Shown here piece after piece: positions 1 to 64,000 of a stretch of 64,000 nt of DNA. The notes under the pieces are model-generated. The model had not been told where the DNA came from. It saw nothing but the letters and a program-made list of their open reading frames with translations, and made no database searches. Origin of the DNA: Oscillospiraceae bacterium. Lineage in GTDB: Bacteria > Bacillota > Clostridia > Oscillospirales > Acutalibacteraceae. The translations under genes were made by a program, and so were the position numbers. Location of the stretch: assembly GCA_031551635.1 (NCBI GenBank), contig JAVBNH010000006.1, positions 11,208 to 75,207 of the forward strand, read 5' to 3'. Numbering within the stretch: the first letter of the stretch is position 1; every line of letters begins with the position of its first letter.

Positions 1-602
1 GCAACCCGTTTGCAAAGCCTCTGCACCTCGCTGAGAATGTGTGAGGACATTAAAACAGTGGCTCCGCGCTTGTTTTCCTGCTCAATTAGCTCAAAGAATG
101 TCTGCTGCATCAATGGGTCAAGCCCGCTGGTCGGCTCGTCTAGGATAATTAAATCCGGCTCATGCAGCAGCCCTTGAACTATGCCGACTTTCTTCTTATT
201 TCCAAATGAAAGGTCGTCGATTTTACGGTTTAAATCGAGCTCCATACATTCCGCAAGCTCTTTTATCCGCTTTGTGCAGTCCTTTTTATAGAAGCTCGCA
301 GAATAATTTAGCAGCTCACGCACCTTCATATTGTCGTAATAAAATACTTCTGAAGGCAGATATCCGATTCTCCGGGCGATTTTCGGCGCGTCCTTGATGC
401 AGTCCATACCGAAAATTTTCGCGCTTCCGCTGTTTGGGTAAATCAATGCGAGCATGGTTCTGATTGTCGTTGACTTCCCCGCGCCGTTTGGACCGATGAA
501 GCCGAAAATTTCACCCTCCGCGACATCAAAGCTGACATCCTCAATGCCCCTCGCCTTGCCATAAAATTTGGTAAGCTTGCTGATTTCGATTGCCTTACCC
601 AT
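1..602 (-). CDS. ABC transporter ATP-binding protein (N-terminal ~200 aa; gene continues beyond window start)
   Basis: Own translation from ATG at 602: MGKAIEISKLTKFYGKARGIEDVSFDVAEGEIFGFIGPNGAGKSTT... It has Walker A GPNGAGKST, signature LSFGNKKK and Walker B LIILDEPTSGLD. It is absent from the ORF track because there is no stop in the window. Confidence 0.9.
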   Translation of the reverse strand, partial: MGKAIEISKLTKFYGKARGIEDVSFDVAEGEIFGFIGPNGAGKSTTIRTMLALIYPNSGSAKIFGMDCIKDAPKIARRIGYLPSEVFYYDNMKVRELLNYSASFYKKDCTKRIKELAECMELDLNRKIDDLSFGNKKKVGIVQGLLHEPDLIILDEPTSGLDPLMQQTFFELIEQENKRGATVLMSSHILSEVQRLCKRV

Positions 603-623
603 AAAATCACCTTTCAAAATTTA

Positions 624-1319
624 TTATTTATAAAATAATTTTTTTAATATCTCCATATAGGTGTTATATTCCCGTGTCCAGTCATTTATTTTATCAAAAG
701 TATCGCTCTGCGACTCCAGCTGCATTATAATTTTTGAGGAAAAGCCGTCAATGACCCAGCGGATAATATTCATCACATGCTCCGGGTCGAATTCGTCCTT
801 GAAATAACTGTAATCAAGCAGTGGAAAAAGCTGAGAGAGTAAATCCTCCCTGAGTGAGTCAGCATCTTCATGTATCAGCTTTTGTAACTCCGCGTCGTTT
901 TCCTTTACATATATATTCACAAAAAAATTATACATATCCGGATGAACATTCAGAATTTCAATTTTTGTTTTTGTCAGGCTTATCAGTACGCCAATTGGGT
1001 CATTGTATGACATCGCCTTATCGTCGGTTTCTTTTTGCTCTTCATTTTCACACTGAGGGAGCGTAGTCAGGCACCTCTTATATTCCGTTTCCATATATGT
1101 TTTAACATACCTGTATAAATACAGAAACAGATCCTTTTTTGTGCCGAAATAGTGAAATAACGCACCCTTTGAAATTCCCGCGTCGGCAGCTATTTTATCG
1201 GTCGATGCGTTTTTAAAATGCTTCAGGGAAAATTCTTTCATACCGGCATTCAGAATTTTTTGTTTCTTTTCATTGCTCAGCATTTCGAATTTAGAATATA
1301 TATTACCGCCTCCAATCAT
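624..1319 (-). CDS. TetR/AcrR family transcriptional regulator
   Basis: ORF track, 231 aa. HTH KIAADAGISKGALFHYFGTKKDLF. Ends 21 bp upstream of the ABC ATPase start. The true start may be the internal Met (MLSNEKK). Confidence 0.85.
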   Translation of the reverse strand: MIGGGNIYSKFEMLSNEKKQKILNAGMKEFSLKHFKNASTDKIAADAGISKGALFHYFGTKKDLFLYLYRYVKTYMETEYKRCLTTLPQCENEEQKETDDKAMSYNDPIGVLISLTKTKIEILNVHPDMYNFFVNIYVKENDAELQKLIHEDADSLREDLLSQLFPLLDYSYFKDEFDPEHVMNIIRWVIDGFSSKIIMQLESQSDTFDKINDWTREYNTYMEILKKLFYK

Positions 1320-1320
1320 A

Positions 1321-1341
1321 TTGACTGACCCGGTCAGTCAA
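1321..1341. promoter_or_regulatory. candidate TetR operator: perfect 9-bp inverted repeat TTGACTGAC-CCG-GTCAGTCAA
   Basis: Seen directly. Located between the predicted -10 and the tetR ORF start. Confidence 0.5.
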
Positions 1342-1342
1342 T

Positions 1343-1371
1343 ATGATAACATTTATAAAATACATTGTCAA
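1343..1371 (-). promoter_or_regulatory. sigma-A-type promoter for tetR-ABC operon
   Basis: On the minus strand: TTGACA (1366..1371), 17-nt spacer, TATCAT (1343..1348). Confidence 0.5.
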
Positions 1372-1400
1372 GAGTAAAAACAAAAATATCGCTATTATTT

Positions 1401-1476
1401 TAGTACCTTAGTGGGCTGAAAGCTCAATAAAAACACGACTTGGGTTGTGGGCTTGGCAAGCCAAGCCCACGTTAGT
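1401..1476 (-). repeat. ~75-bp palindromic intergenic element, copy 1
   Basis: The reverse complement matches the consensus CTAACGTGGGCTTGGCTTGCCAAGCCCACAACCCAAGTCGTGTTTTTTATTGAGCTTTCAGCCCACTAAGGTACTAA. Confidence 0.9.
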
Positions 1477-1496
1477 TAAAATATTAATTGATGAAC

Positions 1497-1531
1497 AAAG
1501 CTGCCGGCTTAATAAACCGACAGCTCTTTTT
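1497..1531. terminator. hairpin + T-run downstream of PAP2 gene
   Basis: AGCTGCCGG / CCGACAGCT (one mismatch), with CTTTTTA on plus and TTTGTT on minus. Confidence 0.4.
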
Positions 1532-1568
1532 ATATTTACAATTCTACAATAATTATCGTCCGCGTAGC

Positions 1569-2414
1569 TTATCCGATTTTCTTTTCGAGATAAAATTTTC
1601 TCACACAGAAATACCATGCGAAGCCGACGAGAGCGCCGACGGTGATGTCTGAGAGAAAATGCGCGCCGAGAACCATTCGTGAGAGTCCAACGGCAAAGGT
1701 ATAAATGACCGAGCAGATGAAAATACGAACTTCGTATTTTTTTAGCTGTTCAAATACCGCCGGCAGAGCGCTCAGCAGCATTGAAGCGGCGGCGGCTCCT
1801 GTGTGACCGGAGGGGAAGGACTTGTTGTCGCCGTTCCACTGAGGAAGATACCATGCTGTAAAACGAGCAAAGTCATTGTCATCCTTTAATAAATCCCTGA
1901 ACCTGACGCGTCCCCACAAATTTTTCATAAGCTCGACAGTGAGCGTCGTGCCGATACCGGCAATCATAATAAAAAACGCAAAGGGACGCAGCTTTTTCAT
2001 TATATCAAGAGGAATATGCTTTGCAATAAGAAGGGTAACCGGGCAGAAAATAATGCCGAAAATATAGGTGTAAATATCTTTAAAATCGTCCTTTATAAAC
2101 CAGTAGCCGCCGAATTGAGTGCTGAGCACAATGCAGCCGAAAAGGCTGTATACAACTATCAGCACCATCTTGAGCGTAGAGAGCAAGTTGCCGTCCCTTT
2201 TTCTGGTGGCGAAAAGAACCATCGCCGAAAATGGCATAACAAGATATACCGGAAGCTCGCCTGTGCGCTCAAAAAACTTTCCGAAAGGATTTTCCGGACC
2301 GTTTATAAAACGGTCGATTTTCAAGTCCCATATAGCGGAGCAGATAAGCAGAACAACGCAGCTCGCAAGAAATGCGATGTAATACCCCTTAAGATTGTTC
2401 GTTTTTGTCTTCAT
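1569..2414 (-). CDS. PAP2 family phosphatase, membrane protein
   Basis: 281 aa with multiple TM segments. PAP2 motifs PSGH and SRMVLGAHFLSD. Confidence 0.8.
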   Translation of the reverse strand: MKTKTNNLKGYYIAFLASCVVLLICSAIWDLKIDRFINGPENPFGKFFERTGELPVYLVMPFSAMVLFATRKRDGNLLSTLKMVLIVVYSLFGCIVLSTQFGGYWFIKDDFKDIYTYIFGIIFCPVTLLIAKHIPLDIMKKLRPFAFFIMIAGIGTTLTVELMKNLWGRVRFRDLLKDDNDFARFTAWYLPQWNGDNKSFPSGHTGAAAASMLLSALPAVFEQLKKYEVRIFICSVIYTFAVGLSRMVLGAHFLSDITVGALVGFAWYFCVRKFYLEKKIG

Positions 2415-2939
2415 TAAAAGACCTCCTTTTTAATGCTTTGATTCTATCATATATAAGAGTAGAAGTCAAACGTTAAAAATATGCATATTTATTCATTTTG
2501 AGGTATTTTTATTCTTGTATATACTATGAGTTAATACACTTTTATTCTCTTTCGGCCATAAATCACGCTTTAGTATGCGATAAGTATCGAAAAACGTCGT
2601 GTAAAGTTTTTGCCTTCACAATGTTGATAACCATGTTGAAGATGTTAATATCTTCGAGGCTATTATCCCTTAATGGAATAATAACCTAAATTTTATGTAA
2701 AGGTATACTCTTTACTTTACCTTTTTTTACCATTTACTCTCATTTTTTGCCATGAATATACAGTGCGAATATACATTTTATTTTTCTCAATTATAACTTT
2801 ATTTTGCACGAGCTCTATGCCAATTGTTAATATATATTCATTAATAAAGCATAATATGTACAGGCTGTTTTTTAAATACTTTACACCTCTAAAAAAAAAT
2901 GTTATGATAAAGAAAAAATCTATTAGGTCAGGTTGTAAT

Positions 2940-3902
2940 ATGAAGAGCTTTGAAATTAAAGAAAACGAGGCAGGTCAACGTCTGGACAAATTTTTGACCA
3001 AGAGTGTTCCCCTGCTTCCGCAGTCGCTTTTATACAAATCAATTCGCCTTAAAAGAATTAAAATCAACGGGAAAAGGGCTGAAATCTCTACAAAATTGCA
3101 AATTGGTGACAAAATTGACCTGTATTTAGGGGAAGAGTTCTTCGTCCCAAGTACGATAAAATACCACTTTTTAAGAGCAAATACCACAATAGATGTCATT
3201 TATGAGGATAAAAACATCATTTTGATAAATAAACCTGTCGGTCTTTTATCCCATCCTGAGGAGGGCGAGTATATTGACACGCTTATTACACGCGTTAAGC
3301 ACTATCTTTATAAAAAAGGTGAATATGACCCTGAGAGCAATCTCAGCTTTGCACCCGCTCTCGCGAACAGGATAGATCGTAACACATCCGGCATCGTTAT
3401 CACTGCAAAGAATGCCGAAGCTCTGCGTATCCTGAATGAAAAAATAAAAGACCGCGAGCTGACAAAGCTTTACCTTTGTGTCGCTCACGGAAGAATGCCG
3501 AAAAAAACCGATGTACTCGGCGGTTATCTCTATAAGGATGAAGAAAAAAATAAGGTTTTTATCCACGAGAAGCAAAGCCATGACAGCAAGGAAATCCGAA
3601 CAAGATATACAGTGCTTGAAGAAAAAAACGAGCTCTCTCTGCTTGAGGTGGAGCTGCTGACAGGCAGAACCCACCAGATTCGCGCGCATCTCGCGTCAAT
3701 CTCACACCCCCTGCTCGGCGACGGAAAATACGGTACAAACGCCCAAAACAAAAAATGGGGCTATAAAAAGCAATTTTTATGCTCCTACAAACTCATTTTC
3801 AGTTTTACGACAGACGCGGGAATCTTGAATTACCTTCAGGGAAAAGAATTTGAAGTAGAAAAAGTATGGTTCAAGGAAGCCTTCCAAAAAGGCGAACTTT
3901 AA
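2940..3902 (+). CDS. RluA-family 23S rRNA pseudouridine synthase (S4 domain + catalytic domain)
   Basis: Motifs RIDRNTSGIVI and HQIRAHLA, with an S4-like N-terminus starting MKSFEIKENEAGQRLDKFL. The ORF-track start at 2763 is an AT-rich N-terminal over-extension. Confidence 0.85.
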   Translation: MKSFEIKENEAGQRLDKFLTKSVPLLPQSLLYKSIRLKRIKINGKRAEISTKLQIGDKIDLYLGEEFFVPSTIKYHFLRANTTIDVIYEDKNIILINKPVGLLSHPEEGEYIDTLITRVKHYLYKKGEYDPESNLSFAPALANRIDRNTSGIVITAKNAEALRILNEKIKDRELTKLYLCVAHGRMPKKTDVLGGYLYKDEEKNKVFIHEKQSHDSKEIRTRYTVLEEKNELSLLEVELLTGRTHQIRAHLASISHPLLGDGKYGTNAQNKKWGYKKQFLCSYKLIFSFTTDAGILNYLQGKEFEVEKVWFKEAFQKGEL

Positions 3903-3954
3903 GCACACTTAATCCTACTTCAAGCGATTTTATATTCAAAAGACATAACAAATA

Positions 3955-5967
<2,013 letters not shown>

Positions 5968-6657
5968 TCATTCATTGTTAATGCTTATATCCGGTTCCTT
6001 TGAGGCAAAATACTCCGGAACATGACCTACTATTATTGTCTCAGCAATGGTTATATGGCTGAGCACCTCAGCCGAGGTCGTACCAGCCGACATCAGCACA
6101 AAAATATTGGTTTTTATTGCCAGATTAATCTGGTGCCGTGTCTGGTTTATGCCCGCGCTCTCAAAAACATTCTCAATTGTCGAGGTTGTATTGCCCGAAA
6201 GTGAAACACTGATGTTTATAATCGGACCCCAATTGCTGAAAAAGTCTATATTTGTAAAATTTCCAAGCGGCATTGCTATCACATAAGAATCAATTTGTGC
6301 GATTCGCTCGGAAATCTTGTCGCTGATTGCCGACTGCAGCCTGTTCATGGCTATACTGTCCGTTTTTATCGCCGAAACCATGTTGCTGGTATCGTACTCA
6401 AGGCGAACCAAATCGTCATATTTGACATTATTATCGGTAATAACCTCTATCACTGCCTTGTTGATAACACTCGTCGAGATGTTTTTTGCCCTGCTTCCGG
6501 CAATAGTATTGAGCTGAGATTGGATTTTCGCGTCCGCAACGACAATAACAGTCGATGAAAGCAATAAAACCGCCAATAAAATAAATAAAATCGGGCTTAA
6601 AAAGCTCCTTCGTCTCCTGAAACCTCTTCGGCGCATAAAACCGGCTCCCCGCTGCAT
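5968..6657 (-). CDS. yunB: sporulation protein YunB
   Basis: 229 aa with an N-terminal TM. Conserved YunB-type segments AGINQTRHQI and IAETIIVGHVPEYF. Confidence 0.7.
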   Translation of the reverse strand: MQRGAGFMRRRGFRRRRSFLSPILFILLAVLLLSSTVIVVADAKIQSQLNTIAGSRAKNISTSVINKAVIEVITDNNVKYDDLVRLEYDTSNMVSAIKTDSIAMNRLQSAISDKISERIAQIDSYVIAMPLGNFTNIDFFSNWGPIINISVSLSGNTTSTIENVFESAGINQTRHQINLAIKTNIFVLMSAGTTSAEVLSHITIAETIIVGHVPEYFASKEPDISINNE

Positions 6658-6664
6658 TAATATT

Positions 6665-6730
6665 TAACATGGCTTGGCTTGCCAAGCCCACAACCCCAGT
6701 CGTGTTTTTATTGAGCATTCAGCCCAATAA
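6665..6730 (+). repeat. ~75-bp palindromic intergenic element, copy 2 (5' arm degenerate)
   Basis: taacatggcttggcttgccaagcccacaaccccagtcgtgtttttattgagcattcagcccaataa. Confidence 0.85.
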
Positions 6731-6790
6731 TATACTATATAAATATATGCGGCGAAAAGCCTTTTTTGCTAACTATTTATCACACCGGCG

Positions 6791-8512
6791 TTATATAGCA
6801 TTAATTCGGAAAACGCAGACACCGTGAGATGGAATTATTGTGCTTATTGAATTAGTTATCTCAAATTTTTCTCCGTTCCATAGGTTTTGAACGTTATATT
6901 TTTCAGCCTTAGGAAGGTCTATCCAAGCTTCGTTTAAAATGCTTTCCATGGTAATTTCAGCTGATTTCTCACTGCCGCTCCTGTTAAAAAAGCATATCGC
7001 TAGCTCATTATTTACAAGGGGTTTTGCGAGAATATCCACCTGACCTTTTCGTATTTTTCTGCCTTGAATACCCCTCGCGTCCTGATTAACGGCTATAAGT
7101 TCCTTATTAGTAAGAATCTTCAGAATTTTATTATCAAAATCAACATTTCCGTCCTTGTCAACAAACTGCCTGACGTCATTTCCGAGAATCAGAGGAGCCG
7201 ATAGCATACACCAGAGCGAAAAATGAGAAACATTTTCGTCGTAACTCAGCTCACCGTTACCGACTTCAAGCATGTCAGGGTCATTCCAGCCGCCGATGCA
7301 CTGGTGCTCATAAAGCTTTGCCGTCCAGTCATAAATTTTGACTATCCACAGCCAATTTGTAGTGATGTCAGGGGTGACCCGCCAGAGATTTCCGGCACTC
7401 GCGCCCCATTTCCATGAAAAATTTGTTCCCCATTCGCAAATGGAATAAACTATAGGTTTAACGGGCGTATTTGTCTTTTCGGCATATTCAATTGCTGCGC
7501 GTTTGAGTTCCCTACCCATGTTGGTATATTGCTTAGCAGCTCCGTCAAAGCGTGAACCTATCGGATTGTTTATCATCAGGGAATTTTTTCCTTTTTTTAG
7601 CTTTACGGTTATCTGATGCCGTCCCTCATGGGTGACGCCCTTGGTGGAAGGAATAAGTGTCGGATATACATCTGTTCCGTTTATTGTGATTTCGCAATAT
7701 TTTTCCCAAAGCCCGAATTTGTGAAGTCCCAGAGTGATTATATATTCGCCTTCCTCTTCAATTTCAATATCCTGAATAATTATTTTTCCGCCATTCGCCG
7801 AGAGACCGCGGACATACTTTCCGCTCCCAAGTTTTTTATCCTGTGCAATCCTGGCTCCTCCTCTTAGCTCCCCATTTTCCGCCTCAAGTACGATAATATC
7901 GCCTTTATTTTGGCTTCCGATATAGATTTTATCAATCTCCGGAGCAGCGGTTGGAGTCGGATCATTATGGCAAAAATCATATTTGAAATATTCGATTCCC
8001 CACTCGGCAAAGGTATCAGCATCAAGAGCTTCATTTCCCAGTGAGGCGGGCATATCCTCACATGTGAGATAGCCGTTAGAGGAATAAATACCCACCTTCA
8101 AGCCCTTTTCATTCATTTTTCCGACAAGGTTTTTTATACCTGAGGGGAAAGTAGTCAAATCCGCTTGCAGTCTGCCCTCACTGTCACGCAAGGAGGACTG
8201 CCAGCAATCGTCAATATTCACATAATTGTATCCCGCATCCTTAAGTCCTGTTTTCACCATCGCGTCGCCGATTTCAAGAATCAGATTCTCAGAAACTCTG
8301 TGCCTTATGGTGTTCCAGCTTGACCAGCCCATTGGAGGTGTGAGCGCGACGCCGTTATTATAATTCGCATCGGCGAATTTATTAACTTTCACCGCGCTGA
8401 TTGCCCGTTTCGCGACACAGACCGGGCATATATTTTTTTTCTTTATTACAGCCCCGGCAGCCCCTATAATAGCCGCTGCGGCAACAATTTTTGTTTTTTG
8501 CAAAATAATCAT
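6791..8512 (-). CDS. GH27 alpha-galactosidase with N-terminal membrane anchor and an inserted CBM-like domain
   Basis: PPMGWSSWN, NIDDCW, FKYDFC, YSICEWG and GGWNDPDMLEVGN. About 130 extra residues lie between FKYDFC and CEWG. Confidence 0.85.
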   Translation of the reverse strand: MIILQKTKIVAAAAIIGAAGAVIKKKNICPVCVAKRAISAVKVNKFADANYNNGVALTPPMGWSSWNTIRHRVSENLILEIGDAMVKTGLKDAGYNYVNIDDCWQSSLRDSEGRLQADLTTFPSGIKNLVGKMNEKGLKVGIYSSNGYLTCEDMPASLGNEALDADTFAEWGIEYFKYDFCHNDPTPTAAPEIDKIYIGSQNKGDIIVLEAENGELRGGARIAQDKKLGSGKYVRGLSANGGKIIIQDIEIEEEGEYIITLGLHKFGLWEKYCEITINGTDVYPTLIPSTKGVTHEGRHQITVKLKKGKNSLMINNPIGSRFDGAAKQYTNMGRELKRAAIEYAEKTNTPVKPIVYSICEWGTNFSWKWGASAGNLWRVTPDITTNWLWIVKIYDWTAKLYEHQCIGGWNDPDMLEVGNGELSYDENVSHFSLWCMLSAPLILGNDVRQFVDKDGNVDFDNKILKILTNKELIAVNQDARGIQGRKIRKGQVDILAKPLVNNELAICFFNRSGSEKSAEITMESILNEAWIDLPKAEKYNVQNLWNGEKFEITNSISTIIPSHGVCVFRINAI

Positions 8513-8540
8513 CCTTTCTATTTATGAAAAATTCCGATAA

Positions 8541-8585
8541 AAGAAAAAACCCGACAAACAGCAGTGCGGTTTGCGCGGGTTTTTA
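8541..8585 (-). terminator. rho-independent terminator after clpX
   Basis: Minus-sense AACCCGCGCAAAC...GTTTGTCGGGTT followed by TTTTTTCTTTT. Confidence 0.75.
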
Positions 8586-8591
8586 TTATTA

Positions 8592-9869
8592 TCAGCTTGC
8601 GACAACATCCTTGCTGTACTTGTTATATTCGATTCTTTTATCGCCATATTCATTGACATATCTAGCGTTAATACAGATTTCGCTGACCGAATTATCCGAC
8701 GGAATGGAGTACATAATCGGCATCAGCAATCTTTCCATTATAGCGCGAAGCCCTCTGGCGCCGGTGCTTTTTTCGAGCGCAAGCTCTGCAATAGCGTAAA
8801 GCGATTCCTCATCAAACTTCAAATCGACCTTATCCATCGCGAAAAGACTCTGGTATTGTTTCACGAGAGAATTTTTCGGCTCGGTTAAAATGCGCACTAG
8901 AGCTTCTTTGTCAAGCTGTTCAAGGGCAGTCATAACCGGTACACGCCCGACAAGCTCCGGAATCAGCCCGTATTTAACCAGATCCTGAGGAACGGCAAGC
9001 GACATCAGAAAACGCTCGTCAAGCTCCGCTTTTTTCTTTATATCCGCACCGAAACCAAGAACGGAATTGCCAAGACGTTTCTCTATAATTTTTTCAATTC
9101 CGTCAAAAGCGCCGCCGCAGATGAACAAAATATTGGTTGTGTCAATTTGCAGTGACTCCTGCTGGGGGTGCTTGCGTCCGCCCTGAGGAGGAACGCTGGC
9201 TACAGTACCCTCAAGGATTTTCAGAAGAGCCTGCTGAACACCTTCGCCGCTGACATCCCTCGTTATCGACGGATTCTCGGATTTTCTAGCGATTTTATCC
9301 AGCTCGTCAATATAAATAATACCCCGCTCCGCGCGCTCTATGTCGTAATCAGTAGCCTGAATCAGCTTCAAAAGAATATTTTCAACATCCTCGCCGACAT
9401 AACCGGCTTCGGTAAGTGTCGTGGCGTCTGCGATAGCAAAGGGAACATCGATAATTTTAGCCATAGTCTGAGCAAGCATTGTCTTTCCCACGCCCGTGGG
9501 ACCCAGAAGAATTACATTGCTCTTCATAATTTCAACATCGTTCTTGCCGCTGTAATAAATCCTCTTATAATGATTGTAAACGGCGACGGCAAGAGTAATC
9601 TTCGCGTCCTCCTGACCGATGACATATTCGTCAAGCTTTTCCTTGATTTCCTGTGGCTTAGGCAGGTCACGCTCAGCAGTGTGCTGGCTGTTTTGACGCT
9701 TTATACTGACCGCATTCGCGTCCTCGTCGATTATCGAGCAGCAGACATCAATGCAGTCATCGCAAATAAAAACATTCGGTCCGGCTATCATTTTGACAAC
9801 CTCGTCCTGAGCCTTACCGCAGAAGGAGCATCGGACATTCTTATCTATGCTGTCATCCATTCGGGACAA
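8592..9869 (-). CDS. clpX: ATP-dependent Clp protease ATP-binding subunit ClpX
   Basis: C4 zinc finger CSFCGK..CDDC and Walker A GPTGVGKT, in tig-clpP-clpX synteny. Confidence 0.97.
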
Positions 9870-9914
9870 TATTTTTCACTCCAGTGCCGTATTTTTGATT
9901 TTAGACTCTTTTAA

Positions 9915-10499
9915 TTATGCTCTTTTGTCAAGAACCTTGTCAACCAGCCCGTATTCACATGCCTGCTGGGCGGTCATAAAATTATCTCTCTCAGTGTCAA
10001 GAGCAATAGTTTCAAAGGGTTTTCCGGTTCTCTCTGAGAGAATCTGATTTATTTTTTCTCTGGTGCGTAAAATATGGTCAGCAGCGATTTTTATATCAGT
10101 TGCCTGCCCCTGCGCACCGCCTAAGGGCTGATGAATCATAATCTCACTGTTGGGCAAAGCGAGACGCTTGCCCTTTGTGCCCGCTGCGAGAAGGAAGGCT
10201 CCCATACTCGCCGCCATACCCATGCAAATTGTCGAAACATCACATTTGATGTACTGCATAGTGTCAAAAATCGCGAAACCGGCGCTGACTGAACCGCCGG
10301 GACTGTTTATATAAAGGCTTATGTCTCTGTCAGCATCCTGCCCTTCAAGGAAGAGCAGCTGAGCGACGACAAGGCTTGCTGTTACATCGTTGACCTCGTC
10401 GGAGAGAACTATTATTCTGTCATTCAAAAGGCGCGAAAAAATATCATATGCTCTTTCGCCTCTGTTGGTCTGTTCGATAACGGTTGGGACTAACGCCAT
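9915..10499 (-). CDS. clpP: ATP-dependent Clp protease proteolytic subunit
   Basis: 194 aa with [11 protein letters not shown] (active-site Ser) and IMIHQPLGG (His). Confidence 0.97.
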
Positions 10500-10586
10500 A
10501 ACAATACCTCCGTATTTAATACCCTTTTCGGTATCTTTATTTAATTAAGCTTTGGCAAAATATTAATTTTTAAACAGAATTTTTTA

Positions 10587-12023
10587 TTATTCCGCATCCT
10601 CAGTTTTTTTAGCAGCCTTTTTCGCTGCCGGCTTCTCAGCTTTTTCTGTCTTTTCGGCTTTGGCAGGCTTAGCCTTTACCGGCTTGGCAGGCTTTTCTTC
10701 CTTTTCGCCGGACGCTACGGTATCCACAGACTCGGCTGCTTCAGGTTTCTCAACTACTGCGGAGCTGACAATCAAATCAATTGCTTTTCTCGTTGAAATA
10801 TCCTTTTTGACATTATCAACAGCAATGATTTCCTTGATTTTTTCGATTTCCATCTTATAAGTATCAGCAAATTTTTCGTATTCAGCTTCAATATCGGCTT
10901 CGCTGACCTCAAAATTTTCTTTTTCAACAATTTTTTCAAGCGCAAGTTCTATTTTAACATTAGAGAGTGCGCTATCGGAATTATTCTCCCTGAAATCCTC
11001 AAGGCTCATGCCGATATATTGCAAATACATCTCGAAGCCTAAGCCCTGGGAACGCATTCTGTATTCCATATCCTGAACAATATTGTCAATAGCCTTCTCG
11101 ACCATGCACTGAGGAATTTCACCCTCTACATTTTCGGCAAGCTTTTCCATCAAAGCATTTTCAAATGCCTTACTCGAGGAGGATTCTTTATTTTTCAGCA
11201 AATCGGTTCTGATGCTTGTCTTAAGCTCGTCAAGGCTGTCAACCTCGCTGACATCCTTAGCGAAATCATCGTCAAGCTCGGGAAGCTCGTCAAACTGAAT
11301 GGAGTTAATTTTAATTTTAAACACGGCGTTTTTACCCGCAAGCTCCTCGGAATACTCTTGAGGGAAGGTTACATCTATATCGAATTCCTCGCCGATATTG
11401 TGAGAAATTATCTGCTCTTCAAAGCCCGGAATAAAACTCCCGGAGCCTATAGTCAAATCAAACTTCTCAGCCTTACCGCCGGCGAAGGGAAGGCCGTCAA
11501 CAAAGCCTTCATAATCAAGATTGACAATGTCCCTGTCCATGACAGCCCTGTCGTCCACGTCGACCCTTCTCGCGCCCTGCTGACGCATATGCTCAAGCTC
11601 GTGCTCAACATCCTCATCAGTAACCGTTGCCTCGACCTTCAAAGCCGAAAGCCCCTTATACTGCCCGAGCTCTATCTCAGGCTTGACTGTAAGAACACAA
11701 GTAAGCTCAACGCCATCCTTGCCGATTGATTTTATATCAAAATCCTTCGGAGAATCGACAACTTTCAGCTCGGCTTCCTTAACCGCGGCTTCGTAGACTG
11801 CCGGAAAAGCATCCTCAAGAGCATCGTCATAAAAAACGTTTTCGCCGTAATATTTTTCGATAAACTTCCTTGTCGCCTTACCTTTTCTGAAGCCGGGAAC
11901 GCTGATTCTATTCTTTTGCTTATTAAATACCTTATTAACGGATGCGTCAAAGGTTTCGCCGTCGATAACAAGCTCGGCTAGATATTCGTTTGCTCCTGTT
12001 TTTTCAATGGATTTAAATGCCAT
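10587..12023 (-). CDS. tig: trigger factor with Lys/Ala/Glu/Pro-rich C-terminal tail
   Basis: Ribosome-binding motif PGFRKGKA, FKBP-type middle domain, in synteny with clpP/clpX. Confidence 0.95.
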   Translation of the reverse strand: MAFKSIEKTGANEYLAELVIDGETFDASVNKVFNKQKNRISVPGFRKGKATRKFIEKYYGENVFYDDALEDAFPAVYEAAVKEAELKVVDSPKDFDIKSIGKDGVELTCVLTVKPEIELGQYKGLSALKVEATVTDEDVEHELEHMRQQGARRVDVDDRAVMDRDIVNLDYEGFVDGLPFAGGKAEKFDLTIGSGSFIPGFEEQIISHNIGEEFDIDVTFPQEYSEELAGKNAVFKIKINSIQFDELPELDDDFAKDVSEVDSLDELKTSIRTDLLKNKESSSSKAFENALMEKLAENVEGEIPQCMVEKAIDNIVQDMEYRMRSQGLGFEMYLQYIGMSLEDFRENNSDSALSNVKIELALEKIVEKENFEVSEADIEAEYEKFADTYKMEIEKIKEIIAVDNVKKDISTRKAIDLIVSSAVVEKPEAAESVDTVASGEKEEKPAKPVKAKPAKAEKTEKAEKPAAKKAAKKTEDAE

Positions 12024-12180
12024 GAATAAACCTCCTCAAAAACATTAAAATAACTTATTAACTGTAGTATTATAGCAGTTTTTTCAATCAATTACCAGTG
12101 AATTTTGCTTTTTTAAGTTTTCGTATATATTGCAATGATTTATGCGTAATAATTTAGCTATTTTGCCGATTTTTTTTAAA

Positions 12181-12867
12181 TCAAACAATCAACTTCGGAC
12201 AAAATTTTAAAAAATCAGATGAAACAAGCGAAAAAACAATTCCGCTGTGCTCAAATTTTTCGTATCTCCCTGTTTTTTCAGCATGCACATGACCAAAGAA
12301 GCACCGCTTGATTTTATATTCCACAAGTACCTCCATAATTTCCTCACAAATCTGCAAATCACTCACAGGCGGATAATGCAGAAAAACAATCAGCTCACGC
12401 TCCAGCTTAAGCCCTTCCTCAATTGAACGCCTGAGCCTTCCGGCTTCGCGGGCAATAACCTTTTCGCTGTTTTCGCTCATATCGTCAAAAAACCAGCCGC
12501 GTGAGCCGCAAACAGCGTAATTTTCCACCTCATAAGCATTATTATAAAGAATTTTTATCGAGTCAAAACCGTTTGCGCTTATAAAATCGTTGATTTTTTT
12601 CATTGTGACCCACCAATAATCGTGGTTACCTTTGAGAAAAATTTTTTTTCCGGGCAGCGAATGCAAAAAAGCAAAATCCGCCTGAGCCTCCTCGATACGC
12701 ATAGCCCATGAGATATCGCCTGGTATAATTACGGTGTCCTTATCGCTCACTACGGCACGCCAATTCTTTTCAAGCCTTGACACATAATCGTCCCAGCCGC
12801 GGAAAATATCCATGGGCTTATCCATCATAAGCGACAAATGCGTGTCACCGATTGCAAAAATTGACAT
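12181..12867 (-). CDS. metallophosphoesterase family protein
   Basis: GDTH, GDISW, GNHDYWW and GHVH motifs. Confidence 0.8.
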   Translation of the reverse strand: MSIFAIGDTHLSLMMDKPMDIFRGWDDYVSRLEKNWRAVVSDKDTVIIPGDISWAMRIEEAQADFAFLHSLPGKKIFLKGNHDYWWVTMKKINDFISANGFDSIKILYNNAYEVENYAVCGSRGWFFDDMSENSEKVIAREAGRLRRSIEEGLKLERELIVFLHYPPVSDLQICEEIMEVLVEYKIKRCFFGHVHAEKTGRYEKFEHSGIVFSLVSSDFLKFCPKLIV

Positions 12868-12959
12868 TATCTCACCTTCTTGAATATTTAGTTTGGCACA
12901 GCAAATAATAATATCATAGCTACATTAATACAATCTATAGATGAAAGGTATGAAATAGA

Positions 12960-13136
12960 ATGAACAGCAAAAAGGAAAATGAAATTCACGGAATCTATTG
13001 TGACGCGGCGAACTGCGTCTACAACAAAAACGAGTGTAAGTGCACAGCCGAAAGCGTTGCGATTGGAACAAAAAACGCGTGCTCCACAACGGAGACTTTG
13101 TGCGGCACATTTACGCTTAGTCCTAATGCGGAATAA
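12960..13136 (+). CDS. small Cys-rich DUF1540-like protein (58 aa)
   Basis: Own translation: MNSKKENEIHGIYCDAANCVYNKNECKCTAESVAIGTKNACSTTETLCGTFTLSPNAE. It shows the DUF1540-style pattern C..C.YN...C.A..I.....C...ET.C.TF. It falls below the 60-aa track cutoff, and the overlapping minus ORF 12925..13110 looks spurious. Confidence 0.6.
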   Translation: MNSKKENEIHGIYCDAANCVYNKNECKCTAESVAIGTKNACSTTETLCGTFTLSPNAE

Positions 13137-13156
13137 TTAACAACTATCTATGGCGC

Positions 13157-13189
13157 ACTAAAACAGCCGGTGAAACACATCGGCTGTTT
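13157..13189. terminator. shared hairpin between convergent DUF1540 gene and thrC
   Basis: 9-bp stem AAACAGCCG / CGGCTGTTT. The T-runs are weak. Confidence 0.4.
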
Positions 13190-13197
13190 AGGTGTGT

Positions 13198-14706
13198 TTA
13201 GTCATTCAAATTCAGTAATCCCAGTACAATTTTGTCCATTTTTTCTTTTTCACATACCTCGTTGAACCTGACTTTTGAGCCCTTCAAAGAGCTTAGCTGC
13301 GAGGGAGCCTTTGTACCGCTCAGTCTTTCGAGATTTTCAAGCATTTCGAAATCATCGGCGTTTTCCTCATTTTCACAAATAGCGCTGAGCACGTCGGCGC
13401 AGAACTTATAGGGCGACGCAGTCGAGGTAATAACAGTCGGGGTTTTGTCGCCGCTCATATTAACATATTGCTCATAAGCGTTTATAGCGACCGCCGTGTG
13501 TGTGTCGCTGAGATATTTTTTATTTGTGAAGGTTTCGCGGATTGTTGTTTTTGTCGTCTCATCATCACAAAACGCCGCGAAAAACTCACTGTCGAGCTGT
13601 TTTTTTACCTTTTCGCTGACTTTATAGCTGCCGTTTTTCGCTAGTGAGTCAAACCAAAAGCATATTTCTTCATCATTTCCGCCGTTCATCAGATATAAGA
13701 GCCGCTCAAGATTGCTTGAAATCAATATATCCATTGAGGGTGAAGCCGTGGCGTAAAATGGACGGTTGCGGTTGTAAACGCCTGTTTTGATAAAATCGGT
13801 GAGGATGTTATTCGCGTTCGACGCGCAAATCAGCTTGTTGACAGGCAGCCCCATCCGCTTTGCGAAATATGCAGCAAGAATATTACCGAAATTGCCGGTG
13901 GGGACATCAAAATTTATTTTGTCGCCTAATTTTATGTCTGTGCTGTTCAGCAAGTCGCAATAAGCGGAAAAATAATATACAATCTGCGGCACAAGCCTTC
14001 CCCAGTTAATCGAGTTCGCGGAGGAAAAACTATAGTTATTTTCGTCAATAAGCTTTTTTATTTTTTCGTCGGTAAATATTTTTTTAACGGCTGTCTGTGC
14101 ATCGTCAAAATTGCCGAAGATGCCGCAAACGCCGACATTGTCACCGCACTGAGTGGTCATCTGGAGCTTTTGCATACTGCTCACGCCTTCGCTCGGGTAA
14201 AAAACAAGGATTTTCGTACCCTCGACATCACTGAAGCCGTCAAGCGCCGCTTTTCCGGTGTCGCCTGAAGTCGCAACGAGGATTATAACCTCTTTTTGCA
14301 GCCCTATTTTTTTCATTGATGCTGTCAACAAATGCGGTAGAATCTGCAAAGCCATATCCTTGAAGGCGCAGGTCGGTCCCCTGAAAAGCTCCAAAATATA
14401 CGCGTTTTCGCTGATTTTTACAAGCGGCACAACCTTTTCATGCGAAAATTTATTTCCTCCGTAGGCTTTTGAAGCGTAGTCCTCCAGCTCCTCAGTGGTG
14501 AAATCCGTCAAAAAGAGTGAGAGTATTTTTACAGCTCGTCCGATATAGTCGAGCTGCGCAAGACTTTTAATAAACTCAGCGTCAACCAATGGTATAGCTT
14601 CAGGCACAAAAAGCCCGCCGTCCTCGGAAATCCCTTGCGAAATCGCCTGAGCGGAGCTGATATGCAAATTTTTATTTCGTGTTGAGGAAAATAACATGGT
14701 TTCCAT
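13198..14706 (-). CDS. thrC: threonine synthase (long form)
   Basis: 502 aa with the PLP-lysine motif PTCAFKDMALQ. Confidence 0.9.
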   Translation of the reverse strand: METMLFSSTRNKNLHISSAQAISQGISEDGGLFVPEAIPLVDAEFIKSLAQLDYIGRAVKILSLFLTDFTTEELEDYASKAYGGNKFSHEKVVPLVKISENAYILELFRGPTCAFKDMALQILPHLLTASMKKIGLQKEVIILVATSGDTGKAALDGFSDVEGTKILVFYPSEGVSSMQKLQMTTQCGDNVGVCGIFGNFDDAQTAVKKIFTDEKIKKLIDENNYSFSSANSINWGRLVPQIVYYFSAYCDLLNSTDIKLGDKINFDVPTGNFGNILAAYFAKRMGLPVNKLICASNANNILTDFIKTGVYNRNRPFYATASPSMDILISSNLERLLYLMNGGNDEEICFWFDSLAKNGSYKVSEKVKKQLDSEFFAAFCDDETTKTTIRETFTNKKYLSDTHTAVAINAYEQYVNMSGDKTPTVITSTASPYKFCADVLSAICENEENADDFEMLENLERLSGTKAPSQLSSLKGSKVRFNEVCEKEKMDKIVLGLLNLND

Positions 14707-14780
14707 CCCCTGTATAAAGATATAGAAAAATCAAAACATTAATTTATTATTATATCAAATATAAATTAAAGTGTCAATTG

Positions 14781-15737
14781 TTAAAGATTCTGTTTATTAC
14801 AAAAAAAATTGTGAGCGTTATTATAAAAAATATCCTCAAGCAGACTTTCAGAAAGACCTTTTTCCCACAAAAAGTTATAAACTGAGGGGATTTTGTCGAT
14901 TCCGCTTATATCCTCATGTGGCTTGCAGCCGTCAAAATCGCAGCCGAATGCAAGTATTTTTTCCGCACCTAACTCCAGCGCGTGAAAAATATGCCTGTAT
15001 ATTGCTTCAAACGGCGAAATATTGCCGTCATGAAGAAAATCACTCACAAAATTTATGCCCATCAAGCCTTTTCGCTCAATAAGACATTTTATTTGACTGT
15101 CATTGAGATTCCTGCGTTTTCCGTATTCGTTATCAGTCAGGTCGCAATTGGAATGGCTCGCAATGAAAGGTTTTTCGGTAAAATCCGCAACATTCCAAAA
15201 GCTTTTTCGGGAAATATGAGAAATATCTATAATCATGCCGAGTTTTTCCATTTCTCGCACAACAGTTTTTCCGAAATCCGTCAGGCCGCAGTCGTCCTTT
15301 GCCCACGCGCCTGAGGCAATTTCGTTCCGGTCGTTCCATGTAAGGGTCACAAGCTTTACACCGCAGTCATGCAGGTGCCAGAGCCCTTCAAGCGTGCCGC
15401 CCGTCGCAGCCGCACCTTCAAGCGCTAAAATCGCTTGAGTTTTATTTTTTCTTTTATTACTGTGCGTACAAAAGTCGCTGATATAAGCAGCGTTTAACTC
15501 CATTTCGGCATTATAAAAAGACACTAGCCTGTCAAAATAGTTGACAGCCGCCTGCCCCCTGAGGGTGTCGTCAATAAAAATCGCAAAAACCTGCGCATAT
15601 TCCTCAAAGCAGGATGCTTTTTCAAGCGATATGTGCAGATTATTACGCCTCAAGCCTTGCCTGGTCTTTTCCGCCTCTGTCAAGGTGTCGCAGTGCAGGT
15701 CAAAAAATTTTAGCTTTTTCCCGTCTTTAAAATCCAT
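14781..15737 (-). CDS. membrane dipeptidase (peptidase M19 family)
   Basis: FDLHCDT, LALEGAA, LTWNDRN and IDISH motifs. Confidence 0.8.
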   Translation of the reverse strand: MDFKDGKKLKFFDLHCDTLTEAEKTRQGLRRNNLHISLEKASCFEEYAQVFAIFIDDTLRGQAAVNYFDRLVSFYNAEMELNAAYISDFCTHSNKRKNKTQAILALEGAAATGGTLEGLWHLHDCGVKLVTLTWNDRNEIASGAWAKDDCGLTDFGKTVVREMEKLGMIIDISHISRKSFWNVADFTEKPFIASHSNCDLTDNEYGKRRNLNDSQIKCLIERKGLMGINFVSDFLHDGNISPFEAIYRHIFHALELGAEKILAFGCDFDGCKPHEDISGIDKIPSVYNFLWEKGLSESLLEDIFYNNAHNFFCNKQNL

Positions 15738-15768
15738 TTTTACCTGCTTTCAATGCTTCTCAGTGACA

Positions 15769-16149
15769 TCAAAAAGCATTTGCAATATGATTTATTCGGA
15801 AGTCGTCACCGCTTATTTTATGCTCGCTGCGCTCAAATATTACTTCAATTATATCAAATTGCGGCTCGGCGATAATTTTATTCGCTGTTATAAACGCCGC
15901 CGCCGCGGTTTTTACCCTCTCGGACTTCGAGCGGTCAACAGCCTCGGCAGGCGAAAAAAGAGTTTCGCCGGTTCGGGATTTTACTTCAACAAAAATATAA
16001 TTGCCGTCCTTGCAAGCGACAATATCAATCTCACCGCCGCGAACAGAGTAATTCGCAGCAATTATTTCATAACCTTTATCTCTGAGCGCGCGTGAAGCCA
16101 AAACCTCGCCCAAAAGCCCGACCCTTCTGCTCTCTTCCATTCTTCTCAA
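15769..16149 (-). CDS. yraN: YraN family endonuclease (UPF0102)
   Basis: 126 aa with GGEIDIVA...FVEVKSR. Overlaps the rnhB stop by 4 nt. Confidence 0.8.
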   Translation of the reverse strand: MRRMEESRRVGLLGEVLASRALRDKGYEIIAANYSVRGGEIDIVACKDGNYIFVEVKSRTGETLFSPAEAVDRSKSERVKTAAAAFITANKIIAEPQFDIIEVIFERSEHKISGDDFRINHIANAF

Positions 16150-16778
16150 CCGTTCATTTTCATGTTATCTTTATCGTTTAATATTTTTCTCAGAAATAAA
16201 CTCCTATGCTCGTCAATAGCACCGAACTTTTTAATCGCGGCTACATGCGCGGCTGTGGCATAACCCTTATGTTTTTCAAAGCCGTAATCGGGGTATCGCA
16301 GAGCAAGCTCACCCATAACCCTGTCACGGCTAACCTTTGCGAGAATCGAAGCTGCAGCTATTGAGACGCATTGACCGTCACCCTTGATGATTGCTTCCTC
16401 GGGAAAAGGTGAACCCGGCTTTTTATTACCGTCAATCAAAATGTAATCGGGTTTCACGCTCATATTATCAATAGCCCTTCTCATCGCGAGAAATGTCGCG
16501 TTTAGAATATTAAAAGCATCAATTTCTCTGACCTCGGCAAAACCAATACCATAGCTTACAGCGTTTAGCGTTATGTAATCAAAAAGACTCTCTCGCTTTT
16601 TTTCGCTGAGCTTTTTTGAATCATTTATGTCACGGTAATCAAAATCATCAGGAAGAATCACGGATGCGGCATAAACAGGTCCAACCAGCGGACCTCTGCC
16701 GGCCTCGTCAACTCCGCAAATATACCTGAAGCCCTGAGTTCTCAGTTCATTCTCACGCGCAAAATCCATCAATACCAC
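16146..16778 (-). CDS. rnhB: ribonuclease HII
   Basis: GVDEAGRGPLVGPV and DSKKLS motifs. Confidence 0.93.
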   Translation of the reverse strand: MVLMDFARENELRTQGFRYICGVDEAGRGPLVGPVYAASVILPDDFDYRDINDSKKLSEKKRESLFDYITLNAVSYGIGFAEVREIDAFNILNATFLAMRRAIDNMSVKPDYILIDGNKKPGSPFPEEAIIKGDGQCVSIAAASILAKVSRDRVMGELALRYPDYGFEKHKGYATAAHVAAIKKFGAIDEHRSLFLRKILNDKDNMKMNG

Positions 16779-17689
16779 ATTTCCTTATATTTTTCCGCGA
16801 TTTTTTCACTTGAAAGCGCATCTGCTGCAATCTGCTTTTTTAACTCCTCAAACGAAACAAATTTTACCTCAGGGCGCAGATACTCAACCAGTCGCACCTC
16901 AACATTCTGAGAGTATAAGTCGCCCGAAAAACCGAGAAGGCAGGTTTCGCTCCTCACTGAATTAGTGCCGACAGTCGGGCGCAGACCTATATTAGTCACT
17001 GAAACATACCATTTTCCATAGGCAAATGCTCGCGAGGCGTAAACCCCATATTTTGGCACCATAAAGCCTTCGGGGAAAAACTGGTTAATCGTAGGCGCGC
17101 CCAGCAGCCGCCCTCTTTTATCGCCGCTGACAACTGTAAAATCATATGAAAATTCCCGCCCTAACATACGGTTCGCGAGAGTGATTTCGCCGTTTTTCAT
17201 CGCGTTTCTAATATTCGTTGAGGAAACATTAATATTGTCAAGCTTTACTTCCTCAGCGACAAAAAGCTCGATACCAACTTCGTCACACAGCTCTCGAAGC
17301 TTTTCAGTATCACCGCTTCTGTTTTTTCCGAATTTGTAATTATATCCGACTGAAATAAAAGCCGCATTCAGCTCATTCAGCAGTATTTCCTTAAAGAAAT
17401 CGCGGTAATCCATATCCTTTGCAAGTACAAAATTTAAAGTGTACAGCTTCACACCGATTTCTTCAAAAAGCCGCTCGCGGATTGCTCCCTCGCAAAGCAG
17501 CTCGGGTACAGGTTTTCCAAGCATTTTCAGTGGGTGAGGCTCAAAAACAACCGCAAGCGGCATAAGCCCCGCGCAAAGTTTTTCAGCTGCCGCTCTCAAA
17601 ACCCTGCGGTGTCCCAAGTGCACACCGTCAAAGTTTCCCAGAGCAACAGCTGTTTTTTTATTTTCATTATTATTTTCCATAACTGTCAA
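16769..17689 (-). CDS. ribF: bifunctional riboflavin kinase / FMN adenylyltransferase
   Basis: GNFDGVHLGH, with a C-terminal riboflavin kinase domain. Confidence 0.93.
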   Translation of the reverse strand: MTVMENNNENKKTAVALGNFDGVHLGHRRVLRAAAEKLCAGLMPLAVVFEPHPLKMLGKPVPELLCEGAIRERLFEEIGVKLYTLNFVLAKDMDYRDFFKEILLNELNAAFISVGYNYKFGKNRSGDTEKLRELCDEVGIELFVAEEVKLDNINVSSTNIRNAMKNGEITLANRMLGREFSYDFTVVSGDKRGRLLGAPTINQFFPEGFMVPKYGVYASRAFAYGKWYVSVTNIGLRPTVGTNSVRSETCLLGFSGDLYSQNVEVRLVEYLRPEVKFVSFEELKKQIAADALSSEKIAEKYKEMWY

Positions 17690-17691
17690 TT

Positions 17692-18582
17692 TTAGCTGTT
17701 CAGAATTCGTATCGGTCTCAAATCTTCAGAGACTTTTTTGTTGATTTCACCGAGCCCGAGAAATCGGTCATCTTGCGAAAAAACCCTGTAAATCCCGTCT
17801 TTAAAAACCGACGGCAGCCTTTTCGTGTCAAGCTCTCCGCCGTTTTGGAAGCGTATGCTCTGAGCGGAGGTTACCGCTATTTTTTTATATGGCGAAAAAA
17901 CCTTTTCAACCGGAATAATAAAATCCTCCGTGAGTCCTTCGCTGAAAGCGGTTCTTATTTCATCGGCGGTTAAGGAATTTTCAAGCGAAAAACCGTTTGA
18001 TTTTGTGCGTATAAGAGCCGTCATGACCGCGCCGCAGCCCAGACTTTCGCCTATGTCGCCAATGAGAGAGCGAATATAAGTACCTTTTGAGCATTCGACA
18101 TGAATTTCAGCCATATTATTCTCAAACGACATAAGCTCAAGGCTCTTTATCTCGACTTCCCTCTCCTCACGCTCAACTTCAATACCCTGACGCGCAAGCT
18201 CATAGAGCCGGACACCGTCCTTGTGAATCGCCGAAAACATCGGCGGAACCTGTTTTATAATACCTCGATAAGCTTTAAGACACTCTTTTAATTCTTCCCG
18301 AGAAACAACAGGCTGCCTTTCAGATAAAACCCTACCGGTAATGTCAAGGGTATCAGTTGTAATTCCGAATTTCAACCGCGCTGTATAAGCCTTGTCGTCA
18401 AAGGGCAGCAGGGAAATAAATCTTGCAGCCTGTCCGAGCGCCAGCGGCAAAACTCCGGTCGCAATGGGGTCAAGTGTACCTGTGTGTCCGATCTTTTTTA
18501 CGCCTAAAATCCTGCGGATTTCGGCAATCGCACCGAAGGAGCTGACATCTATATGCTTATTAAGACAAATAAATCCTGTCAT
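17692..18582 (-). CDS. truB: tRNA pseudouridine(55) synthase
   Basis: GHTGTLDPIATGVL. Confidence 0.95.
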   Translation of the reverse strand: MTGFICLNKHIDVSSFGAIAEIRRILGVKKIGHTGTLDPIATGVLPLALGQAARFISLLPFDDKAYTARLKFGITTDTLDITGRVLSERQPVVSREELKECLKAYRGIIKQVPPMFSAIHKDGVRLYELARQGIEVEREEREVEIKSLELMSFENNMAEIHVECSKGTYIRSLIGDIGESLGCGAVMTALIRTKSNGFSLENSLTADEIRTAFSEGLTEDFIIPVEKVFSPYKKIAVTSAQSIRFQNGGELDTKRLPSVFKDGIYRVFSQDDRFLGLGEINKKVSEDLRPIRILNS

Positions 18583-19550
18583 ACTTTTTTTTCAAGTTCC
18601 TCGCCGATAAAACGAATCAATGTCTCATAAACCTCGTCAATCGGGCAGTCCAGCGAGCAGCCCGCGGCTCTCCTGTGTCCTCCGCCGCCCATTTTCGCGC
18701 ATATATCCGCTGCGTTCGCTGGCGCGTTTGTTCTCACAGAAATTTTATAGGTCTTGCCGTCCTTGCACTCTTTTATTGTTGCGCCGACATAAACACCTTC
18801 AATTTGCCGTGGAATAGCGGTTATCGGGTGAGTTTCACTCTCGTCCGAGCCGCTCTCCTCATACATTTTCTGAGTAATCATAATAATGGCGCATTTGCCG
18901 TCAAAATAGGTCTGCATTGACGACATCGCAAGCGTTTCAAGTGCCGTATAAGTCTTTGTCCGCGTTTCAAAGGTCAGTTTATTGATGACGGAGATATTAA
19001 TCCCCACATCAACCATATCCGCCGCCATCCTGAGGCTTCTTGAGGTGGTATTGGCGTATCTGAAGCAGCCTGTATCGGTTGTGATTCCGACATAAATACT
19101 CCTCGCGATAATTTCGTCCGGCGGTACTTTCATCTCATTTATTATCAGCAGAACGGTCTCAGTGCAAGCCGCCGCTTCAGGCTCAGCCTCAAGGCAGGTA
19201 TAGCTTGCCTCCAGACAGTTTGAGCTGTGGTGGTCAATGCATAAATCAATCCGGCTTCGGTAAAGATTCCGGTATTCCTCATCTCCCAGCAGGGTTATAT
19301 CCGCAATGTCAACAGCTACAATAAAATCTTCCTTGAATTCCTGTACCTCAACACCGTCCGGAATAAAATCAAAAATGTGGGGTATTTTATCCGCGCACTC
19401 AACCCTTGCTTTTTTGCCGAGGATATGTAGCGCGCGGCAAAGAGCATAACCGCACCCTAGCGTATCGCCATCCGGGTTGCTATGAGTAAGAATCAGAATA
19501 TTATTTTGCGACAATAAAATTTCCGCGGCTTTTTTAACGTCTACCCTCAT
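18579..19550 (-). CDS. DHH/DHHA1 phosphoesterase (NrnA-like)
   Basis: DGDTLG, DHH and GGGH motifs, at the conserved position between rbfA and truB. Confidence 0.85.
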   Translation of the reverse strand: MRVDVKKAAEILLSQNNILILTHSNPDGDTLGCGYALCRALHILGKKARVECADKIPHIFDFIPDGVEVQEFKEDFIVAVDIADITLLGDEEYRNLYRSRIDLCIDHHSSNCLEASYTCLEAEPEAAACTETVLLIINEMKVPPDEIIARSIYVGITTDTGCFRYANTTSRSLRMAADMVDVGINISVINKLTFETRTKTYTALETLAMSSMQTYFDGKCAIIMITQKMYEESGSDESETHPITAIPRQIEGVYVGATIKECKDGKTYKISVRTNAPANAADICAKMGGGGHRRAAGCSLDCPIDEVYETLIRFIGEELEKKV

Positions 19551-19599
19551 CAGCCATATACCCCTTTTCTAAAAAATAACACCTTTGCTCAATCCTGCT

Positions 19600-19944
19600 T
19601 TATTTTTCCAGCTTTTTAAACAGCTCAATGCTTCTCTCCACCGAATCATCAGAGATAAATTTAATCTCAGGAGCTTTTCTCAGTTTCAGCCGTGACGACA
19701 GCTCTCTCTTAAAAAGCCCTGATGCACCTGTAAGCACCTTCACGGCGTTTCCGGCATCCTCAATCCCCTTCAAGGAGCTTATATAAACCTTGGCAAAGGA
19801 GAGGTCGCCGGTTATTTCGATTCTGACAACAGTAAGCATATTTTCATGAAGCCTCGGGTCTTTCAGCTCCCGGACAATAGCGGAAATTTCTCTTTTTATA
19901 TCCTCCGCGGTTCTGTTGCTTTTAAACTGAGGCAATTCTATCAC
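19600..19944 (-). CDS. rbfA: ribosome-binding factor A
   Basis: 114 aa, immediately downstream of infB. Confidence 0.9.
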   Translation of the reverse strand: MIELPQFKSNRTAEDIKREISAIVRELKDPRLHENMLTVVRIEITGDLSFAKVYISSLKGIEDAGNAVKVLTGASGLFKRELSSRLKLRKAPEIKFISDDSVERSIELFKKLEK

Positions 19945-19995
19945 AAATCCTTCTATTTATTTCTTTAACCAATATATTAATTGAAAAATATTTTT

Positions 19996-22611
19996 TTATT
20001 CGTCTCTATATTCCTCGGTAATAAAGGCTTCGAGTACATCCTGCTCTTTTATGTCATTGAACTTATTCAGTCCTATACCGCACTCATAGCCGCTCATAAC
20101 CTCTTTTACGTCTTCCTTGAATCTCTTGAGAGAAGAAATTTCATCCTCAAAAATCACGATTCCGTCACGCACAACTCTGATTTTGCAGCTTCGCGCGATT
20201 TTTCCGTCTGTCACATAAGAGCCTGCGATAGTGCCGTAGGTGCTGAGCTTGAATACATTCCTGACCTCGGCGCGCCCGATTTCAACATCTCTGTATTTCG
20301 GAGCAAGCATACCCTTTATAGCGTCCTCGATTTCCTCAATGCAGTCATAAATGACCCTGTACATACGAATCTGGACATTGTCGCGCTCCGCGTTTGCAGC
20401 GGCGGCGACATCGGGACGCACGTTAAAGCCGATGACTATAGCGCCTGAAACCTGCGCCAGGCGGACATCTGACTCGTTAATAGCGCCGACTGCGCCATGG
20501 ATAACCTTGACTCTGACCTCTTCATTCGAAAGCTTTTCGAGGTTCTGCTTTATAGCCTCAACTGAGCCCTGAACATCAGCCTTAACAATGAGGTTGAGGT
20601 CTTTGATTTCGCCTGCGGCAATAGATTCAAAGAGATTTTCAAGAGTAACATTTTTATATTCGCCGAATAAATCCTCTTTTTCCTGATGCTTACGCTGCTC
20701 GACAAGCTCTCTCGCCAGTCTCTCGTCCGAAACCGCGTCAAAGGCGTCGCCCGCGTGGGGTGTTTCGGCAAGTCCTGTTATTTCAACGGGGACAGAAGGT
20801 CCCGCTTCGTCAATTTTCAAACCCTTATAATCCGTCATAACCCTGACGCGGCCGACAGCTGTGCCCGCGACTATAATGTCGCCGGTGCGCAGTGTTCCGT
20901 TCTGAACAAGCAGCGTCGAAACAGGTCCTCTGCCCTTGTCAAGCCTTGCCTCAATGACGATACCCTTAGCCGCCCTGTTCGGGTTGGCTCTGAGTTCTCT
21001 CATCTCCGCGACAAGCAGGACAGATTCAAGCAGCTTATCAAGATTCATCTTCGTTTTCGCCGAAACGGGAACGCATATGGTTTCGCCGCCCCACTCTTCG
21101 GGAACAAGCTCGTATTCGGTGAGCTGCTGCATGATTTTATCGGTAGTTGCGCCGGGCTTATCCATTTTATTGATGGCGACTACTATGCTGACCTCTGCGG
21201 CTTTAGCATGGTTTATAGCCTCAACTGTCTGCGGCATAATTCCGTCGTCAGCGGCGACAACCAGAATAGCAATATCCGTGGATTTCGCGCCTCTGGCGCG
21301 CATTTCGGTAAAGGCGGCGTGACCGGGAGTGTCAAGGAAGGTTATATCCTGACCCTGAAGATTGACCCTGTAAGCGCCGATATGCTGAGTAATGCCGCCC
21401 GCCTCGGTCTCTGTGACTGAAGCGTCGCGCAGCGCGTCAAGCAGCGAGGTCTTGCCGTGGTCAACGTGCCCCATGACGACTACAACAGGGCTTCTCGTGA
21501 CTAAATCCTCGTCTGTATCGGCTCTGTCGTCTATTATTCTGTCCTCGATTGTGATAACAATCTCCTTTGAGACCTTCGCGCCCAGCTCGGTTGCGACAAG
21601 CTCAGCTGTGTCATAATCGATTTCCTGATTAATATTCGCCATAATGCCCAGCGAGCTCCATAGCTTTTTAATAACTTCGGCGGCTGTCATTTTCATTTTC
21701 AACGCGAGGTCGCCGACGGTAATAAAATCGCCGACTTCAATCTTAACCGGTTTTTTCGCGCGCTCAAGGGCAATTCTCTTGAGCCTCTCGGCCTCGGTTT
21801 CCCTCTTCTGCGAGCGGGTGCCCTGCTTGCGGTATTGCTGGGATTTTTGTTTGATTTTCTGCTTTGTAGTCTCCTGATCCCGCATTATATTCTGCCCGGG
21901 AGTTATCTGCTCATACTTTTCGTTATATTTTTCCAGCGTGACATTGCCCTGACGCGTTTCAACAGTGAGCTTTTCACCCTTGGTTCTCGCTTGAATCGGG
22001 GCGTTTTTATCAGAGGTGCTCTCCTTTTTCTGGAAGGGCTTAGAGAAGGGCTTAGCCGTCTGAGTATTTTCAGCTCTTTGCCCCTGTTTTGGCTGAGCGG
22101 GATGCTTGCCGTCGGTTTTCTGCGGCTGTCCCGCGGAATCCTTCCTGCTCTGTGCCTGAGTACCTTTCCCTGTCTGCTGCGGTTTTTTCGTGTCAGCAGT
22201 GGCTGCTGAAGGCTTCGCGGCGGAATTCGTTTCCGCTTTATCGCCGGAATCCGCTTTATCTTCAGCCTTTTTCTGCTCACCCTTCTGCTCGGCGGCGCTT
22301 GCCGCTTGTGCCTGCTCGGCGGCTTTGCGCTCATTATATTCATCCTGCTGTTTTTGCATTTTTCTCTCGGCGGCTTCGCGTTTTTTAGCCTCAAAGTCCT
22401 CCGCGCTCAATGCCGTAGCAAAATAACTGTCAAAATTTTCGACAGCCGACTGAGTAGTAAGCGTCTCGAAAATAACATCAAGCTCGTCTCCCTCAAGAGC
22501 CGTCTGATGCTTTCTCTCATCACCGAATTTTTCCTTTAACATATCAACAATCAGATTGCTTTTAATATTAAAGTCCTTCGCTACCTCGTGCACTCTGTAT
22601 TTAGTTACCAT
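19996..22611 (-). CDS. infB: translation initiation factor IF-2
   Basis: G domain [17 protein letters not shown] and NKMD. The N-terminal region is long and low-complexity (Lys/Gln/Ala-rich). Confidence 0.97.
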
Positions 22612-22908
22612 TTAATTACCCTCCTTGTCGGTTGCCGCCAGCTTTTCGGCAAAACCCTCATCATTAACCGCAACAACTCCGGCTCTTTTGCCGATAGCCT
22701 TTTTTATATCGTCCATTGTATATGAAACATTCAAACATTTTGGGAAAAGCCCGCTCATCTCTTCGCGCAGCCGTTGTGACGCGTCGGCGGTGAGAATGCA
22801 CAGCTCAGCCTGAGAAGCCCGAATTGCGAGCTTAGCCGCGTCGTGACCTACGCTCAGCCTACCTGCCTTCATCGCGAGACCGAGCATAGATAAAAAAGCG
22901 TCATTCAC
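22612..22908 (-). CDS. L7Ae/YlxQ-family RNA-binding protein
   Basis: 98 aa, at the conserved position between ylxR and infB. Confidence 0.8.
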   Translation of the reverse strand: MNDAFLSMLGLAMKAGRLSVGHDAAKLAIRASQAELCILTADASQRLREEMSGLFPKCLNVSYTMDDIKKAIGKRAGVVAVNDEGFAEKLAATDKEGN

Positions 22909-23170
22909 TGCCGGTCAGCTCCTTTTCTATCAGTTCATAAACCTCGTCGGGAACTGAGCACTCAAAAGCCCTTTCAAAGCGTCTTGCTTTGCGCGCCTTT
23001 TTAAAGCATTCAACGCTGCGGCACAGATAGGCGCCCCTGCCGTTCTTGCGTCCGGTTAAATCAAGGCTGATTTCACCTTCAGGGGACTTGACTATGCGCA
23101 CCAATTCTCTTTTAGGTTTCATTTCTCCGCAGCCATTGCATTTTCTGAGCGGAACCTTTTTTGTTATCAA
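22901..23170 (-). CDS. ylxR: YlxR/RnpM (DUF448) RNA-binding protein
   Basis: RKCNGCGEMKPKRELVRIV. TTG start at 23170 with SD AAGGGTGA upstream. Confidence 0.85.
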   Translation of the reverse strand: MITKKVPLRKCNGCGEMKPKRELVRIVKSPEGEISLDLTGRKNGRGAYLCRSVECFKKARKARRFERAFECSVPDEVYELIEKELTGSE

Positions 23171-23183
23171 ATAATCACCCTTG

Positions 23184-23232
23184 CTGGATTCTGGATTCTG
23201 GATTCTGGATTCTGGATGCTGGATTCTGGATA
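23184..23232 (+). repeat. heptamer array (CTGGATN)x7
   Basis: ctggatt x4, ctggatg, ctggatt, ctggata. Located between the nusA stop and the ylxR start. Confidence 0.95.
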
Positions 23233-23248
23233 TTCTATGAATGTTGCA

Positions 23249-24328
23249 TTACAAATTATAAATTGTTGTTCCTGCTTCGCTTTCGGGCTTTATGTCGATT
23301 TTCCAGCCTGTCAGTTTTGCAGCCAATCTTGCGTTCTGCCCTTTATTACCGATGGCGAGCGAGAGCTGAGAATCCGGGACGACAACCCGGCAGCTTTTCG
23401 CTTCAAGATTTTCTATAACAACGCTGATAATCTCAGCTGGGGCAAGCGCGGCTGAAATATACTGTGTTATATCGTCGTTGTAGCGGACGATGTCGATTTT
23501 TTCGCCGCCTAAAAAGTCAACAACCTTCGTAACCCTCGCACCTCTGGGACCTATGCAGGAGCCGACAGGGTCAACGTTTGCATCTTTAGAATAAACCGCC
23601 ATTTTTGTCCTCGAGCCGGCTTCCCTCGAAACTGATTTTATTTCAACAGTACCGTCATAAATCTCGGGCACCTCCTGCTCGAAAAAGCGCTTGACCAGGT
23701 TCGGGTGGGTTCTCGAAATCATAGCCTTCGGACCCTTGCCCTTGGTGTCATCCTCAACATCGACAACATATATTTTTATCCAGCTTCCAACAGTATATGT
23801 CTCCCCTGGAATCTGTTCACCCTTCGGCAGAATAGCCTCAGCCTTGCCGATTTCAAGGGTAGCGTGACCGGTTTTCGCGTCAATGCTTGTTACCTTCGCG
23901 TTGACAATCTCCTGCTTTTTGCTTTGGAATTCCTGAAGAACCTGCCCCTGCTCAACATCCCTGATACCTTGACGCAGTCCGTGTTTGACTTTTTGCGCTG
24001 CGATTCTTCCGAATTTTGTGACATCGAGGTCAATCTCGATAATATCCCCGGGAAGAGCTCCCGGTCTATATTTTTGAGCGTCCTCGGCAAGAATGTCGAG
24101 ATGCTCATCTGAAATTTCCGAAACAACATTTTTGCGAACAAAAACTCTCATTGCATTGTTGTCAGGGTCGATTTCGCAGGATACGGCATCCTTTCCGCCG
24201 AAATCAGCCTTAGCAGCTGTGACAATCGAGTTCGCAATTATATTATATAGCGCTTGTGACGAAATACCCTTCTCCTTCTCAAGCAGCTTTATTGCGTCAA
24301 ACAGTTCTTTTTCCATTTTTTCAATCAA
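23249..24328 (-). CDS. nusA: transcription termination/antitermination factor NusA
   Basis: S1 plus two KH domains (IGPRGARV, IGNKGQNARLAAKLTG). Confidence 0.95.
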   Translation of the reverse strand: MIEKMEKELFDAIKLLEKEKGISSQALYNIIANSIVTAAKADFGGKDAVSCEIDPDNNAMRVFVRKNVVSEISDEHLDILAEDAQKYRPGALPGDIIEIDLDVTKFGRIAAQKVKHGLRQGIRDVEQGQVLQEFQSKKQEIVNAKVTSIDAKTGHATLEIGKAEAILPKGEQIPGETYTVGSWIKIYVVDVEDDTKGKGPKAMISRTHPNLVKRFFEQEVPEIYDGTVEIKSVSREAGSRTKMAVYSKDANVDPVGSCIGPRGARVTKVVDFLGGEKIDIVRYNDDITQYISAALAPAEIISVVIENLEAKSCRVVVPDSQLSLAIGNKGQNARLAAKLTGWKIDIKPESEAGTTIYNL

Positions 24329-24339
24329 ACCTTTCTTAG

Positions 24340-24822
24340 TTAAAAATTTTTAAAATCATCAAGCCTTACCCAGTAAAGCTCTTTAATATCAATTTCAAAA
24401 GTATCCTTCCCCGCTCGTGCTAAGGTTATAACGCCGTCCTTATATGCCTCTAGTACGCCGGTCATCTCCTTCATATTGTCAATAGCCTTATGCAGCTTTA
24501 TCTTTATTTCCGCCCCAATATATTTTTCAAAATGCGCGGGACGAACAAGCTCACGTTCAATTCCGGCGGAGCTGACCTGTAGATTATAAGCCTGCTCAAT
24601 AGGGTCAAGCTCGTCAAGCGGTGCGTCGATTGCCTCATGCAGGGCTACGCAGTCGTCAATACCGACTCCGCCCTCTTTATCAATTATAATACGCAAGTAC
24701 CAAGTCGCGCCTTCTTTTAAAAACCGCACGTCCCAAAGCTCCAATGACAGGCTCCGCGCAAGCGGCTCGGCAATGCTCCAAACAAGCTCGACAACATTGC
24801 CGCCTTTCTTTTTATCAGCCAA
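24340..24822 (-). CDS. rimP: ribosome maturation factor RimP
   Basis: Start reassigned to TTG 24822 with SD GGAGGG (24828..24833), giving a 160-aa protein typical for RimP. The track ORF to 24918 over-extends. Confidence 0.85.
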   Translation of the reverse strand: MADKKKGGNVVELVWSIAEPLARSLSLELWDVRFLKEGATWYLRIIIDKEGGVGIDDCVALHEAIDAPLDELDPIEQAYNLQVSSAGIERELVRPAHFEKYIGAEIKIKLHKAIDNMKEMTGVLEAYKDGVITLARAGKDTFEIDIKELYWVRLDDFKNF

Positions 24823-24949
24823 AATAACCCTCCAAATCTGCATTTTGCGGCACTTATTTCTATATATGAAACATATAAGCACCTCAAAATGAGCAAACAA
24901 AAGAGCGGGTTGCCCCACTCAAACTAAACTCTTACACTAATTGAGTACG

Positions 24950-24978
24950 ATTATACCACAACAGACATTGGAATGCAA
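24950..24978 (-). promoter_or_regulatory. promoter of rimP-nusA-infB operon
   Basis: On the minus strand: TTGCAT, 17 nt, TATAAT, with an extended -10 TGG. Confidence 0.5.
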
Positions 24979-25066
24979 GTGTTTTTTCAAATATTTTCAT
25001 TCAGACACAATTGTGTTATTATTTTCCGTTTTGCAAGTAATTTTATGGTTATCTTTTAAAATTCTG

Positions 25067-26038
25067 CTATTTACAGCACAGCTTTTTTGCAAGATCATAA
25101 GCAAAAACTAATTCGTCCATTGAGCAGTGCTCCTGCACGAAGTGCGTTGTACAGAAAATCCACCTTTTATTTTTCAGCAAGGAAAATACACGCCGGATTT
25201 CACTCTCGAGACGGGTATAATCCCCGAAGCCGACAGTTGTTTGCACGCACAATCCGCCTAAAATCGCGAATTTTTCGGCGTATTTTTCAAGATATACCTG
25301 ATAGCTCATTCCGGCGGATTCCTGATACGGGTGCATGAGGTCGTAGCCAATGTCCGCAATGCCGTCAAGCACTTCGCTGACATTGCCATCGCTGTGAAGA
25401 CTCGCGAAAACACTATAGGATTTTGCGAAATCAACCATCTTTTTGTGACAGGGATAAACCATTTCCCACCAGTCGCGAGGTGAAAAAAGCAGACTGCTCT
25501 GAGCGCCCCAATCATCTGAAAAGTGAATCATATGAACGCCCAGCTCAATCATATTCGAAATATATTTCAAATTCCAGTCTGTCCGCCTTCGGTATACCTC
25601 CCTGAGCTCCTCAGGATACAACGCCATATAACAAAGCTGATTTTCAATGCCGAAGGGGTCATTCGAGCACTCAAAAACCCCCGGCGTCTGCACATAACAA
25701 AACCGCTCACGGCTGTTCTTATGAAAGCTCAGAGCCTCACGCACACCGTCATAATCCTCACTCATGCAGGGGTCATTCATGCTCACGCTTAGAAGAACCT
25801 CGGGCGTTATTTCAACACCCTCGGCTCTCAGCTTTTCAAGCTGTTCATGGTTATAGCAGGAGGGACCGCCGAAAATATGGGCCATGTCAAAGCCGTAAAA
25901 ATCCTCAAAATTCCGCACGGAGCCGAACCTTGACGAAATTTGTTCGCTGAGATTCGCGTCAACCCAGCCGTACAGCGGAGTAACACCGGCATTATTTTCA
26001 CCCCTGATTGTTTTCGCGACAAGCTCGTATGGTTTCAT
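25067..26038 (-). CDS. uroporphyrinogen decarboxylase (URO-D) family protein
   Basis: 323 aa with a family-like core FSDDWGAQSSLLFSP...HSDGN...MHPYQESAGM. Function is unknown. Confidence 0.6.
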   Translation of the reverse strand: MKPYELVAKTIRGENNAGVTPLYGWVDANLSEQISSRFGSVRNFEDFYGFDMAHIFGGPSCYNHEQLEKLRAEGVEITPEVLLSVSMNDPCMSEDYDGVREALSFHKNSRERFCYVQTPGVFECSNDPFGIENQLCYMALYPEELREVYRRRTDWNLKYISNMIELGVHMIHFSDDWGAQSSLLFSPRDWWEMVYPCHKKMVDFAKSYSVFASLHSDGNVSEVLDGIADIGYDLMHPYQESAGMSYQVYLEKYAEKFAILGGLCVQTTVGFGDYTRLESEIRRVFSLLKNKRWIFCTTHFVQEHCSMDELVFAYDLAKKLCCK

Positions 26039-26041
26039 ATT

Positions 26042-26581
26042 TTACTCCTGATAACTTACACCTAATTTAACAGCTTCAATATTTTTTACAATCAGATGCG
26101 CTTTTCTAGCAGGGACAACGTCTGCGAAGGTTTTTTCAATCGTCTCGAGCTTTGTGAAGTCAGTTATCGCGAAAAATTTGCCCAGAAGAATAATGTTTGC
26201 AAGTCCCTGTAGGTTATACTCATCCGACATCGCGGTCGCCGGAACATAGTAGGCGTTTATATCTGTCCGCTCAACCTTTTTATCAATCAGAGAGCTGTCG
26301 AGTATAACGCTCCCGCCGGGTGCGACTGTATCTATAAATTTATCATAGGAAGGCAAGTTCATCGCGATGAGAACGTCAGGTTTCAATACAAGAGGTGATG
26401 ATATTTCCGTATCGGAAATATTAACACTGCAGTTCGCGGTGCCGCCCCTCATTTCGGGACCGTAGGAGGGCAGCCATGTGACCTGCTTACCGTCAAAAAG
26501 CGCGCAGGAGGCGATAACTTTACCGAAAAACAGACTTCCCTGACCGCCAAAACCGGCGATAAGCGTGCTTAAAGAACTCAT
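26042..26581 (-). CDS. 2-oxoacid:ferredoxin oxidoreductase gamma subunit
   Basis: 179 aa with GFGGQG. Fourth gene of the delta-alpha-beta-gamma set. Confidence 0.85.
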   Translation of the reverse strand: MSSLSTLIAGFGGQGSLFFGKVIASCALFDGKQVTWLPSYGPEMRGGTANCSVNISDTEISSPLVLKPDVLIAMNLPSYDKFIDTVAPGGSVILDSSLIDKKVERTDINAYYVPATAMSDEYNLQGLANIILLGKFFAITDFTKLETIEKTFADVVPARKAHLIVKNIEAVKLGVSYQE

Positions 26582-27333
26582 TTTGCTTCCCCCTCTGCGG
26601 TTATGTCTTTATAAACTCCGAGCGGGTAATACGGCAGCATGTTTTCTCTCAGCCAGTCAAGCGACTTGACCGGTGTCATGCCCCAGTTAGTCGGGCAGGT
26701 CGAAATGACCTCGACAATCGAGAAGCCCTTGCCTGCTATTTGTGTCTCAAAGGCTTTTTTTACTGCTCTTTTCGCCTTATTCACATTTTTCACGCAGTCT
26801 ACGCTGACCCTCTCGGCATAAGCAACTCCATCAAGAGTCGACAGCAGCTCACAAACGCGTATAGGATAACCGGCGGCGTTTACATCCCTGCCGTAGGGTG
26901 AGGTCTGTGTTATTTGAGCCGGCAGCGAGGTCGGCGCCATCTGTCCGCCTGTCATACCGTATATTGCGTTATTGACAAATATAATCGTAATATTTTCTCC
27001 TCTGGTGGCGCTGTGAACCATCTCGGCGGTGCCAATCGCAGCAAGGTCGCCGTCGCCCTGGTAAGTAAAAACCACCGAATCCGGAACAGCCCGCTTTACA
27101 CCTGTCGCAACAGCCGGAGCCCTTCCGTGGGGAGCCTGAATCATATCGCAGGCGAAAAATTTATAAGCCATTACAGCGCAGCCGACGGGCGCTATGCCTA
27201 CGGTTCTGCCTTCTACGCCAAGCTCGTCAATGCTTTCGGCGACAAGGCGGTGAATAATACCGTGCGTGCAACCCGGGCAGTATGAGGTCGCCACAGGAAG
27301 AAGTGCATGCGGTCTTTGAAAAATAACAGCCAT
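26578..27333 (-). CDS. 2-oxoacid:ferredoxin oxidoreductase beta subunit (TPP-binding)
   Basis: CPGCTHG and GDGD TPP motif. Overlaps its neighbours by 1-4 nt. Confidence 0.9.
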   Translation of the reverse strand: MAVIFQRPHALLPVATSYCPGCTHGIIHRLVAESIDELGVEGRTVGIAPVGCAVMAYKFFACDMIQAPHGRAPAVATGVKRAVPDSVVFTYQGDGDLAAIGTAEMVHSATRGENITIIFVNNAIYGMTGGQMAPTSLPAQITQTSPYGRDVNAAGYPIRVCELLSTLDGVAYAERVSVDCVKNVNKAKRAVKKAFETQIAGKGFSIVEVISTCPTNWGMTPVKSLDWLRENMLPYYPLGVYKDITAEGEAK

Positions 27334-28397
27334 TATACATCACCTCTTACAATTTTTTCGAGATTTTCGAGAATTTCCTCAGGGGAGGGTATGATACCGC
27401 CGGTGTGTCCGAAGAATGAAACAGGCTTTGAGCACTCTATAGCAAGCCTCACATCGTCTACCATCTGCCCCATGCTCATTTCAACCGTGATGAACTGTTT
27501 CGCGTTTTTCGCAAGGGTCAGCAGCTCCTTTTTCGGGAAAGGCCAAAGGGTAACAGGTCTGAAAAGCCCCGCTTTAATACCCTTCGCTCTGGCAAGATTC
27601 ACCGCCGCCTTGACAATTCTCGCGCTCGCGCCGTATGAAACAAAAATATATTCCGCGTCGTCGAGCATATAACCGTCCGAAATAGATTCGGTTTCCTCTA
27701 TTGTCTTATATCTCAGAAAACGCTCCTTGACAACTCTATCAAGGTCGTTCGGCACAAGGTAGAGCGAATTTATAACATTGCGTTCCCGCGAATCCCTGTG
27801 ACCGTTTGTCGCCCAGGGCTTTTCAAAGGTTTTTATTTCAGCCTGCTCACGCAGCACAACCGGCTCCATCATCTGACCGAGCATACCGTCGGCAAGAATC
27901 ATCGCGGGCATTCTGTACTTATCCGCAAGCTCAAAGGCTTTTGAAACCATATCAACCATTTCCTGAACAGAACAGGGCGCGAAAACGAGGATATGCAAAT
28001 CACCGTGTCCGGGCGCTTTTGTCGCCTGCCAGTAGTCCGCTTGTGACGCCTGAATACCGCCGAGCCCCGGTCCTCCGCGTTGAATATTAACTATTAAGCA
28101 AGGCAGATCCGAGCCGCACATATAGGAAATTGCTTCAGTTTTAAGGCTGATTCCGGGGGAGGAGGAGGAGGTCATAGCGCGTACACCTGCCGCGGCTGCG
28201 CCGAGCAGCATGTTTGCGGCGGCGATTTCTGATTCCGCTTGCAAAAACACCCCGCCGATTTTCGGCAGTCTTTTAGACATATATGCTGCAACCTCGGTCT
28301 GGGGAGTAATTGGATAGCCGAAAAAATGCTTGCAGCCGTTTCTTATGGCAGCTTCCGCAAGTGCTTCATTGCCCTTCATTAAAACTCTTTCACTCAT
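27333..28397 (-). CDS. 2-oxoacid:ferredoxin oxidoreductase alpha subunit
   Basis: MKGNEALAEAAIRNGCKHFFGYPITPQTE, a typical KorA/VorB N-terminus. Confidence 0.9.
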   Translation of the reverse strand: MSERVLMKGNEALAEAAIRNGCKHFFGYPITPQTEVAAYMSKRLPKIGGVFLQAESEIAAANMLLGAAAAGVRAMTSSSSPGISLKTEAISYMCGSDLPCLIVNIQRGGPGLGGIQASQADYWQATKAPGHGDLHILVFAPCSVQEMVDMVSKAFELADKYRMPAMILADGMLGQMMEPVVLREQAEIKTFEKPWATNGHRDSRERNVINSLYLVPNDLDRVVKERFLRYKTIEETESISDGYMLDDAEYIFVSYGASARIVKAAVNLARAKGIKAGLFRPVTLWPFPKKELLTLAKNAKQFITVEMSMGQMVDDVRLAIECSKPVSFFGHTGGIIPSPEEILENLEKIVRGDV

Positions 28398-28411
28398 TTT
28401 TATATCCCTCC

Positions 28412-28618
28412 TTATTTCTCAACCGTTATCGCGCAGTCCGGACACATAAGAGCGCAGGACTTGCAGGCTATGCAGGCTTCCATATCAATGCACATTGCCG
28501 GATGATAGCCTTTGTCGGTCATTTTTTCCATGTCAAGAGCCATAATTTTTTTCGGACAAGCGTCAATGCACAATCCGCAGCCCTCGCAGAAGTTTTCGTC
28601 AACTGTTATTTTTCCCAT
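28412..28618 (-). CDS. 4Fe-4S ferredoxin-type delta subunit
   Basis: 68 aa with two clusters, CEGCGLCIDACP and CIACKSCALMCP. Confidence 0.85.
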   Translation of the reverse strand: MGKITVDENFCEGCGLCIDACPKKIMALDMEKMTDKGYHPAMCIDMEACIACKSCALMCPDCAITVEK

Positions 28619-28657
28619 ATGCTATCAAGCCTTTCATTAATATTTAAATGATACATT

Positions 28658-28685
28658 ATCTACAATCTAATGTCTAATATCTAAA
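28658..28685 (-). repeat. heptamer array, minus-sense TAGATAT TAGACAT TAGATTG TAGAT
   Basis: Covers the last codons and the TAG stop of the P-loop NTPase gene. Confidence 0.85.
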
Positions 28686-29350
28686 TTATTCCACGGCAGT
28701 TTTACTATTGTCTCCACCGGGAAGGGATTTTCAATTTTTTTCTCCAGCTCGCTCATTATTGCCTTGGGGACAGTTGTCAGCATGAGCGGCAGTCCTGTAA
28801 CCCTGCTGACTTCGCGGGCATATTCACAGCCTGATAAAATATCCGCGGCGGAAGTTTCCAGAGAAAGATGCGAATTATTAACAAGCGCGTTCATCGTAAG
28901 GTGCGAAGCCGCTTCAATCTCCCTCAAAAGCTCCAAAGCGTCAAGAGGGTTTTCAATCATTCGACGGAATTTATTTATAACAAAAATTCCGAGGTACCCG
29001 TCGTTTCCCTTTATATCATCGGCATACCGCCCGAGTGCCGTAGCTCCTGCGTCGTCCCCGCCGACATCAAAAAAAACATGGTCAGCGTCACCGCCGAAAA
29101 CCGAGGAAATCTCAGCGGGCAGATATGGCGCGTCAAGAGTGGTGTTTGCGCTGCCGGGCGAAATCAGGCGTATTCCGTTGCCCTCGAGCTCTCTGCGGTA
29201 ATCGGACGAACGAAAATAAGGGTTGACTATATCGAGGTCAACAAGGGTGACCCGCCTGCCCTGCCGCGCGAGCCCAAACGCCGCGTTAAGAGCGAAATTA
29301 GTCTTGCCCGTGCCGTAATGACCGCAGATTATATTATATTTCCGAAACAT
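28667..29350 (-). CDS. P-loop NTPase (MinD/ParA/CobQ-like)
   Basis: Deviant Walker A GHYGTGKT and the hydrophobic strand-Asp run VTLVDLDIVNP. SD GGGAGGG. The last 5 codons and the TAG stop lie in a heptamer array. Confidence 0.6.
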   Translation of the reverse strand: MFRKYNIICGHYGTGKTNFALNAAFGLARQGRRVTLVDLDIVNPYFRSSDYRRELEGNGIRLISPGSANTTLDAPYLPAEISSVFGGDADHVFFDVGGDDAGATALGRYADDIKGNDGYLGIFVINKFRRMIENPLDALELLREIEAASHLTMNALVNNSHLSLETSAADILSGCEYAREVSRVTGLPLMLTTVPKAIMSELEKKIENPFPVETIVKLPWNNLDIRH

Positions 29351-29396
29351 AAAACCACCCTCCCTGTATCAAGAATCCAGGTTAATGCTGTTTTAG

Positions 29397-29417
29397 TGTA
29401 CAATGTACAATGTACAA
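29397..29417 (+). repeat. heptamer array (TGTACAA)x3
   Basis: Three perfect tandem units. Confidence 0.85.
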
Positions 29418-29578
29418 ATAGAGGTCGGGTAGGTAGAATTATGTGTGTTTTTACCTTTTCACCCGACTTGATTAAAGAAAATACATAATTTACCTGCCAT
29501 TAAATCAGCAAACTTATATTATTAAAATCATTCGCGAGCAGAATGTTAATAGCTACCGCAATTTAACTCGCGACCGCC

Positions 29579-29620
29579 ATCCAGCGTCTAGTATCCAGCA
29601 TCCAGTGTCTAAACTAGAAT
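29579..29620 (-). repeat. heptamer array, minus-sense CTAGTTT AGACA CTGGATG CTGGATA CTAGACG CTGGAT
   Basis: Six units with a 7-bp period, abutting the ispH-S1 terminator. Confidence 0.85.
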
Positions 29621-29651
29621 AAAAGTAAGGGCAGGAAACCCGACCCTTACT
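29617..29651 (-). terminator. rho-independent terminator after ispH-S1
   Basis: Minus-sense AGTAAGGG-loop-CCCTTACT followed by TTTTATT. Confidence 0.6.
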
Positions 29652-29662
29652 ATAATATTCAT

Positions 29663-29690
29663 TTGTACTCTGTACTGAGTACATAGTACA
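29663..29690. repeat. heptamer-like array TTGTACT CTGTACT GAGTACA TAGTACA
   Basis: 7-bp period. It is the partial inverted complement of the array at 29397..29417 and ends 1 nt before the ispH-S1 stop codon. Confidence 0.7.
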
Positions 29691-29691
29691 C

Positions 29692-31749
29692 TTATTCAGC
29701 CGCCTTATCCGCGCCGGCAAGCAAATCGTCAATTGAAACCGGCTCGCTCTTTTCGCCGTCCGCAGCCATCTCAGCCTCGAGTGATTCCTCTTCCTCCTCA
29801 GGAACGAGAAGGGCTCTTATCGAAAGACTGACGCGTTTTTTATCAAAGTCGATTTCTGTAATCTTCGCCATGACTTTTTCACCCAGAGAAACAGCCTCCT
29901 GAGGGGCAGCGATTCTCTTTGCGGAAATCTGCGAGATATGAATCAGACCGTCAACGCCGGGAATGATTCGCCCGAAAGCGCCAAAGGTGGTCATGCCAGC
30001 GATTTCAACCTCTACAACACTGCCGACGGGATAATCTCTTCTGAGAACCTCCCACGGATTGTCCTCAACCTTTTTGTATCCCAGAGAAATCTTCTTCTTT
30101 TCATTATCAAGGTTCTTGATATATACTTCGATTATGTCGCCCGGCTTGACAACGTCAGACGGATGCTTGATTCTCTTCCACGAAAGCTCGCTTCTGTGAA
30201 CAAGACCGTGTACTCCGCCAAGGTCGACAAAGGCACCGAATTCGGTGACTGAAACAACGGGACCTGTAAATACCTGACCAACCGCAGCAGTCTCCCAGAA
30301 GGAATCGGTCTTTTGCTTGCGCTCAGACCTGTAAGCGGCGCGGATTGAACCGACAGCGCGGCGCTTTTTCTCAGCGTCAACAATGGTGAAGCTGACTGTT
30401 TGGTTAAGTAAATCCTCAAGCCGGTCATTTCTCGAAACAGTCGCAAGAGAAGCGGGTATAAAGATTCTGTTACCGTTTGAAATAACGATTACACCCTTAT
30501 TTATAACTTCGACAACTTTACCGGAAAGAATAGTGCCGTCTTTTTCGGCTTTGACTATCTCGTCCCAATAGCGGCTCTCATCAATGAGACGCTTGGAAAG
30601 CAATATAGTTCCTTCCATGTCGTTTGTTTTCATAATAACCAGTTCAAGCTCGTCGCCGACTTTAAGCTCTTTTGAAGGGTCAGCGGTAGGATCCGCTGAG
30701 TAATGGTCAATCGGAATGAGACCTGTCTGCTTTCTTCCGATGTCAACCTGAATTTCGTTCGGAAGAATTCTGACGACTGTGCCCTTTACTTTTTTGTCGG
30801 TGCTCATGCTCTTAAGTGATTCCTCGAGAGCGTCCTCAAAGGACATTTCGTCGTAGTTCACTTCTTTTAGCGCAGCTTCTTGTGCTGCTTCTTCATTTGT
30901 GTTTTCAATAATGTCGGACATGGTGTTCCGTACCTCCTTAATTATACTGTCGGGCGTTGAAGCCCCGGCAGTAATGCCTACATTGCGGCAATTCGAAAAA
31001 TCAAGCCCTGAGAGCTCACCCGCATCCTCAACCAGATAGGTTTTGCAGTTCTCCTCGCAGACGGCGCGAAGCTTGTCTGTGTTTGAGCTGCACCTGCCTC
31101 CGACGACTATCATGCAGTCGTTTTCGAGGGATAATCGGCGAGCCTCCTCCTGTCTTTCAAAAGTCGCACTACATATTGTATCAAATATTAACGCATTTGT
31201 ACATAGTAAATTTACAAATTTCAAACATTTTTTAAATTCACTCACAGAGAAGGTTGTTTGAGCCACTAAAATGAATTTCTTTTTAATATTTTCATTCTCA
31301 AAAATCTGTTCTAGCTCCTCAAGAGAGTTAAAAACATAGGATTTTCCGCCACAATAGCTACGTATTCCAAGCACCTCCGGGTGATTTTTGTCGCCCGCAA
31401 TGAGGGTGTCCACCTCGTCCGATGAATTTTCAGCGACAATGCGTTGAATTTTTTTCACAAACGGGCAGGTTTCATCATTGAATTTAAGCCCCATTCGCTC
31501 TAGCTCCTCAAGCACATCCTTAGTCACTCCATGGGTTCTCACAAGGGTTGTATAGCCCTCAGGGGCTTCCCCTGGGGATTCAATTATTTTAACCCCCTGC
31601 TTCTTTAAATCGTCAATAAACTGCGGATTATGAATAATCGGCCCGAGCGTGCAGACCCTTTCGCCTTCGTCAATAAGCTTCGAAAGCCTTGACACGGCTC
31701 TGTTTACGCCGAAACAAAAGCCCGCGGTTTTTGCAAGTGTGATTGCCAT
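29692..31749 (-). CDS. ispH: IspH (LytB) fused to ribosomal protein S1 repeats
   Basis: N-terminal IspH domain (AKTAGFCFGV...) and C-terminal multiple S1 domains. This fusion is common in Clostridia. Start taken at ATG 31749; the track GTG start is 31761. Confidence 0.9.
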   Translation of the reverse strand: MAITLAKTAGFCFGVNRAVSRLSKLIDEGERVCTLGPIIHNPQFIDDLKKQGVKIIESPGEAPEGYTTLVRTHGVTKDVLEELERMGLKFNDETCPFVKKIQRIVAENSSDEVDTLIAGDKNHPEVLGIRSYCGGKSYVFNSLEELEQIFENENIKKKFILVAQTTFSVSEFKKCLKFVNLLCTNALIFDTICSATFERQEEARRLSLENDCMIVVGGRCSSNTDKLRAVCEENCKTYLVEDAGELSGLDFSNCRNVGITAGASTPDSIIKEVRNTMSDIIENTNEEAAQEAALKEVNYDEMSFEDALEESLKSMSTDKKVKGTVVRILPNEIQVDIGRKQTGLIPIDHYSADPTADPSKELKVGDELELVIMKTNDMEGTILLSKRLIDESRYWDEIVKAEKDGTILSGKVVEVINKGVIVISNGNRIFIPASLATVSRNDRLEDLLNQTVSFTIVDAEKKRRAVGSIRAAYRSERKQKTDSFWETAAVGQVFTGPVVSVTEFGAFVDLGGVHGLVHRSELSWKRIKHPSDVVKPGDIIEVYIKNLDNEKKKISLGYKKVEDNPWEVLRRDYPVGSVVEVEIAGMTTFGAFGRIIPGVDGLIHISQISAKRIAAPQEAVSLGEKVMAKITEIDFDKKRVSLSIRALLVPEEEEESLEAEMAADGEKSEPVSIDDLLAGADKAAE

Positions 31750-31790
31750 ACTTCTCACCACTATATTATATATTTTTTACTTTTCATTCT

Positions 31791-32468
31791 TCATTTTTCA
31801 TTAGTTAGAATTTCAAAAATAATGTTCATCATCGCCTCAAGCGCCTGCTCAACCGACATCCCCGATGTATCAAGCAGCACAGCGTCCTCCGCCTGCTTCA
31901 ACGGCGCAATTTTTCTATGTGAATCCTGGTAATCTCTTGCGATTATTTCCTGCTTCAGCTCTTCAAAATCAACCTTGTTTCCCTTTGCCGTCAGCTCGTC
32001 AAAGCGTCTTTTCGCCCGCTCCTCAACAGAGGCTGTGAGAAAAATTTTTACATCCGCGTCCGGCAGAACAACTGTTCCGATGTCACGCCCGTCCATGAGA
32101 CAATTATTCTCTTTCGCCATATTTTTCTGTTGCTCCAGCAAAAAGGAGCGAACCTCAGGCAGCTTTGAGACATTCGACGCCGCCATTGAAGCCTCCGGCA
32201 GCCTTATCGCATCTGATACATCCTCGCCGCAGAGGAAAACCCTCTGAATCGAATCGATGTACTTCAGCTCCACTGACAATTTCGGCAAAACCGCCAGAAC
32301 ATCGCTGCTCTTAGCCGTGTCCAGCCCTGCCCTCAGCACTCCGACACCGATTGACCTGTAGAGCGCGCCGGTGTCAATGTAAATATATCCGAGTTTCGCG
32401 GCGGCAAGCCTCGCGACTGTGCTCTTACCCGCACCGCTCGGACCGTCAATTGCTATGTTTATACTCAT
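31791..32468 (-). CDS. cmk: cytidylate kinase
   Basis: IAIDGPSGAGKST. Start chosen at the third in-frame ATG (32468), 9 nt after GGAG; the track start is 32483. Confidence 0.93.
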   Translation of the reverse strand: MSINIAIDGPSGAGKSTVARLAAAKLGYIYIDTGALYRSIGVGVLRAGLDTAKSSDVLAVLPKLSVELKYIDSIQRVFLCGEDVSDAIRLPEASMAASNVSKLPEVRSFLLEQQKNMAKENNCLMDGRDIGTVVLPDADVKIFLTASVEERAKRRFDELTAKGNKVDFEELKQEIIARDYQDSHRKIAPLKQAEDAVLLDTSGMSVEQALEAMMNIIFEILTNEK

Positions 32469-32523
32469 TGTACTCATCTCCATTATTATTTCAGCTTTCG
32501 CACCTTTAAAAAGCCAACTTTTT

Positions 32524-32551
32524 AATGCTTGATGCTGGATGCTAGATGCTG
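32524..32551 (+). repeat. heptamer array AATGCTT GATGCTG GATGCTA GATGCTG
   Basis: Contains CTGGATG/CTAGATG units and continues into GAAGAGGTCGCG. Confidence 0.8.
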
Positions 32552-32779
32552 GAAGAGGTCGCGTATTTATCGCTATTTGGAAATAAAATTATAGCTCGCG
32601 TGGTGATTATATACTGATCCGCATTAAAATAGCTTCTAACTGTCGTTCGCTAATCCTTTTGCACTCTTACAAAAGGGCTCACTCCATTAGAAGCTTTTTA
32701 ATGGAGGATAAGTATTAATATAATTGTCCGCGTCCAGAGAGTTTAATTAAAAGTTAATGCTGAATCGCGACATCTTCCA

Positions 32780-32807
32780 ATATCTAATATCTAAAATCTA
32801 ATATCTA
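32780..32807 (-). repeat. heptamer array, minus-sense (TAGATAT TAGATTT TAGATAT TAGATAT)
   Basis: The first TAG is the stop codon of CDS 32805..34058. Confidence 0.9.
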
Positions 32808-34058
32808 AAACAGCGCATTTTCTCCCGCGATAAAGCCGGTTGAAAAGGCTATTTGTAAATTAAACCCGCCGGTATAGGCATTGACGTCTATGACCTCCCC
32901 CGCGAAAAAGAGATTGGCGCATTTTTTCGAGCGCATGGTTTTCGGCTCGATTTCGCCGACACTCACCCCTCCGCAGGTGATAATCGCCTCTTCAATCGGG
33001 CGGAAGGCACGCACATTCAGCTTTAATTCCTTCAGACACATAACAAATTCCGCACGCATCTCACGCGTGAGTTGATTAGCCTTCATCTCATGAGGAATTC
33101 CGCACAAATCGAGAATTACCGGAATCATCGCCCGGGGCAGCAGCTCATTAAAAGCGTTTACGGCAGCTTTATTAGAGTATTTCGCAATATCACGCTGTAT
33201 TCGGCTGTCAAGCTGAGTGACACTCAGCCCCGGTTTCAAATCAATAACTATCTCGTATTTTGTCTTGTCAGCATCCCGCATATGCGCGCTGGCGCTGAGT
33301 ATCACAGGACCCGATACACCGAAATGGGTAAAAAGCATCTCGCCGAAATCCTCATAAATATCTGCGAAGCCGTCCTTATCACGAAGCTTAAGCGAAACAT
33401 TTTTCAGTGCAAGTCCCTGAAGCTCTGCGCAGAAGCTTTCGGCGGTTTCAAGAGGTACAAGCGATGCCTGCGGCTGTGTAACTGTATGCCCAGCCTGTTT
33501 TGCGAGCTCATAGCCGTCGCCGGTTGAACCGGTCAGGGGATAGGACACGCCGCCTGTCGCGACTACAAAGGACGAGGCAAAAAACTCCTCACCTTCATAT
33601 GTTCTGACTCCTGTAATCAGCGGTGTTTCGTTATTCTCATTAAAAATGAATTCTTTAACGCGTCCGGCAATTCGTTTTACACCGCTTTTCTTCATAAAGC
33701 CGCCCAGCGCGTCAACAATATCAACAGCCTTGTCCGAGACCGGAAAAACCCTGTTACCCCGCTCGACTTTGAGCGGAACTCCCAGCTCTTCGAAAAAATC
33801 CATGGTATCCGAGGGCATAAAACGCGAAAACGCGCTGTAGAGAAAGCGTCCGTTTGTGGGCACGGCTTCGATAAGCTCATTGAGCATGGAGCAGGCATTG
33901 GTCACATTGCAGCGCCCCTTGCCCGTAATCATCAGCTTGCGCCCGACGCGCTCGTTGCGCTCGATTACAAGCACGCTTTTGCCTCTTTCGGCAAGCTTCC
34001 CCGCGCACATCATGCCCGCCGCTCCCGCGCCAATTACAATACAATCTGTTTTTTTCAT
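32805..34058 (-). CDS. HI0933/BaiN-like NAD(P)/FAD-dependent flavoprotein
   Basis: DCIVIGAGAAGMMCAG dinucleotide fold, 417 aa. The stop TAG is the first unit of a heptamer array. Confidence 0.8.
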   Translation of the reverse strand: MKKTDCIVIGAGAAGMMCAGKLAERGKSVLVIERNERVGRKLMITGKGRCNVTNACSMLNELIEAVPTNGRFLYSAFSRFMPSDTMDFFEELGVPLKVERGNRVFPVSDKAVDIVDALGGFMKKSGVKRIAGRVKEFIFNENNETPLITGVRTYEGEEFFASSFVVATGGVSYPLTGSTGDGYELAKQAGHTVTQPQASLVPLETAESFCAELQGLALKNVSLKLRDKDGFADIYEDFGEMLFTHFGVSGPVILSASAHMRDADKTKYEIVIDLKPGLSVTQLDSRIQRDIAKYSNKAAVNAFNELLPRAMIPVILDLCGIPHEMKANQLTREMRAEFVMCLKELKLNVRAFRPIEEAIITCGGVSVGEIEPKTMRSKKCANLFFAGEVIDVNAYTGGFNLQIAFSTGFIAGENALF

Positions 34059-34114
34059 ATCTTTATTATTTCATTCCTATATTGTTTAAAATAAATTATG
34101 CATTATGAATTAAG

Positions 34115-35347
34115 TCATACCTTAACTATAGCATCTGTATATTCCGTATCGGCATTCTGAACTGTCGGCAGCGTCAGGTTATAAACCGCCGCAGCTCTCG
34201 CCTCAAGCTCAAAAAACCGCTTCGCCTGCGCTCCCAAACCTGCAATCTCGGCAGCTCTTGTAACGAGTGGAAGCCCTGCCTTTTTTTTCGCGGTATTCAA
34301 GAGCGTCCGCCCTTTTTCGTTGAAGCCGAGCACGCGAATATATGGTATATCCGACTGAGTGAAATCCTTTGTTATCCCGAGCAGTGAGGAGAGAACTATC
34401 CTTCTTATACGCGAATGTGTATAGCGTTTTGTTTTCGCCAGTGCATAAAGCTCCTCAATGCTTTTTGCCCTGTTTGCCGCGTCTTTTATCCTATTCTCAA
34501 GCCCCTCTGAAACATCAGGATACCGCAGTAAATCTTCAGTATTTTTCATTCTCAAATCATATAATACAGCTTTTTCGACTGCTCTCATATCTGAGGGAAG
34601 GCAACCCTTATCAAGCTCTCTGAGTATAATATCAGCGGCGTTTTCGGGCATTTTGCCGGAAATATATTCGCCGATTTTTTCCCTTGCGCTCTCGCGGTCA
34701 TAGCTGTAGAAAATTCTTTTTATTTCCTCGCGCAGCTTGCTCGCTGAGGCAAAGCCTTCGTTTGTAACATCGCTGTCATGAGCTGCGCCGAAACGCTTCA
34801 CCGCGAAAGGCTCAATATTTGAATTAATCCGAATTAAAGCCCTTGTATACTCAAGGGACAATATATCATTCGGCGAGTGCAGCAGCTCAAGCTCATCAGA
34901 AGCCATAAAGCTATTTGCATTAGCTTCACGCGCTCTGGGGAATGATACACCTTCTTCTAAAAAATTTTTAATTTTTTCATCACTATCAAGTTGCAGCAGC
35001 TTTTCGGCGGTTGTTTCAATCAGCCTCGTGTCTCCGCATTCGCTTCCGAAGGAGAGCATATCGACAACACCCAGTGCCTCGGCAATCGAAACCGCGCCGT
35101 AAGCGAACCTCTGAGCGCTCGCTGTGGCAAATGGCAATGGCAGCTCGAGCACAAGGTCCGCGCCGCATCTGAGAGCCGTCTCAACTCTCGAACGCTTCGG
35201 CATTACTGCGCTCTCACTGCGCTGTACAAAGTTTCCACTCATAACGGCTACTATGGTGTCAGCACCTGCTTCAAGAGTGCGGTCAATATGATATTTATGC
35301 CCGTTGTGAAACGGGTTATATTCGCAGACAATAGCGGCAACCTTCAA
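34115..35347 (-). CDS. tmcAL: tRNA(Met) cytidine acetate ligase (YlbM/TmcAL family nucleotidyltransferase)
   Basis: EYNPFHNGH motif. Probable TTG start giving MKVAAIV; the track start is 35356. Confidence 0.8.
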   Translation of the reverse strand: MKVAAIVCEYNPFHNGHKYHIDRTLEAGADTIVAVMSGNFVQRSESAVMPKRSRVETALRCGADLVLELPLPFATASAQRFAYGAVSIAEALGVVDMLSFGSECGDTRLIETTAEKLLQLDSDEKIKNFLEEGVSFPRAREANANSFMASDELELLHSPNDILSLEYTRALIRINSNIEPFAVKRFGAAHDSDVTNEGFASASKLREEIKRIFYSYDRESAREKIGEYISGKMPENAADIILRELDKGCLPSDMRAVEKAVLYDLRMKNTEDLLRYPDVSEGLENRIKDAANRAKSIEELYALAKTKRYTHSRIRRIVLSSLLGITKDFTQSDIPYIRVLGFNEKGRTLLNTAKKKAGLPLVTRAAEIAGLGAQAKRFFELEARAAAVYNLTLPTVQNADTEYTDAIVKV

Positions 35348-35470
35348 AAAAAACACCCCGGATAAAACAATCTGTCACTATAATAAACTGATATCGTAAA
35401 ATTGTCAAATGAAAACATGTGTTTAGCAATTTGTCATAAAAAAAGCTTAAATCACACCTAAAAAATCGGC

Positions 35471-35499
35471 TTGCTTTTTAAAGGCTCAACATATATAAT
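35471..35499 (+). promoter_or_regulatory. ackA promoter
   Basis: TTGCTT, 17 nt, TATAAT. Confidence 0.5.
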
Positions 35500-35557
35500 A
35501 TCTGATGTATGAGAAAAACAATATTTATTGCTCAAAATGAAAGGAACGGATGAATCA

Positions 35558-36772
35558 ATGCTTGTATTGGTCATTAATGCAGGAAGCTCCTCGCTTAAAT
35601 ATCAGCTTATTGATATGAACGGCGAGATTTGCATCGCAAAAGGTGTTTGCGAAAGAATCGGTCAGGACGGACGGATTGAAGCCAAAAATCTTGCGAACGG
35701 CACAGAATTTACCGCCGAAATCGACATGCCGAACCATACTGTCGCCTTCCTTGAGGTCAAAAAAGCCCTTACAGGCGGCGAGGCTAAGGTTCTTGACGAC
35801 CTCGCGGAGATAGCCGCTATCGGTCACCGTGTCGTTCAGGGCGGTTCTTTATTTAATCACAGCGTAATTATCGATGATTCGGTTCTCGCGGGAATTGAAG
35901 AGCTCTGTGACCTCGCGCCGCTGCATAATCCCGCCCACCTACAGGGCATGCGCGCCTGCATCGAGGTTTTCGGCAAAGATGTCCCCGAAATTGCGGTTTT
36001 CGACAACGCCTTCCACAGCACTATGCCGCCTGAGGCGTATATGTTCCCGATTCCTTATGAATATTATGAAAAATATAAAATCCGCCGCTATGGCTTCCAC
36101 GGCACTTCTCACCGCTGCGTCAGTACCCGCTGCGCCGAGCTTTACGGCAAACCCATTGAGGAGCTAAAAATTATCACCTGCCACCTTGGCAACGGCTCGT
36201 CAATCACCGCGGTTAAAAACGGCAGTGTCGTTGACACAAGCATGGGGCTGACCCCCCTCGACGGCTTCATCATGGGCACGAGAACCGGAGGAATCGACCC
36301 CTCTGTTGTGACTTATCTACAAGCCAAGGAAGGCTGGACGCCTGAGCAGACGGACAGCATTCTCAATAAAAAATCAGGCGTACTGGGCGTTTCAGGCATC
36401 TCGAACGATGACCGCGACGTCAAGGCGGCTTCCCTCTCCGGCAACCACCGCGCAAAGCTCGCCCGCGATATTCAATGGTATCAGATACGCAAGTATATCG
36501 GCAGCTATATAGCAGCGATGGAGGGCGTTGACGCTATTGTTTTCACCGGCGGAATCGGCGAAAACACCTTTGATTTACGCGCGGATGTCTGCACAAGACT
36601 CTCCTTCTTGGGCGTTGATTTTAACAACGAAATCAACGAAAAAACCGTCAGAGGTGCGGAGGCGGAAATCACAAACCCCGGTTCAAAAATCCGTGTTTTC
36701 GTCATTCCCACAAACGAAGAACTGATGATAGCTCGCGATACGCAAATGCTGGCGGCACAATTTAGATTTTAG
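35558..36772 (+). CDS. ackA: acetate kinase
   Basis: INAGSSSLKY, GFHGTSH and EELMIARDT. Start at ATG 35558 (MLVLVINAGSSS). The last codons and the TAG stop lie inside a heptamer array. Confidence 0.95.
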   Translation: MLVLVINAGSSSLKYQLIDMNGEICIAKGVCERIGQDGRIEAKNLANGTEFTAEIDMPNHTVAFLEVKKALTGGEAKVLDDLAEIAAIGHRVVQGGSLFNHSVIIDDSVLAGIEELCDLAPLHNPAHLQGMRACIEVFGKDVPEIAVFDNAFHSTMPPEAYMFPIPYEYYEKYKIRRYGFHGTSHRCVSTRCAELYGKPIEELKIITCHLGNGSSITAVKNGSVVDTSMGLTPLDGFIMGTRTGGIDPSVVTYLQAKEGWTPEQTDSILNKKSGVLGVSGISNDDRDVKAASLSGNHRAKLARDIQWYQIRKYIGSYIAAMEGVDAIVFTGGIGENTFDLRADVCTRLSFLGVDFNNEINEKTVRGAEAEITNPGSKIRVFVIPTNEELMIARDTQMLAAQFRF

Positions 36773-36797
36773 ATATTAGACTGTAGATTTTAGACTG
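36763..36797 (+). repeat. heptamer array TAGATTT TAGATAT TAGACTG TAGATTT TAGACTG
   Basis: The second TAG (36770..36772) is the ackA stop codon. Confidence 0.9.
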
Positions 36798-36931
36798 CCA
36801 AATTATTTTATTATATTGATGGTGAATTTAAAATGAACAGAAACCGCCCGCCCTGTTAATCTTCGGTTTATAGTAACGCACGTTCCCCGCCTATGACATT
36901 TTCCCTAATTTTATTTTGAAAGGAAAACGTT

Positions 36932-38098
36932 ATGGGCTATTTAGTTAATGTAAAAAAGCTTTATTTTATGTCTTTTTTCCAGGGATTGATACCCGCATAT
37001 GTCATAGAACGGCTTTTCTGGCAAGGACGCGGAATGAGCGTTAAGGATGTCGTTTACTGTGAGATTATTTATGCTCTAACGATTATTTTACTAGAGGTTC
37101 CTTCGGGTATACTCAGCGACAAATTCGGCAGAAAAAAAATGATTTATCTCTCAAGTCTTTTTGACGCATTTGAGTTTATCCTTCTGTTTTACGCGCACAG
37201 CTTTCCGCTCTTCGCCTTGACTATGCTCTTTACCGGAACAGGAGCGGCGTTCGAAAGCGGCAGTAGAAACGCACTGCTGTATGACAGCCTTCTCCACCAT
37301 AAAAATGAGGACGTTTACGAAAAAATTCAGGGCAGAATGTCCGCTGCGAATTTTTGCGGATTGCTGCTCTCCGCCGGCAGCGGAAGTCTACTTTCGAGCT
37401 ATGTCAGCCTTGACATCAACTACATTGTCTCGTTCCTCAGTAAAACAGCAGTTTTTTTCATTTCGCTCACTTTGAAGGAGCCGCCGCTGCTTACAAAAAC
37501 AGAAAACTCGGCGAAAAGCTTTTTGAAGTTCGCCTTTGAGGCGGTAAAAATTTTCCGCGAAAAGCCGGTACTACTGAGCTGCACGGTGACGGCGGCAATT
37601 ATAGGCGGCACGGTGAATTACCTCGATGAATTTTGGCAGCTTCTCGCTGAAAAATGGGGCGTTCCGGTGATTTTGTTCGGAGCGCTGACAATCGCTATGG
37701 GAATTTTCAGGGTGCCGGGCGAGGTTTTCGCCTATAAGCTGAAAAACCGTATGAATTTAAAAACCCTGCTCATTGCGATTATCCTTCTGTCAGCTGTATT
37801 ATACACACTTATATACCTAGTGCAAAACCCTTTTTCAATTATTTTTATGGCTCTCATTCTGCTGATGTCGGGAATCAGTGAGCCACTGATTTCGGGCTGT
37901 ATACACGCGAACACCGATAGCGCTCACCGCGCGACAGTTGAGTCGATGAGCTCACTGGTGCTCAGGCTGGCGACAATGCTAATAGGTCTCGGTTTCGGCT
38001 TTATCAGTGACCGTTTTTCCATTTACACGGGCTTTGCGTATTTAGCGATAATAATGCTCTGTTTCAGCGTTTTGTCAGCGAACCGGAAGGAAACATAA
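36932..38098 (+). CDS. MFS transporter
   Basis: 388 aa, about 10-12 TM, with the MFS loop motif SDKFGRKKM. Confidence 0.7.
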   Translation: MGYLVNVKKLYFMSFFQGLIPAYVIERLFWQGRGMSVKDVVYCEIIYALTIILLEVPSGILSDKFGRKKMIYLSSLFDAFEFILLFYAHSFPLFALTMLFTGTGAAFESGSRNALLYDSLLHHKNEDVYEKIQGRMSAANFCGLLLSAGSGSLLSSYVSLDINYIVSFLSKTAVFFISLTLKEPPLLTKTENSAKSFLKFAFEAVKIFREKPVLLSCTVTAAIIGGTVNYLDEFWQLLAEKWGVPVILFGALTIAMGIFRVPGEVFAYKLKNRMNLKTLLIAIILLSAVLYTLIYLVQNPFSIIFMALILLMSGISEPLISGCIHANTDSAHRATVESMSSLVLRLATMLIGLGFGFISDRFSIYTGFAYLAIIMLCFSVLSANRKET

Positions 38099-38113
38099 AC
38101 TTAATTCTAGGAT

Positions 38114-38157
38114 GAAAAAAAGCCGCTTGAACACAGCATTCAAGCGGCTTTTTTTAT
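38114..38157. terminator. bidirectional terminator between MFS and DeoR genes
   Basis: Perfect 11-bp stem AGCCGCTTGAA / TTCAAGCGGCT, flanked by A7 and T7 runs. Confidence 0.85.
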
Positions 38158-38158
38158 T

Positions 38159-38932
38159 TTACTTTTCCGCAAGAATAATCTCAATTCCCTGCTCGTCAAA
38201 AGCCTTCAAGTCCTCTTCCGATGCGTCCCAGTCAGATATTAATTTAGACAGCCGATTTGCCGGACAAATGCTGAAAACTGAATTGAATCCAATTTTTTCG
38301 GTCGGGAAAAGTCCGATTGTTTCCTTTGAAGAATCAATGACCGCGTTCAGAAAACCAACAACATAAGATTTCCGTATTGAAAGCCCAAAAGCAGGAGTTA
38401 TAAATCCTGAGGTTATAAAACACTTGTCAAATCGCAGTCTTTTAACCATTTCAATGGCAAACGCGTCATAGCAATTCCCTTTATCGTCCATTTCACCGCC
38501 AAGCAAAATCACTTGAACATTGTCCCTTTTCCGCAGTTCCTCTGCAATAACAATCGAATTAACCACCACTTTGATTTGAATATCATCGGGGATATTCTGC
38601 GTCATGAAATAGCCGACGGTTGCCCCAGTGATAAAGACAACATCATCATTTTTTATTAAGGTAACCGCCTTTTTTGCAATCGCCATATAGTTTTCCTTAA
38701 CCTCATATATATCCCTGCCCGTCACATATTTCGGCTTGCCGTATGCGACCTGATGGATAGGAATCGCTCCACCGTGAGTCTTTTTCAAAAGACCCTTCTC
38801 GTCAAGCAGGCGTAAATCCCGGCGCGCGGATTCAACCGATATGCCGAATTTTTCAACAATTTCGTCAACTGAAATTCTCTCATTTTTACTCAGGATATCA
38901 AGAATCAATTGATGTCTTTCTTCTATAAAAAT
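38159..38932 (-). CDS. DeoR family transcriptional regulator
   Basis: HTH SVDEIVEKFGISVESARRDLRLLDEKGLLKKTHGGA plus a DeoR C-terminal sensor domain. The track ATG at 39067 and the ATG at 38995 lie upstream of or inside a consensus promoter. The best start is ATT 38932, 7 nt after SD AGGAG. The start remains uncertain. Confidence 0.8.
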   Translation of the reverse strand: MFIEERHQLILDILSKNERISVDEIVEKFGISVESARRDLRLLDEKGLLKKTHGGAIPIHQVAYGKPKYVTGRDIYEVKENYMAIAKKAVTLIKNDDVVFITGATVGYFMTQNIPDDIQIKVVVNSIVIAEELRKRDNVQVILLGGEMDDKGNCYDAFAIEMVKRLRFDKCFITSGFITPAFGLSIRKSYVVGFLNAVIDSSKETIGLFPTEKIGFNSVFSICPANRLSKLISDWDASEEDLKAFDEQGIEIILAEK

Positions 38933-38993
38933 ATAAATTCTCCTAATCTGAAAATTTCTGACAAATGGATGTCGACCTCCATTGTCAACGCCC

Positions 38994-39022
38994 ATTATAT
39001 ACCGTTTGTTACCGTTTGTCAA
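38994..39022 (-). promoter_or_regulatory. consensus promoter of the DeoR-family gene with tandem decamer in the spacer
   Basis: On the minus strand: TTGACA (39017..39022), 17 nt, TATAAT (38994..38999). The spacer holds a direct repeat ACAAACGGTA x2 (plus strand accgtttgtt accgtttgtc, 39001..39020). Confidence 0.6.
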
Positions 39023-39273
39023 CTGTTTTTCTGGTTTTTCTAGTGCTTCAGCACCTATCGGTAACACAAAGTCATGGGAAAGCTTGAGAAAGATAATTCT
39101 CTCAAGCTGATATATTTATTAATAAAATTTCATTAACTTCTAGGTAACCACTGATTAATTGATATTTACTCACTTTTGTATATTCTTAAATTTTCTGTCT
39201 GTGAACGATGATTAAATCAAAGATTGGATGCAATATAAAATAGATTATAAGGCGAAACCTTATCCTACAGCCC

Positions 39274-39294
39274 TGACTCCTGAATCCTAACTCC
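39274..39294 (+). repeat. heptamer array TGACTCC TGAATCC TAACTCC
   Basis: 7-bp period. The embedded 13-mer GCCCTGACTCCTG is shared with 51296..51308. Confidence 0.75.
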
Positions 39295-39318
39295 TGTGAA
39301 CGATGATCTTATCATCGT

Positions 39319-40017
39319 TCACCTGGTCTTGTCGTCACTCGCTTCCGCGCTGCCCGAAATCGGAATAATATCCCCTAGATAAGTCGGTTCAGGCTTGAAT
39401 AAACACATCGCGAAATCCTTGCAGCGCGCCAGAAATTCACGCTGGTTATTATAAGTCATATACATATAATTCCTCAGGTCAGAATTAACACCTTTGACCT
39501 CAAGACCCAGCCGCTGCGCTATGTAAACCGCCCTGTAGAGGTGATAACCCTGCGTGACTATGACAAGCTTTTTCACCATGAATATTTCCTTTGCGCGGTA
39601 AACAGACTCATAAGTCGAAAATCCGGCGTGGTCGAGAAAAATCACATCCGCGTCAACACCCTTTTCAATTGCGAAATCCTTCATCGAGTTGACCTCGTCA
39701 TAACCTTTTCTGCCGTGGTCGCCGCTCATGAGCAGTCTGTCTGACGCGTCGTTTTTATACAGCTCAACGCCCCTGCCGATTCTGTCGGCGAGCATATCGC
39801 TGGGGCTGCCGTCGCCGAGAAGCCCTGCACCCAGCACCAAAACGCAGTCCATGTCAAGACCATACGCTTCGGACGGCTCAAGTATATCCTTTTTCGCGGA
39901 CGAAATAACGACTGCATTAATAATAAAAATTGAGCCGATTCCGGTGGCAACCGCCAAAAACAGAATTATTATTAACCCGATAATTAACTTCTTTTTACTT
40001 TTCATAAGTCCCACCAC
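39319..40017 (-). CDS. SanA/YdcF (DUF218) family membrane protein
   Basis: N-terminal TM and a DUF218 core VLVLGAG...LLMSGDHG...VTQGYHLYRA. Confidence 0.75.
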   Translation of the reverse strand: MVGLMKSKKKLIIGLIIILFLAVATGIGSIFIINAVVISSAKKDILEPSEAYGLDMDCVLVLGAGLLGDGSPSDMLADRIGRGVELYKNDASDRLLMSGDHGRKGYDEVNSMKDFAIEKGVDADVIFLDHAGFSTYESVYRAKEIFMVKKLVIVTQGYHLYRAVYIAQRLGLEVKGVNSDLRNYMYMTYNNQREFLARCKDFAMCLFKPEPTYLGDIIPISGSAEASDDKTR

Positions 40018-40025
40018 AATTAAAT

Positions 40026-40053
40026 CGGCTGACTTTCATTTGAAGGTCAGCCG
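40026..40053 (-). terminator. hairpin after prfB
   Basis: CGGCTGAC / GTCAGCCG stem with a weak U-tract. Confidence 0.35.
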
Positions 40054-40059
40054 TCATTT

Positions 40060-41187
40060 TTATCCCTTTAATTTTTCAAGTGACTGCATTTTAAGATACG
40101 CGTTAATGAAGCCGTCAAGGTCGCCGTCCATAACTGCGTTTATATTGCCGTTTTCGAAGTTTGTCCGGTGGTCCTTGGCGAGGGTATAGGGCATAAAAAC
40201 ATAGGAGCGAATTTGGCTTCCCCAGCCGATTTCCTTTTGGTCGCCCTTGATATCCTCAATCTTTTCAAGGTTTTCGCGCTCTTTTATTTCAATGAGCTTT
40301 GACTTGAGCATCTTCAGCGCAACCTCGCGGTTCTGGTGCTGACTTCTCTCCACCTGACACGAGCAGACAATGCCTGTCGGAATATGCGTCAGGCGAACAG
40401 CGGACGAGGTTTTGTTTACCTTCTGCCCTCCTGCGCCGCTCGCGCGGTAAACGTCCATTTTTATGTCGTCCGGGCTAATCTCAACGTCAACGGTGTCGTC
40501 TATTTCAGGCATGACCTCAAGTGAGGCGAAGGAGGTGTGCCTTCTGCCGGAGGCGTCGAAGGGCGAAACCCGCACGAGCCTGTGGATTCCCATCTCACTT
40601 TTCATATAACCGTAGGCGTTAATACCCTCGATTAATATAGTCGCCGATTTGATTCCCGCCTCGTCACCGTCAAGTATATCAAGCGTCGAGGTGGTGAAGC
40701 CGTGGCGTTCGCCCCAGCGGTGATACATGCGGAAAAGCATCAGCGCCCAGTCCTGAGCCTCGGTGCCTCCCGCGCCCGCGTGGAAGGTTAAAATTGCATT
40801 TTTAGAATCATATTCACCTGTCAGCAGGGTCGCGAGCGTCTGAGAATCAAGCTCTTTTTTTACATCATTGACGCTTTTCGTGCACTCCTCAAGCATCGAG
40901 GCATCCTCTTCTTCATTCGCCATCTCAATGAGTGTGAGAGCGTCATTAAAATCGTTCGCCAGCGTGCGGTAATCCTGAACACGGTACTTCAGGGCGCTGA
41001 TTCTCTGCATAACCTTCTGAGAGGTCGCTATGTCATCCCAAAAGCCGTCAGCGCCGGATTCTTCTTCAAGGCGGGCAATCTCAGCCTCCATAGCCTCGAG
41101 CCCGAGGGCTGCCGCGAGCTCCTTCAAGGGCTTTTCACTCTCAAGCAAGTATAATCTCAATTCGTCATACTGTAACAATATAATCAC
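40060..41187 (-). CDS. prfB: peptide chain release factor 2 (single uninterrupted ORF)
   Basis: SPF tripeptide (RVSPFD) and GGQ (SGAGGQKVN). GTG start with SD AAGGAA. Confidence 0.95.
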   Translation of the reverse strand: MIILLQYDELRLYLLESEKPLKELAAALGLEAMEAEIARLEEESGADGFWDDIATSQKVMQRISALKYRVQDYRTLANDFNDALTLIEMANEEEDASMLEECTKSVNDVKKELDSQTLATLLTGEYDSKNAILTFHAGAGGTEAQDWALMLFRMYHRWGERHGFTTSTLDILDGDEAGIKSATILIEGINAYGYMKSEMGIHRLVRVSPFDASGRRHTSFASLEVMPEIDDTVDVEISPDDIKMDVYRASGAGGQKVNKTSSAVRLTHIPTGIVCSCQVERSQHQNREVALKMLKSKLIEIKERENLEKIEDIKGDQKEIGWGSQIRSYVFMPYTLAKDHRTNFENGNINAVMDGDLDGFINAYLKMQSLEKLKG

Positions 41188-41295
41188 ACATTCCTTATTT
41201 TATGAATAGGGTTATAACTGAGTTATTATAGTACAATTTGCCCTATTTGTCAAACACAAAAAATCAAAAAAAATAGAAAAATTCGCATTACGGTA

Positions 41296-41342
41296 TTGAC
41301 ATTTAAAACATTTGTTTGTATAATGGTTTAAACATTTGTTTG
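41296..41342 (+). promoter_or_regulatory. consensus promoter with two SOS-box-like palindromes (AAAC-ATTT-GTTT)
   Basis: TTGACA (41296..41301), 17 nt, TATAAT (41319..41324). The identical 13-mer AAACATTTGTTTG occurs at 41306..41318 and 41330..41342. Confidence 0.55.
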
Positions 41343-41422
41343 CGTGTCTATTTTTTCATCAAAATATAATCACCCGCGGCTGATTGATTAAAATCCACTT
41401 TTTACCAAAGCGCGACCTTCTT

Positions 41423-41450
41423 TAATGTCTAATGTCCAATGCAAATGTCA
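41423..41450 (+). repeat. heptamer array TAATGTC TAATGTC CAATGCA AATGTCA
   Basis: ATG occurs every 7 nt in the 5' leader of the radical SAM repair gene. Confidence 0.75.
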
Positions 41451-41505
41451 AATAAAAGCACAGCTAACAAAGCCAGGAAATATATCTGCTAAGGAAATCT
41501 TTATC

Positions 41506-42810
41506 ATGGACTCTTTCGAAAAACTGAAAATACTCACGGATTCGGCTAAATATGATGTCGCCTGCACCAGCAGCGGCAACGACCGGAGCGCCCAGGGTAA
41601 CACTATCGGCAATGCGGTTGCCTGCGGAATATGTCACAGCTTCGCTGCGGACGGACGCTGTATCAGCCTGCTGAAGGTGCTTTTGTCAAACTCCTGCGTC
41701 TATGACTGTCAATATTGTCAAAACAGAAAATCAAATGACATAAAACGCGCAAGCTTTACCCCGCGGGAGCTTGCCGACCTCACCATGCATTTTTACCGCA
41801 GAAATTATATCGAGGGTCTTTTCCTCAGCTCCGGCATTCTCCGCAATCCCGATTATACCTGCGAACAGCTCATCGAAACGCTGAAAATACTGCGCGAGGA
41901 GTACCGTTTCGGCGGTTATATTCACACGAAAGCGATACCCGGCGCGAGTGATTTGCTGCTCGGGAGGCTCGGGCAGCTGACCGACAGAATGAGCATAAAC
42001 ATTGAGCTTCCGTCACAGAAAAGCCTTGAGCTGCTTGCCCCCGACAAGTCAAAGCATGATATACTCCGCCCGATGGGGCTTATTACCGAAAAAATCGCCG
42101 AAAACACTACCGACCTTGTGAGATACAATCACGCGCCGAAATTCTCACCCGCCGGTCAGAGCACCCAGATGATAGTCGGCGCGACCGATGACACCGATTA
42201 TAAAATTCTTAATTTATCCGAGGCGCTTTATAAAAAATACAAGCTGAAAAGGGTGTTTTACTCGGCATATATTCCCGTTTCTAACAATCCTTTATTGCCC
42301 TCCCCTCTCGAAAAACCCCCGCTGCTGCGCGAGCACAGGCTGTATCAGGCGGATTGGCTGCTGCGTTTTTACGGCTTCAGCGCCGCTGAGCTGCTGGACG
42401 AAAAACACCAGAATTTTAACCCGTTGATAGACCCGAAATGTAACTGGGCGATAAATCATATGGGAATATTCCCCCTTGAGGTTAACAAAGCACCGAGGGA
42501 GCTTCTGCTGCGCGTCCCGGGTATGGGAATAAAAAGCGTTGAGAGAATTATAAAGGCACGCCGCGCTACAAAACTTGACTTTGACACACTTAAAAAAATC
42601 GGTGTTGTGCTCAAAAGAGCGCAGTATTTCATCACCTGCGGCGGCAAAATCGCGAACGGCTTGAAAATCAATCCCGACAGTGCAATTAACGCCCTTATTT
42701 CCGACCACTGCAGGGATTTATATTTGAGCGCGCAAAATATACAGATGAGTATGTTCGACATAAATATCACGAGGGAGGATGTCGCGAAATGCCTGAGCGG
42801 TCAGATGTAG
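41506..42810 (+). CDS. putative DNA modification/repair radical SAM protein with C-terminal HhH
   Basis: CX3CX2C motif CVYDCQYC and HhH LLRVPGMGIKSVERII. Start taken at ATG 41506 with SD AAGGAAA. The track start at 41425 lies in an ATG-phased heptamer array. Confidence 0.8.
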   Translation: MDSFEKLKILTDSAKYDVACTSSGNDRSAQGNTIGNAVACGICHSFAADGRCISLLKVLLSNSCVYDCQYCQNRKSNDIKRASFTPRELADLTMHFYRRNYIEGLFLSSGILRNPDYTCEQLIETLKILREEYRFGGYIHTKAIPGASDLLLGRLGQLTDRMSINIELPSQKSLELLAPDKSKHDILRPMGLITEKIAENTTDLVRYNHAPKFSPAGQSTQMIVGATDDTDYKILNLSEALYKKYKLKRVFYSAYIPVSNNPLLPSPLEKPPLLREHRLYQADWLLRFYGFSAAELLDEKHQNFNPLIDPKCNWAINHMGIFPLEVNKAPRELLLRVPGMGIKSVERIIKARRATKLDFDTLKKIGVVLKRAQYFITCGGKIANGLKINPDSAINALISDHCRDLYLSAQNIQMSMFDINITREDVAKCLSGQM

Positions 42811-43577
42811 TTTATATTTATGACGGCTCTCTCGAGGGACTTTTCTGCTGTATTTTTGAGAGCTTCAATGAAAAAGAGGTACCGGTGGATGTTTTTTCCA
42901 GAGCGGATTATTGCTGCAGTCTCTACCGTGAGAAAATTGTCGAAACAGATTTGAATAAATTCGCGAGGGTTAAAAACGGACTGCTTGACAAATGCGGCGA
43001 GGAGGTTTATTCTTTGATTGTCAGTGCTTATTATTCAGCGCTTGATAAGAAAGAAATGACTATATGCGACTTCGCACGAATAGCTTTCGCGAACGGCAAA
43101 AAAGTAATGGATGCGTGGGGTAATCAGACCGTCTGCGCTATGCTGAACGCACAAAAACACCTCGGAAGCGAGGCGCATTTACTCAAAGGTTTTATCCGTT
43201 TTTCCGTATATGACGGTGTAATGGTTTCGGTTATTGAGCCGAAAAATTATGTTTTACCATATATCAGTGACCATTTTTGCAGCCGTTTTCACGGCGAAAC
43301 CTTCATGATTTATGACAAAACTCACGGCTGCGCTCTGGTTTACCGCCCTCATGAGCAGCGTATAATCGAGGTTGATTCCTTCAGCGAGCCGGAAGCCGGC
43401 GAGGAGGAGCAGCATTACAGAAAAATGTGGAAAACCTTTTACGATACAATAGCGATAAAGGAACGCGAAAACCCTGTCTGCCGCCGCTCCCACATGCCTA
43501 TGCGGTACTGGACGCAAATGACGGAATTCCGGGAAGCGGAAAGCGGGAGTAAGCAGTTATACAGCGGTGATAGGTAA
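42789..43577 (+). CDS. DUF4130-type probable DNA metabolism protein (obligate partner of the radical SAM repair protein)
   Basis: N-terminus VYIYDGSLEGLFCCIFESF is typical of the family. There is a 22-nt overlap with the upstream gene. Confidence 0.75.
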   Translation: MPERSDVVYIYDGSLEGLFCCIFESFNEKEVPVDVFSRADYCCSLYREKIVETDLNKFARVKNGLLDKCGEEVYSLIVSAYYSALDKKEMTICDFARIAFANGKKVMDAWGNQTVCAMLNAQKHLGSEAHLLKGFIRFSVYDGVMVSVIEPKNYVLPYISDHFCSRFHGETFMIYDKTHGCALVYRPHEQRIIEVDSFSEPEAGEEEQHYRKMWKTFYDTIAIKERENPVCRRSHMPMRYWTQMTEFREAESGSKQLYSGDR

Positions 43578-43730
43578 GAGATGATTTAGTGGATAGTTAA
43601 ACTGTACCCCGTAGAATGGACACTGCTAAAAGTGGAAAAGCACAGGACATCCCCGAAAAACGGACAGAAAAAGTGGGTGAAAGAGTGCGGAAACCCAAAC
43701 GGTGGACAATATGGAAGTAAGCAAAAGTGA

Positions 43731-43807
43731 TTAGTACCTTAGTAGGCTGAAAGCTCAACAAAAAACAAGACTTGGGTTGTGGGCTTGGCAAGCCAAGCCC
43801 ACGTTAG
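43731..43807 (-). repeat. ~75-bp palindromic intergenic element, copy 3
   Basis: Near-identical to copy 1 and in the same orientation. Confidence 0.9.
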
Positions 43808-43923
43808 AATAAGCACTAATTGGGGCTCTGCCCCAAACCCCGAGGTTTAACGCGTTTGTTTCCGGGAAGCAGTAATACCATGCCGCATCATTTCGAATTA
43901 AACTTTGCACTATTAAAATTGTC

Positions 43924-43964
43924 CTTGACAAAGGGTACACTTCAATTATACAGTGTACACTTCA
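43924..43964 (+). promoter_or_regulatory. orphan promoter-like sequence with 11-bp direct repeat
   Basis: TTGACA (43924..43929), 16 nt, TATACA. GTACACTTCAA occurs at 43934 and 43954. It points into the 3' end of a minus-strand gene. Confidence 0.3.
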
Positions 43965-44007
43965 AGAGTATACAACAAATCAGTGTTTACTTAAAATATA
44001 AAATTTT

Positions 44008-44736
44008 TTACAGCCTTTCCAAAACCTCAATCATTTCAGACCATTCATTGATGTGCAGAAATTCAAATTCTGCATCAATATCTGCTTTTTTTCTTGGCTG
44101 CCCGATAATCGGGCTGTCGTAAAGCACCGGGAAAATCCCCACAGCGTGAGAGCCCTTTACATCGGCGTTAACGCTGTCACCGCAGTACCAGACCTTATCA
44201 GACGGAAGCCCCGCCTTTTTCAAAGCAATTTCATAAATGAAGCTATTCGGCTTTTTATAAATATAATCGCTGCTTGTCATTATAAATTCAAAATTATTCT
44301 CCGGAATATTTTTGCTGATACGCCTGCCCAGTGTCCCGCCAGAAAACGGCAGGTTGCTGATGACCGCGCTTCTGATGTTTTTCGATTTTATCAGCTTTAA
44401 AAGCTCCCCTATTCCCGGCATCAGAGTCCCCGGCGAGGCATTCTCCCAGAAGGCTTCTTCCACTTCTTCATGTGGTACGCCGAACTCAACGCCAAGTCTC
44501 TCGGCTACGATTTTTATTATCTGGGCTCCCGGAATATCAATCCCCGATTTGCCCGCCGTTTTTTCAATCGCGGCGAAGGTCATCATCATCGAAAGCGCGA
44601 ATTCGCCGGAATCCAGACCCCCAGGATTTTTTGAAACTAGAGACATCACCGCTTCGGTTCCTTTTTGTGCGTCAAGCTCTCCTTCAAACATGAGCGTATT
44701 TCCGTAATCGAATATAATCATCTCTGGCTTAGTCAT
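44008..44736 (-). CDS. HAD family hydrolase
   Basis: Motif I IIFDYGNTL, then SNLP and YCGDS..AD. Confidence 0.75.
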   Translation of the reverse strand: MTKPEMIIFDYGNTLMFEGELDAQKGTEAVMSLVSKNPGGLDSGEFALSMMMTFAAIEKTAGKSGIDIPGAQIIKIVAERLGVEFGVPHEEVEEAFWENASPGTLMPGIGELLKLIKSKNIRSAVISNLPFSGGTLGRRISKNIPENNFEFIMTSSDYIYKKPNSFIYEIALKKAGLPSDKVWYCGDSVNADVKGSHAVGIFPVLYDSPIIGQPRKKADIDAEFEFLHINEWSEMIEVLERL

Positions 44737-44746
44737 TTTATTACCC

Positions 44747-45646
44747 CTATTTCTTCTTTAATGTTATACTGATAATTTCGGGACTGTTTAAGAACCGCAG
44801 TCCGAAATTTCCCGCACTAAGTCCCCGACTCACAAGCATTTTGCGGCTATTTAACTCGTATATACCACCGTCATATTTCGGAAAAAGCGTGACATCAGGC
44901 GAAAGAATTCCCCCGATAAAGGGTAATCGAATCAGTCCGCCGTGAATATGACCGCAGAAAGTCAAATCAGCTCCCCACTCAGCATAGGTTTCGAAATATA
45001 TCGGATTATGCGTAAGAAGAATATTGAAACCTTCATTATCTTTACTTCCGAGCAATTTGTTCATTTCCTCAAGAGAAAAATATGTCGCATTGCTTTTCTT
45101 CTTGGACGAGCCGCCATAAAATTCAAGACCGTAGGTCAGCCCGTAAATATTTATCACAGAGCTTCCCTTTTTTATCTCTGCTTTTTCATTTTCGAGCGTT
45201 TTTACACCGATTTCGCCGAGCGTTTTCATCAAGTTAAGTTCAAATTTCGGGGTCCCTCTCAGCTCATGATTGCCCTTGATATAGTATACCTCATAGCTCG
45301 CCGCGAGCGTCCGAGACAATTCCCAGAAGCTCTCGCCTGATTCGTCCGGCTCAATCATATCACCGGTCATAACGACTATATCAGGATTAATTTTTTTAAC
45401 CGCGTCAACGATTTTCGCGTTATCCTTACCATATTTCGAGCGGTGCAGGTCAGAGAGCTGAACAATTTTATACCCGTCAAAATCAGCCGGTAAATTCGTG
45501 AAGTCACCTTCAAATTTTCCTACCGTAAAAAGAAAATAATTCATAATTAAAATAAAAACACAAACAACCGCCAAAGACAGCACGGTATAAACAAATATGA
45601 GCGGCATTTTTCTTTTACCCATCCTTTTCCTCATCATCCGATACAT
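44747..45646 (-). CDS. membrane-anchored metallophosphoesterase (YkuE-like)
   Basis: N-terminal TM, then LSDLH, GDM, GNHE, THNP and GHIHGG. Confidence 0.8.
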   Translation of the reverse strand: MYRMMRKRMGKRKMPLIFVYTVLSLAVVCVFILIMNYFLFTVGKFEGDFTNLPADFDGYKIVQLSDLHRSKYGKDNAKIVDAVKKINPDIVVMTGDMIEPDESGESFWELSRTLAASYEVYYIKGNHELRGTPKFELNLMKTLGEIGVKTLENEKAEIKKGSSVINIYGLTYGLEFYGGSSKKKSNATYFSLEEMNKLLGSKDNEGFNILLTHNPIYFETYAEWGADLTFCGHIHGGLIRLPFIGGILSPDVTLFPKYDGGIYELNSRKMLVSRGLSAGNFGLRFLNSPEIISITLKKK

Positions 45647-45647
45647 T

Positions 45648-45680
45648 TAAAAATAAAAGCGATGCCGGGAAAGCACCGCT
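45648..45680 (-). terminator. terminator after small ORF
   Basis: Minus-sense AGCGGTGC-loop-GCATCGCT followed by TTTTATTTTT. Confidence 0.55.
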
Positions 45681-45709
45681 AATGCAGGAAATATGTCTTC
45701 AAGAGAAAA

Positions 45710-45871
45710 TTAAATTGTTACCGGGAATGTGAATAATTTCGCGAGCATATCGATGAGGTTAAAAAAGAATTTCAAAAATGCCTCATAAGTACGGATAAAA
45801 TAATCCCCAAGAGGGTTCAAGAAATCATCAAGTAATGGCATATTTGTTCCGGCAGTGGTCTCTTCTTCCAT
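45710..45871 (-). CDS. small hypothetical protein (53 aa; up to 58 aa if started at 45886)
   Basis: Own translation: (MEMFR)MEEETTAGTNMPLLDDFLNPLGDYFIRTYEAFLKFFFNLIDMLAKLFTFPVTI. GGAG lies 9 nt before ATG 45871, and the ORF is followed by its own hairpin+T-run (45648..45680). I recognise no family. Confidence 0.3.
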   Translation of the reverse strand: MEEETTAGTNMPLLDDFLNPLGDYFIRTYEAFLKFFFNLIDMLAKLFTFPVTI

Positions 45872-45991
45872 TCTAAACATCTCCATTTAATTTATTCTGT
45901 GTGTTCACCCGCAAAAACTGCAGATAAAACCTTACAGGTCTAATTCTATATTAAAAAACATATTTTGTCAACACAAAATGGGGTATATTAT

Positions 45992-47278
45992 ATGAATGAA
46001 TTGATTTATACAAAAAAAATTTCCGTGAGCTATGACTATGATGTCGCAGTCATCGGAGGAGGAATCGCAGGTGTCTGCGCCGCGATAGCCGCTTCGCTTC
46101 AGGGCGCGAGAGTTATACTCATCGAGCGTTTCGCCGTGTGCGGCGGCAACAGCACAAGCGGCGGAGTTGCGAGTTTTTGCGGCAATACAGTCGGTGTGGG
46201 TCAGGTTTTTGACATGATTGTCTCCTCGCTCGAGCAGTTTAATGCCATCGCGCCATTAAACAGTGAAAAAAGCTCAAGAGTTTTCGACCATGAAATTCTC
46301 GCGGTCATACTTCAGGAATTGCTCATTCGGAACAATGTCAAGCTGCTGCTGCACACTAGGCTTATTGACGTTATTACCAAAAGCAGGCTTGTAAGCGAAT
46401 GTATAATAGCCGGAAAATCAGGTATTGAAGCGGTGAGAGCAAAGGTTTTCATCGATTGCAGCGGCGAAGGTGACATTGCCCGCTTTGCAGGCTTCAAGAC
46501 AATGAAAGGAAACAACAAGGGTTATAGTCTGCCAATGTCCTTCATGTATTTTATCAGGCATTCCGATAAAAATCATACCCAGATTCCGCAAGGGTGGTTC
46601 GAAAATATTTCCACTGAAGAAAATTTACCGATGACCAGCATCTGGCCTTACGGAGAGGGCGGCAACGCAATAAAAATTAAAGTACCGATGTATGATGCAT
46701 GCGAAACTGAGTCGCTCACAAACGCGGAAATTGCGGCAAGGCGTAAAATGATGTCGGTTATAGATTTTCATCAGCGTCACCAGGGGCGTCCCTGGCTTTT
46801 TGACCACGCCTCTCCTATAATCGGGATCAGAGAAGGCTGCCGAATACTGGGCGACTATGTGCTGAAGGTGGCAGATTTAAGGGCTGGCGCTCATTTCGCG
46901 GACGCGGTAGCAGTCGGTACCTTTTACCTCGACGGACACAAGCCGGACGATGACAAACGCACTTACATATTGCCGAAGGACGAGCTTTATGTGCCGCCCT
47001 ACGACATACCCCTGCGTTCACTGACTGCTCGGGACGCTGACAATCTGATGATGGCAGGCAGATGCATTTCCGCCGACCAGCTCGCTCTCTCGTCCGCGAG
47101 AGTAACTACTACCTGCGCTATGACCGGTCAGGCGGCGGGAATAACCTCAGCTCTGGCAGCCTTGAGAAATAAACAAATAAGAGACATTGACGCAGCGGAA
47201 ATCAGGGAAAAGCTCGCCATGGGCGGTGCGATTTTCGACAAGGAAAAAATCAAAAGCGTTTACAGAGCTAAATCCTGA
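45992..47278 (+). CDS. FAD-dependent oxidoreductase
   Basis: DVAVIGGGIAGVCAA dinucleotide fold. ATG 45992 is preferred over the track TTG at 45965. Confidence 0.7.
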   Translation: MNELIYTKKISVSYDYDVAVIGGGIAGVCAAIAASLQGARVILIERFAVCGGNSTSGGVASFCGNTVGVGQVFDMIVSSLEQFNAIAPLNSEKSSRVFDHEILAVILQELLIRNNVKLLLHTRLIDVITKSRLVSECIIAGKSGIEAVRAKVFIDCSGEGDIARFAGFKTMKGNNKGYSLPMSFMYFIRHSDKNHTQIPQGWFENISTEENLPMTSIWPYGEGGNAIKIKVPMYDACETESLTNAEIAARRKMMSVIDFHQRHQGRPWLFDHASPIIGIREGCRILGDYVLKVADLRAGAHFADAVAVGTFYLDGHKPDDDKRTYILPKDELYVPPYDIPLRSLTARDADNLMMAGRCISADQLALSSARVTTTCAMTGQAAGITSALAALRNKQIRDIDAAEIREKLAMGGAIFDKEKIKSVYRAKS

Positions 47279-47368
47279 TATTTTTGTACAAATTATGCTT
47301 GATTAATTATTTATTTTATGTTATGATTTTGAGGTAAACCTTTTACATACAGAAAGGAATGACACTTC

Positions 47369-49963
47369 ATGAAAAAGAATGTCCTTGTCAAAGCATTAAG
47401 CTTACTGCTTACTCTGCTGCTTTTTATACCGGCTGTACCGATTAGCTCCTCAGCCATAGCAGTGGAGGATATAGTTATCTCGAACCCTACGGATGCAACT
47501 CTCAGAGCGGCTATAAACATGATAAACGCCGCGGATAACGGCGGCAGAATTACGTTTACAAACACATCTCCAGCTGTTATTGAGCTGCAGTCAGCTCTCC
47601 CGAATATTATAAAAAATATTGAAATTATAGGTCCCGGCGCCTCTTTGCTGACAATAAAAGGCTCAAATACTCCGAATGCTTACACTCTCGCGTTTAAGGG
47701 CGTTCAGCATCCGAACTTAAAATTTAACGGAGTAACTGCGACAATCAAAGGGATAACCTTTTCCGGTACAACCAGAAACAGCGTTATCTATTTTACCGGC
47801 GGCTGGGCGGCGAACAACACTCAAAACTACCACTTTTTAACCATTGAGGATTGTATATTCCGTGATAATGATGTTTATATGGGTGGCACCAACGGAGATA
47901 AACTCGGCGGTGCAATATATGCCGACGAAGACCCGCGAGTTGTAATCAACAGCAGTCAGTTTATCAATAACAGCTGCCAGAATTACGCACATTTCTACAT
48001 CACCGGTATCGTTTATATAAACGACTCCTTTTTTACTGAAGGTTATGCCGGTTTTAACAGTGTCGGTATGGCTGGCGGAGCTGATTTTAAGAATTCCACA
48101 TTTTATAATAACTATGCCTTTGCCGGTAAAGTTTTAAATTATGGCTGGGGTCATTTTTATAATTGCGCAATCATAAATAACCGCGCCGGGTGGGACACTA
48201 TGACCGGCGGCTTTGTGCTGCAGAATCTCACCGACCTCTCAGCTTGTATAATCGCCGGAAACACAAATCTTAACGGTGAAACCAACTATGCCCTTATGAA
48301 TGATACTCCCGTCTATACTAAGCACGCGCCCTCAGTTGCAAACGGCTACAGTATAATTGGCTATGACGGCGGAACATACACCCCTGAAAGCATCTTCGGA
48401 ACATCTGCGCCTATTCCGCAAACTGTTTATGGTTTAAAAATGGCTATCCCGATAAAGGAAAACGGCGCGGCGCATAATGTTATCAATCCCGCAAACATTA
48501 TACCGTCAACCGCCGACCCTGAACCGGGTAAAATCAAAATGCATCTGACAGATATAATGGGCTCTCCACGCCCCGGCATAAATACTGACGGCACACCGAC
48601 CTTTTGCGACCTTGGTCCGCTTGAGTTCAATCCTCAGCTTGAAAACTACAGAGCCATCCGTGATGTTTATGCTCAGCACATGACAACCTCGATTGACATT
48701 ACTTTGCCTTACGCGTTGAATGCTCAGCAATTTATCGATGCTATCGCAGCCGCGACAGTAATGAAAAACTATATTGAAAACAACAGCGAAAAATTCTTTA
48801 ATGAAAACAATCTAGGCGAAGGCTTCGGCGGCAATTCCGGAATGCTGCCAACACAGACTAAGGCTCAGGCTATCGCGCTTTGTGAGCAGTATATCGCAAA
48901 TTGCCAGGCAATTCTTGACTCCCAGTTTCCCATAACTATAAATTACAGTATCGCGAACAAGGCTACCGTTACAGGTCCTGAGACAATTTCCTTCCTCGGC
49001 GGTGGAACCTTCAAGGTCAACCTCACCCCCGGCACGGAAATTTCCAGCGTGACTTATACCGCGGCTGTTGTTCTCCCGGGTGAAACAGAAACTGTCACCA
49101 CCCCCAGAACCTTTACAGCCACACTCAACGCAAATAACGAGTTTTCCGTCATCGGTATAAAATCGCCGCTGACGATTCAGGTAAACCTCAGGATTCAACA
49201 GTTTACAGTTACCGTTGACTGCGGCGCAAACGGAAGAGTCAACCCAGGAACAGGATCTGTTAATTACGGCACTTCGCCGAACTATACAATCACTGCGAAC
49301 GCCAACTACCTCATTGATACCCTCACCGTCAACAACATTGAGGTGCCGGAGGCGGCGGGTCAGACAGAATACGGTATAACACTGAACAATGTTTTATCCG
49401 CACAGTCCATTAAGGTTACTTTTAGGCAGAAGAAATACTATGTTTCTTCAAAAGCTTTCGGAGAGGGAACAATATCACCTGACGGCATGAAGGAAGTCGC
49501 GTTCAATTCCACCCATGTTTATGAAATAAACGCAAAGCCCGGTTATCTTATCGATTCACTCACTGTTAACGGAGTCATTATAACCGCGGCGTCAAATAAA
49601 AAGTCATATTCACTGTCTATCGGTCCGATTGAGCTGCTGCTTACCGAAATCACCGCGACCTTTAAAGAGAGTCAGTATAAGGACATTGAGGTTATAATAG
49701 CTAATATGCCGGACGAAAAGGATATTACTTTATATACAGCAAAGAGCTGGGACGCAATGATTGCGGCGTATGACAAGCTGCAAGATCTCATGAATAATCA
49801 GGCTCCTTTAGGCGACTTGAACAATGCGGCAAACGAACTGCAGGGCACCATTGACAACCTTAAAAAGAGGAATTCCTTTGATACCTTCTGGCAGTTTATA
49901 CTGATGATTTTAGCTCAGCTCAGGTCACTGTTTGATTTGAGAAAAATACTTGGAACAGACTGA
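47369..49963 (+). CDS. secreted/cell-surface protein: signal peptide, beta-helix-like region, repeated InlB-B-repeat-like domains, C-terminal hydrophobic segment
   Basis: Signal peptide MKKNVLVKALSLLLTLLLFIPAVPISSSA. GGAIY-type beta-helix repeats. Three repeats resembling FTVTVDCGANGRVNPG...YLIDTLTVNN. Confidence 0.6.
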   Translation: MKKNVLVKALSLLLTLLLFIPAVPISSSAIAVEDIVISNPTDATLRAAINMINAADNGGRITFTNTSPAVIELQSALPNIIKNIEIIGPGASLLTIKGSNTPNAYTLAFKGVQHPNLKFNGVTATIKGITFSGTTRNSVIYFTGGWAANNTQNYHFLTIEDCIFRDNDVYMGGTNGDKLGGAIYADEDPRVVINSSQFINNSCQNYAHFYITGIVYINDSFFTEGYAGFNSVGMAGGADFKNSTFYNNYAFAGKVLNYGWGHFYNCAIINNRAGWDTMTGGFVLQNLTDLSACIIAGNTNLNGETNYALMNDTPVYTKHAPSVANGYSIIGYDGGTYTPESIFGTSAPIPQTVYGLKMAIPIKENGAAHNVINPANIIPSTADPEPGKIKMHLTDIMGSPRPGINTDGTPTFCDLGPLEFNPQLENYRAIRDVYAQHMTTSIDITLPYALNAQQFIDAIAAATVMKNYIENNSEKFFNENNLGEGFGGNSGMLPTQTKAQAIALCEQYIANCQAILDSQFPITINYSIANKATVTGPETISFLGGGTFKVNLTPGTEISSVTYTAAVVLPGETETVTTPRTFTATLNANNEFSVIGIKSPLTIQVNLRIQQFTVTVDCGANGRVNPGTGSVNYGTSPNYTITANANYLIDTLTVNNIEVPEAAGQTEYGITLNNVLSAQSIKVTFRQKKYYVSSKAFGEGTISPDGMKEVAFNSTHVYEINAKPGYLIDSLTVNGVIITAASNKKSYSLSIGPIELLLTEITATFKESQYKDIEVIIANMPDEKDITLYTAKSWDAMIAAYDKLQDLMNNQAPLGDLNNAANELQGTIDNLKKRNSFDTFWQFILMILAQLRSLFDLRKILGTD

Positions 49964-49979
49964 TATAAGTATAAGACTA

Positions 49980-50007
49980 ACGCGGCTCTCATTGATGGGA
50001 GCCGCGT
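49980..50007. terminator. shared hairpin between convergent surface-protein gene and nagA
   Basis: 9-bp GC-rich stem ACGCGGCTC / GAGCCGCGT. Confidence 0.5.
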
Positions 50008-50040
50008 CCTTATTAAACCTTTTTGCGGGTGAATATATAT

Positions 50041-51207
50041 TTATAAAATAATTTCTTCCCCATTCCTGTAAACCGACTTCACCCTTATATCATCATCAAA
50101 AATGACCAGATCGGCGTTTTTCCCGCGCTCGATTGAGCCCCTGTCTGCGCTCAGTGAGCAGATTCTCGCCGGGGTCAGGCTCATCATTTTAACCGCGTCA
50201 CAAAGCGGGATTCCGCATTTTTTATAAACCGTACGCACACAGATTTCAGGCGTCGCGACACTTCCCGCAAAGGCTTCAAAGTCTGGAAGCCAAGCAACTC
50301 CCCGCTCGACAATAACCTCCCTCTCGCCGAATGGATATCTGCCCTCCGGAAGCCCCGCCGCTCTCATCGCATCCGTTATCAGCACGGTTTTATCCGCGCC
50401 TTTTAATTTGTAAGCAAGCCTTATCAGCTCTGTCGGCAGATGCATACCGTCACAAATTATCTCAGCGCTGATTTCGTCACGCAGATAAACAGCTTCAATC
50501 ATACCCGCCTGCCTGATGCCCTTAACACGCGTAACACCGCTCATGGCGGAATACAGATGAGTCGCGTGGGTGAAGCCCCAATCAATCGCTCTCTCGGCAG
50601 TGGCGCAGTCACAGTCGGTGTGCGCAAAAGAGCATAGAATCCCTTTCCGGGTCAGAGCTTTCGCGAATTTCTCAGCTCCCGGAATCTCAGGAGCGGCGCT
50701 CCAGCGGATAATATTAGAGGATAAATCAAGAATTTCGCTGTATTCATTTTCAATATACGGCGTAATATATTGCTCCTCCAGCGCGCCTTTCTGGGACGGC
50801 GCTATATACGGTCCCTCAAGGTGCAAGCCGGGCATATCCGCGCCTGTAAAAGAAGCTTGCCTGACCTGTTCAAAAAGCTGCACAAATTCCTTTAGCTTCG
50901 TATGTGAGCAGGCGATACTTGTCGGGATAACAGTAGTCGCGCCGTGCCGTAGCTCCGACTGTGCGAGACCTATGAAGGACTCGCGGGTGTTATCCATGCA
51001 GTCATAGCCGCCGGAGCCGTGAACGTGAATATCTATAAAACCGGGTGAAAGATAATCACCGAGCGCGTCAACCGCGCGGAAATCCTCAGCAGTAATATCG
51101 CCCTCAAAAACCTCTTGAATTCTACCGTCAACTGCGAGGATACCGCCATTTTCTATAATCCGCTCAGGAAGAATAACTTTTGCATTATAAATTTTCAGTT
51201 TTTCCAT
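50041..51207 (-). CDS. nagA: N-acetylglucosamine-6-phosphate deacetylase
   Basis: GFIDIHVHG and a C-terminal DADLVIFD-type motif. No SD upstream of the ATG; a heptamer array sits there instead. Confidence 0.9.
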   Translation of the reverse strand: MEKLKIYNAKVILPERIIENGGILAVDGRIQEVFEGDITAEDFRAVDALGDYLSPGFIDIHVHGSGGYDCMDNTRESFIGLAQSELRHGATTVIPTSIACSHTKLKEFVQLFEQVRQASFTGADMPGLHLEGPYIAPSQKGALEEQYITPYIENEYSEILDLSSNIIRWSAAPEIPGAEKFAKALTRKGILCSFAHTDCDCATAERAIDWGFTHATHLYSAMSGVTRVKGIRQAGMIEAVYLRDEISAEIICDGMHLPTELIRLAYKLKGADKTVLITDAMRAAGLPEGRYPFGEREVIVERGVAWLPDFEAFAGSVATPEICVRTVYKKCGIPLCDAVKMMSLTPARICSLSADRGSIERGKNADLVIFDDDIRVKSVYRNGEEIIL

Positions 51208-51214
51208 GTTTTTT

Positions 51215-51249
51215 TAGGGACTAGGGACAAGGAACTAGGGACTAGGAGT
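51215..51249 (+). repeat. heptamer array TAGGGAC TAGGGAC AAGGAAC TAGGGAC TAGGAGT
   Basis: Begins 8 nt upstream of the nagA start codon (minus-strand gene). Confidence 0.9.
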
Positions 51250-51373
51250 CGGTAAATGCTGATTTAAATTGTGAATCGGTATTAAGATGGATTATGCCCT
51301 GACTCCTGGCGACTGAACCTTATTTCCTAAAATCGATGTTTTAATCATCGTTTTCATAGTCCTTTCCTCCGAT

Positions 51374-52147
51374 TTAACAGAATTTTTCAATTGACAAGCT
51401 GCAAGTATTGCCCTTTATCAGCCTTGTTTCGTCAATCGCCGAGGCGGAATCCGTGTCGAGATAGAGAGTTATATCCTTATGCTCCTTTAGCATTGTAGCT
51501 GGAATCATAGCAGACAAGGGGCTTTCAAGCGTGCTTTTTACCGCGTTCGCCTTCACCTTGAAAGGCACGCATGAGATTATTTTTTCACACTGCATAATCT
51601 GGTAAACGGACATTGATATCGCCTGCTTGGGTACCTCGTCAATATTCGCGAACCAGCCCTCGCCCACCTGTTGATTCTTGCAGGCTTCATTCAAGTCGAC
51701 AACAATATAAGCGTCCCGGGTTTCAAAATCCGCCGGGGGGTCGTTAAAGGCTATATGCGCGTTTTCACCGATACCTATAAGCCCCAGGTCAATCGGAGCC
51801 CTGCGGATTTCCTCACTCAAAGAGCTGATGCAGTCGGCACTTTCACCTACAAGAAAAGCCTTTTTCAAGCTCACCTTACTGATGAATCTCTCATTAAGAT
51901 ATTTCCGGAAGCTGGCGGGATGAGAGATGCTCAGGGAGAGATACTCGTCAAGATGGAACATCGTAACACGCGAAAAATCCACATCTGTTTTTGTCAGAGC
52001 ATCCAAAGTCTCGAACTGCGAAGCGCCGGTAGACAGAGCCAGCCTGGCTTCTCCTTTTTCGGCAATGACCTTATTTAGAATCTCGGCAGCGGCTTGGGCA
52101 GCCTCGGCTCCCATCTGTTTTGATGTGCCGTATATCTTTACCTTCAT
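51374..52147 (-). CDS. nagB: glucosamine-6-phosphate deaminase
   Basis: LSTGASQ, FHLDEY and GIGENAHIAFNDP. Confidence 0.9.
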   Translation of the reverse strand: MKVKIYGTSKQMGAEAAQAAAEILNKVIAEKGEARLALSTGASQFETLDALTKTDVDFSRVTMFHLDEYLSLSISHPASFRKYLNERFISKVSLKKAFLVGESADCISSLSEEIRRAPIDLGLIGIGENAHIAFNDPPADFETRDAYIVVDLNEACKNQQVGEGWFANIDEVPKQAISMSVYQIMQCEKIISCVPFKVKANAVKSTLESPLSAMIPATMLKEHKDITLYLDTDSASAIDETRLIKGNTCSLSIEKFC

Positions 52148-52246
52148 TCATTTTCTTCCTTTCGCTTCTTAAAAATTTTTAGCAGAAAAATTATAACACA
52201 AACATATGTAAAAGTATATAAAATTTTATATATACTCAAATATATA

Positions 52247-52276
52247 TTGACAAGTCCTGCTTTAAGATGTTATAGT
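52247..52276 (+). promoter_or_regulatory. promoter of GH5 gene
   Basis: TTGACA, 18 nt, TATAGT preceded by TGt (extended -10). Confidence 0.45.
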
Positions 52277-52309
52277 AAAAAATATTCTCTAACGAAAGGT
52301 TTGATAATT

Positions 52310-53461
52310 TTGCCAACGTTTTTTACTGATATTTACGCGAAGCTGCTGCCGATTTTAATGAGTATTTATATCGCTGTCAGCTCGTATATCGCACTTCCCT
52401 TCCTCCCCTCAAAAATCGAAATCCCGGAAACAGAGGGGCAGGCTTTTGTTGAAGAGATGCAGGTCGGCTGGAATCTCGGCTGCTCGCTTGAGTCCTTTTA
52501 TCAGGACACAACCGGAATGCAGACCGAAACCATGTGGGGCAACCCGAAAACCACTCAGGCTATGATAGATATGGTCAAGGAGGCCGGCTTCAAAACTATA
52601 CGCATACCCATTACCTGGTATCCGCATATGAACGGCGCACCTGATTATACAATAGACGAGGAATGGATGAACCGTGTTCAAGAGGTCGTTGACTACGCTT
52701 ACGGTATAGGCATGTATGTCATCATCAACGTGCAGAACGACAACCATGACTGGCTGATTCCCAATAAGGCAAACTGGGAAGCTACGGCGGCTCAGTATAC
52801 CGCTATCTGGGAGCAGATTTGCGAGCGTTTCGGCGATTATGACAACCACCTCATTTATGAGTCAACTAATGAGCCTCGCGTTGTCGGCAGTATTCTTGAA
52901 TGGAACGGCGGTTTCCCCGAGGAAAGAGAATATGTCAACAAGCTCAATATGCTTTTTGTCGAGGTTGTCAGAGCTGCCGGCGGGAATGACGCCGAGCGTT
53001 ATCTGATGCTCCCGACTCACGGCGCGTCACACACCTGGGTTGACCTCAATGCCATGGAGCTTCCCGAGAACGACGACAAAATAATTGTCTCCATACATTC
53101 ATATTATCCCTACAGATTCACAAGCGGCAAGGCTGAGGATATGGGTGTTAAAACATGGGGAACCATGCTTGAAAAATACGACCTTGAGCACATGCTTGCC
53201 CTGCTCTATGATACCTTCGTCAAAAAGGGTATCCCCGTTTACATGGACGAATTCGGCGCAGCTTATAAAGAGAACGACGCTGAACGCGCTGAATGGGCGG
53301 AATTCTATGTTAAAACAGCAAAGAAATACGGTATTGGCTGCAACTGGTGGGACAACGGTCTGCTCGACATAAACAATGAATCCTTTGTGCTTCTCAACAG
53401 GGCTGAGCTGAAATGGGAGCACAAAGAGGTTGTCGATGCGATAATCAAGGCAGCACATTAA
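52310..53461 (+). CDS. GH5 endoglucanase/cellulase-family glycoside hydrolase
   Basis: GWNLG, IRIPITW, ESTNEPR (acid/base) and MDEFGA (nucleophile). The track start at 52247 coincides with a TTGACA -35 box, so I took TTG 52310 after AAAGG. The start is uncertain. Confidence 0.8.
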   Translation: MPTFFTDIYAKLLPILMSIYIAVSSYIALPFLPSKIEIPETEGQAFVEEMQVGWNLGCSLESFYQDTTGMQTETMWGNPKTTQAMIDMVKEAGFKTIRIPITWYPHMNGAPDYTIDEEWMNRVQEVVDYAYGIGMYVIINVQNDNHDWLIPNKANWEATAAQYTAIWEQICERFGDYDNHLIYESTNEPRVVGSILEWNGGFPEEREYVNKLNMLFVEVVRAAGGNDAERYLMLPTHGASHTWVDLNAMELPENDDKIIVSIHSYYPYRFTSGKAEDMGVKTWGTMLEKYDLEHMLALLYDTFVKKGIPVYMDEFGAAYKENDAERAEWAEFYVKTAKKYGIGCNWWDNGLLDINNESFVLLNRAELKWEHKEVVDAIIKAAH

Positions 53462-53497
53462 GGAGATAGGCATTAGGTTTTTTCAGTATTTTTTTCA

Positions 53498-53540
53498 GCC
53501 CTCTGAACTTGTGAAAGGTTCAGAGGGCTTGGCATTTTGT
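53498..53540 (+). terminator. terminator after GH5 gene
   Basis: 12-bp perfect stem AGCCCTCTGAAC / GTTCAGAGGGCT followed by a T-rich tail. Confidence 0.7.
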
Positions 53541-53635
53541 ATAAATTTTAATATTTAGAAAAACTTTTTGTTTCTATATAGCATTTATATTTTCAGTATG
53601 TTATTATATTATTAACTATAATTGAAGGTGATGTT

Positions 53636-54655
53636 ATGGGAAATAAATTTGAACCTTATCTGCCGCCTACAAACAGGCTGGATGAAGATAATATTGTAAA
53701 AGCCGCTCTTATGAAAAAGAACCCGAAACGCAAAAAATACTACTCGGTCGATAAAGAGGAACGGCGGCGTTCTCTGAAAAATAAGCTTATTTCCTGCACG
53801 CTGATTATTGCGGTATTGTTTACGGGTATTCTTCTCGCGTCGCATTATATTGAACGTGAAAGAATAACCTCCTACGAGGTCGCGGTTGTGCCGGAGGAAC
53901 ACGGTGATATGACTGTGAGCTACCGCATTAAATGGAAGGTTGTGAACGACTTCGGCAGCCCTGTCAAAAAGGTTAAAATAAAGATGCCCAACAGTGGCTT
54001 TACTATTTTAGGCTATGGCGGCTCGGTAAAAGGAGCCGATCCTGCTAACGAATCAATTTACCATGCGGTTTTTATACTTAACAAGGCATACCGCACCGGT
54101 GAAACAGCCGAAATAAATTTTACTGTAAGGCAATCAATGCTTCTGGGCTTAACACCACCGGATAGGTCAAAACCTGCGGGAGACTACTATTATTGCGCTT
54201 TCACACCGGGTTATTTCAGGAATATAGCCGTCGACAGCTATCGCTTTACCTGGGAAAATTCAAGCAGCATAACAGATAAAAACTGTGACAGAACCGAGAA
54301 CAATTTTAACATCTGGGAGGGTGCGCTCGGTAAAAACGAAAGACGCGAAATGAATGTTGTTTATGAAAAAGGTTTCTACGATTTTGTTTACTACAGTCAA
54401 ATCGTCAATCATGAATACAATTTGGAGGACAGAAGCCTCAGCCAAAGAAGCCCTCTTTTCTCGCGAATATTGACAATTATCTATTTTATTCTGATTCTTG
54501 CAGTCGCCGCGGGTCTGATTATTTTTGTCGGGGTAATAAGCGGCGAATTTGAAAAGGAAAATCTGCTGAAAAACAAAGATTTAAAAAGGCTGAACGATAT
54601 GGCTCAGCCTTACATCAATAAAGTTAAAAAGTATTACAAGAAATACTTCCAATAA
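53636..54655 (+). CDS. hypothetical membrane protein (2 TM flanking a ~200-aa extracytoplasmic domain)
   Basis: 339 aa with SD GAAGGTGA. I recognise no family. Confidence 0.5.
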   Translation: MGNKFEPYLPPTNRLDEDNIVKAALMKKNPKRKKYYSVDKEERRRSLKNKLISCTLIIAVLFTGILLASHYIERERITSYEVAVVPEEHGDMTVSYRIKWKVVNDFGSPVKKVKIKMPNSGFTILGYGGSVKGADPANESIYHAVFILNKAYRTGETAEINFTVRQSMLLGLTPPDRSKPAGDYYYCAFTPGYFRNIAVDSYRFTWENSSSITDKNCDRTENNFNIWEGALGKNERREMNVVYEKGFYDFVYYSQIVNHEYNLEDRSLSQRSPLFSRILTIIYFILILAVAAGLIIFVGVISGEFEKENLLKNKDLKRLNDMAQPYINKVKKYYKKYFQ

Positions 54656-54664
54656 TTAATACAG

Positions 54665-57328
54665 TTAAATATGCTTGCTGATTTTGCTCAGAGTCTCATG
54701 CAGGTCAATCGGCTTGCCTATATGGTCGCTCATTCCCGCGTCCTTGCACTGCTCGATGTCTTCCTTGAAGGCGTTCGCGGTCATGGCAATAATCGGAATG
54801 GTTTTCGCTTTTTTAAAGTCAAGCGCCCGGATATACTTCGTTGCTTCAATACCATCCATCACCGGCATTTGAATATCCATGAGGATAATATCAAAATCGT
54901 CCGGATTTTTACTGAAAATCTGCAGAGCCTGCTCGCCGTTCTCGGCGCAGGTAATGTCAATGCCCGTATCCTCAAGCAATGTGGTCACTATCTCGCGGTT
55001 TATTTCGATATCCTCAGCCAGCAACAGCTTTCTACCTCTGAAATCGGTTACTGTTTTAACACTGTTTGCTGCGCCCTCATATATATCTGAGCCTTCCGGA
55101 GCCCGCTCAAGTAAAACAGAAAAGTAGAAGCGGCTGCCCTTGCCGATTTCACTCTTGACACCAACTGAACCGCCCATTAGCTCGACAATCCGCCTTGAAA
55201 TAGCAAGCCCCAGACCCGTTCCGCCAAAGCGGCGGGCTATGCTGCTCTCAGCCTGTTCAAAGGAATTGAAAAGCCTCGCCTGCTGCTCGGGTGAAATGCC
55301 GATACCGTTGTCGGTAATTTCGGCAAACAGCTCAACAGAATCGCCTTTTTGCCTTTGTGAGATTTTCAGTGAAACCGTGCCGCCGTCCGGCGTGAACTTC
55401 ACCGAATTTGACAAGAGATTGGTAAATACCTGAGACAGCCTCAGCTCGTCGCCTATGAAGCGGTAATCTTCGCCCTCATCGAGCGAAACGCTCAGGGCGA
55501 TATTTTTTTCCTCTGCTTTTACTGTTATGATGCTGACAATATTATCTATTGAGGCAGAGAGACTGAAGGGAGCGTTGACCAGCTCCAGCTTATTAGCCTC
55601 AATCTTTGACATATCAAGTATATCGTTTATAAGTCCCAGCAGATGCCTAGACGCATCGTCTATTTTACCCAGGCAATACTGCATTTTTTCACTGTCGCTG
55701 GTGCTCTGACCGATTTTTATCATACCGATAATCGCATTCATTGGTGTTCTGATTTCATGGCTCATCCTGGAAAGGAATTCGCTTTTTGCGTTATTTGCAG
55801 CTTCCGCCTGCTGCATAGCCAGCTCAAGCTTTTCCTCGTTCTTTTTTCTGTCAGTAATATCCGTATACATGCCTAAAAGAACCATCGGCTCGCCGTTGTC
55901 ATCTGACAACAGTATTTTGCTGGTGCTCAGCCATAATTCCTCACCCTCAGGAGTTTGCAGCGGTTCTTCAAAAAACAGAACATCCTGCCGTGTCTCAAAT
56001 ATATTTCTGTCGTTTTCTGTATATGCGTCGGCGATTTCCTTCTTATAAAGGTCATAATCGTTTTTGCCAATCAAATCATCCGGATTTTCTATATTAGCGT
56101 CACGGGCAAAGCGGCTGTTTGCTCCGAGGAAAATTGAATTTTTGTCCTTCCAGAAAATTCCGCTCGGTACAGTGTCAATAATTTTTCTCAGCATCAGCTG
56201 CGCTTCGTTGAGGATTCGGTCTGCCTCAATTTTTTCACGCATATCCCTCATGACTGTCGCCATGCCCATTATTTCCATTTTTTTATTATGAACAGGAAAA
56301 ACGGTCTGTTCAATGGGAATTATGCTTCCGTCACGCCTCTTCAGTTCTCCCATAGAAGTCCATGTACCGTCTCTGAGCGCAGCCGGCAAGCCAATTTCAA
56401 TGATTTTTTTAGCGTATTCGTCTGTATGAACATTGCTGATTGTAACAAACGGGTATTCGCTCGGGTCGTTATACCCAAGCATACGGTAAGCGCCGGGGCT
56501 TACATATATCAGATTATTATCCATATCACACACGGCGATATAGTCGTTGATACTCTCCATAATCGCCAGCTGCCACTGGTACATATCCGTCATTTTTTTC
56601 TCTTCGGTAATATCCTCGCAAATAGTCGCAAGCGCGACTATTTCCTTGTTCTCATTAAGAACAGGGAAGGCTGTCTGGCGAACCGGAATCTGACTGCCTG
56701 ATTTTCTCAGCAGCGTGGTTTCGCACTTCCAGGTCTGTCCGGACATAATGACAGGGAAGCATTCATTTTTTATAAACTCAAATTTTTCAGGAGTATGCAG
56801 ACAGGAAAGACCAAGCTCATAAATTTCCTCAATAGGCCTCTCGCAAGTAACAGCCATCGCTTCGTTAACAAATATAATATTCCCCTGAAGGTCAAGAGCT
56901 CCGAGCATGGTTGTTGAAGAGTTTATAAAAGCCGCCTGAAGCTTCAGTATCGCATCCTGCTCTTCGTTCTGCTTTTTCAGCTTATATTCCTCAGTGACAT
57001 CAACAAGAATGCTTAGACGCGCGTTTTTGCTTTCCGGCAAATTAACAATGCTCTCATAAGCGTCAAAATATCTGTCATGCGACGGGTTATACCTTCCCTT
57101 TGTCACTGTACAATCCCCGATATCTCTGAGTTTTTCGCCCGACACGCAATCCTTGCAAACATCACTTGAGCCGCAGACAGCGTTATAGCATTTTGCGCCA
57201 ACAAGGTCGCCAAAAAATAATGAGGCAGCTTTATTCTCGTAAAGAACATCATATGTTTCCAAATCGGAAATATATAACGGAATAGCTATATTGTCATATG
57301 CCGAAAAGAAACAGTTTTGTGACTGCAC
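54665..57328 (-). CDS. hybrid sensor histidine kinase/response regulator with multiple PAS domains
   Basis: H-box [15 protein letters not shown]2 box [10 protein letters not shown] and [13 protein letters not shown]...[12 protein letters not shown]. Cys-rich N-terminal domain. Confidence 0.9.
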
Positions 57329-57343
57329 GCTTATACCCCTTCT

Positions 57344-57420
57344 CTAACGTTGGTAGGGCTTTGCCCTGCCCACAACCTAAGTCTTGTTTTTATTGAGCTT
57401 TCAGCCCACTAAGGTACTAA
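57344..57420 (+). repeat. ~75-bp palindromic intergenic element, copy 4 (variant first hairpin AGGGC-TTT-GCCCT)
   Basis: ctaacgttggtagggctttgccctgcccacaacctaagtcttgtttttattgagctttcagcccactaaggtactaa. Confidence 0.8.
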
Positions 57421-57534
57421 AAATTCTCCAAACGACTTTTTTATTTAAATATAATATATATATAACATCTTTTTTACTGAATATAATGACAAAATCAGAA
57501 ATAACGACAAATTTCGCATATTTTTTTTGCATTT

Positions 57535-58437
57535 TTAAAAGTCCGGAATAAAAACATTGCTTGCAGCTGTTCTCTGTTGAACAAAGCTGTTTGTAAAGCC
57601 AAGCGAATAGGCATAATCAACGACACTCGAATATTCAAATCCCGTCAGCCGCCTGTTGATTTCCGGAAACTGCGCTGCTTTATATACGGGCAAATACTGA
57701 GACATAATGCTCAGCGTCACGCCGCTGAGATTTTCGCTCAGCCAATCTAGAATCCGCATGGAATCCCTGCGCTGACCCGGCAGCACCAAATGCCTGACAA
57801 TCAAACCTTTTTTCATAATACCGTTCCCGTCCAGGCTCATGTCTCCAGCCTGACGGTACATTTCCGCAACAGCCTTTGAAGCAATGGGAAAATAATCGTT
57901 GATGCCCGAATATTTAATTGCGATTGAATTGTCAAAATATTTCAAATCAGGCAAATAAATATCGACAAGACCATTATACAAGCTAAGTGTCTCAATTTTC
58001 TCATACGAATTTGTGTTATAGACAACCGGAATATTAAGCCCCGCCGCTTTCGCGGCTTTCAGCGCGGGAACCAGCTGCCAAGCATAATGCATAGGAGATA
58101 CGAGATTAATATTATGCGCTCCCTGAGACTGTAGGGACAAAAAAATTTTCGCGAGCTCTCCCGGAGTTTTTTCGCCGCAGTCAGTGTCTCTTAAGTCCCT
58201 GTCTGAAAAATTTTCCTCTTCATATTCCTGGCTTATTCTGTAATTCTGACAATAAACGCAGCGGAGATTGCAATGCGCGAAAAAAACCGCACCGGATCCT
58301 CGCACGCCGCTAATCGGCGGCTCCTCCCAGCGGTGAAGCATAATTTTAGCGACAAGCACTTTGTCGCCTGCGCCGCAAAAAGACATTTTGCCGATTCTAT
58401 TAGTATTGCACTCATGAGGGCATAAATTACATAACAT
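57535..58437 (-). CDS. radical SAM protein (PflX / PFL-activase-like)
   Basis: CNLRCVYCQN (CX3CX2C), 300 aa. Confidence 0.75.
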   Translation of the reverse strand: MLCNLCPHECNTNRIGKMSFCGAGDKVLVAKIMLHRWEEPPISGVRGSGAVFFAHCNLRCVYCQNYRISQEYEEENFSDRDLRDTDCGEKTPGELAKIFLSLQSQGAHNINLVSPMHYAWQLVPALKAAKAAGLNIPVVYNTNSYEKIETLSLYNGLVDIYLPDLKYFDNSIAIKYSGINDYFPIASKAVAEMYRQAGDMSLDGNGIMKKGLIVRHLVLPGQRRDSMRILDWLSENLSGVTLSIMSQYLPVYKAAQFPEINRRLTGFEYSSVVDYAYSLGFTNSFVQQRTAASNVFIPDF

Positions 58438-58487
58438 ATGTGATGGTTAATGTTTCCTTCCGGCAAAATATGATTAAGATTTCTTAA

Positions 58488-58709
58488 CTAATGTGGGTTT
58501 GGCTTGCCAAGCCCACAACCCAAGTCGTGTCTTTTATTGAGCATTCGGCTCAATAAGGTACTAATGTGGGTTTGGCTTGCCAAGCCCACAACCCAAGTCG
58601 TGTTTTTTATTGAGCATTCGGCTCAATAAGGTACTAACGTGGGCTTGGCTTACCAAGCCCACAACCCAAGACTTGTTTTTTATTGAGCTTTCAGATCATT
58701 AAGGTATTA
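58488..58709 (+). repeat. three head-to-tail copies (73-76 bp each) of the palindromic element
   Basis: Units at 58488..58560, 58561..58633 and 58634..58709. The first two differ at a single position. Confidence 0.95.
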
Positions 58710-58767
58710 TTACAATTACTATTTTTCTATTTATTTTTCTTATTTCGCGTTTATTTCATAAATCTAA

Positions 58768-60903
58768 TCACAAAATCTTAATATATTTGTGAAGCATACG
58801 CATGACCTCGTTAATATCTATTGGTTTTCCGATATGTTCGTTCATTCCCGCCTCAAGGCATTTCTCGACATCCTCCTTGAAAACATTCGCTGTCATAGCC
58901 ACAATCGGTATGCTTTTCGCCCGTGGACTGTTCATGGCTCTGATTTTTCTTGTCGCCTCAAAGCCGTCCATTTCGGGCATCTGAATATCCATAAAAATCA
59001 TGTCATACTTATTTGCGGCGTTTTTAAACATACTGACGGCAATTATTCCGTTTTCGGCAAAATCAATCCCTATACCGGTCGGCTCAAGCATAGTTTCAAT
59101 AATAATCCGGTTTATCTCAACATCCTCCGCGAGCAGGATATGCCTGCCCTCAAAAGAAACCTCCTGCACCTTTTCAGACATATTCATATCCTTATCAGCG
59201 ACACAATCGCTTATGCAGTGTGCAATCGCGAGAGGCAAAAGCGGACTGTGCAGGAATCTGTCCATACCGGCGTTTTGGGCGTCATACTGAAGCATGTTCC
59301 ACTGCGACAAAGAAATCATAACAACTGCGCATTCCGCAGGTATTTTCTGCTTCACATGCTTAATCATCTCAGCTCCGTCAGATTCATATATATTCCACCC
59401 GACAAAAATTATATCGTAATCTCTGCCGCGCTTTATTATATCGATTGCCTCCACAGCGCTTTCCGCTCTGTCGCAATGAATCCCCAGCTCAATCATTACA
59501 GAACTAAAGTATTCAAGCACTTCGCTCTCGCGCTCAATAACCATAGTGCGGATATTTGAACACCTGCGGGCATCCCCGAGAAAGCTCGCCGCGTCATAGC
59601 TTTTATAATCGGCTTCGATTGTAAAGGAAAAAACCGAGCCCTCGCCGAGGGTAGATTCGACAAAAACCTCTCCGCCCATAAGCTCAACGATTTTTTTCGA
59701 TATGGCAAGCCCGAGACCGGTTCCGCCGAAACGACGCGAGGTGCTGTTTTCCGCCTGCTGAAAAGAATTAAACAGTATTTTCAGCTGCTCCTCGCTCAGT
59801 CCGATACCGGTGTCACTGACAGAGACTCTCAGCAGGCATCTGCCTTCTTCTCTGCTCACTAGCTCCGCGCCAAGGCTGATACTGCCGTATTCGGGCGTAA
59901 ACTTAACCGCGTTGCTCAGCAGATTTGTTATCACCTGAGCGAGCCGCTGGTCGTCACATATGAGCATATACGGTATATTTTTATTAATATTTATTGTAAA
60001 ATTCTGATTTTTTTCCTCCACCTTGAACGCCGACATATTTACGACTTTTGAGATAAGCCTCTCGAATACGAATTCCGTCGGTGAAATTTCAAACTTATTC
60101 GCTTCGATTTTCGACATATCGAGAATATCGTTAATAACCCCTAAAAGATGGGTTGACGCCTCCTCGATTTTGTTAAAGGAATAATCTTTTTTCTCAATGC
60201 TGTCAGCGTCCTTGCCAATGGAGGTCATGCCGATTATAGCGTTCATCGGCGTGCGCATCTCATGGCTCATATTCGACAAAAAGTCACCTTTCGCACGGTT
60301 CGCCGACTCAGCGGCTTCCATCGCGTTCAGCAGCTCAGTCATGTCGTGCAATAAGAACATAACTCCCAGAGGCTTGGTGTCCTCAGCGCGGAAAGCTATG
60401 ATGCCGACTTCATACTCCCTCTCCTCAAGAAAGCCGGAGAACTTTATTTTTTCATTATAAAACTCGTTAACTCCATCTATATGAACGGTTTTCAGCCTTG
60501 CTTCGGTATTATCCACCCACTCGCTATGTACCACACTTTCAAATATTTTTCGGAAGCTTACGCCGTATACCCTGTTAACATTGATGCCGATAGCCTTCAT
60601 GGTGCTGTCGGTACCCAAAACGAAGTTCATTTTTTCATCAAAAACCAGAACAATGTCGCGCCAGTTATCAAGCAAAAGCTTTGTATAGAGCTCCTGGAGC
60701 TTTTTTTGAACAGCGAGCTGCTCATTGAAATATGACTGTGCCGAGGTACTTGTCTGAAGACTTCTCAATATGTTAGCGTTGACCTTCAGCTCGCGCGAAA
60801 GATTTTGTTTTTCCTTAAGCAGGGCATTGTATTCCTCAATAAAGCTATTGTACCCTTCTTCAGTAAGCTCGCGGAACGGTTTAAATTTGTCCACTTTTAT
60901 CAC
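58768..60903 (-). CDS. hybrid sensor histidine kinase/response regulator (extra pseudo-receiver domain)
   Basis: [24 protein letters not shown] and a C-terminal [13 protein letters not shown]...[12 protein letters not shown]. Confidence 0.9.
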
Positions 60904-60929
60904 CCTTTCTTAAGAGAAATCAATGCGGA

Positions 60930-61015
60930 CTAACGTGGGCTTGGCTTGCCAAGCCCACAACCCAAGTAGTGTTTTTTATTGAGCTTTCAGCCCATTAAGG
61001 TACTAAAGGTACTAA
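60930..61015 (+). repeat. ~75-bp palindromic intergenic element, copy 8, with duplicated AGGTACTAA end
   Basis: ctaacgtgggcttggcttgccaagcccacaacccaagtagtgttttttattgagctttcagcccattaaggtactaaaggtactaa. The stop of the FIST-like CDS lies in the duplicated end. Confidence 0.9.
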
Positions 61016-62190
61016 AAAATACAGGTGACGAAGGTGTAATTATGAAAACGGTTGATAGCCTTATTGTCAGTGCTTGAAGTCGGACAAATCTCGCCGCTCG
61101 AGTATGAGAGCATAAAATTAACATCGCTGCCAATAACCTCTGAAGCCATTTCAACCTCGAGCATAGGCTCGCCGCCCAGAGACAGCCGCCGCCCGAGGCA
61201 GGAAAACATCAGCACATTTTTACCCTTGCAGGTCGCGGAAATATTTTCAAGGACAGTTCTTGTTGTCTTTAAAACATCGTTTTTGTCGCATACACCGACA
61301 GTAATGCTCGAGCCAACAGGCATTTCACCGCCGCAAATCGCATAATTATCTATTGTGGTCATAAAAAGCGCGCGGGCAATCGGGATTCCGTCCCGTCCGG
61401 ATTCATTGCCGAAGCTTATAAGGAAGGGAATCGAGCTGATACCGCTGCGGATTTTTCCGCCGTGCGCGAGACCGATAGTCTCAAGATAATCAACCGCAGC
61501 CATGTCATTGATGCCCATGAGAATATTAGCATCTGATTTTGTAATTTCACCTTTATAAGGCAGCTGTGACTCACTCGAGACGGAAATAATTTTGAACTCC
61601 GGCTCAACTTCTCCCGAAATGAGAATAAAAGTCATTCTGTCTCTGTACGCTTTATCCCTATAGATGGTGTGTGAATTTGAATAGGTGTCCGGCTGGTCGT
61701 CGGCGCAAATCGAGCCGAAAACAGGAGCATGCGAGGAGAGTGACGAGAGAATATTGACATATTCGTCGCCGGGCTGGGCGTTCAGCAGCGGCGGAAAGGC
61801 GAAAATAAGGCTAACCTTCTCGCCGAGTTTTTCGGCGGCGGCATTGTATTCGTTTTCGATAGCTCCGCGCATATCACCCTTTTGCGGGATAACCCCGCTC
61901 AGCGCGCCGCAAAAGCTGCAGTCATCGGAATAAAGAACCATCATAGTGAGCACAATCAGCCCTGAGGAACCGCTGACAGCCTGAGATATTGTAGTTTCAC
62001 CGATTATATCAAAGGGCAGAGCCTCCTGCAGCGCATTAATAACACCAAGCTCGATAAAATCATAGGAGCAGGTGACTATTCCAATCATTTTTTCATTGAG
62101 AGTCAGCCCCTGCAGCTGAGAGAGTATATCCTCAACAGCCGCCGACAAATCATCCAGCTCATAAGTAAACGCGGTTTTTGACTTAATCAT
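61012..62190 (-). CDS. FIST-domain-like sensory protein (tentative)
   Basis: About 392 aa, cytoplasmic, adjacent to the kinases. The assignment rests on overall resemblance only. Start moved to ATG 62190 (SD GGGGGG), because the track start at 62223 lies inside a heptamer array. Confidence 0.4.
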   Translation of the reverse strand: MIKSKTAFTYELDDLSAAVEDILSQLQGLTLNEKMIGIVTCSYDFIELGVINALQEALPFDIIGETTISQAVSGSSGLIVLTMMVLYSDDCSFCGALSGVIPQKGDMRGAIENEYNAAAEKLGEKVSLIFAFPPLLNAQPGDEYVNILSSLSSHAPVFGSICADDQPDTYSNSHTIYRDKAYRDRMTFILISGEVEPEFKIISVSSESQLPYKGEITKSDANILMGINDMAAVDYLETIGLAHGGKIRSGISSIPFLISFGNESGRDGIPIARALFMTTIDNYAICGGEMPVGSSITVGVCDKNDVLKTTRTVLENISATCKGKNVLMFSCLGRRLSLGGEPMLEVEMASEVIGSDVNFMLSYSSGEICPTSSTDNKAINRFHNYTFVTCIF

Positions 62191-62204
62191 AACATTAACC
62201 CCCC

Positions 62205-62259
62205 AAAATCCAGTATCCAGCATCCAGTATCTAGCATCCAGTATCTAGCATCTAGAATA
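62205..62259 (-). repeat. heptamer array, minus-sense TAGATGC TAGATAC TGGATGC TAGATAC TGGATGC TGGATAC TGGATTT
   Basis: It is the inverted complement of the array at 63386..63502 and ends 15 nt upstream of the FIST-like gene ATG. Confidence 0.9.
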
Positions 62260-62395
62260 TTATAACTCACTTATAAATATATTTCAACCTGTTTTATAAT
62301 AATATAAAAAGATGTATTTTTTTCAAAAACATAAAAGTAATCAACAAAAAAACATGCCATTATTCAGCAACAAACAACAAAAAATAAAATAAGTC

Positions 62396-62424
62396 TTGAC
62401 GTGAAGAAATAAATCGGTTAGAAT
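62396..62424 (+). promoter_or_regulatory. promoter of lipoprotein gene
   Basis: TTGACG, 17 nt, TAGAAT. Confidence 0.5.
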
Positions 62425-62461
62425 TAGTACACAAAAAATTTACTGTAAAGGTGAGGAGACT

Positions 62462-63388
62462 ATGAAAAAAGCAATTTCTCTAGCAATGGCGCTTCTAGCT
62501 ATTATCACATTATTTACTTCCTGCGGCGGTGGAGGCGGCGAAGAAACGACAACCTCAGCCGAAACCACTACACTTGCCGCTACAACTCTCGCGACCGGCG
62601 ATACAACCGTTCCCGTTCCCGGCACCGGCGACACAACAACAGCCGTTTCCGCCACAGGCACTGCGACAACCGTTCCCGGCACAGGCACAGCGACTACCGC
62701 CGCGCCGACAACTGTTGCCTCAAACAACTTCGGCGCTCCGGTTGGCGGAACTGTCGAGCAGATTGTTCAGTATTATAATACAAAGGCAAACGCTATAAAG
62801 CAGGAAAAGAATTTCTCAGTTAAAAGAGTACAGGATCAGTCAATAAAATTTGATGAGCCCGCACTGGTTGCCGCTGTTTTTAACGCTCTTCTTAAAGACC
62901 TGACAAAGGTTTCCACCTCTGACGAAGTCTTCGCAAACGGTGTCGGAACAAAAAAAGAGGGCAATACACCCGCGAAATACTTTACAGTGAAGGATAAGGA
63001 CTATGTCAGCCAGCTGACTGCAAACGGCGTCAAGAGCGCTGAATGCAAGGTTGAGGGCGACAAGGTTGTTATTACAATACTCCTGAATGAAGAAACTTGC
63101 AACGCAAAGGTGGTTCCCCCAATCTACGGCTCATGCATAAACAATATCACAGAAGACATCATTAATGTCAAAGAAGCAAAGATTTCCGACGATGCACAGG
63201 CTACATATTCAGCAGGAAGCATGAAGCTCACAGTCGACGGCGCCTCCGGTAAAGCCACTCAGCTCATTACACATGCTGAAGGAAAAATTAAGGGTAATGT
63301 CGAAGCCGGTACAATCACTTATCTGCCTACAGTTAAAAACGCTGTTGTTTCAGGCAAATTCACAGAAACATTTGATATGACATACTAG
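62462..63388 (+). CDS. lipoprotein with Thr/Gly/Ala-rich linker
   Basis: Signal peptide plus lipobox LFTSC, SD GGTGAGGAG, and a repetitive TTVPGTGTATT linker. Confidence 0.7.
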   Translation: MKKAISLAMALLAIITLFTSCGGGGGEETTTSAETTTLAATTLATGDTTVPVPGTGDTTTAVSATGTATTVPGTGTATTAAPTTVASNNFGAPVGGTVEQIVQYYNTKANAIKQEKNFSVKRVQDQSIKFDEPALVAAVFNALLKDLTKVSTSDEVFANGVGTKKEGNTPAKYFTVKDKDYVSQLTANGVKSAECKVEGDKVVITILLNEETCNAKVVPPIYGSCINNITEDIINVKEAKISDDAQATYSAGSMKLTVDGASGKATQLITHAEGKIKGNVEAGTITYLPTVKNAVVSGKFTETFDMTY

Positions 63389-63502
63389 ATTCTAGATGCT
63401 AGATTCTAGATGCTAGATTCTAGACGCTAGATACTAGATGCTAGATTCTAGACGCTAGATTCTAGACGCTAGATACTAGCGCTAGATACTAGCGCTAGCT
63501 GC
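63386..63502 (+). repeat. 17-unit heptamer array (TAGAYNC)n
   Basis: tagattc tagatgc tagattc tagatgc tagattc tagacgc tagatac tagatgc tagattc tagacgc tagattc tagacgc tagatac tagcgc tagatac tagcgc tagctgc. The first TAG is the lipoprotein stop codon. Confidence 0.97.
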
Positions 63503-63512
63503 TGTATGAGTA

Positions 63513-63548
63513 AGCCCCGGTAGTCTTTTACGATTACCGGGGTTTTTA
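63513..63548 (+). terminator. rho-independent terminator after lipoprotein gene plus heptamer array
   Basis: CCCCGGTA-loop-TACCGGGG followed by TTTTT. Confidence 0.75.
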
Positions 63549-63569
63549 AGTATTTTTTTTTGTTTTATT

Positions 63570-64000
63570 TTAGAAATTAACAGCAATTTCAACTCCGGCG
63601 TTTACATCGTCAACAGCTATCCAAGTGATGTTGTTTTCGGTGAAATAGCCCTGAGCCATTGAGGTGAGGTCTGCCATCGAAGCAGCCTTTGTCAGCTCTG
63701 TGCCGGCGATTTTTACGCTTGCCGCTGTTTTATCGTTATAAATTCTGAAGAGCAGTGAGCGTTCGCTTGCGGTTGATTTAACGGTCATTTCTCCGCCGTC
63801 CTTGGTGTAGGAAAGCATTGTGCCGTCCTTGCCCTCTTCGTAGAGGCCAAATTTCTTCGAGCCGTCCTCGGGATAAATCATGACGGTTGTGTAATCAGCC
63901 GAAAGCTCGCTGCCGAAGCCGTTAGCGCCGTTGACAACATTCATCGGGACTATCGCGCCCTTGCGGATATAAGCCGGGAACTCGTCAAGCGGGGTCTCGA
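63570..64000 (-). CDS. C-terminal part of a GH31-like glycoside hydrolase (gene continues beyond window end)
   Basis: The frame stays open to the window edge. Upstream residues ETPLDEFPAYIRKGAIVP resemble the GH31 motif PLDxIPvFVRaGsIiP. Confidence 0.5.
   Translation of the reverse strand, partial: ETPLDEFPAYIRKGAIVPMNVVNGANGFGSELSADYTTVMIYPEDGSKKFGLYEEGKDGTMLSYTKDGGEMTVKSTASERSLLFRIYNDKTAASVKIAGTELTKAASMADLTSMAQGYFTENNITWIAVDDVNAGVEIAVNF

Follow-up and report, generated by a model that had tools for sequence, protein, structure and literature searches.

Why should a cytidylate kinase gene (cmk) be preceded by 321 bp of repeat-rich, foldable DNA in a genome whose relatives leave almost nothing between this gene and its neighbour? 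The question arises from a stretch of 64 000 nucleotides of an Oscillospiraceae bacterium (hereafter the window). Reading these letters without database searches, an earlier analysis (the sequence-only reading) had described the spacer as one module of roughly 285 bp, bounded by array-containing inverted repeats around a structured core, and had proposed either a MITE-like element or a structured RNA. All its coordinates and sequences were found to be correct when the window was rechecked. We searched the whole host genome (2.95 Mb, a draft assembly in 45 contigs) and conclude that the cmk spacer module very probably consists of two nested non-autonomous transposons (MITEs) of unrelated families, for which family membership, ends, empty sites, target duplications in related copies and, for the outer one, a resident transposase could be established. 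The MITE-like nature of the spacer was therefore recognized correctly, although it belongs to two elements and not to one.

The locus and its proposed two-part insertion

Following the minus strand, the flavoprotein gene lies at the right edge of the module, cmk starts at its left edge and an ispH-S1 fusion comes next, the module as read being on the strand opposite to both flanking genes (Table 1). The organism falls within the Oscillospirales, close to the Acutalibacteraceae. The closest cmk relatives share 60–65% protein identity, and an exact-protein look-up found no identical cmk protein in other assemblies. Because the protein alignments with relatives begin only at residue 7–10 (tblastn), the true start of cmk is probably the third ATG, at about 32468. 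Of 43 relatives, 35 also have the flavoprotein gene and cmk next to each other, with a median spacer of about 8 bp versus the 321 bp found here. Since the two genes almost abut in these 35 relatives, the cmk spacer is, on this comparison, clearly not ancestral, and the same gene pair provides an empty site for the outer of the two elements.

When the genome was searched with the 284-bp module as query, the module split into two independently recurring parts. The core (query positions 87–194) has five other genomic copies at 80–93% identity, and the flanks (query positions 2–88 and 193–284) recur directly joined and core-free at three loci (C36, C38 and C32). In the alignment these paralogs read ...GTGATTATA-TTATAATCG..., and it is there that the window copy has 103 bp plus a 3-bp duplication inserted. 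Because the flanks are contiguous in the paralogs, the 'structured core' of the sequence-only reading is best explained as a later insertion into the centre of an older, palindromic outer element. That reading had named three outcomes that together would speak against it, namely a module present in single copy, a fold unsupported by covariation and a spacer that is ancestral. Copies elsewhere in the genome, covariation in the core and non-ancestry of the spacer were found, so that it survives on all three counts.

From these comparisons we infer the order of the insertions and the loss of the outer right end. The flavoprotein gene and cmk would have almost abutted in the ancestor, until a palindromic MITE of about 215–250 bp entered the AT-rich stretch where they met, immediately upstream of the cmk start. 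A transposase of the IS4 family (ISPepr1 type), still resident in the genome, would have mobilized it in trans. Each end of this first MITE would have opened with a terminal repeat of 15 bp, followed inwards by a short spacer, then a heptamer array and finally a CGCG-box arm. Its AT-rich centre would later have received a second hairpin MITE, 103 bp long and from another family, whose insertion makes 3-bp TNA duplications. Finally, the outer right terminal repeat would have been lost, the right array coming to abut the flavoprotein gene and to supply its stop codon. Being one-ended, the outer copy in the window is probably immobile, and the module today would be DNA that is neutral or tolerated, transcription either passing through it or being weakly promoted by it on the way to cmk. 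More broadly, at least four repeat families are interspersed in the intergenic DNA of this genome.

Table 1. Genes and proposed transposon features at the cmk spacer (window positions).
Feature	Position	Strand	Basis
cmk (cytidylate kinase) coding sequence	31791–32483	−	Pfam PF02224, E = 9.6e-73; tblastn against relatives
TTATTAT, AT-rich heptamer abutting the outer left end	32483–32489		Position
Left terminal inverted repeat, TTCAGCTTTCGCACC (family consensus CTCAACTTTCGCACC)	32490–32504	+	Inverted pairs at the ends of complete elements
AT-rich small hairpin, TTAAAAAG-CCAA-CTTTTTAA	32506–32525		Between terminal repeat and array
Left subterminal heptamer array, (GATGCTR)n	32525–32553	+	Tandem Repeats Finder; same array type in paralogs
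Left CGCG-box arm: GGTCGCG, about 30 nt AT-rich, GCTCGCGTGGTGATT	32557–32608	+	Paralog alignment; nhmmer
Left target-site copy of the inner MITE, ATA	32609–32611		Alignment
Inner 103-bp MITE, TACTGATCC...GGATAAGTA	32612–32714	+	Copies, covariation, absence from outer paralogs
Right target-site copy of the inner MITE, TTA	32715–32717		Alignment
Right CGCG-box arm, mirror of the left; minus strand reads GTCGCGATTCAGC...GGACGCGGACAATTATAT	32718–32772	−	nhmmer; paralog alignment
Right subterminal array, (TATCTAA)n on plus, TTAGATA on minus	32779–32808	−	Tandem Repeats Finder
HI0933-like flavoprotein gene	32805–34058	−	Pfam PF03486, E = 3.6e-85

The outer element and its probable IS4-type partner

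The outer element spans 32490–32808 and has three full paralogs in the genome, about 80% identical to it. Related complete copies, including those of a sister subfamily, are 240–395 bp in length, all intergenic, and end in CTCAACTTTCGCACC. The two heptamer arrays that frame the module were confirmed by Tandem Repeats Finder (ATGCTGG, 4.1 copies on the left; AATATCT, 4.3 copies on the right), the right array being inverted relative to the left, as was the finding that the adjoining 15-mers, CTGGAAGAGGTCGCG (32549–32563) and CGCGACATCTTCCAA (32766–32780), match in reverse complement at 13 of 15 positions. Array and 15-mer had been taken together as terminal inverted repeats; they are in fact subterminal, and the true left terminal repeat, TTCAGCTTTCGCACC, lies outside the span originally reported. 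The CTCAACTTTCGCACC motif forms inverted pairs around array-containing complete elements and is shared, beyond the arrays, by the window copy and its paralogs. The left terminal repeat of the window copy fits the ISPepr1 end consensus YT-AA-YTT---A, and the small hairpin that follows it is kept in the paralogs C38 and C36. A search for the terminal-repeat motif beyond the right array found none; the window copy keeps its left end only, and its right array passes directly into the flavoprotein gene, whose TAG stop (32805–32807) is the first TAG of the array. The right CGCG-box arm has an nhmmer match at C26:43978–43921 (minus strand, E = 6.7e-5).

Perfect 7-bp AT-rich target duplications flank six of six complete outer-type copies (ATAATAA, TTAATTA, TTATGAC, TTATAAA, TTATTAA and TAAATAA), one of these coming from C36 and the other five from the sister subfamily. 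Among the three closest paralogs, C36 alone combines a terminal repeat at each end with a perfect duplication; C38, although it has the two repeats, lacks a matching duplication, and C32 is one-ended. As the complete paralogs carry perfect 7-bp duplications of similar heptamers, the TTATTAT that abuts the outer left end of the window copy is presumed to be the surviving copy of its target duplication. The window copy, which has one terminal repeat, would itself have arrived by transposition, judging from its about 80% identical paralogs.

The outer paralog at C32:8138–8345 is one-ended in the same manner, its array abutting the stop of the upstream gene and its far terminal repeat surviving. 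Taken with the window copy, this suggests that arrays come to lie against the ends of genes through recurrent deletion or through selection.

A candidate source of transposase is present in the same genome. Positions C1:34592–36113 hold a 1522-bp insertion sequence (IS) bounded by the same 15-bp ends (CTCAACTTTCGCACC) as the MITEs. Its product of 459 amino acids matches NCBIfam NF049925 (IS4 family) with 470 bits against a cut-off of 250, matches Pfam DDE_5 and DDE_Tnp_1 as well, and carries YSRRWDIEVFFKTCK, the Y-2-R-3-E-6-K signature. The published ISPepr1 subgroup is characterized by ends of the form YT-AA-YTT---A, a length of 1500–1600 bp, direct repeats of 7–8 bp and AT-rich targets (PMC2266710). 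The resident IS agrees with it in signature, ends, size, duplication length and AT-rich targets, and on these sequence features we assign it to the ISPepr1 subgroup of the IS4 family. On a metagenome contig we found a related IS, 66% identical, with the very same ends and flanked by a perfect duplication of TTATTAA.

The genome holds two copies of this IS, one at C1:34592–36113 and the other at the ends of C12 (about 100–175) and C17 (about 100–175). Their flanks are swapped, copy 1 reading TTAATAA / TTATTAC and copy 2 TTATTAC / TTAATAA, which is the pattern that would be expected if two oppositely oriented copies, each flanked by a perfect 7-bp duplication, had recombined and so inverted the intervening DNA. 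Heptamer arrays of the (GTAATAA)n type surround both copies. An origin of heptamer arrays in general as amplified 7-bp target duplications of the IS was considered and rejected: the duplications are AT-rich (TTATTAA-like) and most arrays are of the form T[AG]GAYNN, only the (GTAATAA)n arrays beside the IS ends fit, and related ISs in other organisms are free of flanking arrays.

The outer elements resemble the MITEs described for ISPepr1 and the IS4 family (De Palmenaer, Siguier and Mahillon, 2008; PMC2266710) in their ends, which fit YT-AA-YTT---A (here CTCAACTTTCGCA), in their 7-bp AT-rich duplications, in having an autonomous copy, here of 1522 bp, with a DDE domain and the YREK signature, and in that the short copies have only the terminal repeats in common with that IS. 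They differ in the interior of the short copies, which is unrelated to the IS and is a long palindrome of inverted heptamer arrays and two CGCG-box arms, and the window copy differs further in having lost one end. BrickBuilt, a MITE of Porphyromonas gingivalis (PMC4596501), is likewise species-restricted, intergenic and non-coding, with small inverted ends, internal tandem repeats and many variant forms, but it has one central array of 23-nt units and experimentally shown promoter activity, whereas the outer element has two short inverted arrays of 7-nt units. Both kinds of MITE, those with tandem repeats inside and those with promoters, are known (PMC4596501, PMC10969869).

The inner hairpin element and its possible roles

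The inner element is one of a superfamily whose members, each about 103 bp long, have in common the terminal repeat TACTAATCC.(.)CATTWAAA; this superfamily has 49 nhmmer hits in the genome, 31 of them full length. Identical 3-bp TNA flanks were found in 16 of the 31 full-length copies (TTA 9, TAA 4, TCA 2 and TGA 1) versus none of 31 in a shifted control; the window copy is flanked by ATA/TTA. The absence of the inner element from the paralogs of the outer one constitutes an empty site. A second empty site comes from the copy on C27, which sits within a palindromic repeat of 73 bp that other loci have in uninterrupted form. The interrupted sequence (inner copy at C27:11813–11915) is a double-hairpin repeat that is also abundant in the window (cf. 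58487–58706).

The core fold drawn by the sequence-only reading was borne out, with hairpin arms of 29 nt (32611–32639 and 32687–32715) that are 79% complementary around CCTTTTG/CAAAAGG. This hairpin is kept across at least five sequence-divergent subfamilies: 94% of cells are paired, versus 41–51% with the pairing slid, 18 of 28 pairs have changed on both sides, and none of 500 shuffles reached the observed score. On either strand, folding predicts a single nested hairpin for the entire insert, at -92.7 kcal/mol (z = -5.7) and -95.3 kcal/mol (z = -6.3). Such strong covariation in the core helices and such negative folding z-scores are what a structured non-coding RNA might also display, and the core or the whole module could on these grounds be a cmk leader or a member of a small RNA gene family, the second of the two natures proposed earlier. 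We regard this as extremely unlikely, since Rfam (searched with the window at the gathering score and with the region at E values of up to 10) gave chance-level hits only, the best scoring 20 bits where the gathering score is 80. Nor is the fold better on one strand than on the other; the copies are scattered over unrelated loci in either orientation and carry 3-bp target duplications, and the relatives lack any cmk leader. The exceptions to pairing point the same way, with roughly 16 G-U (seven of them from one subfamily) and roughly 12 A-C; as A-C exceptions are about as frequent as G-U, neither strand is favoured, which fits a DNA palindrome that is conserved as part of the element, and not an RNA.

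Against the nested-MITE explanation stands that a search of this assembly for an autonomous partner of the inner element found none. No pair of its terminal repeats encloses an ORF of transposase size in the draft assembly of 45 contigs, and none of the other DDE ORFs in the genome is flanked by these terminal repeats; in a draft of this kind a partner copy could be missing. The 3-bp TNA duplication presumably points to IS5-family groups. Repeats of the REP/REPIN kind are short palindromes that go with a single-copy Y1 (RAYT) transposase gene; the sole match to a Y1 (IS200/RAYT-type) transposase in the assembly is a Y1_Tnp fragment of 81 amino acids (29.5 bits) at the start of contig C19 (C19:80–250). 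A metagenome scan with the inner terminal-repeat pattern returned 30 loci, among which there was one true homolog. This is a full-length counterpart of the 103-bp MITE at L093:6668–6768 (metagenome contig Ga0123355_10003010, 41% G+C) from a different organism, so the inner superfamily is not confined to this genome.

Among known elements, the inner MITE may be set beside the Correia elements of Neisseria and other hairpin MITEs of that sort. Correia elements duplicate TA, whereas the duplication here is 3 bp (TNA), and the sequences of the two are unrelated. They are alike in size (about 100–150 bp), in long terminal repeats that turn the whole element into a hairpin, in short TA-containing duplications, in copy numbers of dozens and in their preference for intergenic DNA (PMC10969869).

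An insertion so close to a gene start might have been co-opted to drive or tune cmk, either through an outward hybrid promoter, in which a -35-like TTTAAA in the element end is combined with AATAAT in the AT-rich target, or through the long hairpin, at which processing or attenuation would free cmk from its coupling to the gene upstream. A consensus scan found one promoter-like site, TTTAAA-17-AATAAT, on the cmk strand (32510 to 32482), the same geometry is seen by eye in C38 and C36, where the end faces a gene start 20–40 nt away, and outward promoters are documented in other MITEs, such as Correia and BrickBuilt (PMC10969869, PMC4596501). The match, however, is just 9 of 12 positions, and the predicted transcription start falls at or after the GGAG ribosome-binding site; the promoter scan of the tool itself found nothing inside the module. 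CGCG-box units (72) are not enriched in forward sites, with 7 versus 11.7 +/- 3.2 in shuffles. For the hairpin version, the single nested fold of about -93 kcal/mol would be suitable, but no terminator-like site was found in the module. Overall, co-option seems to us unlikely; the module would be tolerated selfish DNA, for which an exapted role at cmk is possible. CGCG-box units as mobile promoters in their own right were also considered and rejected, the same 72 units having 19 reverse sites besides the 7 forward ones, to be compared with the 11.7 +/- 3.2 in shuffles.

CGCG boxes and heptamer arrays across the genome

The sequence GGTCGCG is 22-fold enriched beside heptamer arrays, and the pattern GGTCGCG, about 30 nt, CGCG, 2–3 nt, GATT has 34 matches in the genome versus none in a reversed control. 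An nhmmer profile extended the CGCG-box units to 73. In 63 distinct units the two CGCG boxes and TGATT are nearly invariant and stand at fixed spacing, and the roughly 30 nt between the boxes are unalignable. A conserved hairpin between the boxes was considered and dropped: some subfamilies pair by eye, and RNAalifold on the 63 units gave no consensus structure. The boxes are conserved as sequence, not as a helix. Because about 50 of the 73 units lie outside any recognizable IS4-type ends, the CGCG box and its array may form a module with a history or function independent of the IS4-type transposase.

Within the window, the array-linked end noted by the sequence-only reading does recur, GGTCGCG and an array being found again near 29569–29620. 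The recurrences of GTTAATGCTG, from which a family of elements had also been argued, are attributable to chance, with 8 occurrences in the window (at most one mismatch) against 4.5 expected, a number reached by 11 of 100 shuffles. At 29351–29691 (minus strand), between the ispH-S1 terminator and the next gene, lies a one-armed CGCG-box element that reads array, GGTCGCG...CTCGCGAATGATT..., AATCAAGTCGGGTGAAAAGG... and CCCGACC, with direct (TGTACNN) arrays on both sides; its CCCGACC right end is an imperfect inverted repeat of GGTCGCG. Elsewhere, C3:120953–121588 holds a composite of two head-to-head CGCG-box units in tandem triplicate, with a period of about 217 bp.

The genome contains about 436 heptamer arrays, and what they bracket is varied, being nothing at all, a CGCG unit, whole genes or a single PF05635 gene. 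The last of these, at C10:6170–6642, is the only PF05635 gene of the genome (23S rRNA intervening-sequence / four-helix-bundle). Arrays in inverted orientation stand on either side of it, (ATTCTTC) on its upstream side and (ATGAAGA)x7 on its downstream side, with units unlike those at the cmk module. A frameshift at a run of eight adenines (A8) interrupts the gene, which could reflect a pseudogene, a slippage site or a sequencing error. As this layout of PF05635 gene and arrays recurs once here, we treat it as a lead and not as a demonstration.

These observations raise the possibility that the array-bracketed CGCG-box palindrome is a 'heptamer-hairpin cassette', used by the host or separately mobile, that was captured by IS4-type ends. 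Its inverted arrays would form a docking or binding hairpin, and the GGTCGCG and CTCGCG..TGATT boxes would be putative protein-binding sites. This does not exclude the nested-MITE explanation, with which it is compatible. The near invariance of the boxes and TGATT over 63 units would be accounted for, as would the 44 arrays that adjoin a CGCG unit, compared with just 15 near an IS4-type terminal repeat, the excess of inverted over direct pairs of neighbouring arrays (43 versus 22) around varied cargo, and the bracketing of the single PF05635 gene. Yet no autonomous element bounded by CGCG units was found in the genome, the PF05635 gene is frameshifted at its A8 run, the wide variation of array units across loci speaks against one sequence-specific binder, and the CGCG family is absent from 400 genomes of the host's family, where the pattern gave only chance matches in GC-rich coding sequence. 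We consider a captured cassette improbable. Still more doubtful is its generalization, in which inverted array pairs would be a general 'bracket' system of hairpin arms that take interchangeable cargo (CGCG-box palindromes, the PF05635 four-helix-bundle gene, even whole genes), the boxes again being putative protein recognition sites and the cmk module being one bracket picked up between IS4-type ends. If it were true, it would provide a route by which the enigmatic heptamer arrays of bacteria spread.

Returning to the two nested MITEs, both elements were absent from 40 relatives (BLAST), and plasmid and phage collections contained nothing similar. Dispersed intergenic heptamer arrays are known in other phyla, as the TAACTGA repeats of Beggiatoaceae (PMC4679880) and the GGGAATC/GGGGAYT repeats of Xanthomonas and Nostoc (PMC4692102), in both cases without established function. 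The arrays described here share with these, and with the cyanobacterial STRR, the scattering of 7-nt tandem arrays over intergenic DNA. They differ in having heterogeneous units, mostly T[AG]GAYNN, in often forming inverted pairs that bracket other repeats, and in their gut-type Clostridia host, a group that we did not find described in PMC4679880 or PMC4692102.

For the organism itself, the long and structured cmk spacer needs no new RNA or regulatory system as its explanation. Annotation of this uncultured-type lineage of the Oscillospirales can now include two MITE families not described before, together with their IS4-type partner, and the insertion, having split a conserved and tightly packed gene pair, offers a simple test case for effects on operon expression. 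Some heptamer arrays are carried about in subterminal position by a transposon, the enzyme of which generates duplications of 7 bp, and this array-carrying transposon, together with the inverted pairs that bracket varied cargo, gives handles on what bacterial heptamer arrays are.

Follow-up and report, generated by a model that had tools for sequence, protein, structure and literature searches.

Why tandem arrays of TAGATWT heptamers should sit exactly on the stop codons of outward-facing genes was the question raised by an earlier note on this DNA, which proposed that the arrays either insert at, or are selected at, the ends of ORFs, or else function at termination or the 3′ end of mRNAs. Four cases were examined in the window, meaning the whole 64,000-nt stretch analysed, and all features are collected in Table 1. 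The host is a gut or rumen Clostridia genome. Gene identities were confirmed by Pfam (PF03486, PF05636, PF00871, PF01656). On re-reading, the flavoprotein TAG at 32805 was again found to be array unit 1 and the ackA TAG (36770-36772) unit 2. Of the terminal AckA residues FRF, all said to be array-encoded, R and the last F are, but the array contributes no more than the third base of the first F codon. LDIRH and the TAG of the P-loop NTPase gene do come from an array, which was placed at 28656-28683 instead of 28658-28685. With the lipoprotein gene, each of the four genes (flavoprotein, AckA, CbiA-like NTPase, lipoprotein) thus receives its TAG stop from an array (P = 4.5e-4). The flavoprotein and ackA arrays are mutually inverted, as described before, solely because each runs in the sense direction of its own gene.

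Table 1. Period-7 arrays in the window and the genes and terminator that adjoin them, in order of position
Feature	Position	Strand	Remarks
(TGGATTC)x7	23185..23233	+	nusA-ylxR spacer; GAAUCCA on mRNA
TAGATAT TAGACAT TAGATTG TAGATAA	28656..28683	-	codes LDIRH and TAG stop (28667-28669), unit 3
CbiA-like NTPase ORF	28667-29350	-	C-terminus ...NNLDIRH
TAGACAC TGGATGC TGGATAC TAGACGC TGGATGG	29577..29611	-	just downstream of conserved intrinsic terminator of ispH-S1 fusion gene
GTACTAT GTACTCA GTACAGA GTACAAA	29662..29689	-	stop-free; begins 2 nt past ispH-S1 TAA
TGAAAAA TGAAGAA TGAAAAG	31780..31800	-	unit 2 = TGA stop of cmk (31791-31793)
TTGATGC TGGATGC TAGATGC TGGA	32525..32553	+	flavoprotein-cmk spacer, antisense to local genes
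TAGATAT TAGATTT TAGATAT TAGATAT	32780..32807	-	unit 1 = TAG stop (32805-32807) of HI0933-like flavoprotein gene
HI0933-type flavoprotein ORF	32805-34058	-	C-terminus ...ENALF
TAATTCA TAATGCA TAATTTA	34092..34112	-	begins 2 nt past tmcAL TGA stop (34115-34117)
ackA	35558-36772	+	
TAGATTT TAGATAT TAGACTG TAGATTT TAGACTG	36763..36797	+	unit 2 = TAG stop (36770-36772) of ackA
(TCCCTAG)n array	at 51215		appears placed just upstream of start codon, as FIST leader array
TAGATGC TAGATAC TGGATGC TAGATAC TGGATGC TGGATAC TGGATTT	62206..62254	-	upstream of FIST-domain gene
Lipoprotein ORF	62462-63388	+	lipoprotein signal LFTSC
~17 units CTAGATK/CTAGACG	63386..63503	+	unit 1 = TAG stop of lipoprotein ORF
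Intrinsic terminator	about 63515-63548		follows 63386..63503 array

Placement was tested by assigning the 8 TRGAY arrays random positions and orientations, the space allowed being non-coding DNA and the final 18 nt of each gene. Four of the 8 lie on a stop against a mean of 0.41 expected, and at least four did so in 9 of 20000 random trials, which gives the P value above. Arrays of at least three T[AG]GA[CT] units numbered 7 in the window and 0 in 100 first-order Markov randomisations. No period-7 array was present in 2000 coding-interior samples, and every array lies in a spacer or overlaps only the last 0-5 codons of a gene. The arrays were recovered by TRF, where period 7 made up 296 of 577 rows across all sequences and where the 63386 array had a higher-order period of 14 nt over its ~17 units. 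Unit positions 1, 3 and 4 were invariant (0/147), and positions 5-7 varied (35/147). Positions 32783-32801 and 36762-36780 are identical over 19 nt; in pairwise alignment the array-bearing spacers shared no sequence besides the arrays.

Units other than TAG-bearing ones hold similar positions. Period-7 structure was found at 8 of 52 gene ends in the window, including TGA-, TAA- and stop-free units, versus only 0-2 stop regions for each of periods 5, 6, 8, 9 and 10. Six consecutive genes, CbiA to ackA, bear arrays, and the first 22 kb of the window has none. TRGAYNN arrays also occupy operon spacers, a 5′ leader and a site past a terminator, and two lie within conserved operons: CbiA-ferredoxin-POR, where the array is 49 nt upstream of the ferredoxin gene, and nusA-ylxR, inside the nusA-infB operon, where it begins 16 nt past the TAA of nusA and stops 3 nt short of the ylxR Shine-Dalgarno sequence. 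The 62206..62254 array has a TATAAT box on one side and the GGGGGG Shine-Dalgarno sequence and ATG of the FIST-domain gene on the other, and is probably that gene's 5′ leader; the array at 32525..32553 is 42 nt upstream of the cmk start, in a flavoprotein-cmk spacer of 321 nt. The idea that three arrays adjoin a common leader or mobile promoter (TATAATCACC...CGACCTCT) was considered and dropped, the alignment being weak (score 29) and the motif barely above chance. The window has 9 TAG stops, 5 of them provided by repeats. A separate 78-nt repeat, the core of which had no match in a metagenome scan, likewise provides a stop codon.

As RNA, the TAGATWT arrays are unstructured (fold z 0.11, -0.93 and 0.44, the first being 32780..32807), and the (TGGATTC)x7 array gave 0 kcal/mol and no structure; the 63386 array can self-pair via CTAG (z -5.6). 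A scan for intrinsic terminators (G+C-rich hairpin plus T run) found none at the arrays, and ordinary terminators adjoin two of them, one array preceding and one coming after a terminator. Rfam 15 at gathering score and a tRNA scan gave no matches in the window.

The wider database sample comprised 277 TAGAY arrays from many phyla, 225 after removal of repeated loci. The array began at most 30 nt from a long-ORF stop in 87/225 cases (39%) in sense and 30/225 (13%) in antisense (P = 1e-9). The in-array class is inflated by spurious long ORFs in genomes of high GC, so the sample was stratified by GC, and the sense bias was present in every band, including that below 45% GC. Sense arrays that do not overlap an ORF were also enriched 1-30 nt from stops (44:49, versus 20:106 in antisense; P = 5e-7), and stop-free heptamers likewise peaked 1-12 nt past stops. 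The link between arrays and ORF ends that the earlier note had suspected is therefore real, orientation-dependent and not a matter of random placement, and it extends far beyond the window. In other Clostridia MAGs, arrays were found at the stops of unrelated genes encoding a flavoprotein (L005), ArgRS (L007) and mini-RNase III (L019). The Pfam domain match of the ArgRS runs through its last residue and the array begins 3 nt past the TGA, staying outside the gene, which suggests that coding constraint sets the array boundary. One further on-stop array (L067) was rejected as a real case, its ORF having no family match and lying in repeat-rich non-coding DNA.

How recently the arrays arose was seen from a relative (L001) with the same gene order, whose AckA is 81% identical to that of the window (closest match, 82%). 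No heptamer arrays occur in 21 kb of this relative; its spacers are 7-43 nt, that between flavoprotein gene and cmk being 15 nt versus 321 nt in the window, and its genes stop with TAA or TGA 1-4 codons from the same positions. AckA ends QMLAAQFRF in the window versus QDLVK, and array-free relatives end DTQDLVK-TAA or DTQELTK-TAA; the flavoprotein ends ENALF versus RSVCAE and CbiA NLDIRH versus AGK. These differences are confined to unconserved residues. Since an array-free relative stops at nearly the same positions, the arrays are of recent date and took the place of unconserved tails; they were gained after the split from this relative. The window's AckA, flavoprotein and CbiA-like NTPase do not share C-termini or stops by descent with array-free orthologues. 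The idea that two arrays bracket flavoprotein, tmcAL and ackA as a unit falls on the same comparison, because the three-gene block is syntenic in the array-free relative and so is not bounded by arrays as a unit; a mobile three-gene block between inverted arrays was rejected likewise.

The reading preferred here, with a probability of about 0.5, is that the arrays are heptanucleotide simple-sequence repeats (SSRs) arising or surviving at the first unconstrained bases after a gene. Most likely they are a fresh example of a known, unexplained repeat class that clusters at gene ends, and not a termination device. They belong to the 'long SSR' or STRR-like class and mainly to one family (consensus T-R-G-A-Y-N-N) multiplied in an Oscillospiraceae-like lineage. 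STRR heptamers were reportedly described in cyanobacteria by Mazel et al. in 1990. An array would be born where the sequence past a coding region is first free of constraint, through slippage or tandem duplication, or would survive only there; the 14-nt super-period and ~17 units of the 63386 array are an indirect sign of slippage. Once in place, it would make it harmless to lose the native stop or to suffer small deletions and frameshifts in a dispensable C-terminal tail, and the ORF would eventually read 0-2 units into it. As 7 is not a multiple of 3, three TAG-bearing units give a stop in every frame, so a sense array touching the end of an ORF becomes its stop. No role in translation or transcription termination would be required, and the stops in every frame, following automatically from TAG in a 7-nt unit, are no evidence of one. 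A role in termination or at mRNA 3′ ends is unsupported, given the operon-internal, 5′-leader and stop-free arrays and the array-free relative; of the two proposals in the earlier note, insertion or selection at ORF ends fits better, as arrays arising there or tolerated nowhere else.

Several observations do not follow from the SSR reading. Expansion adds units and spares flanks, so the hugging of stops would have to reflect birth sites or later deletion, and the enrichment of non-overlapping sense arrays 1-30 nt from stops is not predicted by a pure tolerance filter. Invariance at positions 1, 3 and 4 is not expected from random microsatellite decay, nor a TRGAY core common to eight arrays at unrelated loci from independent births in random stop contexts; and because relatives stop with TAA or TGA, simple seeding from an ancestral TAG does not account for the arrays. 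The run of six consecutive array-bearing genes against an array-free first 22 kb was also counted against it.

An insertional or mobile origin, in which ready-made pieces such as the ends of small non-autonomous elements prefer DNA immediately past coding sequence, would account for one family over many loci with the 19-nt identity, and has a precedent in a Pyrinomonadaceae MAG, where two inverted (TAGACAG)n arrays surround a 55-70 nt core and most of the copies examined have one or both arms on an ORF stop or no more than ~14 nt from it. In the window, inverted arrays bound the flavoprotein-cmk spacer (321 nt versus 15 nt in the relative), the arrays at 62206 and 63386 are inverted around the lipoprotein gene, and the 78-nt repeat also provides a stop codon. 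Such an origin is nevertheless quite unlikely: target-site duplications are absent, array-bearing spacers share nothing beyond the arrays, and three of the four on-stop arrays have no nearby inverted partner. No pair of inverted same-unit arrays within ~100 nt around a shared core was found in the window; the ackA and CbiA arrays are partnerless, and the partner of the flavoprotein array, 226 nt off, has a different unit and encloses a core shared nowhere else. That the arrays were selected as back-up stops, catching read-through of a leaky TAG or a frameshift near the gene end, agrees with the stopping of every frame within 21 nt and with the share of TAG stops provided by repeats. It is highly improbable, as the next in-frame TAG, 21 nt away, is a poor back-up, arrays extend far past three units, stop-free heptamers hold the same position, TGGAT arrays have no stop, and relatives do with a single TAA or TGA.

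Although the conserved T-R-G-A core allows for it, a functional RNA element is unlikely. The arrays would form an unstructured platform of U-R-G-A motifs at 7-nt spacing, after stops or in leaders and spacers, on which a multimeric single-strand RNA-binding protein or an endoribonuclease tunes the decay of the mRNA or the expression of the following cistron. In its favour, T.GA is an invariant core with a variable spacer, imperfect arrays are of a narrow 4-5 units both in the window and at unrelated genes in Clostridia MAGs, placement depends on orientation, and TAGATWT arrays are unstructured; HutP recognises three XAG at exactly 7-nt spacing, with sequence-independent spacers. Against it, arrays lie in both orientations to transcription beside genes of unrelated function, the relative has the same operons without arrays, other heptamer units are placed alike, and core conservation in the database loci was forced by the search pattern. 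TGGAT units lack the AG that HutP requires, and no candidate protein, HutP or a similar family, was found among the 50 window ORFs scanned. A broader version, which we regard as a long shot, holds that U-R-G-A every 7 nt past stops acts as an RNA signal, specific to one orientation and widespread among Clostridia, Bacteroidota, Acidobacteriota, cyanobacteria and CPR bacteria, read once the terminating ribosome uncovers it; its reader would be a ring- or filament-forming RNA-binding protein or an endoribonuclease preferring G-A junctions, such as RNase Y, and would decide what becomes of the 3′ end or the next cistron.

Stop-hugging has been reported for two other heptamers. GGGNATC repeats of Xanthomonas and Nostoc (Rehm et al. 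2015, PMC4692102) are likewise intergenic and tandem, with ~4 units preferred, are transcribed, and vary between close relatives; their units are G-rich, quadruplex-capable and stop-free, whereas the present TAGAYNN units, in a Clostridia lineage, are A/T-rich, have no G-tracts and become the stop. TAACTGA repeats of marine Beggiatoaceae, cyanobacteria and Bacteroidetes (MacGregor 2015, PMC4679880) carry stops in the unit, forward repeats stopping three frames, and are intergenic, without RNA structure and scattered across taxa, and 13 of the sets overlap the preceding gene's stop. Their unit differs from TRGAYNN, and they lie mostly just upstream of starts, replacing the ribosome-binding site, a placement shared here only by the FIST-gene leader array and (TCCCTAG)n at 51215. 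In the present arrays, sense placement at or over the stop of the upstream ORF was found for 4/8 in the window and 87/225 in the database. Long SSRs with 5-11 nt units (Mrazek et al. 2007) are, according to summaries in later papers, head-to-tail, sporadic, mainly non-coding and attributed to polymerase slippage, heptanucleotides being the dominant and commonest class; those summaries describe neither the present unit family nor a Clostridia host. The arrays are likewise head-to-tail 7-nt copies beyond chance and mainly non-coding. HutP sites of the Bacillus hut leader (PMC2425495), three XAG with 4 unspecific bases between them, share the 7-nt period, UAG core and single-stranded RNA, and at least three XAG at this spacing occur in the TAG arrays, though not in TGGAT units. 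HutP requires a pair of sites upstream of hutH, one on either side of a terminator stem and 12-17 nt apart; the present arrays, downstream of many unrelated genes, each consist of one run (4-17 units) that no G+C stem flanks. The four-heptanucleotide elements of Geobacter metallireducens (PMC2700814) are, in the available portion of that paper, 4-5 tandem heptamers in many genomic copies with a proposed regulatory role; the units are GC-rich (GGGACCG, MTYCTGA) and lie inside as well as between genes, and that portion reports no link to stop codons.

The scattered reports of heptamer repeats at stop codons are thus extended to a Clostridia lineage and to TRGAYNN, a new unit family. The bias across many phyla is strong and orientation-dependent, and tolerance of overlap alone is insufficient to explain it. 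If functional, the arrays would point to an unrecognised post-stop RNA signal, and the U-R-G-A signal, if true, would supply a common functional cause for the stop-hugging of heptamers, noted three times in the literature and unexplained. Because the arrays rewrite last codons and stops, they affect gene-end annotation, comparison of orthologue C-termini and estimates of stop usage in MAGs. Reassignment of TAG was rejected, as TAG occurs at ordinary frequency and proteins are of orthologous length; the only release factor encoded in the window is RF2-type (SPF motif).

The TAG stops of the flavoprotein, ackA and CbiA-like genes and of the lipoprotein ORF at 63386 were read directly, and all four lay inside arrays (tandem runs of 7-nt units), as the earlier note had claimed. 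Strict arrays (at least 3 T[AG]GA[CT] units) numbered 7 in the window and none in 100 randomised windows. When eight TRGAY arrays were placed at random in a space comprising non-coding DNA and overlap with the last 18 nt of genes, the expected number on stops was 0.41, and 0.045% of trials put four or more there. Chance does not explain the on-stop arrays.

Arrays, genes and repeats, in window positions unless a database locus is named
Feature	Position	Strand	Array or gene end
Flavoprotein gene, HI0933-like	32805-34058	minus	ends ...ENALF; TAG is unit 1 of TAGATAT TAGATTT TAGATAT TAGATAT
ackA, PF00871	35558-36772		ends ...AAQFRF; TAG is unit 2 of TAGATTT TAGATAT TAGACTG TAGATTT TAGACTG
CbiA-like NTPase gene	28667-29350	minus	ends ...NNLDIRH; TAG is unit 3 of TAGATAT TAGACAT TAGATTG TAGATAA
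CbiA-like NTPase array	28656-28683 (as placed here)
Lipoprotein ORF	62462-63388		stop is unit 1 of ~17-unit array 63386-63503
cmk			TGA stop covered by TGAAAAA TGAAGAA TGAAAAG
tmcAL			TAATTCA TAATGCA TAATTTA, 2 nt past TGA
ispH-S1			GTACNNN x4, stop-free, 2 nt past TAA
nusA			(GAATCCA)x7, 16 nt past TAA
TRGAYNN-family array after ispH-S1 terminator	29577-29611
TRGAYNN-family array in cmk leader	32525-32553	antisense
TRGAYNN-family array, seven TAGATRC/TGGATRC units	62206-62254	minus	between TATAAT box and GGGGGG ribosome-binding site of FIST-domain gene
~78-nt repeat copies	1399-1476, 6671-6730, 43731-43807, 57368-57422, 58484-58706 (three in tandem), 60929-61007
Pyrinomonadaceae elements	L023 6400-6570; L054 4350-4490; L058 1830-1990, 7175-7289

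The pattern was real and extended beyond the TAG units and the sites first reported, to TGA, TAA and stop-free units. Across the window, TRF and a period-7 autocorrelation scan found about sixteen heptamer arrays, every one in a spacer. In a motif-free test spanning -14 to +40 of each stop, period-7 structure was present at 8 of 52 gene ends (those of cmk, tmcAL, ispH-S1 and nusA among them), and control periods of 5, 6, 8, 9 and 10 at 0-2 of the same ends; for period 7, regions upstream of starts gave 4 of 53 and coding interiors 0 of 2000 samples. Six genes in a row between 28656 and 36797 (CbiA-like, ispH-S1, cmk, flavoprotein, tmcAL, ackA) each had a period-7 array on its stop or shortly past it, and none of the 22 genes in 1-22600 had one. 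The array at 62206-62254 is probably the entire 5' leader of the FIST-domain gene, and its GGAUG motifs resemble CsrA sites. A (TCCCTAG)-type array (51215-51246, minus) lay before a nagA-like amidohydrolase gene, its end 7 nt from the ATG and no Shine-Dalgarno in between, like the TAACTGA arrangement of Beggiatoaceae. YAGGAKT heptamers (CAGGAGT TAGGATT CAGGAGT CAGGGCT) occurred at 39272-39296, past a small hairpin after the stop of the DUF218 gene, and a similar string, CCAGGAGTCAGGG, recurred at about 51270-51290 in the spacer 51208-51373.

The nearest AckA relatives in the database (81-82% identity) came from Oscillospiraceae-type MAGs. In one of these (L001), the gene order POR, CbiA, ispH-S1, cmk, flavoprotein, tmcAL, ackA was the same, spacers were short (7-43 nt) and no heptamer array was found across 21 kb; in two others (L002 and L003) ackA ended with TAA, without an array. 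Aligned with orthologues, AckA and the flavoprotein had tails in the window unlike those of the relatives (DTQMLAAQFRF vs. DTQDLVK or DTQELTK, and AGENALF vs. AGRSVCAE, respectively), and the relatives' stops differed; the CbiA-like protein ended PWNNLDIRH vs. PWNAGK. These differences were confined to unconserved tails, that of AckA varying from about 5 to 20 residues past ARDT in 18 orthologues, and arrays started within 1-4 codons of where the relative's gene stops. Because the relatives are array-free with TAA or TGA stops and the C-termini differ in unconserved tails only, the arrays are recent and replaced those stops. Two genes absent from the long-ORF gene list, ylxR (DUF448-like; after the nusA array, in 22909-23248) and a 4Fe-4S ferredoxin gene (after the CbiA array, in 28398-28666), were recognisable in spacer sequence, in an order that agrees with L001.

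GTDB representative genomes were scanned for runs of four TAGAY units, one every 7 nt, yielding at least 120 loci, with matches listed from cyanobacteria, Bacteroidota, Acidobacteriota, Gemmatimonadota, CPR bacteria and several Clostridia MAGs; scanning metagenome contigs with TAGAYRT x4 added 120 loci. Distance was counted from the first base of an array back to the closest upstream stop belonging to a same-sense ORF of 100 or more codons, and among the matches listed it peaked sharply at zero. Removal of loci with similar flanks from these matches left 225 arrays, of which those within 30 nt of, or overlapping, a stop numbered 87/225 in sense and 30/225 in antisense (P = 1e-9). With overlaps excluded, the ratio of arrays at 1-30 nt to those at 31-400 nt was 44:49 in sense and 20:106 in antisense among these matches (P = 5e-7), and the sense bias persisted across all GC bands with ORFs restricted to 150 codons or more. 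The link between arrays and stops holds beyond the window as a strong sense bias across many phyla among the matches listed. When every period-7 array in these sequences was considered, whatever its unit, stop-free orientations also peaked 1-12 nt past stops (19/177), and stop-bearing orientations additionally overlapped the stop (54/361). Three other Clostridia genes resembled the window cases: those of a flavoprotein ending ...LDVRY (L005), a mini-RNase III ending ...QFRC (L019) and an ArgRS (L007) whose Pfam domain match reached the last residue and whose array began 3 nt past the TGA.

Among long simple-sequence repeats, the heptanucleotide class is the most frequent in genomes with many 5-11 nt units, and polymerase slippage is given as the cause (Mrazek, 2007, as summarised in PMC4679880). 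GGGNATC heptamers of Xanthomonas and Nostoc, with four units preferred, are strongly biased to the sense strand, very near the stop or overlapping the ORF (Rehm et al., 2015; PMC4692102). Forward TAACTGA repeats supply a stop in all three frames, and 13 sets overlap the upstream stop (MacGregor, 2015; PMC4679880). Since stop-hugging was already described for these two units, what is new here is the unit family and the host, TRGAYNN in Clostridia, for a described, unexplained pattern. The main interest lies in the strong orientation-specific bias over many phyla.

The arrays are non-coding, recent and at the border of constrained protein sequence. They may arise, or persist, at the first unconstrained bases past a gene. 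By plain arithmetic, three TAG-bearing 7-nt units provide a stop in each frame; with an array in place, a gene could lose its native stop, undergo small deletions or have its tail frameshifted without harm, which would explain why ORFs end in unit 1, 2 or 3 (24, 12 and 13 ORFs, respectively). Expansion adds units without eating into the flanks, so the hugging must reflect either where arrays originate or deletions that came later. Birth or survival at gene borders leaves over the enrichment of non-overlapping sense arrays near stops, the invariance of positions 1, 3 and 4 within the eight window arrays (0/147 varied; positions 5-7, 35/147) and one core common to eight unrelated loci.

Because the hugging, the non-overlapping enrichment, the invariant positions and the common core are left over, two rival explanations are alive. 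The earlier note had proposed that arrays are tied to ORF ends or act in termination; the tie held and is orientation-specific, and the evidence went against termination, since the CbiA and nusA arrays lie within operons conserved in the relative and the 63386 array is followed by an ordinary terminator. Folding of TAGATWT array RNA gave no structure (z near 0), and Rfam and terminator scans had no match at the arrays. An RNA-level platform for binding or cleavage would fit the precedent of HutP, which reads XAG-N4 at the 7-nt period seen in TAG arrays, although its two-site terminator architecture is absent at the window arrays. An insertional origin would fit the miniature elements in one Pyrinomonadaceae MAG, in which (TAGACAG)n and its inverted counterpart flank a 55-70 nt core that is partly conserved; most of the copies examined had one arm or both on an ORF stop or no more than about 14 nt from one.

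Other repeats were noticed. A ~78-nt repeat with two hairpins (TTATTGAGC...GCTCAATAA; GTGGGCTTGGC AA GCCAAGCCCAC) had nine copies in spacers at 87-96% identity and resembles a REP- or MITE-type element; no exact copy of its core was found in the metagenome collection. The first bases of the copy at 60929-61011 are the TAG stop of the FIST-domain gene. At another array-bearing database locus (L067; 270-365 and 1395-1608), ~30-nt repeats (GTTTCAATTCCCGATAGGGGTAAGGTAAG) spaced ~63 nt apart adjoined TAG-heptamer arrays in a non-coding, repeat-rich region and are possibly a decayed CRISPR array. The release factor gene at 40060-41187 (minus) encodes an SPF motif and is therefore RF2; a frame opened by an ATG further upstream reaches GTA TGA C, where a programmed frameshift may occur.

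What the first reader, a model, noticed from the sequence alone, without database searches (positions are those of the whole stretch)
58488..58709. Tandem triplet of a ~75-bp palindromic element that occurs 8 times in this window (MITE/REP/BOX-like family)
- Consensus: CTAACGTGGGCTTGGCTTGCCAAGCCCACAACCCAAGTCGTGTTTTTTATTGAGCTTTCAGCCCACTAAGGTACTAA.
- Copies lie at 1401..1476 (reverse), 6665..6730, 43731..43807 (reverse), 57344..57420, 58488..58709 (three head-to-tail units of 73-76 bp) and 60930..61015.
- Hairpin 1 is near-perfect: GTGGGCTTGGC-TT-GCCAAGCCCAC.
- Hairpin 2 (TTATTGAGC-ATTCG-GCTCAATAA) is perfect in the two most similar tandem units and imperfect elsewhere.
- GCCCAC occurs twice, so the 5' GTGGGC has two alternative partners.
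- The ends resemble short terminal inverted repeats (CTAACGTGGGC / GCCCACTAAGG).
- All copies are intergenic, and none carries an ORF apart from artefactual ones.
- Eight copies in 64 kb is a high density, and the modular tandem arrangement resembles pneumococcal BOX or enterobacterial BIME organisation.
- I do not recognise the sequence as a described family.
Basis: seen in the sequence. Interest (0 to 1): 0.6.

Follow-up and report, generated by a model that had tools for sequence, protein, structure and literature searches.

The report
Self-targeting hairpin mini-transposon, CTAA-specific
The tandem triplet is three copies of a 73-base non-coding mobile DNA element that always inserts in one orientation right after the four bases CTAA. 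The element ends in CTAA itself, so it stacks head-to-tail. It is an undescribed family of a familiar class, present about 214 times in this genome and in scattered bacteria of several phyla.

Summary
**Observation.** It is confirmed: there are 8 copies in the window, including a period-73 triplet at 58488-58710. A genome-wide nhmmer search gives 243 hits (about 214 full-length copies at 214 loci) in the 2.95 Mb draft genome.

**What it is.** It is a non-autonomous mobile element.
- Seven copies sit inside members of other repeat families. The unoccupied paralogs show a single CTAA exactly at the junction.
- Of 17 head-to-tail pairs, 13 share the terminal CTAA and 4 are nested behind a host copy's internal CTAA.
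- All 17 are co-oriented. Fourteen are no more alike than random pairs, so they are independent insertions.
- The element re-creates its own target, which explains the tandems. In the triplet, units 1-2 are a local duplication and unit 3 is a separate insertion.

**Distribution.**
- A related family is in another Oscillospiraceae genus, with the same tips and T-run but different hairpin-stem sequences.
- The conserved right-end core recurs in multiple copies in MAGs labelled Clostridia, Peptococcaceae, Moorella, Brocadiaceae, Myxococcota and Desulfocapsa.
- It occurs in only about 3 of 400 sampled genomes of the window's own phylum.
- It is not in Rfam, plasmids, viral contigs or the searchable literature.

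**Mechanism.** The most likely mechanism is single-strand, HUH (IS200/IS605- or REP-like) transposition in trans, but no cognate transposase was found. The only Y1 gene in this genome is a pseudogene of a family that carries different flanking repeats in three related genomes.

**Verdict.** It is a new member of a known kind, of moderate interest.

The parts
58488..58564 (+). Tandem unit 1. The target CTAA is at 58488-58491, followed by the 73-nt mobile unit at 58492-58564, which ends in CTAA. It carries the variant with a perfect hairpin 2 (TTATTGAGC-ATTCG-GCTCAATAA).
58565..58637 (+). Tandem unit 2, 73 nt. It is 98.7% identical to unit 1 and shares that unit's CGGCTCAATAA variant. That variant was seen nowhere else among the copies listed genome-wide, so units 1-2 are a local duplication or a next-door re-insertion.
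58638..58710 (+). Tandem unit 3, 73 nt. It is 86-87% identical to units 1-2, which is no closer than random copy pairs, and its 3' tip has decayed (GGTATTAT). It is an independent insertion at the shared CTAA.
57344..57420 (+). Solo copy between the hybrid kinase gene (54665-57328, minus strand) and the radical SAM gene. Hairpin 1 has a different stem sequence (GGTAGGGC-TTT-GCCCTGCC).
60930..61015 (+). Solo copy at 60930-61006, followed by a 9-nt duplicate of its tail (AGGTACTAA, 61007-61015).
1399..1475 (-). Solo copy in reverse orientation, lying between two minus-strand genes.
6664..6738 (+). Decayed solo copy whose tips have become TTAAC and TATACTAT.
43731..43807 (-). Solo copy in a gap between convergent genes.

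Best explanation
**Shown**
- The repeat is a non-autonomous transposable element. Its mobile unit is 73 nt: CGTGGGC...hairpin 1...AACCCAAG...T-run...hairpin 2...GGTACTAA.
- It lands in one fixed orientation immediately 3' of the tetranucleotide 5'-CTAA-3'.
- The unit itself ends in CTAA and also holds an internal CTAA. Every resident copy therefore offers new targets, which produces head-to-tail arrays that share one CTAA, and nested copies.
- The triplet in the window is two such insertion events plus one local duplication.

**Inferred**
- The element is moved in trans, as single-stranded DNA, by an HUH-type tyrosine transposase of the IS200/IS605 or REP-associated kind.
- That enzyme would recognise the two subterminal hairpins and cut at the CTAA tags.
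- The enzyme is not identified.
- In this genome the family looks old and probably no longer active: mean identity to consensus is 92.6% and mutations are one-sided.
For: **Copy number and boundaries**
- About 214 full copies have sharp boundaries, and the flanks are at background composition.

**Empty sites**
- Seven copies interrupt members of other repeat families.
- Unoccupied paralogs are contiguous across the junction and carry one CTAA there.

**Tandem and nested pairs**
- There are 17 tandem or nested pairs, all co-oriented. Thirteen share the terminal CTAA.
- In 4 pairs the guest follows the host's internal ...GCCCACTAA, and the host's last 8 nt (GGTACTAA) reappear after the guest.
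- Fourteen of the 17 pairs are no more alike than random pairs.
- About 3100 intergenic CTAA/TTAG sites exist, which predicts roughly 7% of insertions landing in or beside earlier copies. The observed figure is 17 of about 214.

**Tags are not a target duplication**
- The left tag is always CTAA and never TTAG in element orientation.
- In Clostridiaceae 8_bin.75 the left tag is mostly CCAA while the right tag is CTAA.

**Conservation across genomes**
- The tips CYAAN / TACTAA and the T-run are conserved, while the hairpin stems change.
- Hairpin 1: 95% of cells are paired and 4 of 6 pairs change on both sides, against 27-47% paired in slid controls.
- Hairpin 2: 77% paired against 34-56% in slid controls.
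- The right linker is 8 nt, as in IS200/IS605 (PMC3597680).

**Placement and decay**
- Copy density per intergenic kb is similar in convergent, divergent and co-directional gaps.
- Within the genome, changes in the stems are one-sided, which indicates decay after insertion rather than selection at each site.
Against: **No cognate transposase**
- The only PF01797 hit in the genome is a multiply broken pseudogene.
- Its intact relatives in three related genomes (G116, G051, G067) and in Clostridiaceae 8_bin.75 are flanked by GGGGACGGTTCTC-type repeats. That motif is absent from this genome.
- There is no TnpB.
- There is no Y2 transposase hit, although the control for that search was silent.
- In 14 other genomes that bear the element, Y1 genes are common (11 of 14). 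They are not flanked by the element's ends, except in two ambiguous cases.

**Architecture does not fully fit**
- The left tag sits 1 nt from the hairpin foot, whereas IS200/IS605 left linkers are 15-16 nt.

**Strand bias is weak**
- After correcting for where free CTAA sites lie, the bias against the G-rich strand is 60% observed versus 53% expected (p=0.07).
- The antisense bias in co-directional gaps is 66% versus 55% (p=0.015).
- The direction is not the one expected for the strand carrying 5'-CTAA.

**Ambiguity**
- Within this genome alone, a 4-bp CTAA target duplication gives the same sequences.
Confidence: 0.55

Rival explanations
1. It is a classical MITE moved by a DDE transposase (IS5- or IS701-like), which duplicates a 4-bp CTAA target (YTAR-type).
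For: - Empty sites hold one CTAA and occupied sites hold two.
- Three IS4-type DDE genes exist in the genome.
- In the Myxococcota, Desulfocapsa and Gracilibacteraceae relatives, the left end is an inverted copy of the right tip, which is TIR-like.
Against: - Orientation relative to the non-palindromic CTAA is fixed in about 200 copies and in all 17 self-insertions. TTAG...TTAG flanks are never seen.
- There are no terminal inverted repeats in this genome.
- The left and right tags differ in Clostridiaceae 8_bin.75, CCAA versus CTAA.
- The TIRs of the resident IS4-like elements are unrelated to the element's ends.
Confidence: 0.12
2. It is a small circle integrated by a site-specific (tyrosine or serine, integron-like) recombinase. 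Strand exchange would occur within an asymmetric CTAA core shared by the element junction (GGTA-CTAA-CGTG) and the target.
For: - An asymmetric core would explain the fixed orientation, the single core in empty sites and the shared core in tandems.
- Four hairpin-1-only derivatives read CTAAC-stem-GTTAG, which recalls the inverse-core and core boxes of attC sites.
- The replication-strand bias is weak.
Against: - No recombinase gene is linked to any of 80 loci examined in other genomes. The eight long upstream ORFs with clear identities were housekeeping genes.
- Hundreds of dispersed insertions at a 4-nt site are unlike known recombinase targets.
- The copies are not arranged as cassette arrays.
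- No integron integrase search was run.
Confidence: 0.13
3. It is primarily a functional RNA or DNA signal (terminator, mRNA stabiliser, small RNA or protein-binding site) kept by selection at each site.
For: - It has two stable hairpins.
- There is a mild excess of the antisense orientation in co-directional gaps.
- The right-end core is strongly conserved across phyla.
Against: - Neither strand has a hairpin directly followed by a U-run, and the terminator scan does not call any copy.
- Copies lie equally in divergent, convergent and co-directional gaps.
- Within-genome changes break the stems on one side, with little compensation.
- Only the ends are conserved across genomes, while the middle is free to vary. 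That is the pattern of cis-acting transposon ends.
- There is no Rfam match.
Confidence: 0.05

Closest known systems
IS200/IS605-family ends and their gene-less derivatives (PATEs), moved by the Y1 HUH transposase TnpA (IS608, ISDra2)
   Same: - The ends are asymmetric, with a subterminal imperfect hairpin at each end instead of inverted repeats.
- Insertion is in a fixed orientation 3' of a specific tetranucleotide.
- The right tip lies 8 nt beyond the hairpin foot.
- The left (target) and right tags can differ.
   Different: - The left tag abuts the hairpin (1 nt), whereas these families have a 15-16 nt left linker.
- The right tip equals the target, so the element targets itself.
- No TnpA or TnpB gene with these ends was found in any genome examined.
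- Replication-strand bias is weak.
REP / REPIN elements with RAYT (TnpA_REP), including the GTAG- and CGTC-tagged families (Nunvar 2010; Bertels & Rainey 2011; Di Nocera 2013, PMC3733652)
   Same: - The copies are numerous, extragenic and hairpin-forming, with a conserved short tag right next to the stem.
- Hairpin-only and inverted-doublet derivatives exist.
- The proposed mobilisation is in trans by a single-copy Y1 enzyme.
   Different: - The tag is CTAAC, not GTAG or CGTC.
- The unit is 73-77 nt with two different hairpins.
- Clusters are strictly head-to-tail, unlike BIMEs, which alternate.
- No RAYT gene is flanked by the repeat.
- The hosts carry MAG labels of Clostridia, Planctomycetota, Myxococcota and Desulfobacterota lineages rather than Gammaproteobacteria.
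TIRYT / TIRtron (Y1 transposase genes flanked by GGGG-tipped inverted repeats; PMC3733652)
   Same: - This genome's only Y1 gene (C19:44-685) belongs to a Y1-plus-C-terminal-HTH group.
- Intact members of that group in relatives are bracketed by inverted GGGGACGGTTCTC repeats.
   Different: - That motif is unrelated to the 73-nt element and is absent from this genome.
- The gene here is a victim of insertions, not an evident driver.
Gram-positive and Neisseria MITEs: pneumococcal BOX and RUP, Correia elements
   Same: They are small, non-coding, structured and dispersed intergenic repeats, with occasional clusters.
   Different: - BOX is built from boxA-(boxB)n-boxC modules.
- RUP and Correia elements have inverted repeats and TA duplications, and insert in either orientation.
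- None of these features is seen here.
IS91 / ISCR rolling-circle (Y2 HUH) elements
   Same: They insert next to a specific tetranucleotide in a fixed orientation, make no target duplication, and have ends with hairpins.
   Different: - Their target is GTTC/CTTG.
- No Y2 gene was detected, although the control for that search was silent.
- I am not aware of a miniature high-copy derivative of this type; that rests on my own knowledge, not on a search.

Membership tests
IS200/IS605-derived non-autonomous element (PATE) | Subterminal imperfect hairpins at both ends instead of terminal inverted repeats | tested here: met
   - Folding gives two hairpins.
- Across genomes the stems change while pairing is kept.
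- The termini CTAAC... and ...GGTACTAA are not inverted repeats.
IS200/IS605-derived non-autonomous element (PATE) | Insertion 3' of a specific tetra- or pentanucleotide, in one orientation | tested here: met
   - Paralogous empty sites carry one CTAA at the junction.
- All 17 self-insertions are co-oriented behind a CTAA.
- The left tag is CTAA in 194-205 of 214 copies.
IS200/IS605-derived non-autonomous element (PATE) | No target-site duplication | tested here: inconclusive
   - In this genome a 4-bp CTAA duplication would look identical.
- In Clostridiaceae 8_bin.75 the left tag (mostly CCAA) differs from the right tag (CTAA), which argues against a duplication.
IS200/IS605-derived non-autonomous element (PATE) | Linker asymmetry: left cleavage site 15-16 nt from the hairpin foot, right about 8 nt (PMC3597680) | tested here: not met
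   The right linker is 8 nt (GGTACTAA) and fits. On the left, only 1 nt separates CTAA from the hairpin 1 foot.
IS200/IS605-derived non-autonomous element (PATE) | An autonomous relative: a Y1 tnpA (with or without tnpB) bracketed by the same ends | tested here: not met
   - The own genome has one Y1 pseudogene without these ends and no TnpB.
- No left-end-only and right-end-only partial copy lie in the right order on one contig to bracket a longer element (my reading of the partial-hit list).
- In 14 other bearing genomes, the Y1 loci lack the ends.
IS200/IS605-derived non-autonomous element (PATE) | Orientation bias tied to the lagging-strand template | tested here: inconclusive
   The strand bias is 60% against 53% expected from free CTAA sites (p=0.07). 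The genome is a draft, and the leading strand was inferred from local GC skew only.
REP / RAYT system | A single 20-40 nt imperfect palindrome tagged GTAG or CGTC | tested here: not met
   The unit is 73-77 nt with two different hairpins, and the tag is CTAAC (definition from PMC3733652).
REP / RAYT system | A RAYT gene flanked by the repeat (REPtron) | tested here: not met
   - The Y1 pseudogene scores 22.9 bits against the NCBIfam RayT model, whose cut-off is 80.
- Its relatives are flanked by a different repeat.
REP / RAYT system | Clusters with alternating orientation (BIME) | tested here: not met
   All adjacent pairs are head-to-tail. No abutting head-to-head or tail-to-tail pair occurs, and only one opposed pair lies within 300 nt, 192 nt apart on contig C12.
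DDE-type MITE | Terminal inverted repeats matching a resident IS, and a target duplication independent of orientation | tested here: not met
   - There are no TIRs in this genome.
- The ends of the IS4-like elements are unrelated.
- Orientation relative to CTAA is fixed.
Pneumococcal BOX | Modular boxA-(boxB)n-boxC build | tested here: not met
   Arrays repeat the whole 73-nt unit, and no sub-module is amplified.
Integron attC site | Inverse-core and core boxes around a folded palindrome, lying in cassette arrays next to intI | not tested
   - Only a resemblance was noted: CTAAC...GTTAG in four hairpin-1-only derivatives.
- The copies lie between housekeeping genes in both gene orientations.
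- No intI search was run.
Any Rfam RNA family | A match at the family's gathering score | tested here: not met
   There were no element matches in the window or in 17 loci from other genomes. Matches below the gathering score were noise.

The most novel reading that the evidence does not exclude
The family is an orphan, cross-phylum set of single-strand mini-transposons. Its ends are CYAA-N-GYGGGC...GCCCRC-AACCCAA on the left and TTGTTTTTTATTG-hairpin-TAAGGTACTAA on the right.

In the most novel reading, these ends are recognised by an enzyme not yet recognised as a transposase, or by a new HUH branch with a tag-adjacent left hairpin. That enzyme would have spread horizontally among anaerobes of Bacillota, Planctomycetota, Myxococcota and Desulfobacterota. 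The element's self-matching target would make it a natural generator of head-to-tail arrays.
Probability: 0.25. Interest if true: 0.7.

Novelty: new member of a known kind. Interest (0 to 1): 0.5.

Why it matters
- **A well-documented target rule.** This gives a hairpin-ended miniature element a precise, testable rule: insert 3' of CTAA, in one orientation. The rule rests on natural empty sites and nested copies, not on analogy.
- **A simple explanation for tandem arrays.** It shows how head-to-tail arrays of such repeats arise, because the element ends in its own target.
- **A defined substrate for finding the enzyme.** The same ends recur in distant phyla with no recognisable partner gene. 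The two short conserved end sequences can therefore be used as bait, both computationally and biochemically, to find the enzyme that moves them.
- **Practical use for annotation.** The roughly 214 copies explain spurious ORFs, some contig breaks (several contigs end inside a copy), and the repeat-filled gaps of the 54.6-62.2 kb signalling cluster.

Tried and rejected

No RNA-seq evidence and no read-level insertion polymorphism could be obtained.
- Strain-level empty sites were not available. The neighbouring radical SAM protein is not on record elsewhere. Its nearest homolog is only 55% identical.
- An exact 24-mer scan of genome contigs found nothing, because the own genome is withheld.
- A 19-mer scan of metagenome contigs gave 7 chance hits in unrelated contigs.
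- Viral contigs and plasmids gave no match.
- Rfam gave nothing, in both gathering and E-value modes.
- A literature search for the conserved strings and for CTAA with IS200/IS605 found nothing relevant.

**Cognate transposase searches**
- The Y1 pseudogene was rejected as the evident driver.
- TnpB is absent.
- Y2 was not found, but the control was silent, so this is uninformative.
- The IS4-like elements have unrelated ends.
- Y1 loci of 14 other bearing genomes are not bracketed by the ends.
- Two adjacencies, in Desulfocapsa L162 and in 8_bin.75 L169, are best explained by those genes' own GGGG-tipped repeats plus chance.
- The eight long ORFs with clear identities just upstream of copies in other genomes are housekeeping genes.

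**Functional readings**
- Terminator and promoter readings were rejected by the scan.

**Which strand is the active one**
- In this genome hairpin 2 folds better on the reverse-complement strand, through a G.T wobble.
- Across genomes the common T.G pair favours the other strand.
- This is left unresolved.

**Orientation bias**
- A first, stronger-looking orientation bias shrank after correcting for the strand distribution of free CTAA sites.

Full report
**1. The observation**

The stretch 58488-58710 is a head-to-tail array of three units. Tandem Repeats Finder gives period 73, 3.0 copies, 93% matches and score 370. The hairpin-1 24-mer GTGGGCTTGGCTTGCCAAGCCCAC matches at seven of the eight copies within 3 mismatches, against none in 100 shuffles. 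All eight lie between long ORFs.

**2. A dispersed family**

The window is contig C26:11208-75207 of a 2.95 Mb, 45-contig draft genome with 43.5% G+C.
- A profile of the eight copies finds 243 hits, about 214 of them full length, at 214 loci on nearly all contigs. Several lie at contig ends.
- The consensus is CTAACGTGGGCTTGGCTTGCCAAGCCCACAACCCAAGTCTTGTTTTTTATTGAGCTTTCAGCCCACTAAGGTACTAA.
- Most columns are 80-99% conserved. The main exception is position 66, at 55%. Conservation drops to intergenic background immediately outside CTAA on the left and GGTACTAA on the right.
- Mean identity to the consensus is 92.6%, and mean identity between copy pairs is 87%.

**3. Structure**

Hairpin 1 is a 10-11 bp stem. 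Hairpin 2 is imperfect in the consensus and perfect only in tandem units 1-2. Within the genome, changes in the stems are almost all one-sided, with few compensatory pairs. Copies therefore decay after insertion, and the stems are not maintained at each site.

**4. Evidence that it is mobile, and its target rule**

(a) Tandem and nested pairs.
- There are 17 adjacent pairs. All are head-to-tail and none abuts in opposed orientation.
- In 13 pairs the two units share one CTAA.
- In 4 pairs (C3:193260, C29:7633, C31:8982, C11:99674) a complete guest copy follows the internal ...GCCCACTAA of a host copy. The host's last 8 nt, GGTACTAA, reappear right after the guest.
- Fourteen of the 17 pairs are no more alike than random pairs. 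Three are at least 98.7% identical, including window units 1-2.

(b) Paralogous empty sites.
- Seven solo copies interrupt members of other repeat families.
- When the two flanks are joined, they align without a gap to unoccupied paralogs, which carry a single CTAA exactly at the junction.
- The net gain is 73 nt.

(c) Orientation.
- In element orientation the left tag is CTAA in 194-205 of 214 copies, and never its complement.

(d) Target availability.
- There are about 3100 intergenic CTAA/TTAG sites, and each resident copy adds two in its own orientation.
- By my rough estimate, about 7% of insertions should then fall in or beside earlier copies. The observed number is 17 of about 214.

The element is therefore a transposable unit that inserts in one orientation behind CTAA and re-creates that target at its own 3' end. 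This accounts for the arrays. In the window triplet, units 1-2 share the variant CGGCTCAATAA, which I saw in no other listed copy. They are a local duplication or a next-door re-insertion. Unit 3 is a separate event.

**5. Placement and orientation**

Loci are about equally dense per intergenic kb in all three gap types: 0.71 in convergent gaps, 0.52 in divergent gaps and 0.57 in co-directional gaps. This is not what is expected of a terminator or a 3'-end stabiliser.

Raw orientation counts suggested a bias: 76 antisense against 39 sense in co-directional gaps, and 97 against 64 opposite to the G-rich strand. Free CTAA sites are themselves skewed the same way, at 54.8% and 52.8%. After that correction the biases are modest, with p=0.015 and p=0.07. 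The terminator and promoter scans do not call the copies.

**6. Relatives elsewhere**

*Near relatives.*
- BLAST of the consensus against 40 relatives found nothing. The genome is the only member of its genus in the collection.
- A covariance model run over 400 genomes of the same family found one other bearer, G095, from another genus.
- The model found 11 matches in G095 and the looser pattern found 10. The record title of the matching contig is Oscillospiraceae bacterium Kf353_bin46.
- Its element reads ACTAAC-GCGCTCTGCGGAGCGC-(AATTGAG)n-ATTATTGTTTTTTATTGGCGTTTTACGCCAATAAGCTACTAA. The tips and the T-run are the same, but both stems have different sequences.

*Across phyla.*
- The record titles name MAGs of Oscillospiraceae, Clostridiaceae, Peptococcaceae, Moorella, Gracilibacteraceae, Synergistaceae, Brocadiaceae, Myxococcota, Desulfocapsa, Kiritimatiellae and Verrucomicrobiota.
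- With a looser pattern, counts per genome are 5 to 105, against 0 for the reversed-pattern control in all 16 genomes.
- In a sample of 400 genomes of the window's phylum, only this genome (83), one other (4) and perhaps a third (1) carry it. The distribution is rare and patchy.

*Architecture across genomes.*
- The left end is C(C/T)AA-N-G(Y)GGGC-loop-GCCC(R)C-AACCCAA.
- The middle varies freely and often holds heptamer arrays.
- The right end is TTC-TTGTTTTTTATTG-hairpin-(A/G)TAAG(G/T)TACTAA.
- In the Myxococcota, Desulfocapsa and Gracilibacteraceae versions, the left end is instead an inverted copy of the right tip.
- The basal stem of hairpin 1 is paired in 95% of cells, with changes on both sides in 4 of 6 pairs, against 27-47% paired in slid controls.
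- Hairpin 2 is paired in 77% of cells, against 34-56% in slid controls, and its register varies between lineages.
- In Clostridiaceae 8_bin.75 the left tag is mostly CCAA while the right tag is CTAA, so the two tags are not a target duplication.
- Tandems in which a right end is followed directly by a left end also occur in Cd354_bin102 and in Peptococcaceae.

**7. The enzyme**

*In this genome.*
- There is one Y1_Tnp match, at C19:44-685.
- It is a pseudogene. It has no normal start codon, a 160-nt insert of another TIR-bearing repeat, a frameshift, and about 330 nt replaced by a hairpin-1-only palindrome (CTAACGTGGGCTTGGCAAGCCAAACCCACGTTAG).
- It passes the Pfam threshold (30.5 bits) but not the NCBIfam RayT cut-off (22.9 against 80).
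- Intact relatives in three genomes of the same family are bracketed by inverted GGGGACGGTTCTC repeats, which are absent from this genome. It is therefore not the evident driver.
- No TnpB was found.
- No Y2 transposase was found, but the control for that search was silent.
- Three IS4-like DDE genes have unrelated ends.

*In other bearing genomes.*
- Y1 genes occur in 11 of 14 bearing genomes that were tested.
- Their loci lack the element's ends, except in two cases. One is a TIRYT-like gene in a Desulfocapsa MAG that lies between two 235-nt direct repeats containing the element. The other is a copy 190 nt from a Y1+HTH gene in 8_bin.75. Both genes have their own GGGG-tipped repeats.
- G095 has no Y1 hit, although it is only 81% complete.
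- Of ten long ORFs ending just upstream of copies in other genomes, the eight with clear identities are housekeeping genes, by my reading of the translations.

**8. Mechanism**

The features shown are:
- hairpin-bearing asymmetric ends;
- a tetranucleotide target;
- a fixed orientation;
- tags that need not match each other;
- a right tip 8 nt beyond the hairpin foot.

These are the hallmarks of IS200/IS605 'peel and paste' single-strand transposition (PMC3597680). The tag-next-to-hairpin layout also recalls REP elements (PMC3733652). The points that do not fit are the 1-nt left linker, the missing enzyme and the weak strand bias.

I put 0.55 on the full statement, including HUH-type mobilisation in trans. 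I put about 0.9 on the shown part alone: a mobile, CTAA-specific, orientation-specific, self-targeting element. The rivals are a DDE MITE with a CTAA duplication (0.12), a site-specific recombinase with a CTAA core (0.13), and a primarily functional RNA or DNA signal (0.05).

**9. Known or new**

No Rfam family matches. There is no plasmid or viral match. No paper in the searchable library prints the conserved strings. The class is well known: small hairpin-ended non-autonomous elements. The family, its target rule and its distribution appear undescribed.

Noticed in passing
G000 contig C19:44-685 (outside the window): The genome's only Y1 (IS200-like/TIRYT-like, Y1 plus C-terminal HTH) transposase gene is a pseudogene at a contig start. 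It is broken by a 160-nt repeat insert, a frameshift, and a deletion now marked by a 34-nt hairpin-1-only palindrome of the element.
   Followed up: yes
G000 C19:234-395, with copies on C35, C10, C2, C39, C28, C33, C22 and C20 (outside the window): A second miniature repeat family of about 160 nt, with terminal inverted repeats TATTACCGCGCACGCAAACAGT. About 9 copies are 95-99% identical, and three lie at contig ends.
   Followed up: partly
G000 C15:56414-56517, C21:7729-7838, C10:46409-46512, C26:10794-10900 (about 300 nt before the window start) and at least 12 more: A third dispersed repeat family of about 105 nt (...CCTTTCAGTCGATAGCAAG...CCTAA ATTTGTTTTGCTTAAAAGGCACAAAACCTTTTGAA). It was found because one member, at C41:20123, hosts a copy of the element. 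It was not characterised further.
   Followed up: no
G000 C11:29029 and C12:21136; window heptamer arrays such as 28657-28684 and 32779-32808: - Two element copies sit at the same CTAA inside (TGTCTAA)n-type heptamer arrays.
- Such TAGAYNN/TRTCTAA arrays supply many CTAA targets.
- In other genomes the element's own middle part contains heptamer arrays: TATTCAG and GTGGTCAG in Peptococcaceae, AATTGAG in G095.
- This hints at a link between the two repeat types.
   Followed up: partly
window 60997-61016: The copy at 60930 carries a 9-nt duplicate of its tail (AGGTACTAA twice). Similar 3'-tail duplications occur in G095 (L029, L035). Their origin, by slippage or as remnants of nested copies, is not settled.
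   Followed up: partly
G000 C36:10603-10632, C12:43296-43326, C4:43388-43417; C26:3887-3919 and C34:118397-118427: Short derivatives of the element occur as perfect palindromes. Some are made of hairpin 1 only (CTAAC-stem-GTTAG) and some of hairpin 2 only (TAGTACCTTA-stem-TAAGGTACTA). They look like fold-back copies of one end.
   Followed up: partly
L162 (Desulfocapsa MAG TAG_MAG_00006, contig C208): A 329-aa Y1 transposase-like gene with a DnaA-C-like tail lies between two 235-nt direct repeats, each containing a copy of that genome's version of the element. GGGGTCAGG repeats sit at the gene's 3' side.
   Followed up: partly
G000 C1:34697-36112, C8:77733-79583, C39:30687-32537 (outside the window): Three IS4-type DDE transposase genes, two of them 617-aa paralogs. 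Their inverted repeats (ACCCGACTTTGCCACTT and ATAACTCAACTTTCGCACCCT) are unrelated to the element.
   Followed up: yes

Follow-up and report, generated by a model that had tools for sequence, protein, structure and literature searches.

A 17-unit heptanucleotide array at the 3′ end of a lipoprotein-like gene is the longest copy of a heptamer family dispersed through an Oscillospirales genome window

The window, by which we mean the whole 64-kb stretch of DNA analysed here, contains a lipoprotein-like coding sequence (62462..63388, + strand) whose product of 308 aa carries a signal peptide (...LFTSC), then Cys, and a Thr-rich linker, and in which no Pfam family was matched. A promoter-like site is predicted in front of it by a consensus scan (TTGACG-17-TAGAAT, 62396..62424, + strand; 10 of 12 matches). 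The gene terminates with a TAG stop codon (63386..63388, + strand), and this triplet is at the same time the first triplet of a tandem array of 117 bp that occupies positions 63386..63502 (+ strand). Splitting the array at each TAG yields 17 head-to-tail units, 15 of which measure 7 bp while two are shortened to 6 bp (TAGCGC). Tandem Repeats Finder describes the region 63385-63503 as a repeat of period 7 with 17.3 copies and, alternatively, as a repeat of period 14 with 8.3 copies (93% matches, score 172). Both analyses confirm the original prediction, which had counted 17 head-to-tail units with a 7-bp period, two of them 6 bp long; that 62462..63388 stops at the first TAG is likewise borne out by the list of open reading frames. 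The units conform to CTAGAYN with a 14-bp super-period, their order inside the array is non-trivial, and the 3′ end degenerates (TAGCGC, then TAGCTGC as the final unit). Ten nucleotides past the end of the array, at the distance that had been announced, begins a 13-bp hairpin (63513-63544) followed by T5 and T9 runs, a predicted intrinsic terminator (63513..63561, + strand) that separates the gene from the convergent open reading frame 63570..63944 (− strand). Placed after the stop codon and before the first intrinsic terminator, the array would be transcribed as a 3′ UTR. This position, already proposed in the original prediction, is the natural reading, and equivalent arrays of related bacteria also lie upstream of terminator hairpins. 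The strict phasing and the stop codons claimed for all six frames are real, with 5-6 stops in each frame. The array holds 17 of the 53 CTAG sites of the window, but the idea that this tetranucleotide is generally avoided applies only mildly to the remainder of this DNA (observed/expected ratio of 0.79 outside the arrays).

The array does not truncate the protein, since the C-terminus ...TY is common to five of five lipoprotein homologues. Two of these (P0002 and P0003) have a TAA at the equivalent codon position and no array; the closest homologue, with 60% identity, ends with TAA and lacks the array. The host organism was detected in one sequencing run, and this 60%-identical homologue is the nearest locus for comparison. 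In an independent assembly, the Logan assembly of run SRR23967709, both borders of the focal array are matched exactly and its initial 26 nt are recovered before the contig breaks; a second break falls within the array at 62206-62254. Because the independent contig stops inside the focal array, the count of 17 units is the figure of one assembly. We nevertheless regard it as very improbable that the array, or its length, is an assembly artefact. The contig end at 26 nt and the closeness of a 117-bp repeat to the short-read limit would agree with an artefact, but the exact borders, the ordered and non-trivial sequence of units, the shorter arrays at 32529, 32780 and 36763 recovered with 0 mismatches, and a contig running across the array at 51215 with 2 mismatches per 11,845 positions argue against it.

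The focal array is one of ten period-7 arrays in the window, nine of which are built of YTRGAYN (shared unit T-R-G-A-Y-N-N) and one of TAGGGAC. They comprise 3-4, 4, 4, 4.6, 5, 5, 5, 7, 7 and 17 units. Under strict scoring period 7 accounts for four arrays, and periods 4-6 and 8-12 for none, and the pattern TRGAYNN x5 matches 17 times in the window against 0.00 times expected from shuffles. The focal tract is thus a real tandem CTAGAYN array and the longest copy of a dispersed YTRGAYN family. Six of the ten arrays run forward with respect to the transcript and four in reverse; four contain a stop codon, and four of the nine TAG stops of the window lie inside arrays. At 23185..23233 (+ strand), (TGGATTC)x7 fills the spacer from the stop codon of nusA, recognised by a NusA Pfam match, to the ribosome-binding site of ylxR, antisense to the operon. 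The third TAG of a 4-unit array (28656..28683, − strand) is the stop codon of a CbiA/ParA-like gene (28667..29350, − strand), and the second TAG of a 5-unit array (36763..36797, + strand) is that of acetate kinase. Another array of 5 units (29577..29611, − strand) is situated 81 nt past the ispH-rpsA stop, directly after a hairpin and a T-run, and is followed by GGTCGCGAG. Two arrays form a convergent pair: the left arm (32529..32552, + strand), of 3-4 units with the end TGGAAGA, lies 42 nt upstream of cmk, which is on the opposite strand, and the right arm (32780..32807, − strand), of 4 units and TGGAAGA, provides with its first TAG the stop codon of an HI0933-like gene. A degenerate array (TTGACAT/TAGACAT; 41424..41453, − strand), followed by AAGAAGGTCGCGC, is found at the 5′ end of an opposite-strand radical-SAM gene, and the TAGGGAC array (51215..51246, + strand; 4.6 copies with an altered middle unit) is located 8 nt upstream of the start of an opposite-strand amidohydrolase gene (nagA-like). 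The remaining sister array, of 7 units (TAGATGC/TGGATAC; 62206..62254, − strand), begins 4 nt past the −10 box of a predicted promoter (TTGAAA-17-TATAAT, 62287..62259, − strand; 11 of 12 matches in the consensus scan) and reaches the G-rich ribosome-binding site of a gene whose product contains FIST domains (Pfam). It is inverted relative to the focal array, with which it makes up an inverted repeat of 62 nt at 81%, the second convergent or inverted pair of the window (62206/63386, besides 32529/32780). In sum, the arrays fill short transcribed spacers beside stop codons, ribosome-binding sites and hairpins, and the genes that they adjoin are housekeeping genes, including nusA, ispH-rpsA, cmk and ackA (Pfam).

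Fold predictions set the focal array apart from its sisters. As single-stranded DNA it reaches −27.3 kcal/mol (z −4.9), and together with the terminator, as RNA, −81 kcal/mol (z −8.3), whereas six sister arrays remain at about 0 kcal/mol as single-stranded DNA, with z scores near or above 0 (−0.4 to +1.0). Among the window arrays, only the focal one has no units but self-complementary CTAG ones and folds back upon itself. Searches for known RNA elements gave no match to the window in Rfam 15 at gathering score and no relevant match at E ≤ 1, no Rfam 15 match at E ≤ 1 in the loci of three relatives, and no tRNA or tmRNA.

Eighty loci of Acutalibacteraceae-like relatives, in which the query protein is at most 62% identical, contain 30 arrays of period 7 with at least four copies, against at most five for any other period. 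A search of related genomes for (TRGAYNN)n arrays had been proposed; period-7 arrays are indeed present there, but their units differ from those of the window and have A[AG]T-N4 cores. The copy number peaks sharply at 4.4-4.7, which corresponds to five A[AG]T-N4 cores (31-33 nt), and the usual order is stop codon, array, mini-hairpin and terminator. Both sets combine a conserved core (A[AG]T in the relatives, TRGAY in the window) with spacers of free sequence. Most independent unit families have a deviating middle core, and the identical altered-middle pattern AAT AAT AGT AAT AAT occurs in arrays with differing spacers. The terminator hairpins downstream of the arrays vary from UA to UG, on the sense strand only. 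One array, which constitutes an entire intercistronic spacer, is identical at 31 of 32 positions across species while its flank cannot be aligned. A length fixed at five cores, the deviating middle unit, compensatory changes in the adjacent hairpins and the one array conserved across species suggest that the short arrays of the relatives are under selection. A single genome may hold several kinds of unit, as at L178, where three types coexist. TATAAT-like boxes beside the relatives' arrays were considered as outward promoters and rejected, as no acceptable −35 box was present in either direction and the hairpin with its T-run looks like a terminator.

The original prediction knew of no described element of this type. 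Dispersed heptamer arrays have in fact been published (PMC4692102, PMC4679880), and the window arrays represent the kind of intergenic heptamer family already known from Xanthomonas, Nostoc and Beggiatoaceae. Rehm et al. (2015) described dispersed intergenic arrays of GGGAATC in Xanthomonas and of GGGGAYT in Nostoc, about 180 copies per genome, most often of four units (2-26 overall), to which no function was assigned; 89-93% of them are intergenic, at a mean of 28 nt from the upstream ORF, and some overlap stop codons. These genomes also hold 70-75 convergent inverted array pairs, and the neighbours are ordinary metabolic genes (PMC4692102). The window arrays share with them the 7-nt unit with a conserved core and variable positions, the dispersal in many copies with an excess of period 7 (in the 64 kb of the genome examined), the location near the ends of upstream ORFs and in part over stop codons, the usual size of about 4-5 units with rare long outliers, and the convergent or inverted pairs. 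They differ in their host, which belongs to the Clostridia/Oscillospirales, in the focal copy being palindromic by virtue of CTAG, and in their unit: those of Xanthomonas and Nostoc are G-rich and were interpreted as G-quadruplex formers, whereas YTRGAYN has no G-tracts and hence a G-quadruplex is impossible. MacGregor (2015) described direct repeats of TAACTGA in marine Beggiatoaceae, cyanobacteria and Bacteroidetes; they mostly number 2-6 copies, long ones being rare, and an RNA-binding partner (S1, Csp, CsrA) was proposed for them (PMC4679880). Like the window arrays, they are intergenic heptamers with stop codons in the unit and lie beside translation signals; however, they consist of a single fixed heptamer in one orientation, mostly just 5′ of start codons, while most arrays here start at or after stop codons and their unit is degenerate. 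PMC4679880 and PMC4692102 summarise tandem heptamers as the commonest long simple repeat in many prokaryotes (Mrazek 2007) and propose that they originate from polymerase slippage with a 7-nt footprint. These repeats and the cyanobacterial STRR sequences were described as a mutational class; a module of five cores, a deviating middle unit and an adjoining hairpin, as found here, are absent from them.

Taken together, these observations lead us to favour, with a probability of roughly 0.55, the reading that the focal tract is an overgrown member of the dispersed YTRGAYN family, whose members normally have 4-5 units (about 30 nt), that it was expanded by slippage, and that the ordinary copies are spacers. 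It looks like a recent expansion, since it is the only CTAG-built and self-folding outlier and the closest homologue has no array. Arrays would arise and turn over by slipped-strand mispairing, the mechanism that the literature gives for heptamer repeats. The ordinary copies are kept near five cores, many of them have a deviating middle unit, and as single strands they are predicted to be unstructured; they may serve as spacer or landing segments. The focal copy consists of the CTAG form only, has no interrupting unit and can, by the fold predictions, form hairpins as single-stranded DNA or RNA. An uninterrupted and foldable copy of this kind probably favours slippage, and so could have run away to 17 units. 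The likely effects on the gene are modest: stop codons in every frame, a long imperfect hairpin stacked before the terminator, and a 3′ UTR whose length could be mutable. The peaked length, the conserved core with free spacers and the shared altered middle core are unexpected under neutral slippage and suggest that selection acts on a defined five-site module.

Such a module could be a platform for an oligomeric binder of single-stranded RNA (or DNA) that contacts short cores at 7-nt intervals and finds five of them in an ordinary array. From a place near a terminator hairpin or a ribosome-binding site, the protein would tune termination, 3′-end stability or translation, and the focal array with its 17 units would serve as a high-capacity site or a sponge. 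The fixed 7-nt spacing of five conserved cores with free spacers, the altered middle core, the lack of structure in ordinary arrays, their abutting ribosome-binding sites or hairpins and the retention of one array across species when its flank was not all fit this proposal, which has a precedent in HutP and its XAG triplets with 4-nt spacers. We still think it unlikely, though it is the alternative to be taken most seriously: no candidate protein was found in the window, the variation of units between species and among the three types of L178 would require much tolerance, the orientation relative to the transcript is mixed (6 forward, 4 reverse), and the focal array is predicted to be base-paired. 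Equally tentative is its generalisation, a cis-module conserved in the Oscillospirales in which five cores 7 nt apart, with a distinct central one, would dock a multimeric single-stranded RNA binder genome-wide 5′ of terminator hairpins or ribosome-binding sites. HutP itself, or TRAP, was the analogy first put forward for the focal array, and it is not supported here: some sister arrays have UGG or other non-UAG triplets, and the focal array has no second site and does not lie in a leader. UAG is present in 17 of 17 focal units and is followed by the 4-nt spacer preferred by HutP in 15, so that UAG-N4 reproduces exactly the fixed short spacing of the Bacillus HutP triplets. However, HutP reads the A and the G of XAG specifically, its sites are confined to a single operon, and it requires two clusters of three XAG joined by a 12-17-nt linker around a leader terminator. 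The array at 23185-23233 is all-UGG, others are mixed and the cores of the relatives are A[AG]U, in violation of the XAG rule; the focal array is one continuous array 3′ of its gene, facing a convergent gene, and its terminator has a single UAG. TRAP sites comprise 9-11 (G/U)AG triplets separated by 2-3 nt, and the focal spacers measure 4 nt in 15 units and 3 nt in 2. Neither a HutP (PF09021) nor a TRAP domain was detected among the ~40 window ORFs scanned, and a binding site for an antiterminator of either family is, in our judgement, extremely improbable. CsrA (GGA), Rho (YC), Hfq, a half-site of CodY (AATTTTC) and pairing with the 3′ tail of 16S rRNA were considered too, but any one of them would account for no more than a part of the unit types, and they were set aside. 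A general role as an all-frame stop trap was rejected as well, since many units of the window and of the relatives (TGGATTC, AATGCAG, AATTCCG, AGGAAAC) contain no stop triplet.

Two further explanations place the function, or the origin, of the arrays in the DNA, and both appear improbable to us. The arrays could act as heptad operators for a cooperative protein of the ribbon-helix-helix type, or as substrates for recombination or slippage that would invert or phase-vary the lipoprotein and FIST genes. The Omega/ParB protein of pSM19035 binds parS sites of 7-10 contiguous 7-bp repeats, direct or inverted, with one ribbon-helix-helix dimer per repeat and at least four contiguous repeats needed, which the focal array matches in period and repeat number; its consensus WATCACW is nevertheless absent from our units, and its plasmid-borne sites overlap promoters while most arrays here lie at chromosomal gene ends and the focal one overlaps no promoter. 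The lipoprotein cassette is flanked by inverted arrays (62 nt at 81% complementarity), in both of which the independent assembly breaks, but repeated k-mers explain contig breaks equally well. According to PMC8262952 and PMC12721329, a 7-bp repeat between promoter and start of Haemophilus influenzae hmw1A/hmw2A alters expression with its unit number, and the array of the FIST leader (62206-62254), with a strong −10 box on one side and a ribosome-binding site on the other, corresponds in position to the repeat that grades hmw1A (PMC12721329). That repeat, however, is the contingency locus of a surface adhesin and lies upstream of its gene, whereas the focal array follows the stop codon; the window showed no gene for a recombinase or a ribbon-helix-helix protein, and the same arrays stand beside housekeeping genes, where phase variation makes little sense. 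Alternatively, the arrays could be arms or remnants of mobile palindromes similar to REPINs or MITEs, the focal array being a solo arm that was later expanded. Among the relatives, one genome can carry nearly identical arrays, each with the conserved ATGATAGAACTT hairpin on its inner side, at loci that are otherwise unrelated; inverted array pairs are present in relatives and metagenomes, including a perfect 32-bp pair (L178 16896/17063) and, in soil and freshwater metagenomes, many long hairpins with stems of 4-5 heptamers around a GC-rich hairpin; and the inner ends of the 32529/32780 pair carry an inverted GGAAGAKGTCGCG. The REP/BIME and REPIN sequences of proteobacteria are extragenic repeats scattered over the 3′ ends of genes and the junctions of operons, often in inverted pairs that form long hairpins, and influence the stability of mRNA 3′ ends. 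In place of tandem heptamers, a REP has one imperfect palindrome, which RAYT transposases mobilise; no transposase or RAYT-like gene was seen here. About half of the arrays are solo and yet precise in length, and solo arrays are conserved at orthologous sites. GGTCGCG, which adjoins several arrays, occurs 9 times in the window against 6.4 expected and was dropped as a family signature for want of enrichment. In Xanthomonas the arrays were reported without association to mobile elements (PMC4692102).

For the lipoprotein gene, the practical consequence of a slippage-expanded family member is probably small. The record of dispersed heptamer families goes back to the cyanobacterial STRR sequences, and no function is established for them; selection on the short arrays of the relatives would make these arrays experimentally tractable. 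Should the module for a single-stranded RNA binder exist after all, it would be a global counterpart of triplet readers of the HutP/TRAP type, the families of Xanthomonas, Nostoc and Beggiatoaceae would be comparable platforms and not debris left by slippage, and the focal array, as a hyper-expanded site, might titrate the binder. Matches to TRGAYNN x5 were also sought in a viral collection, where the pattern proved too generic to be used for inference; among the matches listed, one phage species with (CTGGATT)5 dominates. The present arrays add a lineage of Firmicutes to the hosts of heptamer arrays, with a non-quadruplex unit, and that a unit incapable of forming quadruplexes shows the same array habits weakens the quadruplex explanation given for Xanthomonas and Nostoc.

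Tandem Repeats Finder called the focal array, 3' of the lipoprotein-like gene, at 63385-63503 with a period of 7 (17.3 copies) and also with a period of 14 (8.3 copies, 93% matches). Cutting 63386-63502 at every TAG gave 17 units, 15 of 7 bp and two of 6 bp (TAGCGC), the final one being TAGCTGC, which bears out the head-to-tail arrangement of the original prediction. As also predicted, ORF 62462..63388 ends at the first TAG; its 308-aa product has a signal peptide (ending ...LFTSC) and a linker rich in Thr, and no Pfam family was found for it. The C-terminal ...TY is identical in 5/5 homologues, hence the array starts at the natural stop position and the protein is not truncated. A 13-bp hairpin with T-runs lies 10 nt 3' of the array, where a terminator had been proposed, and a 3'-UTR position is plausible. 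Stop codons were rightly announced in all six frames (5-6 per frame), and the array holds 17 of the 53 CTAG sites of the window. The five-unit TRGAYNN pattern occurs 17 times in the window, against 0.00 expected from shuffles.

The focal array is not a one-off but an expanded outlier of its array family, the window having nine other period-7 arrays. TGGATTC x7 (23185-23233) forms the spacer from the nusA stop to the ylxR ribosome-binding site; four units at 28656-28683 include the stop of a CbiA/ParA-like gene; five at 29577-29611 lie 3' of the hairpin that follows ispH-rpsA; 32529-32552 (3-4 units) and 32780-32807 (four units, including the stop of an HI0933-like gene) form a convergent pair; and five units at 36763-36797 include the stop of acetate kinase. 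Two arrays adjoin genes encoded on the strand opposite to their own: a degenerate array (41424-41453) sits at the 5' end of a radical-SAM gene, and TAGGGAC x4.6, with an altered middle unit (51215-51246), ends 8 nt short of a nagA-like start, with no Shine-Dalgarno sequence visible between them. At 62206-62254, seven units separate a strong -10 box from a FIST-gene ribosome-binding site. The unit common to the family is Y-T-R-G-A-Y-N, the adjoining genes are ordinary core genes, and array triplets form 4 of the 9 TAG stop codons in the window. Under strict scoring, period 7 retained four arrays, and periods 4-6 and 8-12 had none.

That no element of this type had been described is not supported. 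As summarised in PMC4679880 and PMC4692102, heptamers form the over-represented class among prokaryotic long simple repeats, with polymerase slippage as the proposed cause. In Xanthomonas, Rehm et al. (PMC4692102) described ~185 (GGGANTN)n arrays in each genome, with a mode of four units (range 2-26), ~90% intergenic, on average 28 nt away from the ORF upstream, some overlapping stop codons, with 70-75 convergent inverted pairs; they are unlinked to mobile elements or surface genes and have no proven function. The TAACTGA arrays of MacGregor (PMC4679880) adjoin start codons, and an RNA-binding partner was proposed for them. The window family shows every habit reported for these published arrays, and we therefore file it under the dispersed heptamer-array kind, known but unexplained. 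It differs from the Xanthomonas family in that its unit has no G-tract, making a quadruplex impossible.

In a genome collection, the IspH-S1 fusion protein has its best relatives (at most 62% identity) in MAGs of Acutalibacteraceae and other Oscillospirales from animal guts. Across 1.46 Mb of DNA flanking IspH-S1 homologues, period 7 accounts for 30 arrays of 4 or more copies, versus at most 5 at any other period. Copy number does not decay but peaks at 4.4-4.7 copies (31-33 nt), a length that, read in phase, equals five A[AG]T cores with four free bases between them. Units vary by species and locus (AATTGAA, AATGCAG, AATGAAT, AATTCCG, AATTGCG), and in most unit families the altered unit is the middle one, as in AAT AAT AGT AAT AAT. 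Typically, the stop codon is followed within 5-30 nt by the array, and this in turn by a mini-hairpin, an A/T-rich stretch and a second, longer hairpin that carries a T-run. When five such regions were aligned, mini-hairpin pairing proved to be kept through changes on both sides, and the terminator stem to vary only from UA to UG. These stem changes leave pairing intact on the sense strand and disrupt it on the opposite one, thus the array is part of the 3'-UTR RNA there. One array lies directly 5' of a ribosome-binding site in seven species. At locus L202 of a relative, a 32-nt AATTCCG-type array (14263-14294) is by itself the intercistronic spacer and is followed directly by the ribosome-binding site of a 700-aa gene that is conserved; it has counterparts near 14400 in loci L164, L168 and L191 of other species, and the L164 copy is identical at 31/32 positions, with an unalignable upstream flank. 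The five-core peak, the altered middle unit across different spacers and the conserved L202/L164 array are not accounted for by neutral slippage; they may instead reflect selection for an unstructured, stable spacer of ~30 nt, or a five-site ligand. That the arrays serve an unknown multimeric binder seems unlikely to us.

The focal copy departs from its family in structure. As single-stranded DNA, six sister arrays fold at ~0 kcal/mol, with no more structure than shuffles, and the focal array at -27.3 kcal/mol (z -4.9); as RNA with its terminator it reaches -81 kcal/mol (z -8.3), the predicted fold being a long imperfect hairpin in which CUAG pairs with CUAG. The focal array alone is composed purely of palindromic CTAG-form units; its 14-bp super-period is near-perfect, and no unit interrupts it. 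Among homologues of the lipoprotein gene, the closest (60% identity, sister sample) ends in TAA and has no array. We infer that an ordinary family member underwent recent runaway expansion, in which slippage may have been assisted by the hairpin.

The original prediction likened the array to HutP or TRAP targets. HutP reads the A and G of XAG and requires two clusters of three triplets, 12-17 nt apart, around a leader terminator. The focal array does have the matching triplet spacing; however, it is a single continuous tract 3' of its gene, with a convergent gene downstream, sister arrays carry UGG and relatives other cores, and no HutP or TRAP domain was seen among the ~40 window ORFs scanned. 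Binding of this kind is thus not supported. The omega/ParB heptad operator, which needs at least 4 contiguous repeats, shares its 7-bp period with the window arrays, but its consensus and promoter location are absent here, and its partner gene is absent from the window.

In an independent Logan assembly of run SRR23967709, the arrays at 32529, 32780 and 36763 reappear with 0 mismatches, and the contig across the 51215 array deviates from the window sequence at 2/11,845 positions. Another Logan contig corresponds to window 62216-63414 and hence breaks inside both long arrays flanking the lipoprotein gene. These arrays (62206-62254 and 63386-63502) are inverted, 62 nt being 81% complementary, and bracket the FIST promoter as well as the lipoprotein cassette. 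Repeated k-mers, unit-number heterogeneity and inversion fit the breaks equally well, and we consider DNA-level roles, including inversion between the bracketing arrays, improbable. Some relatives carry perfect inverted array pairs around a hairpin (e.g. L178 16896/17063); that the arrays are mobile palindromic elements is equally improbable.

In relatives, array, mini-hairpin and a conserved ATGATAGAACTT hairpin recur together at unrelated loci (L178 16895-17094, 5486-5517 and 21803-21888; L159 5467-5498; L200 820-844), and also as a perfect-armed palindrome of ~200 bp. The mini-hairpins read GCGAAGC, GCGTAGC or CCGCAGG on the reverse strand, a C-GNA-G form known as the extra-stable DNA mini-hairpin. 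A metagenome scan with four TRGAYNN units then TGGAAGA retrieved 109 contigs (G+C 0.26 to 0.70), many of them long hairpins in which 4-5 heptamers make up the stem and enclose a G+C-rich hairpin; since the pattern itself fixed the core, these matches show the architecture's breadth, not core conservation. Soil metagenome contigs L219, L222, L230, L252 and L276 (G+C 0.59-0.67) carry long hairpins of this kind, in which stems of 4-5 TRGACGY heptamers enclose a G+C-rich hairpin and a T-run, an architecture matching that of Oscillospirales in unrelated high-G+C organisms. In metagenome contigs L229 and L308, a tRNA-tRNA gene spacer is a heptamer-array hairpin and nothing else (-33.2 kcal/mol on the tRNA-sense strand versus -24.6 on the other). 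Among the IMG/VR matches listed, one phage species (L002, L010, L014 and ~20 more) has an invariant (CTGGATT)5 in conserved context. At L314 4034-4062, beside a lipoprotein-gene paralogue from the same sample, (TTAYTTR)x4-5 follows a plain terminator and abuts the stop of a convergent gene.

The window holds further elements. A second dispersed repeat of ~73-77 nt has eight copies, at 1393-1484(-), 6662-6745(+), 43730-43822(-), 57343-57422(+), 60929-61007(+) and, three in tandem, 58487-58706. In it, a T-run lies between the hairpins GTGGGCTTGGC..GCCAAGCCCAC and TTGAGC..GCTCAA; every copy is intergenic, which gives the family a REP- or terminator-like look. The 225-nt insert separating the convergent arrays (32554-32779) has inverted GGAAGAKGTCGCG at its inner ends and, on the + strand (~32631-32705), a nested stem AGCTTCTAA...TTAGAAGCT then TTTTT; it has no Rfam match and could be a small RNA or terminator. 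Finally, a promoter-like site 5' of the CbiA/ParA-like gene is overlapped by (TGTACAA)x3 (29397-29417), which has palindromic TGTACA cores, looks like an operator and bears no relation to the YTRGAYN arrays.
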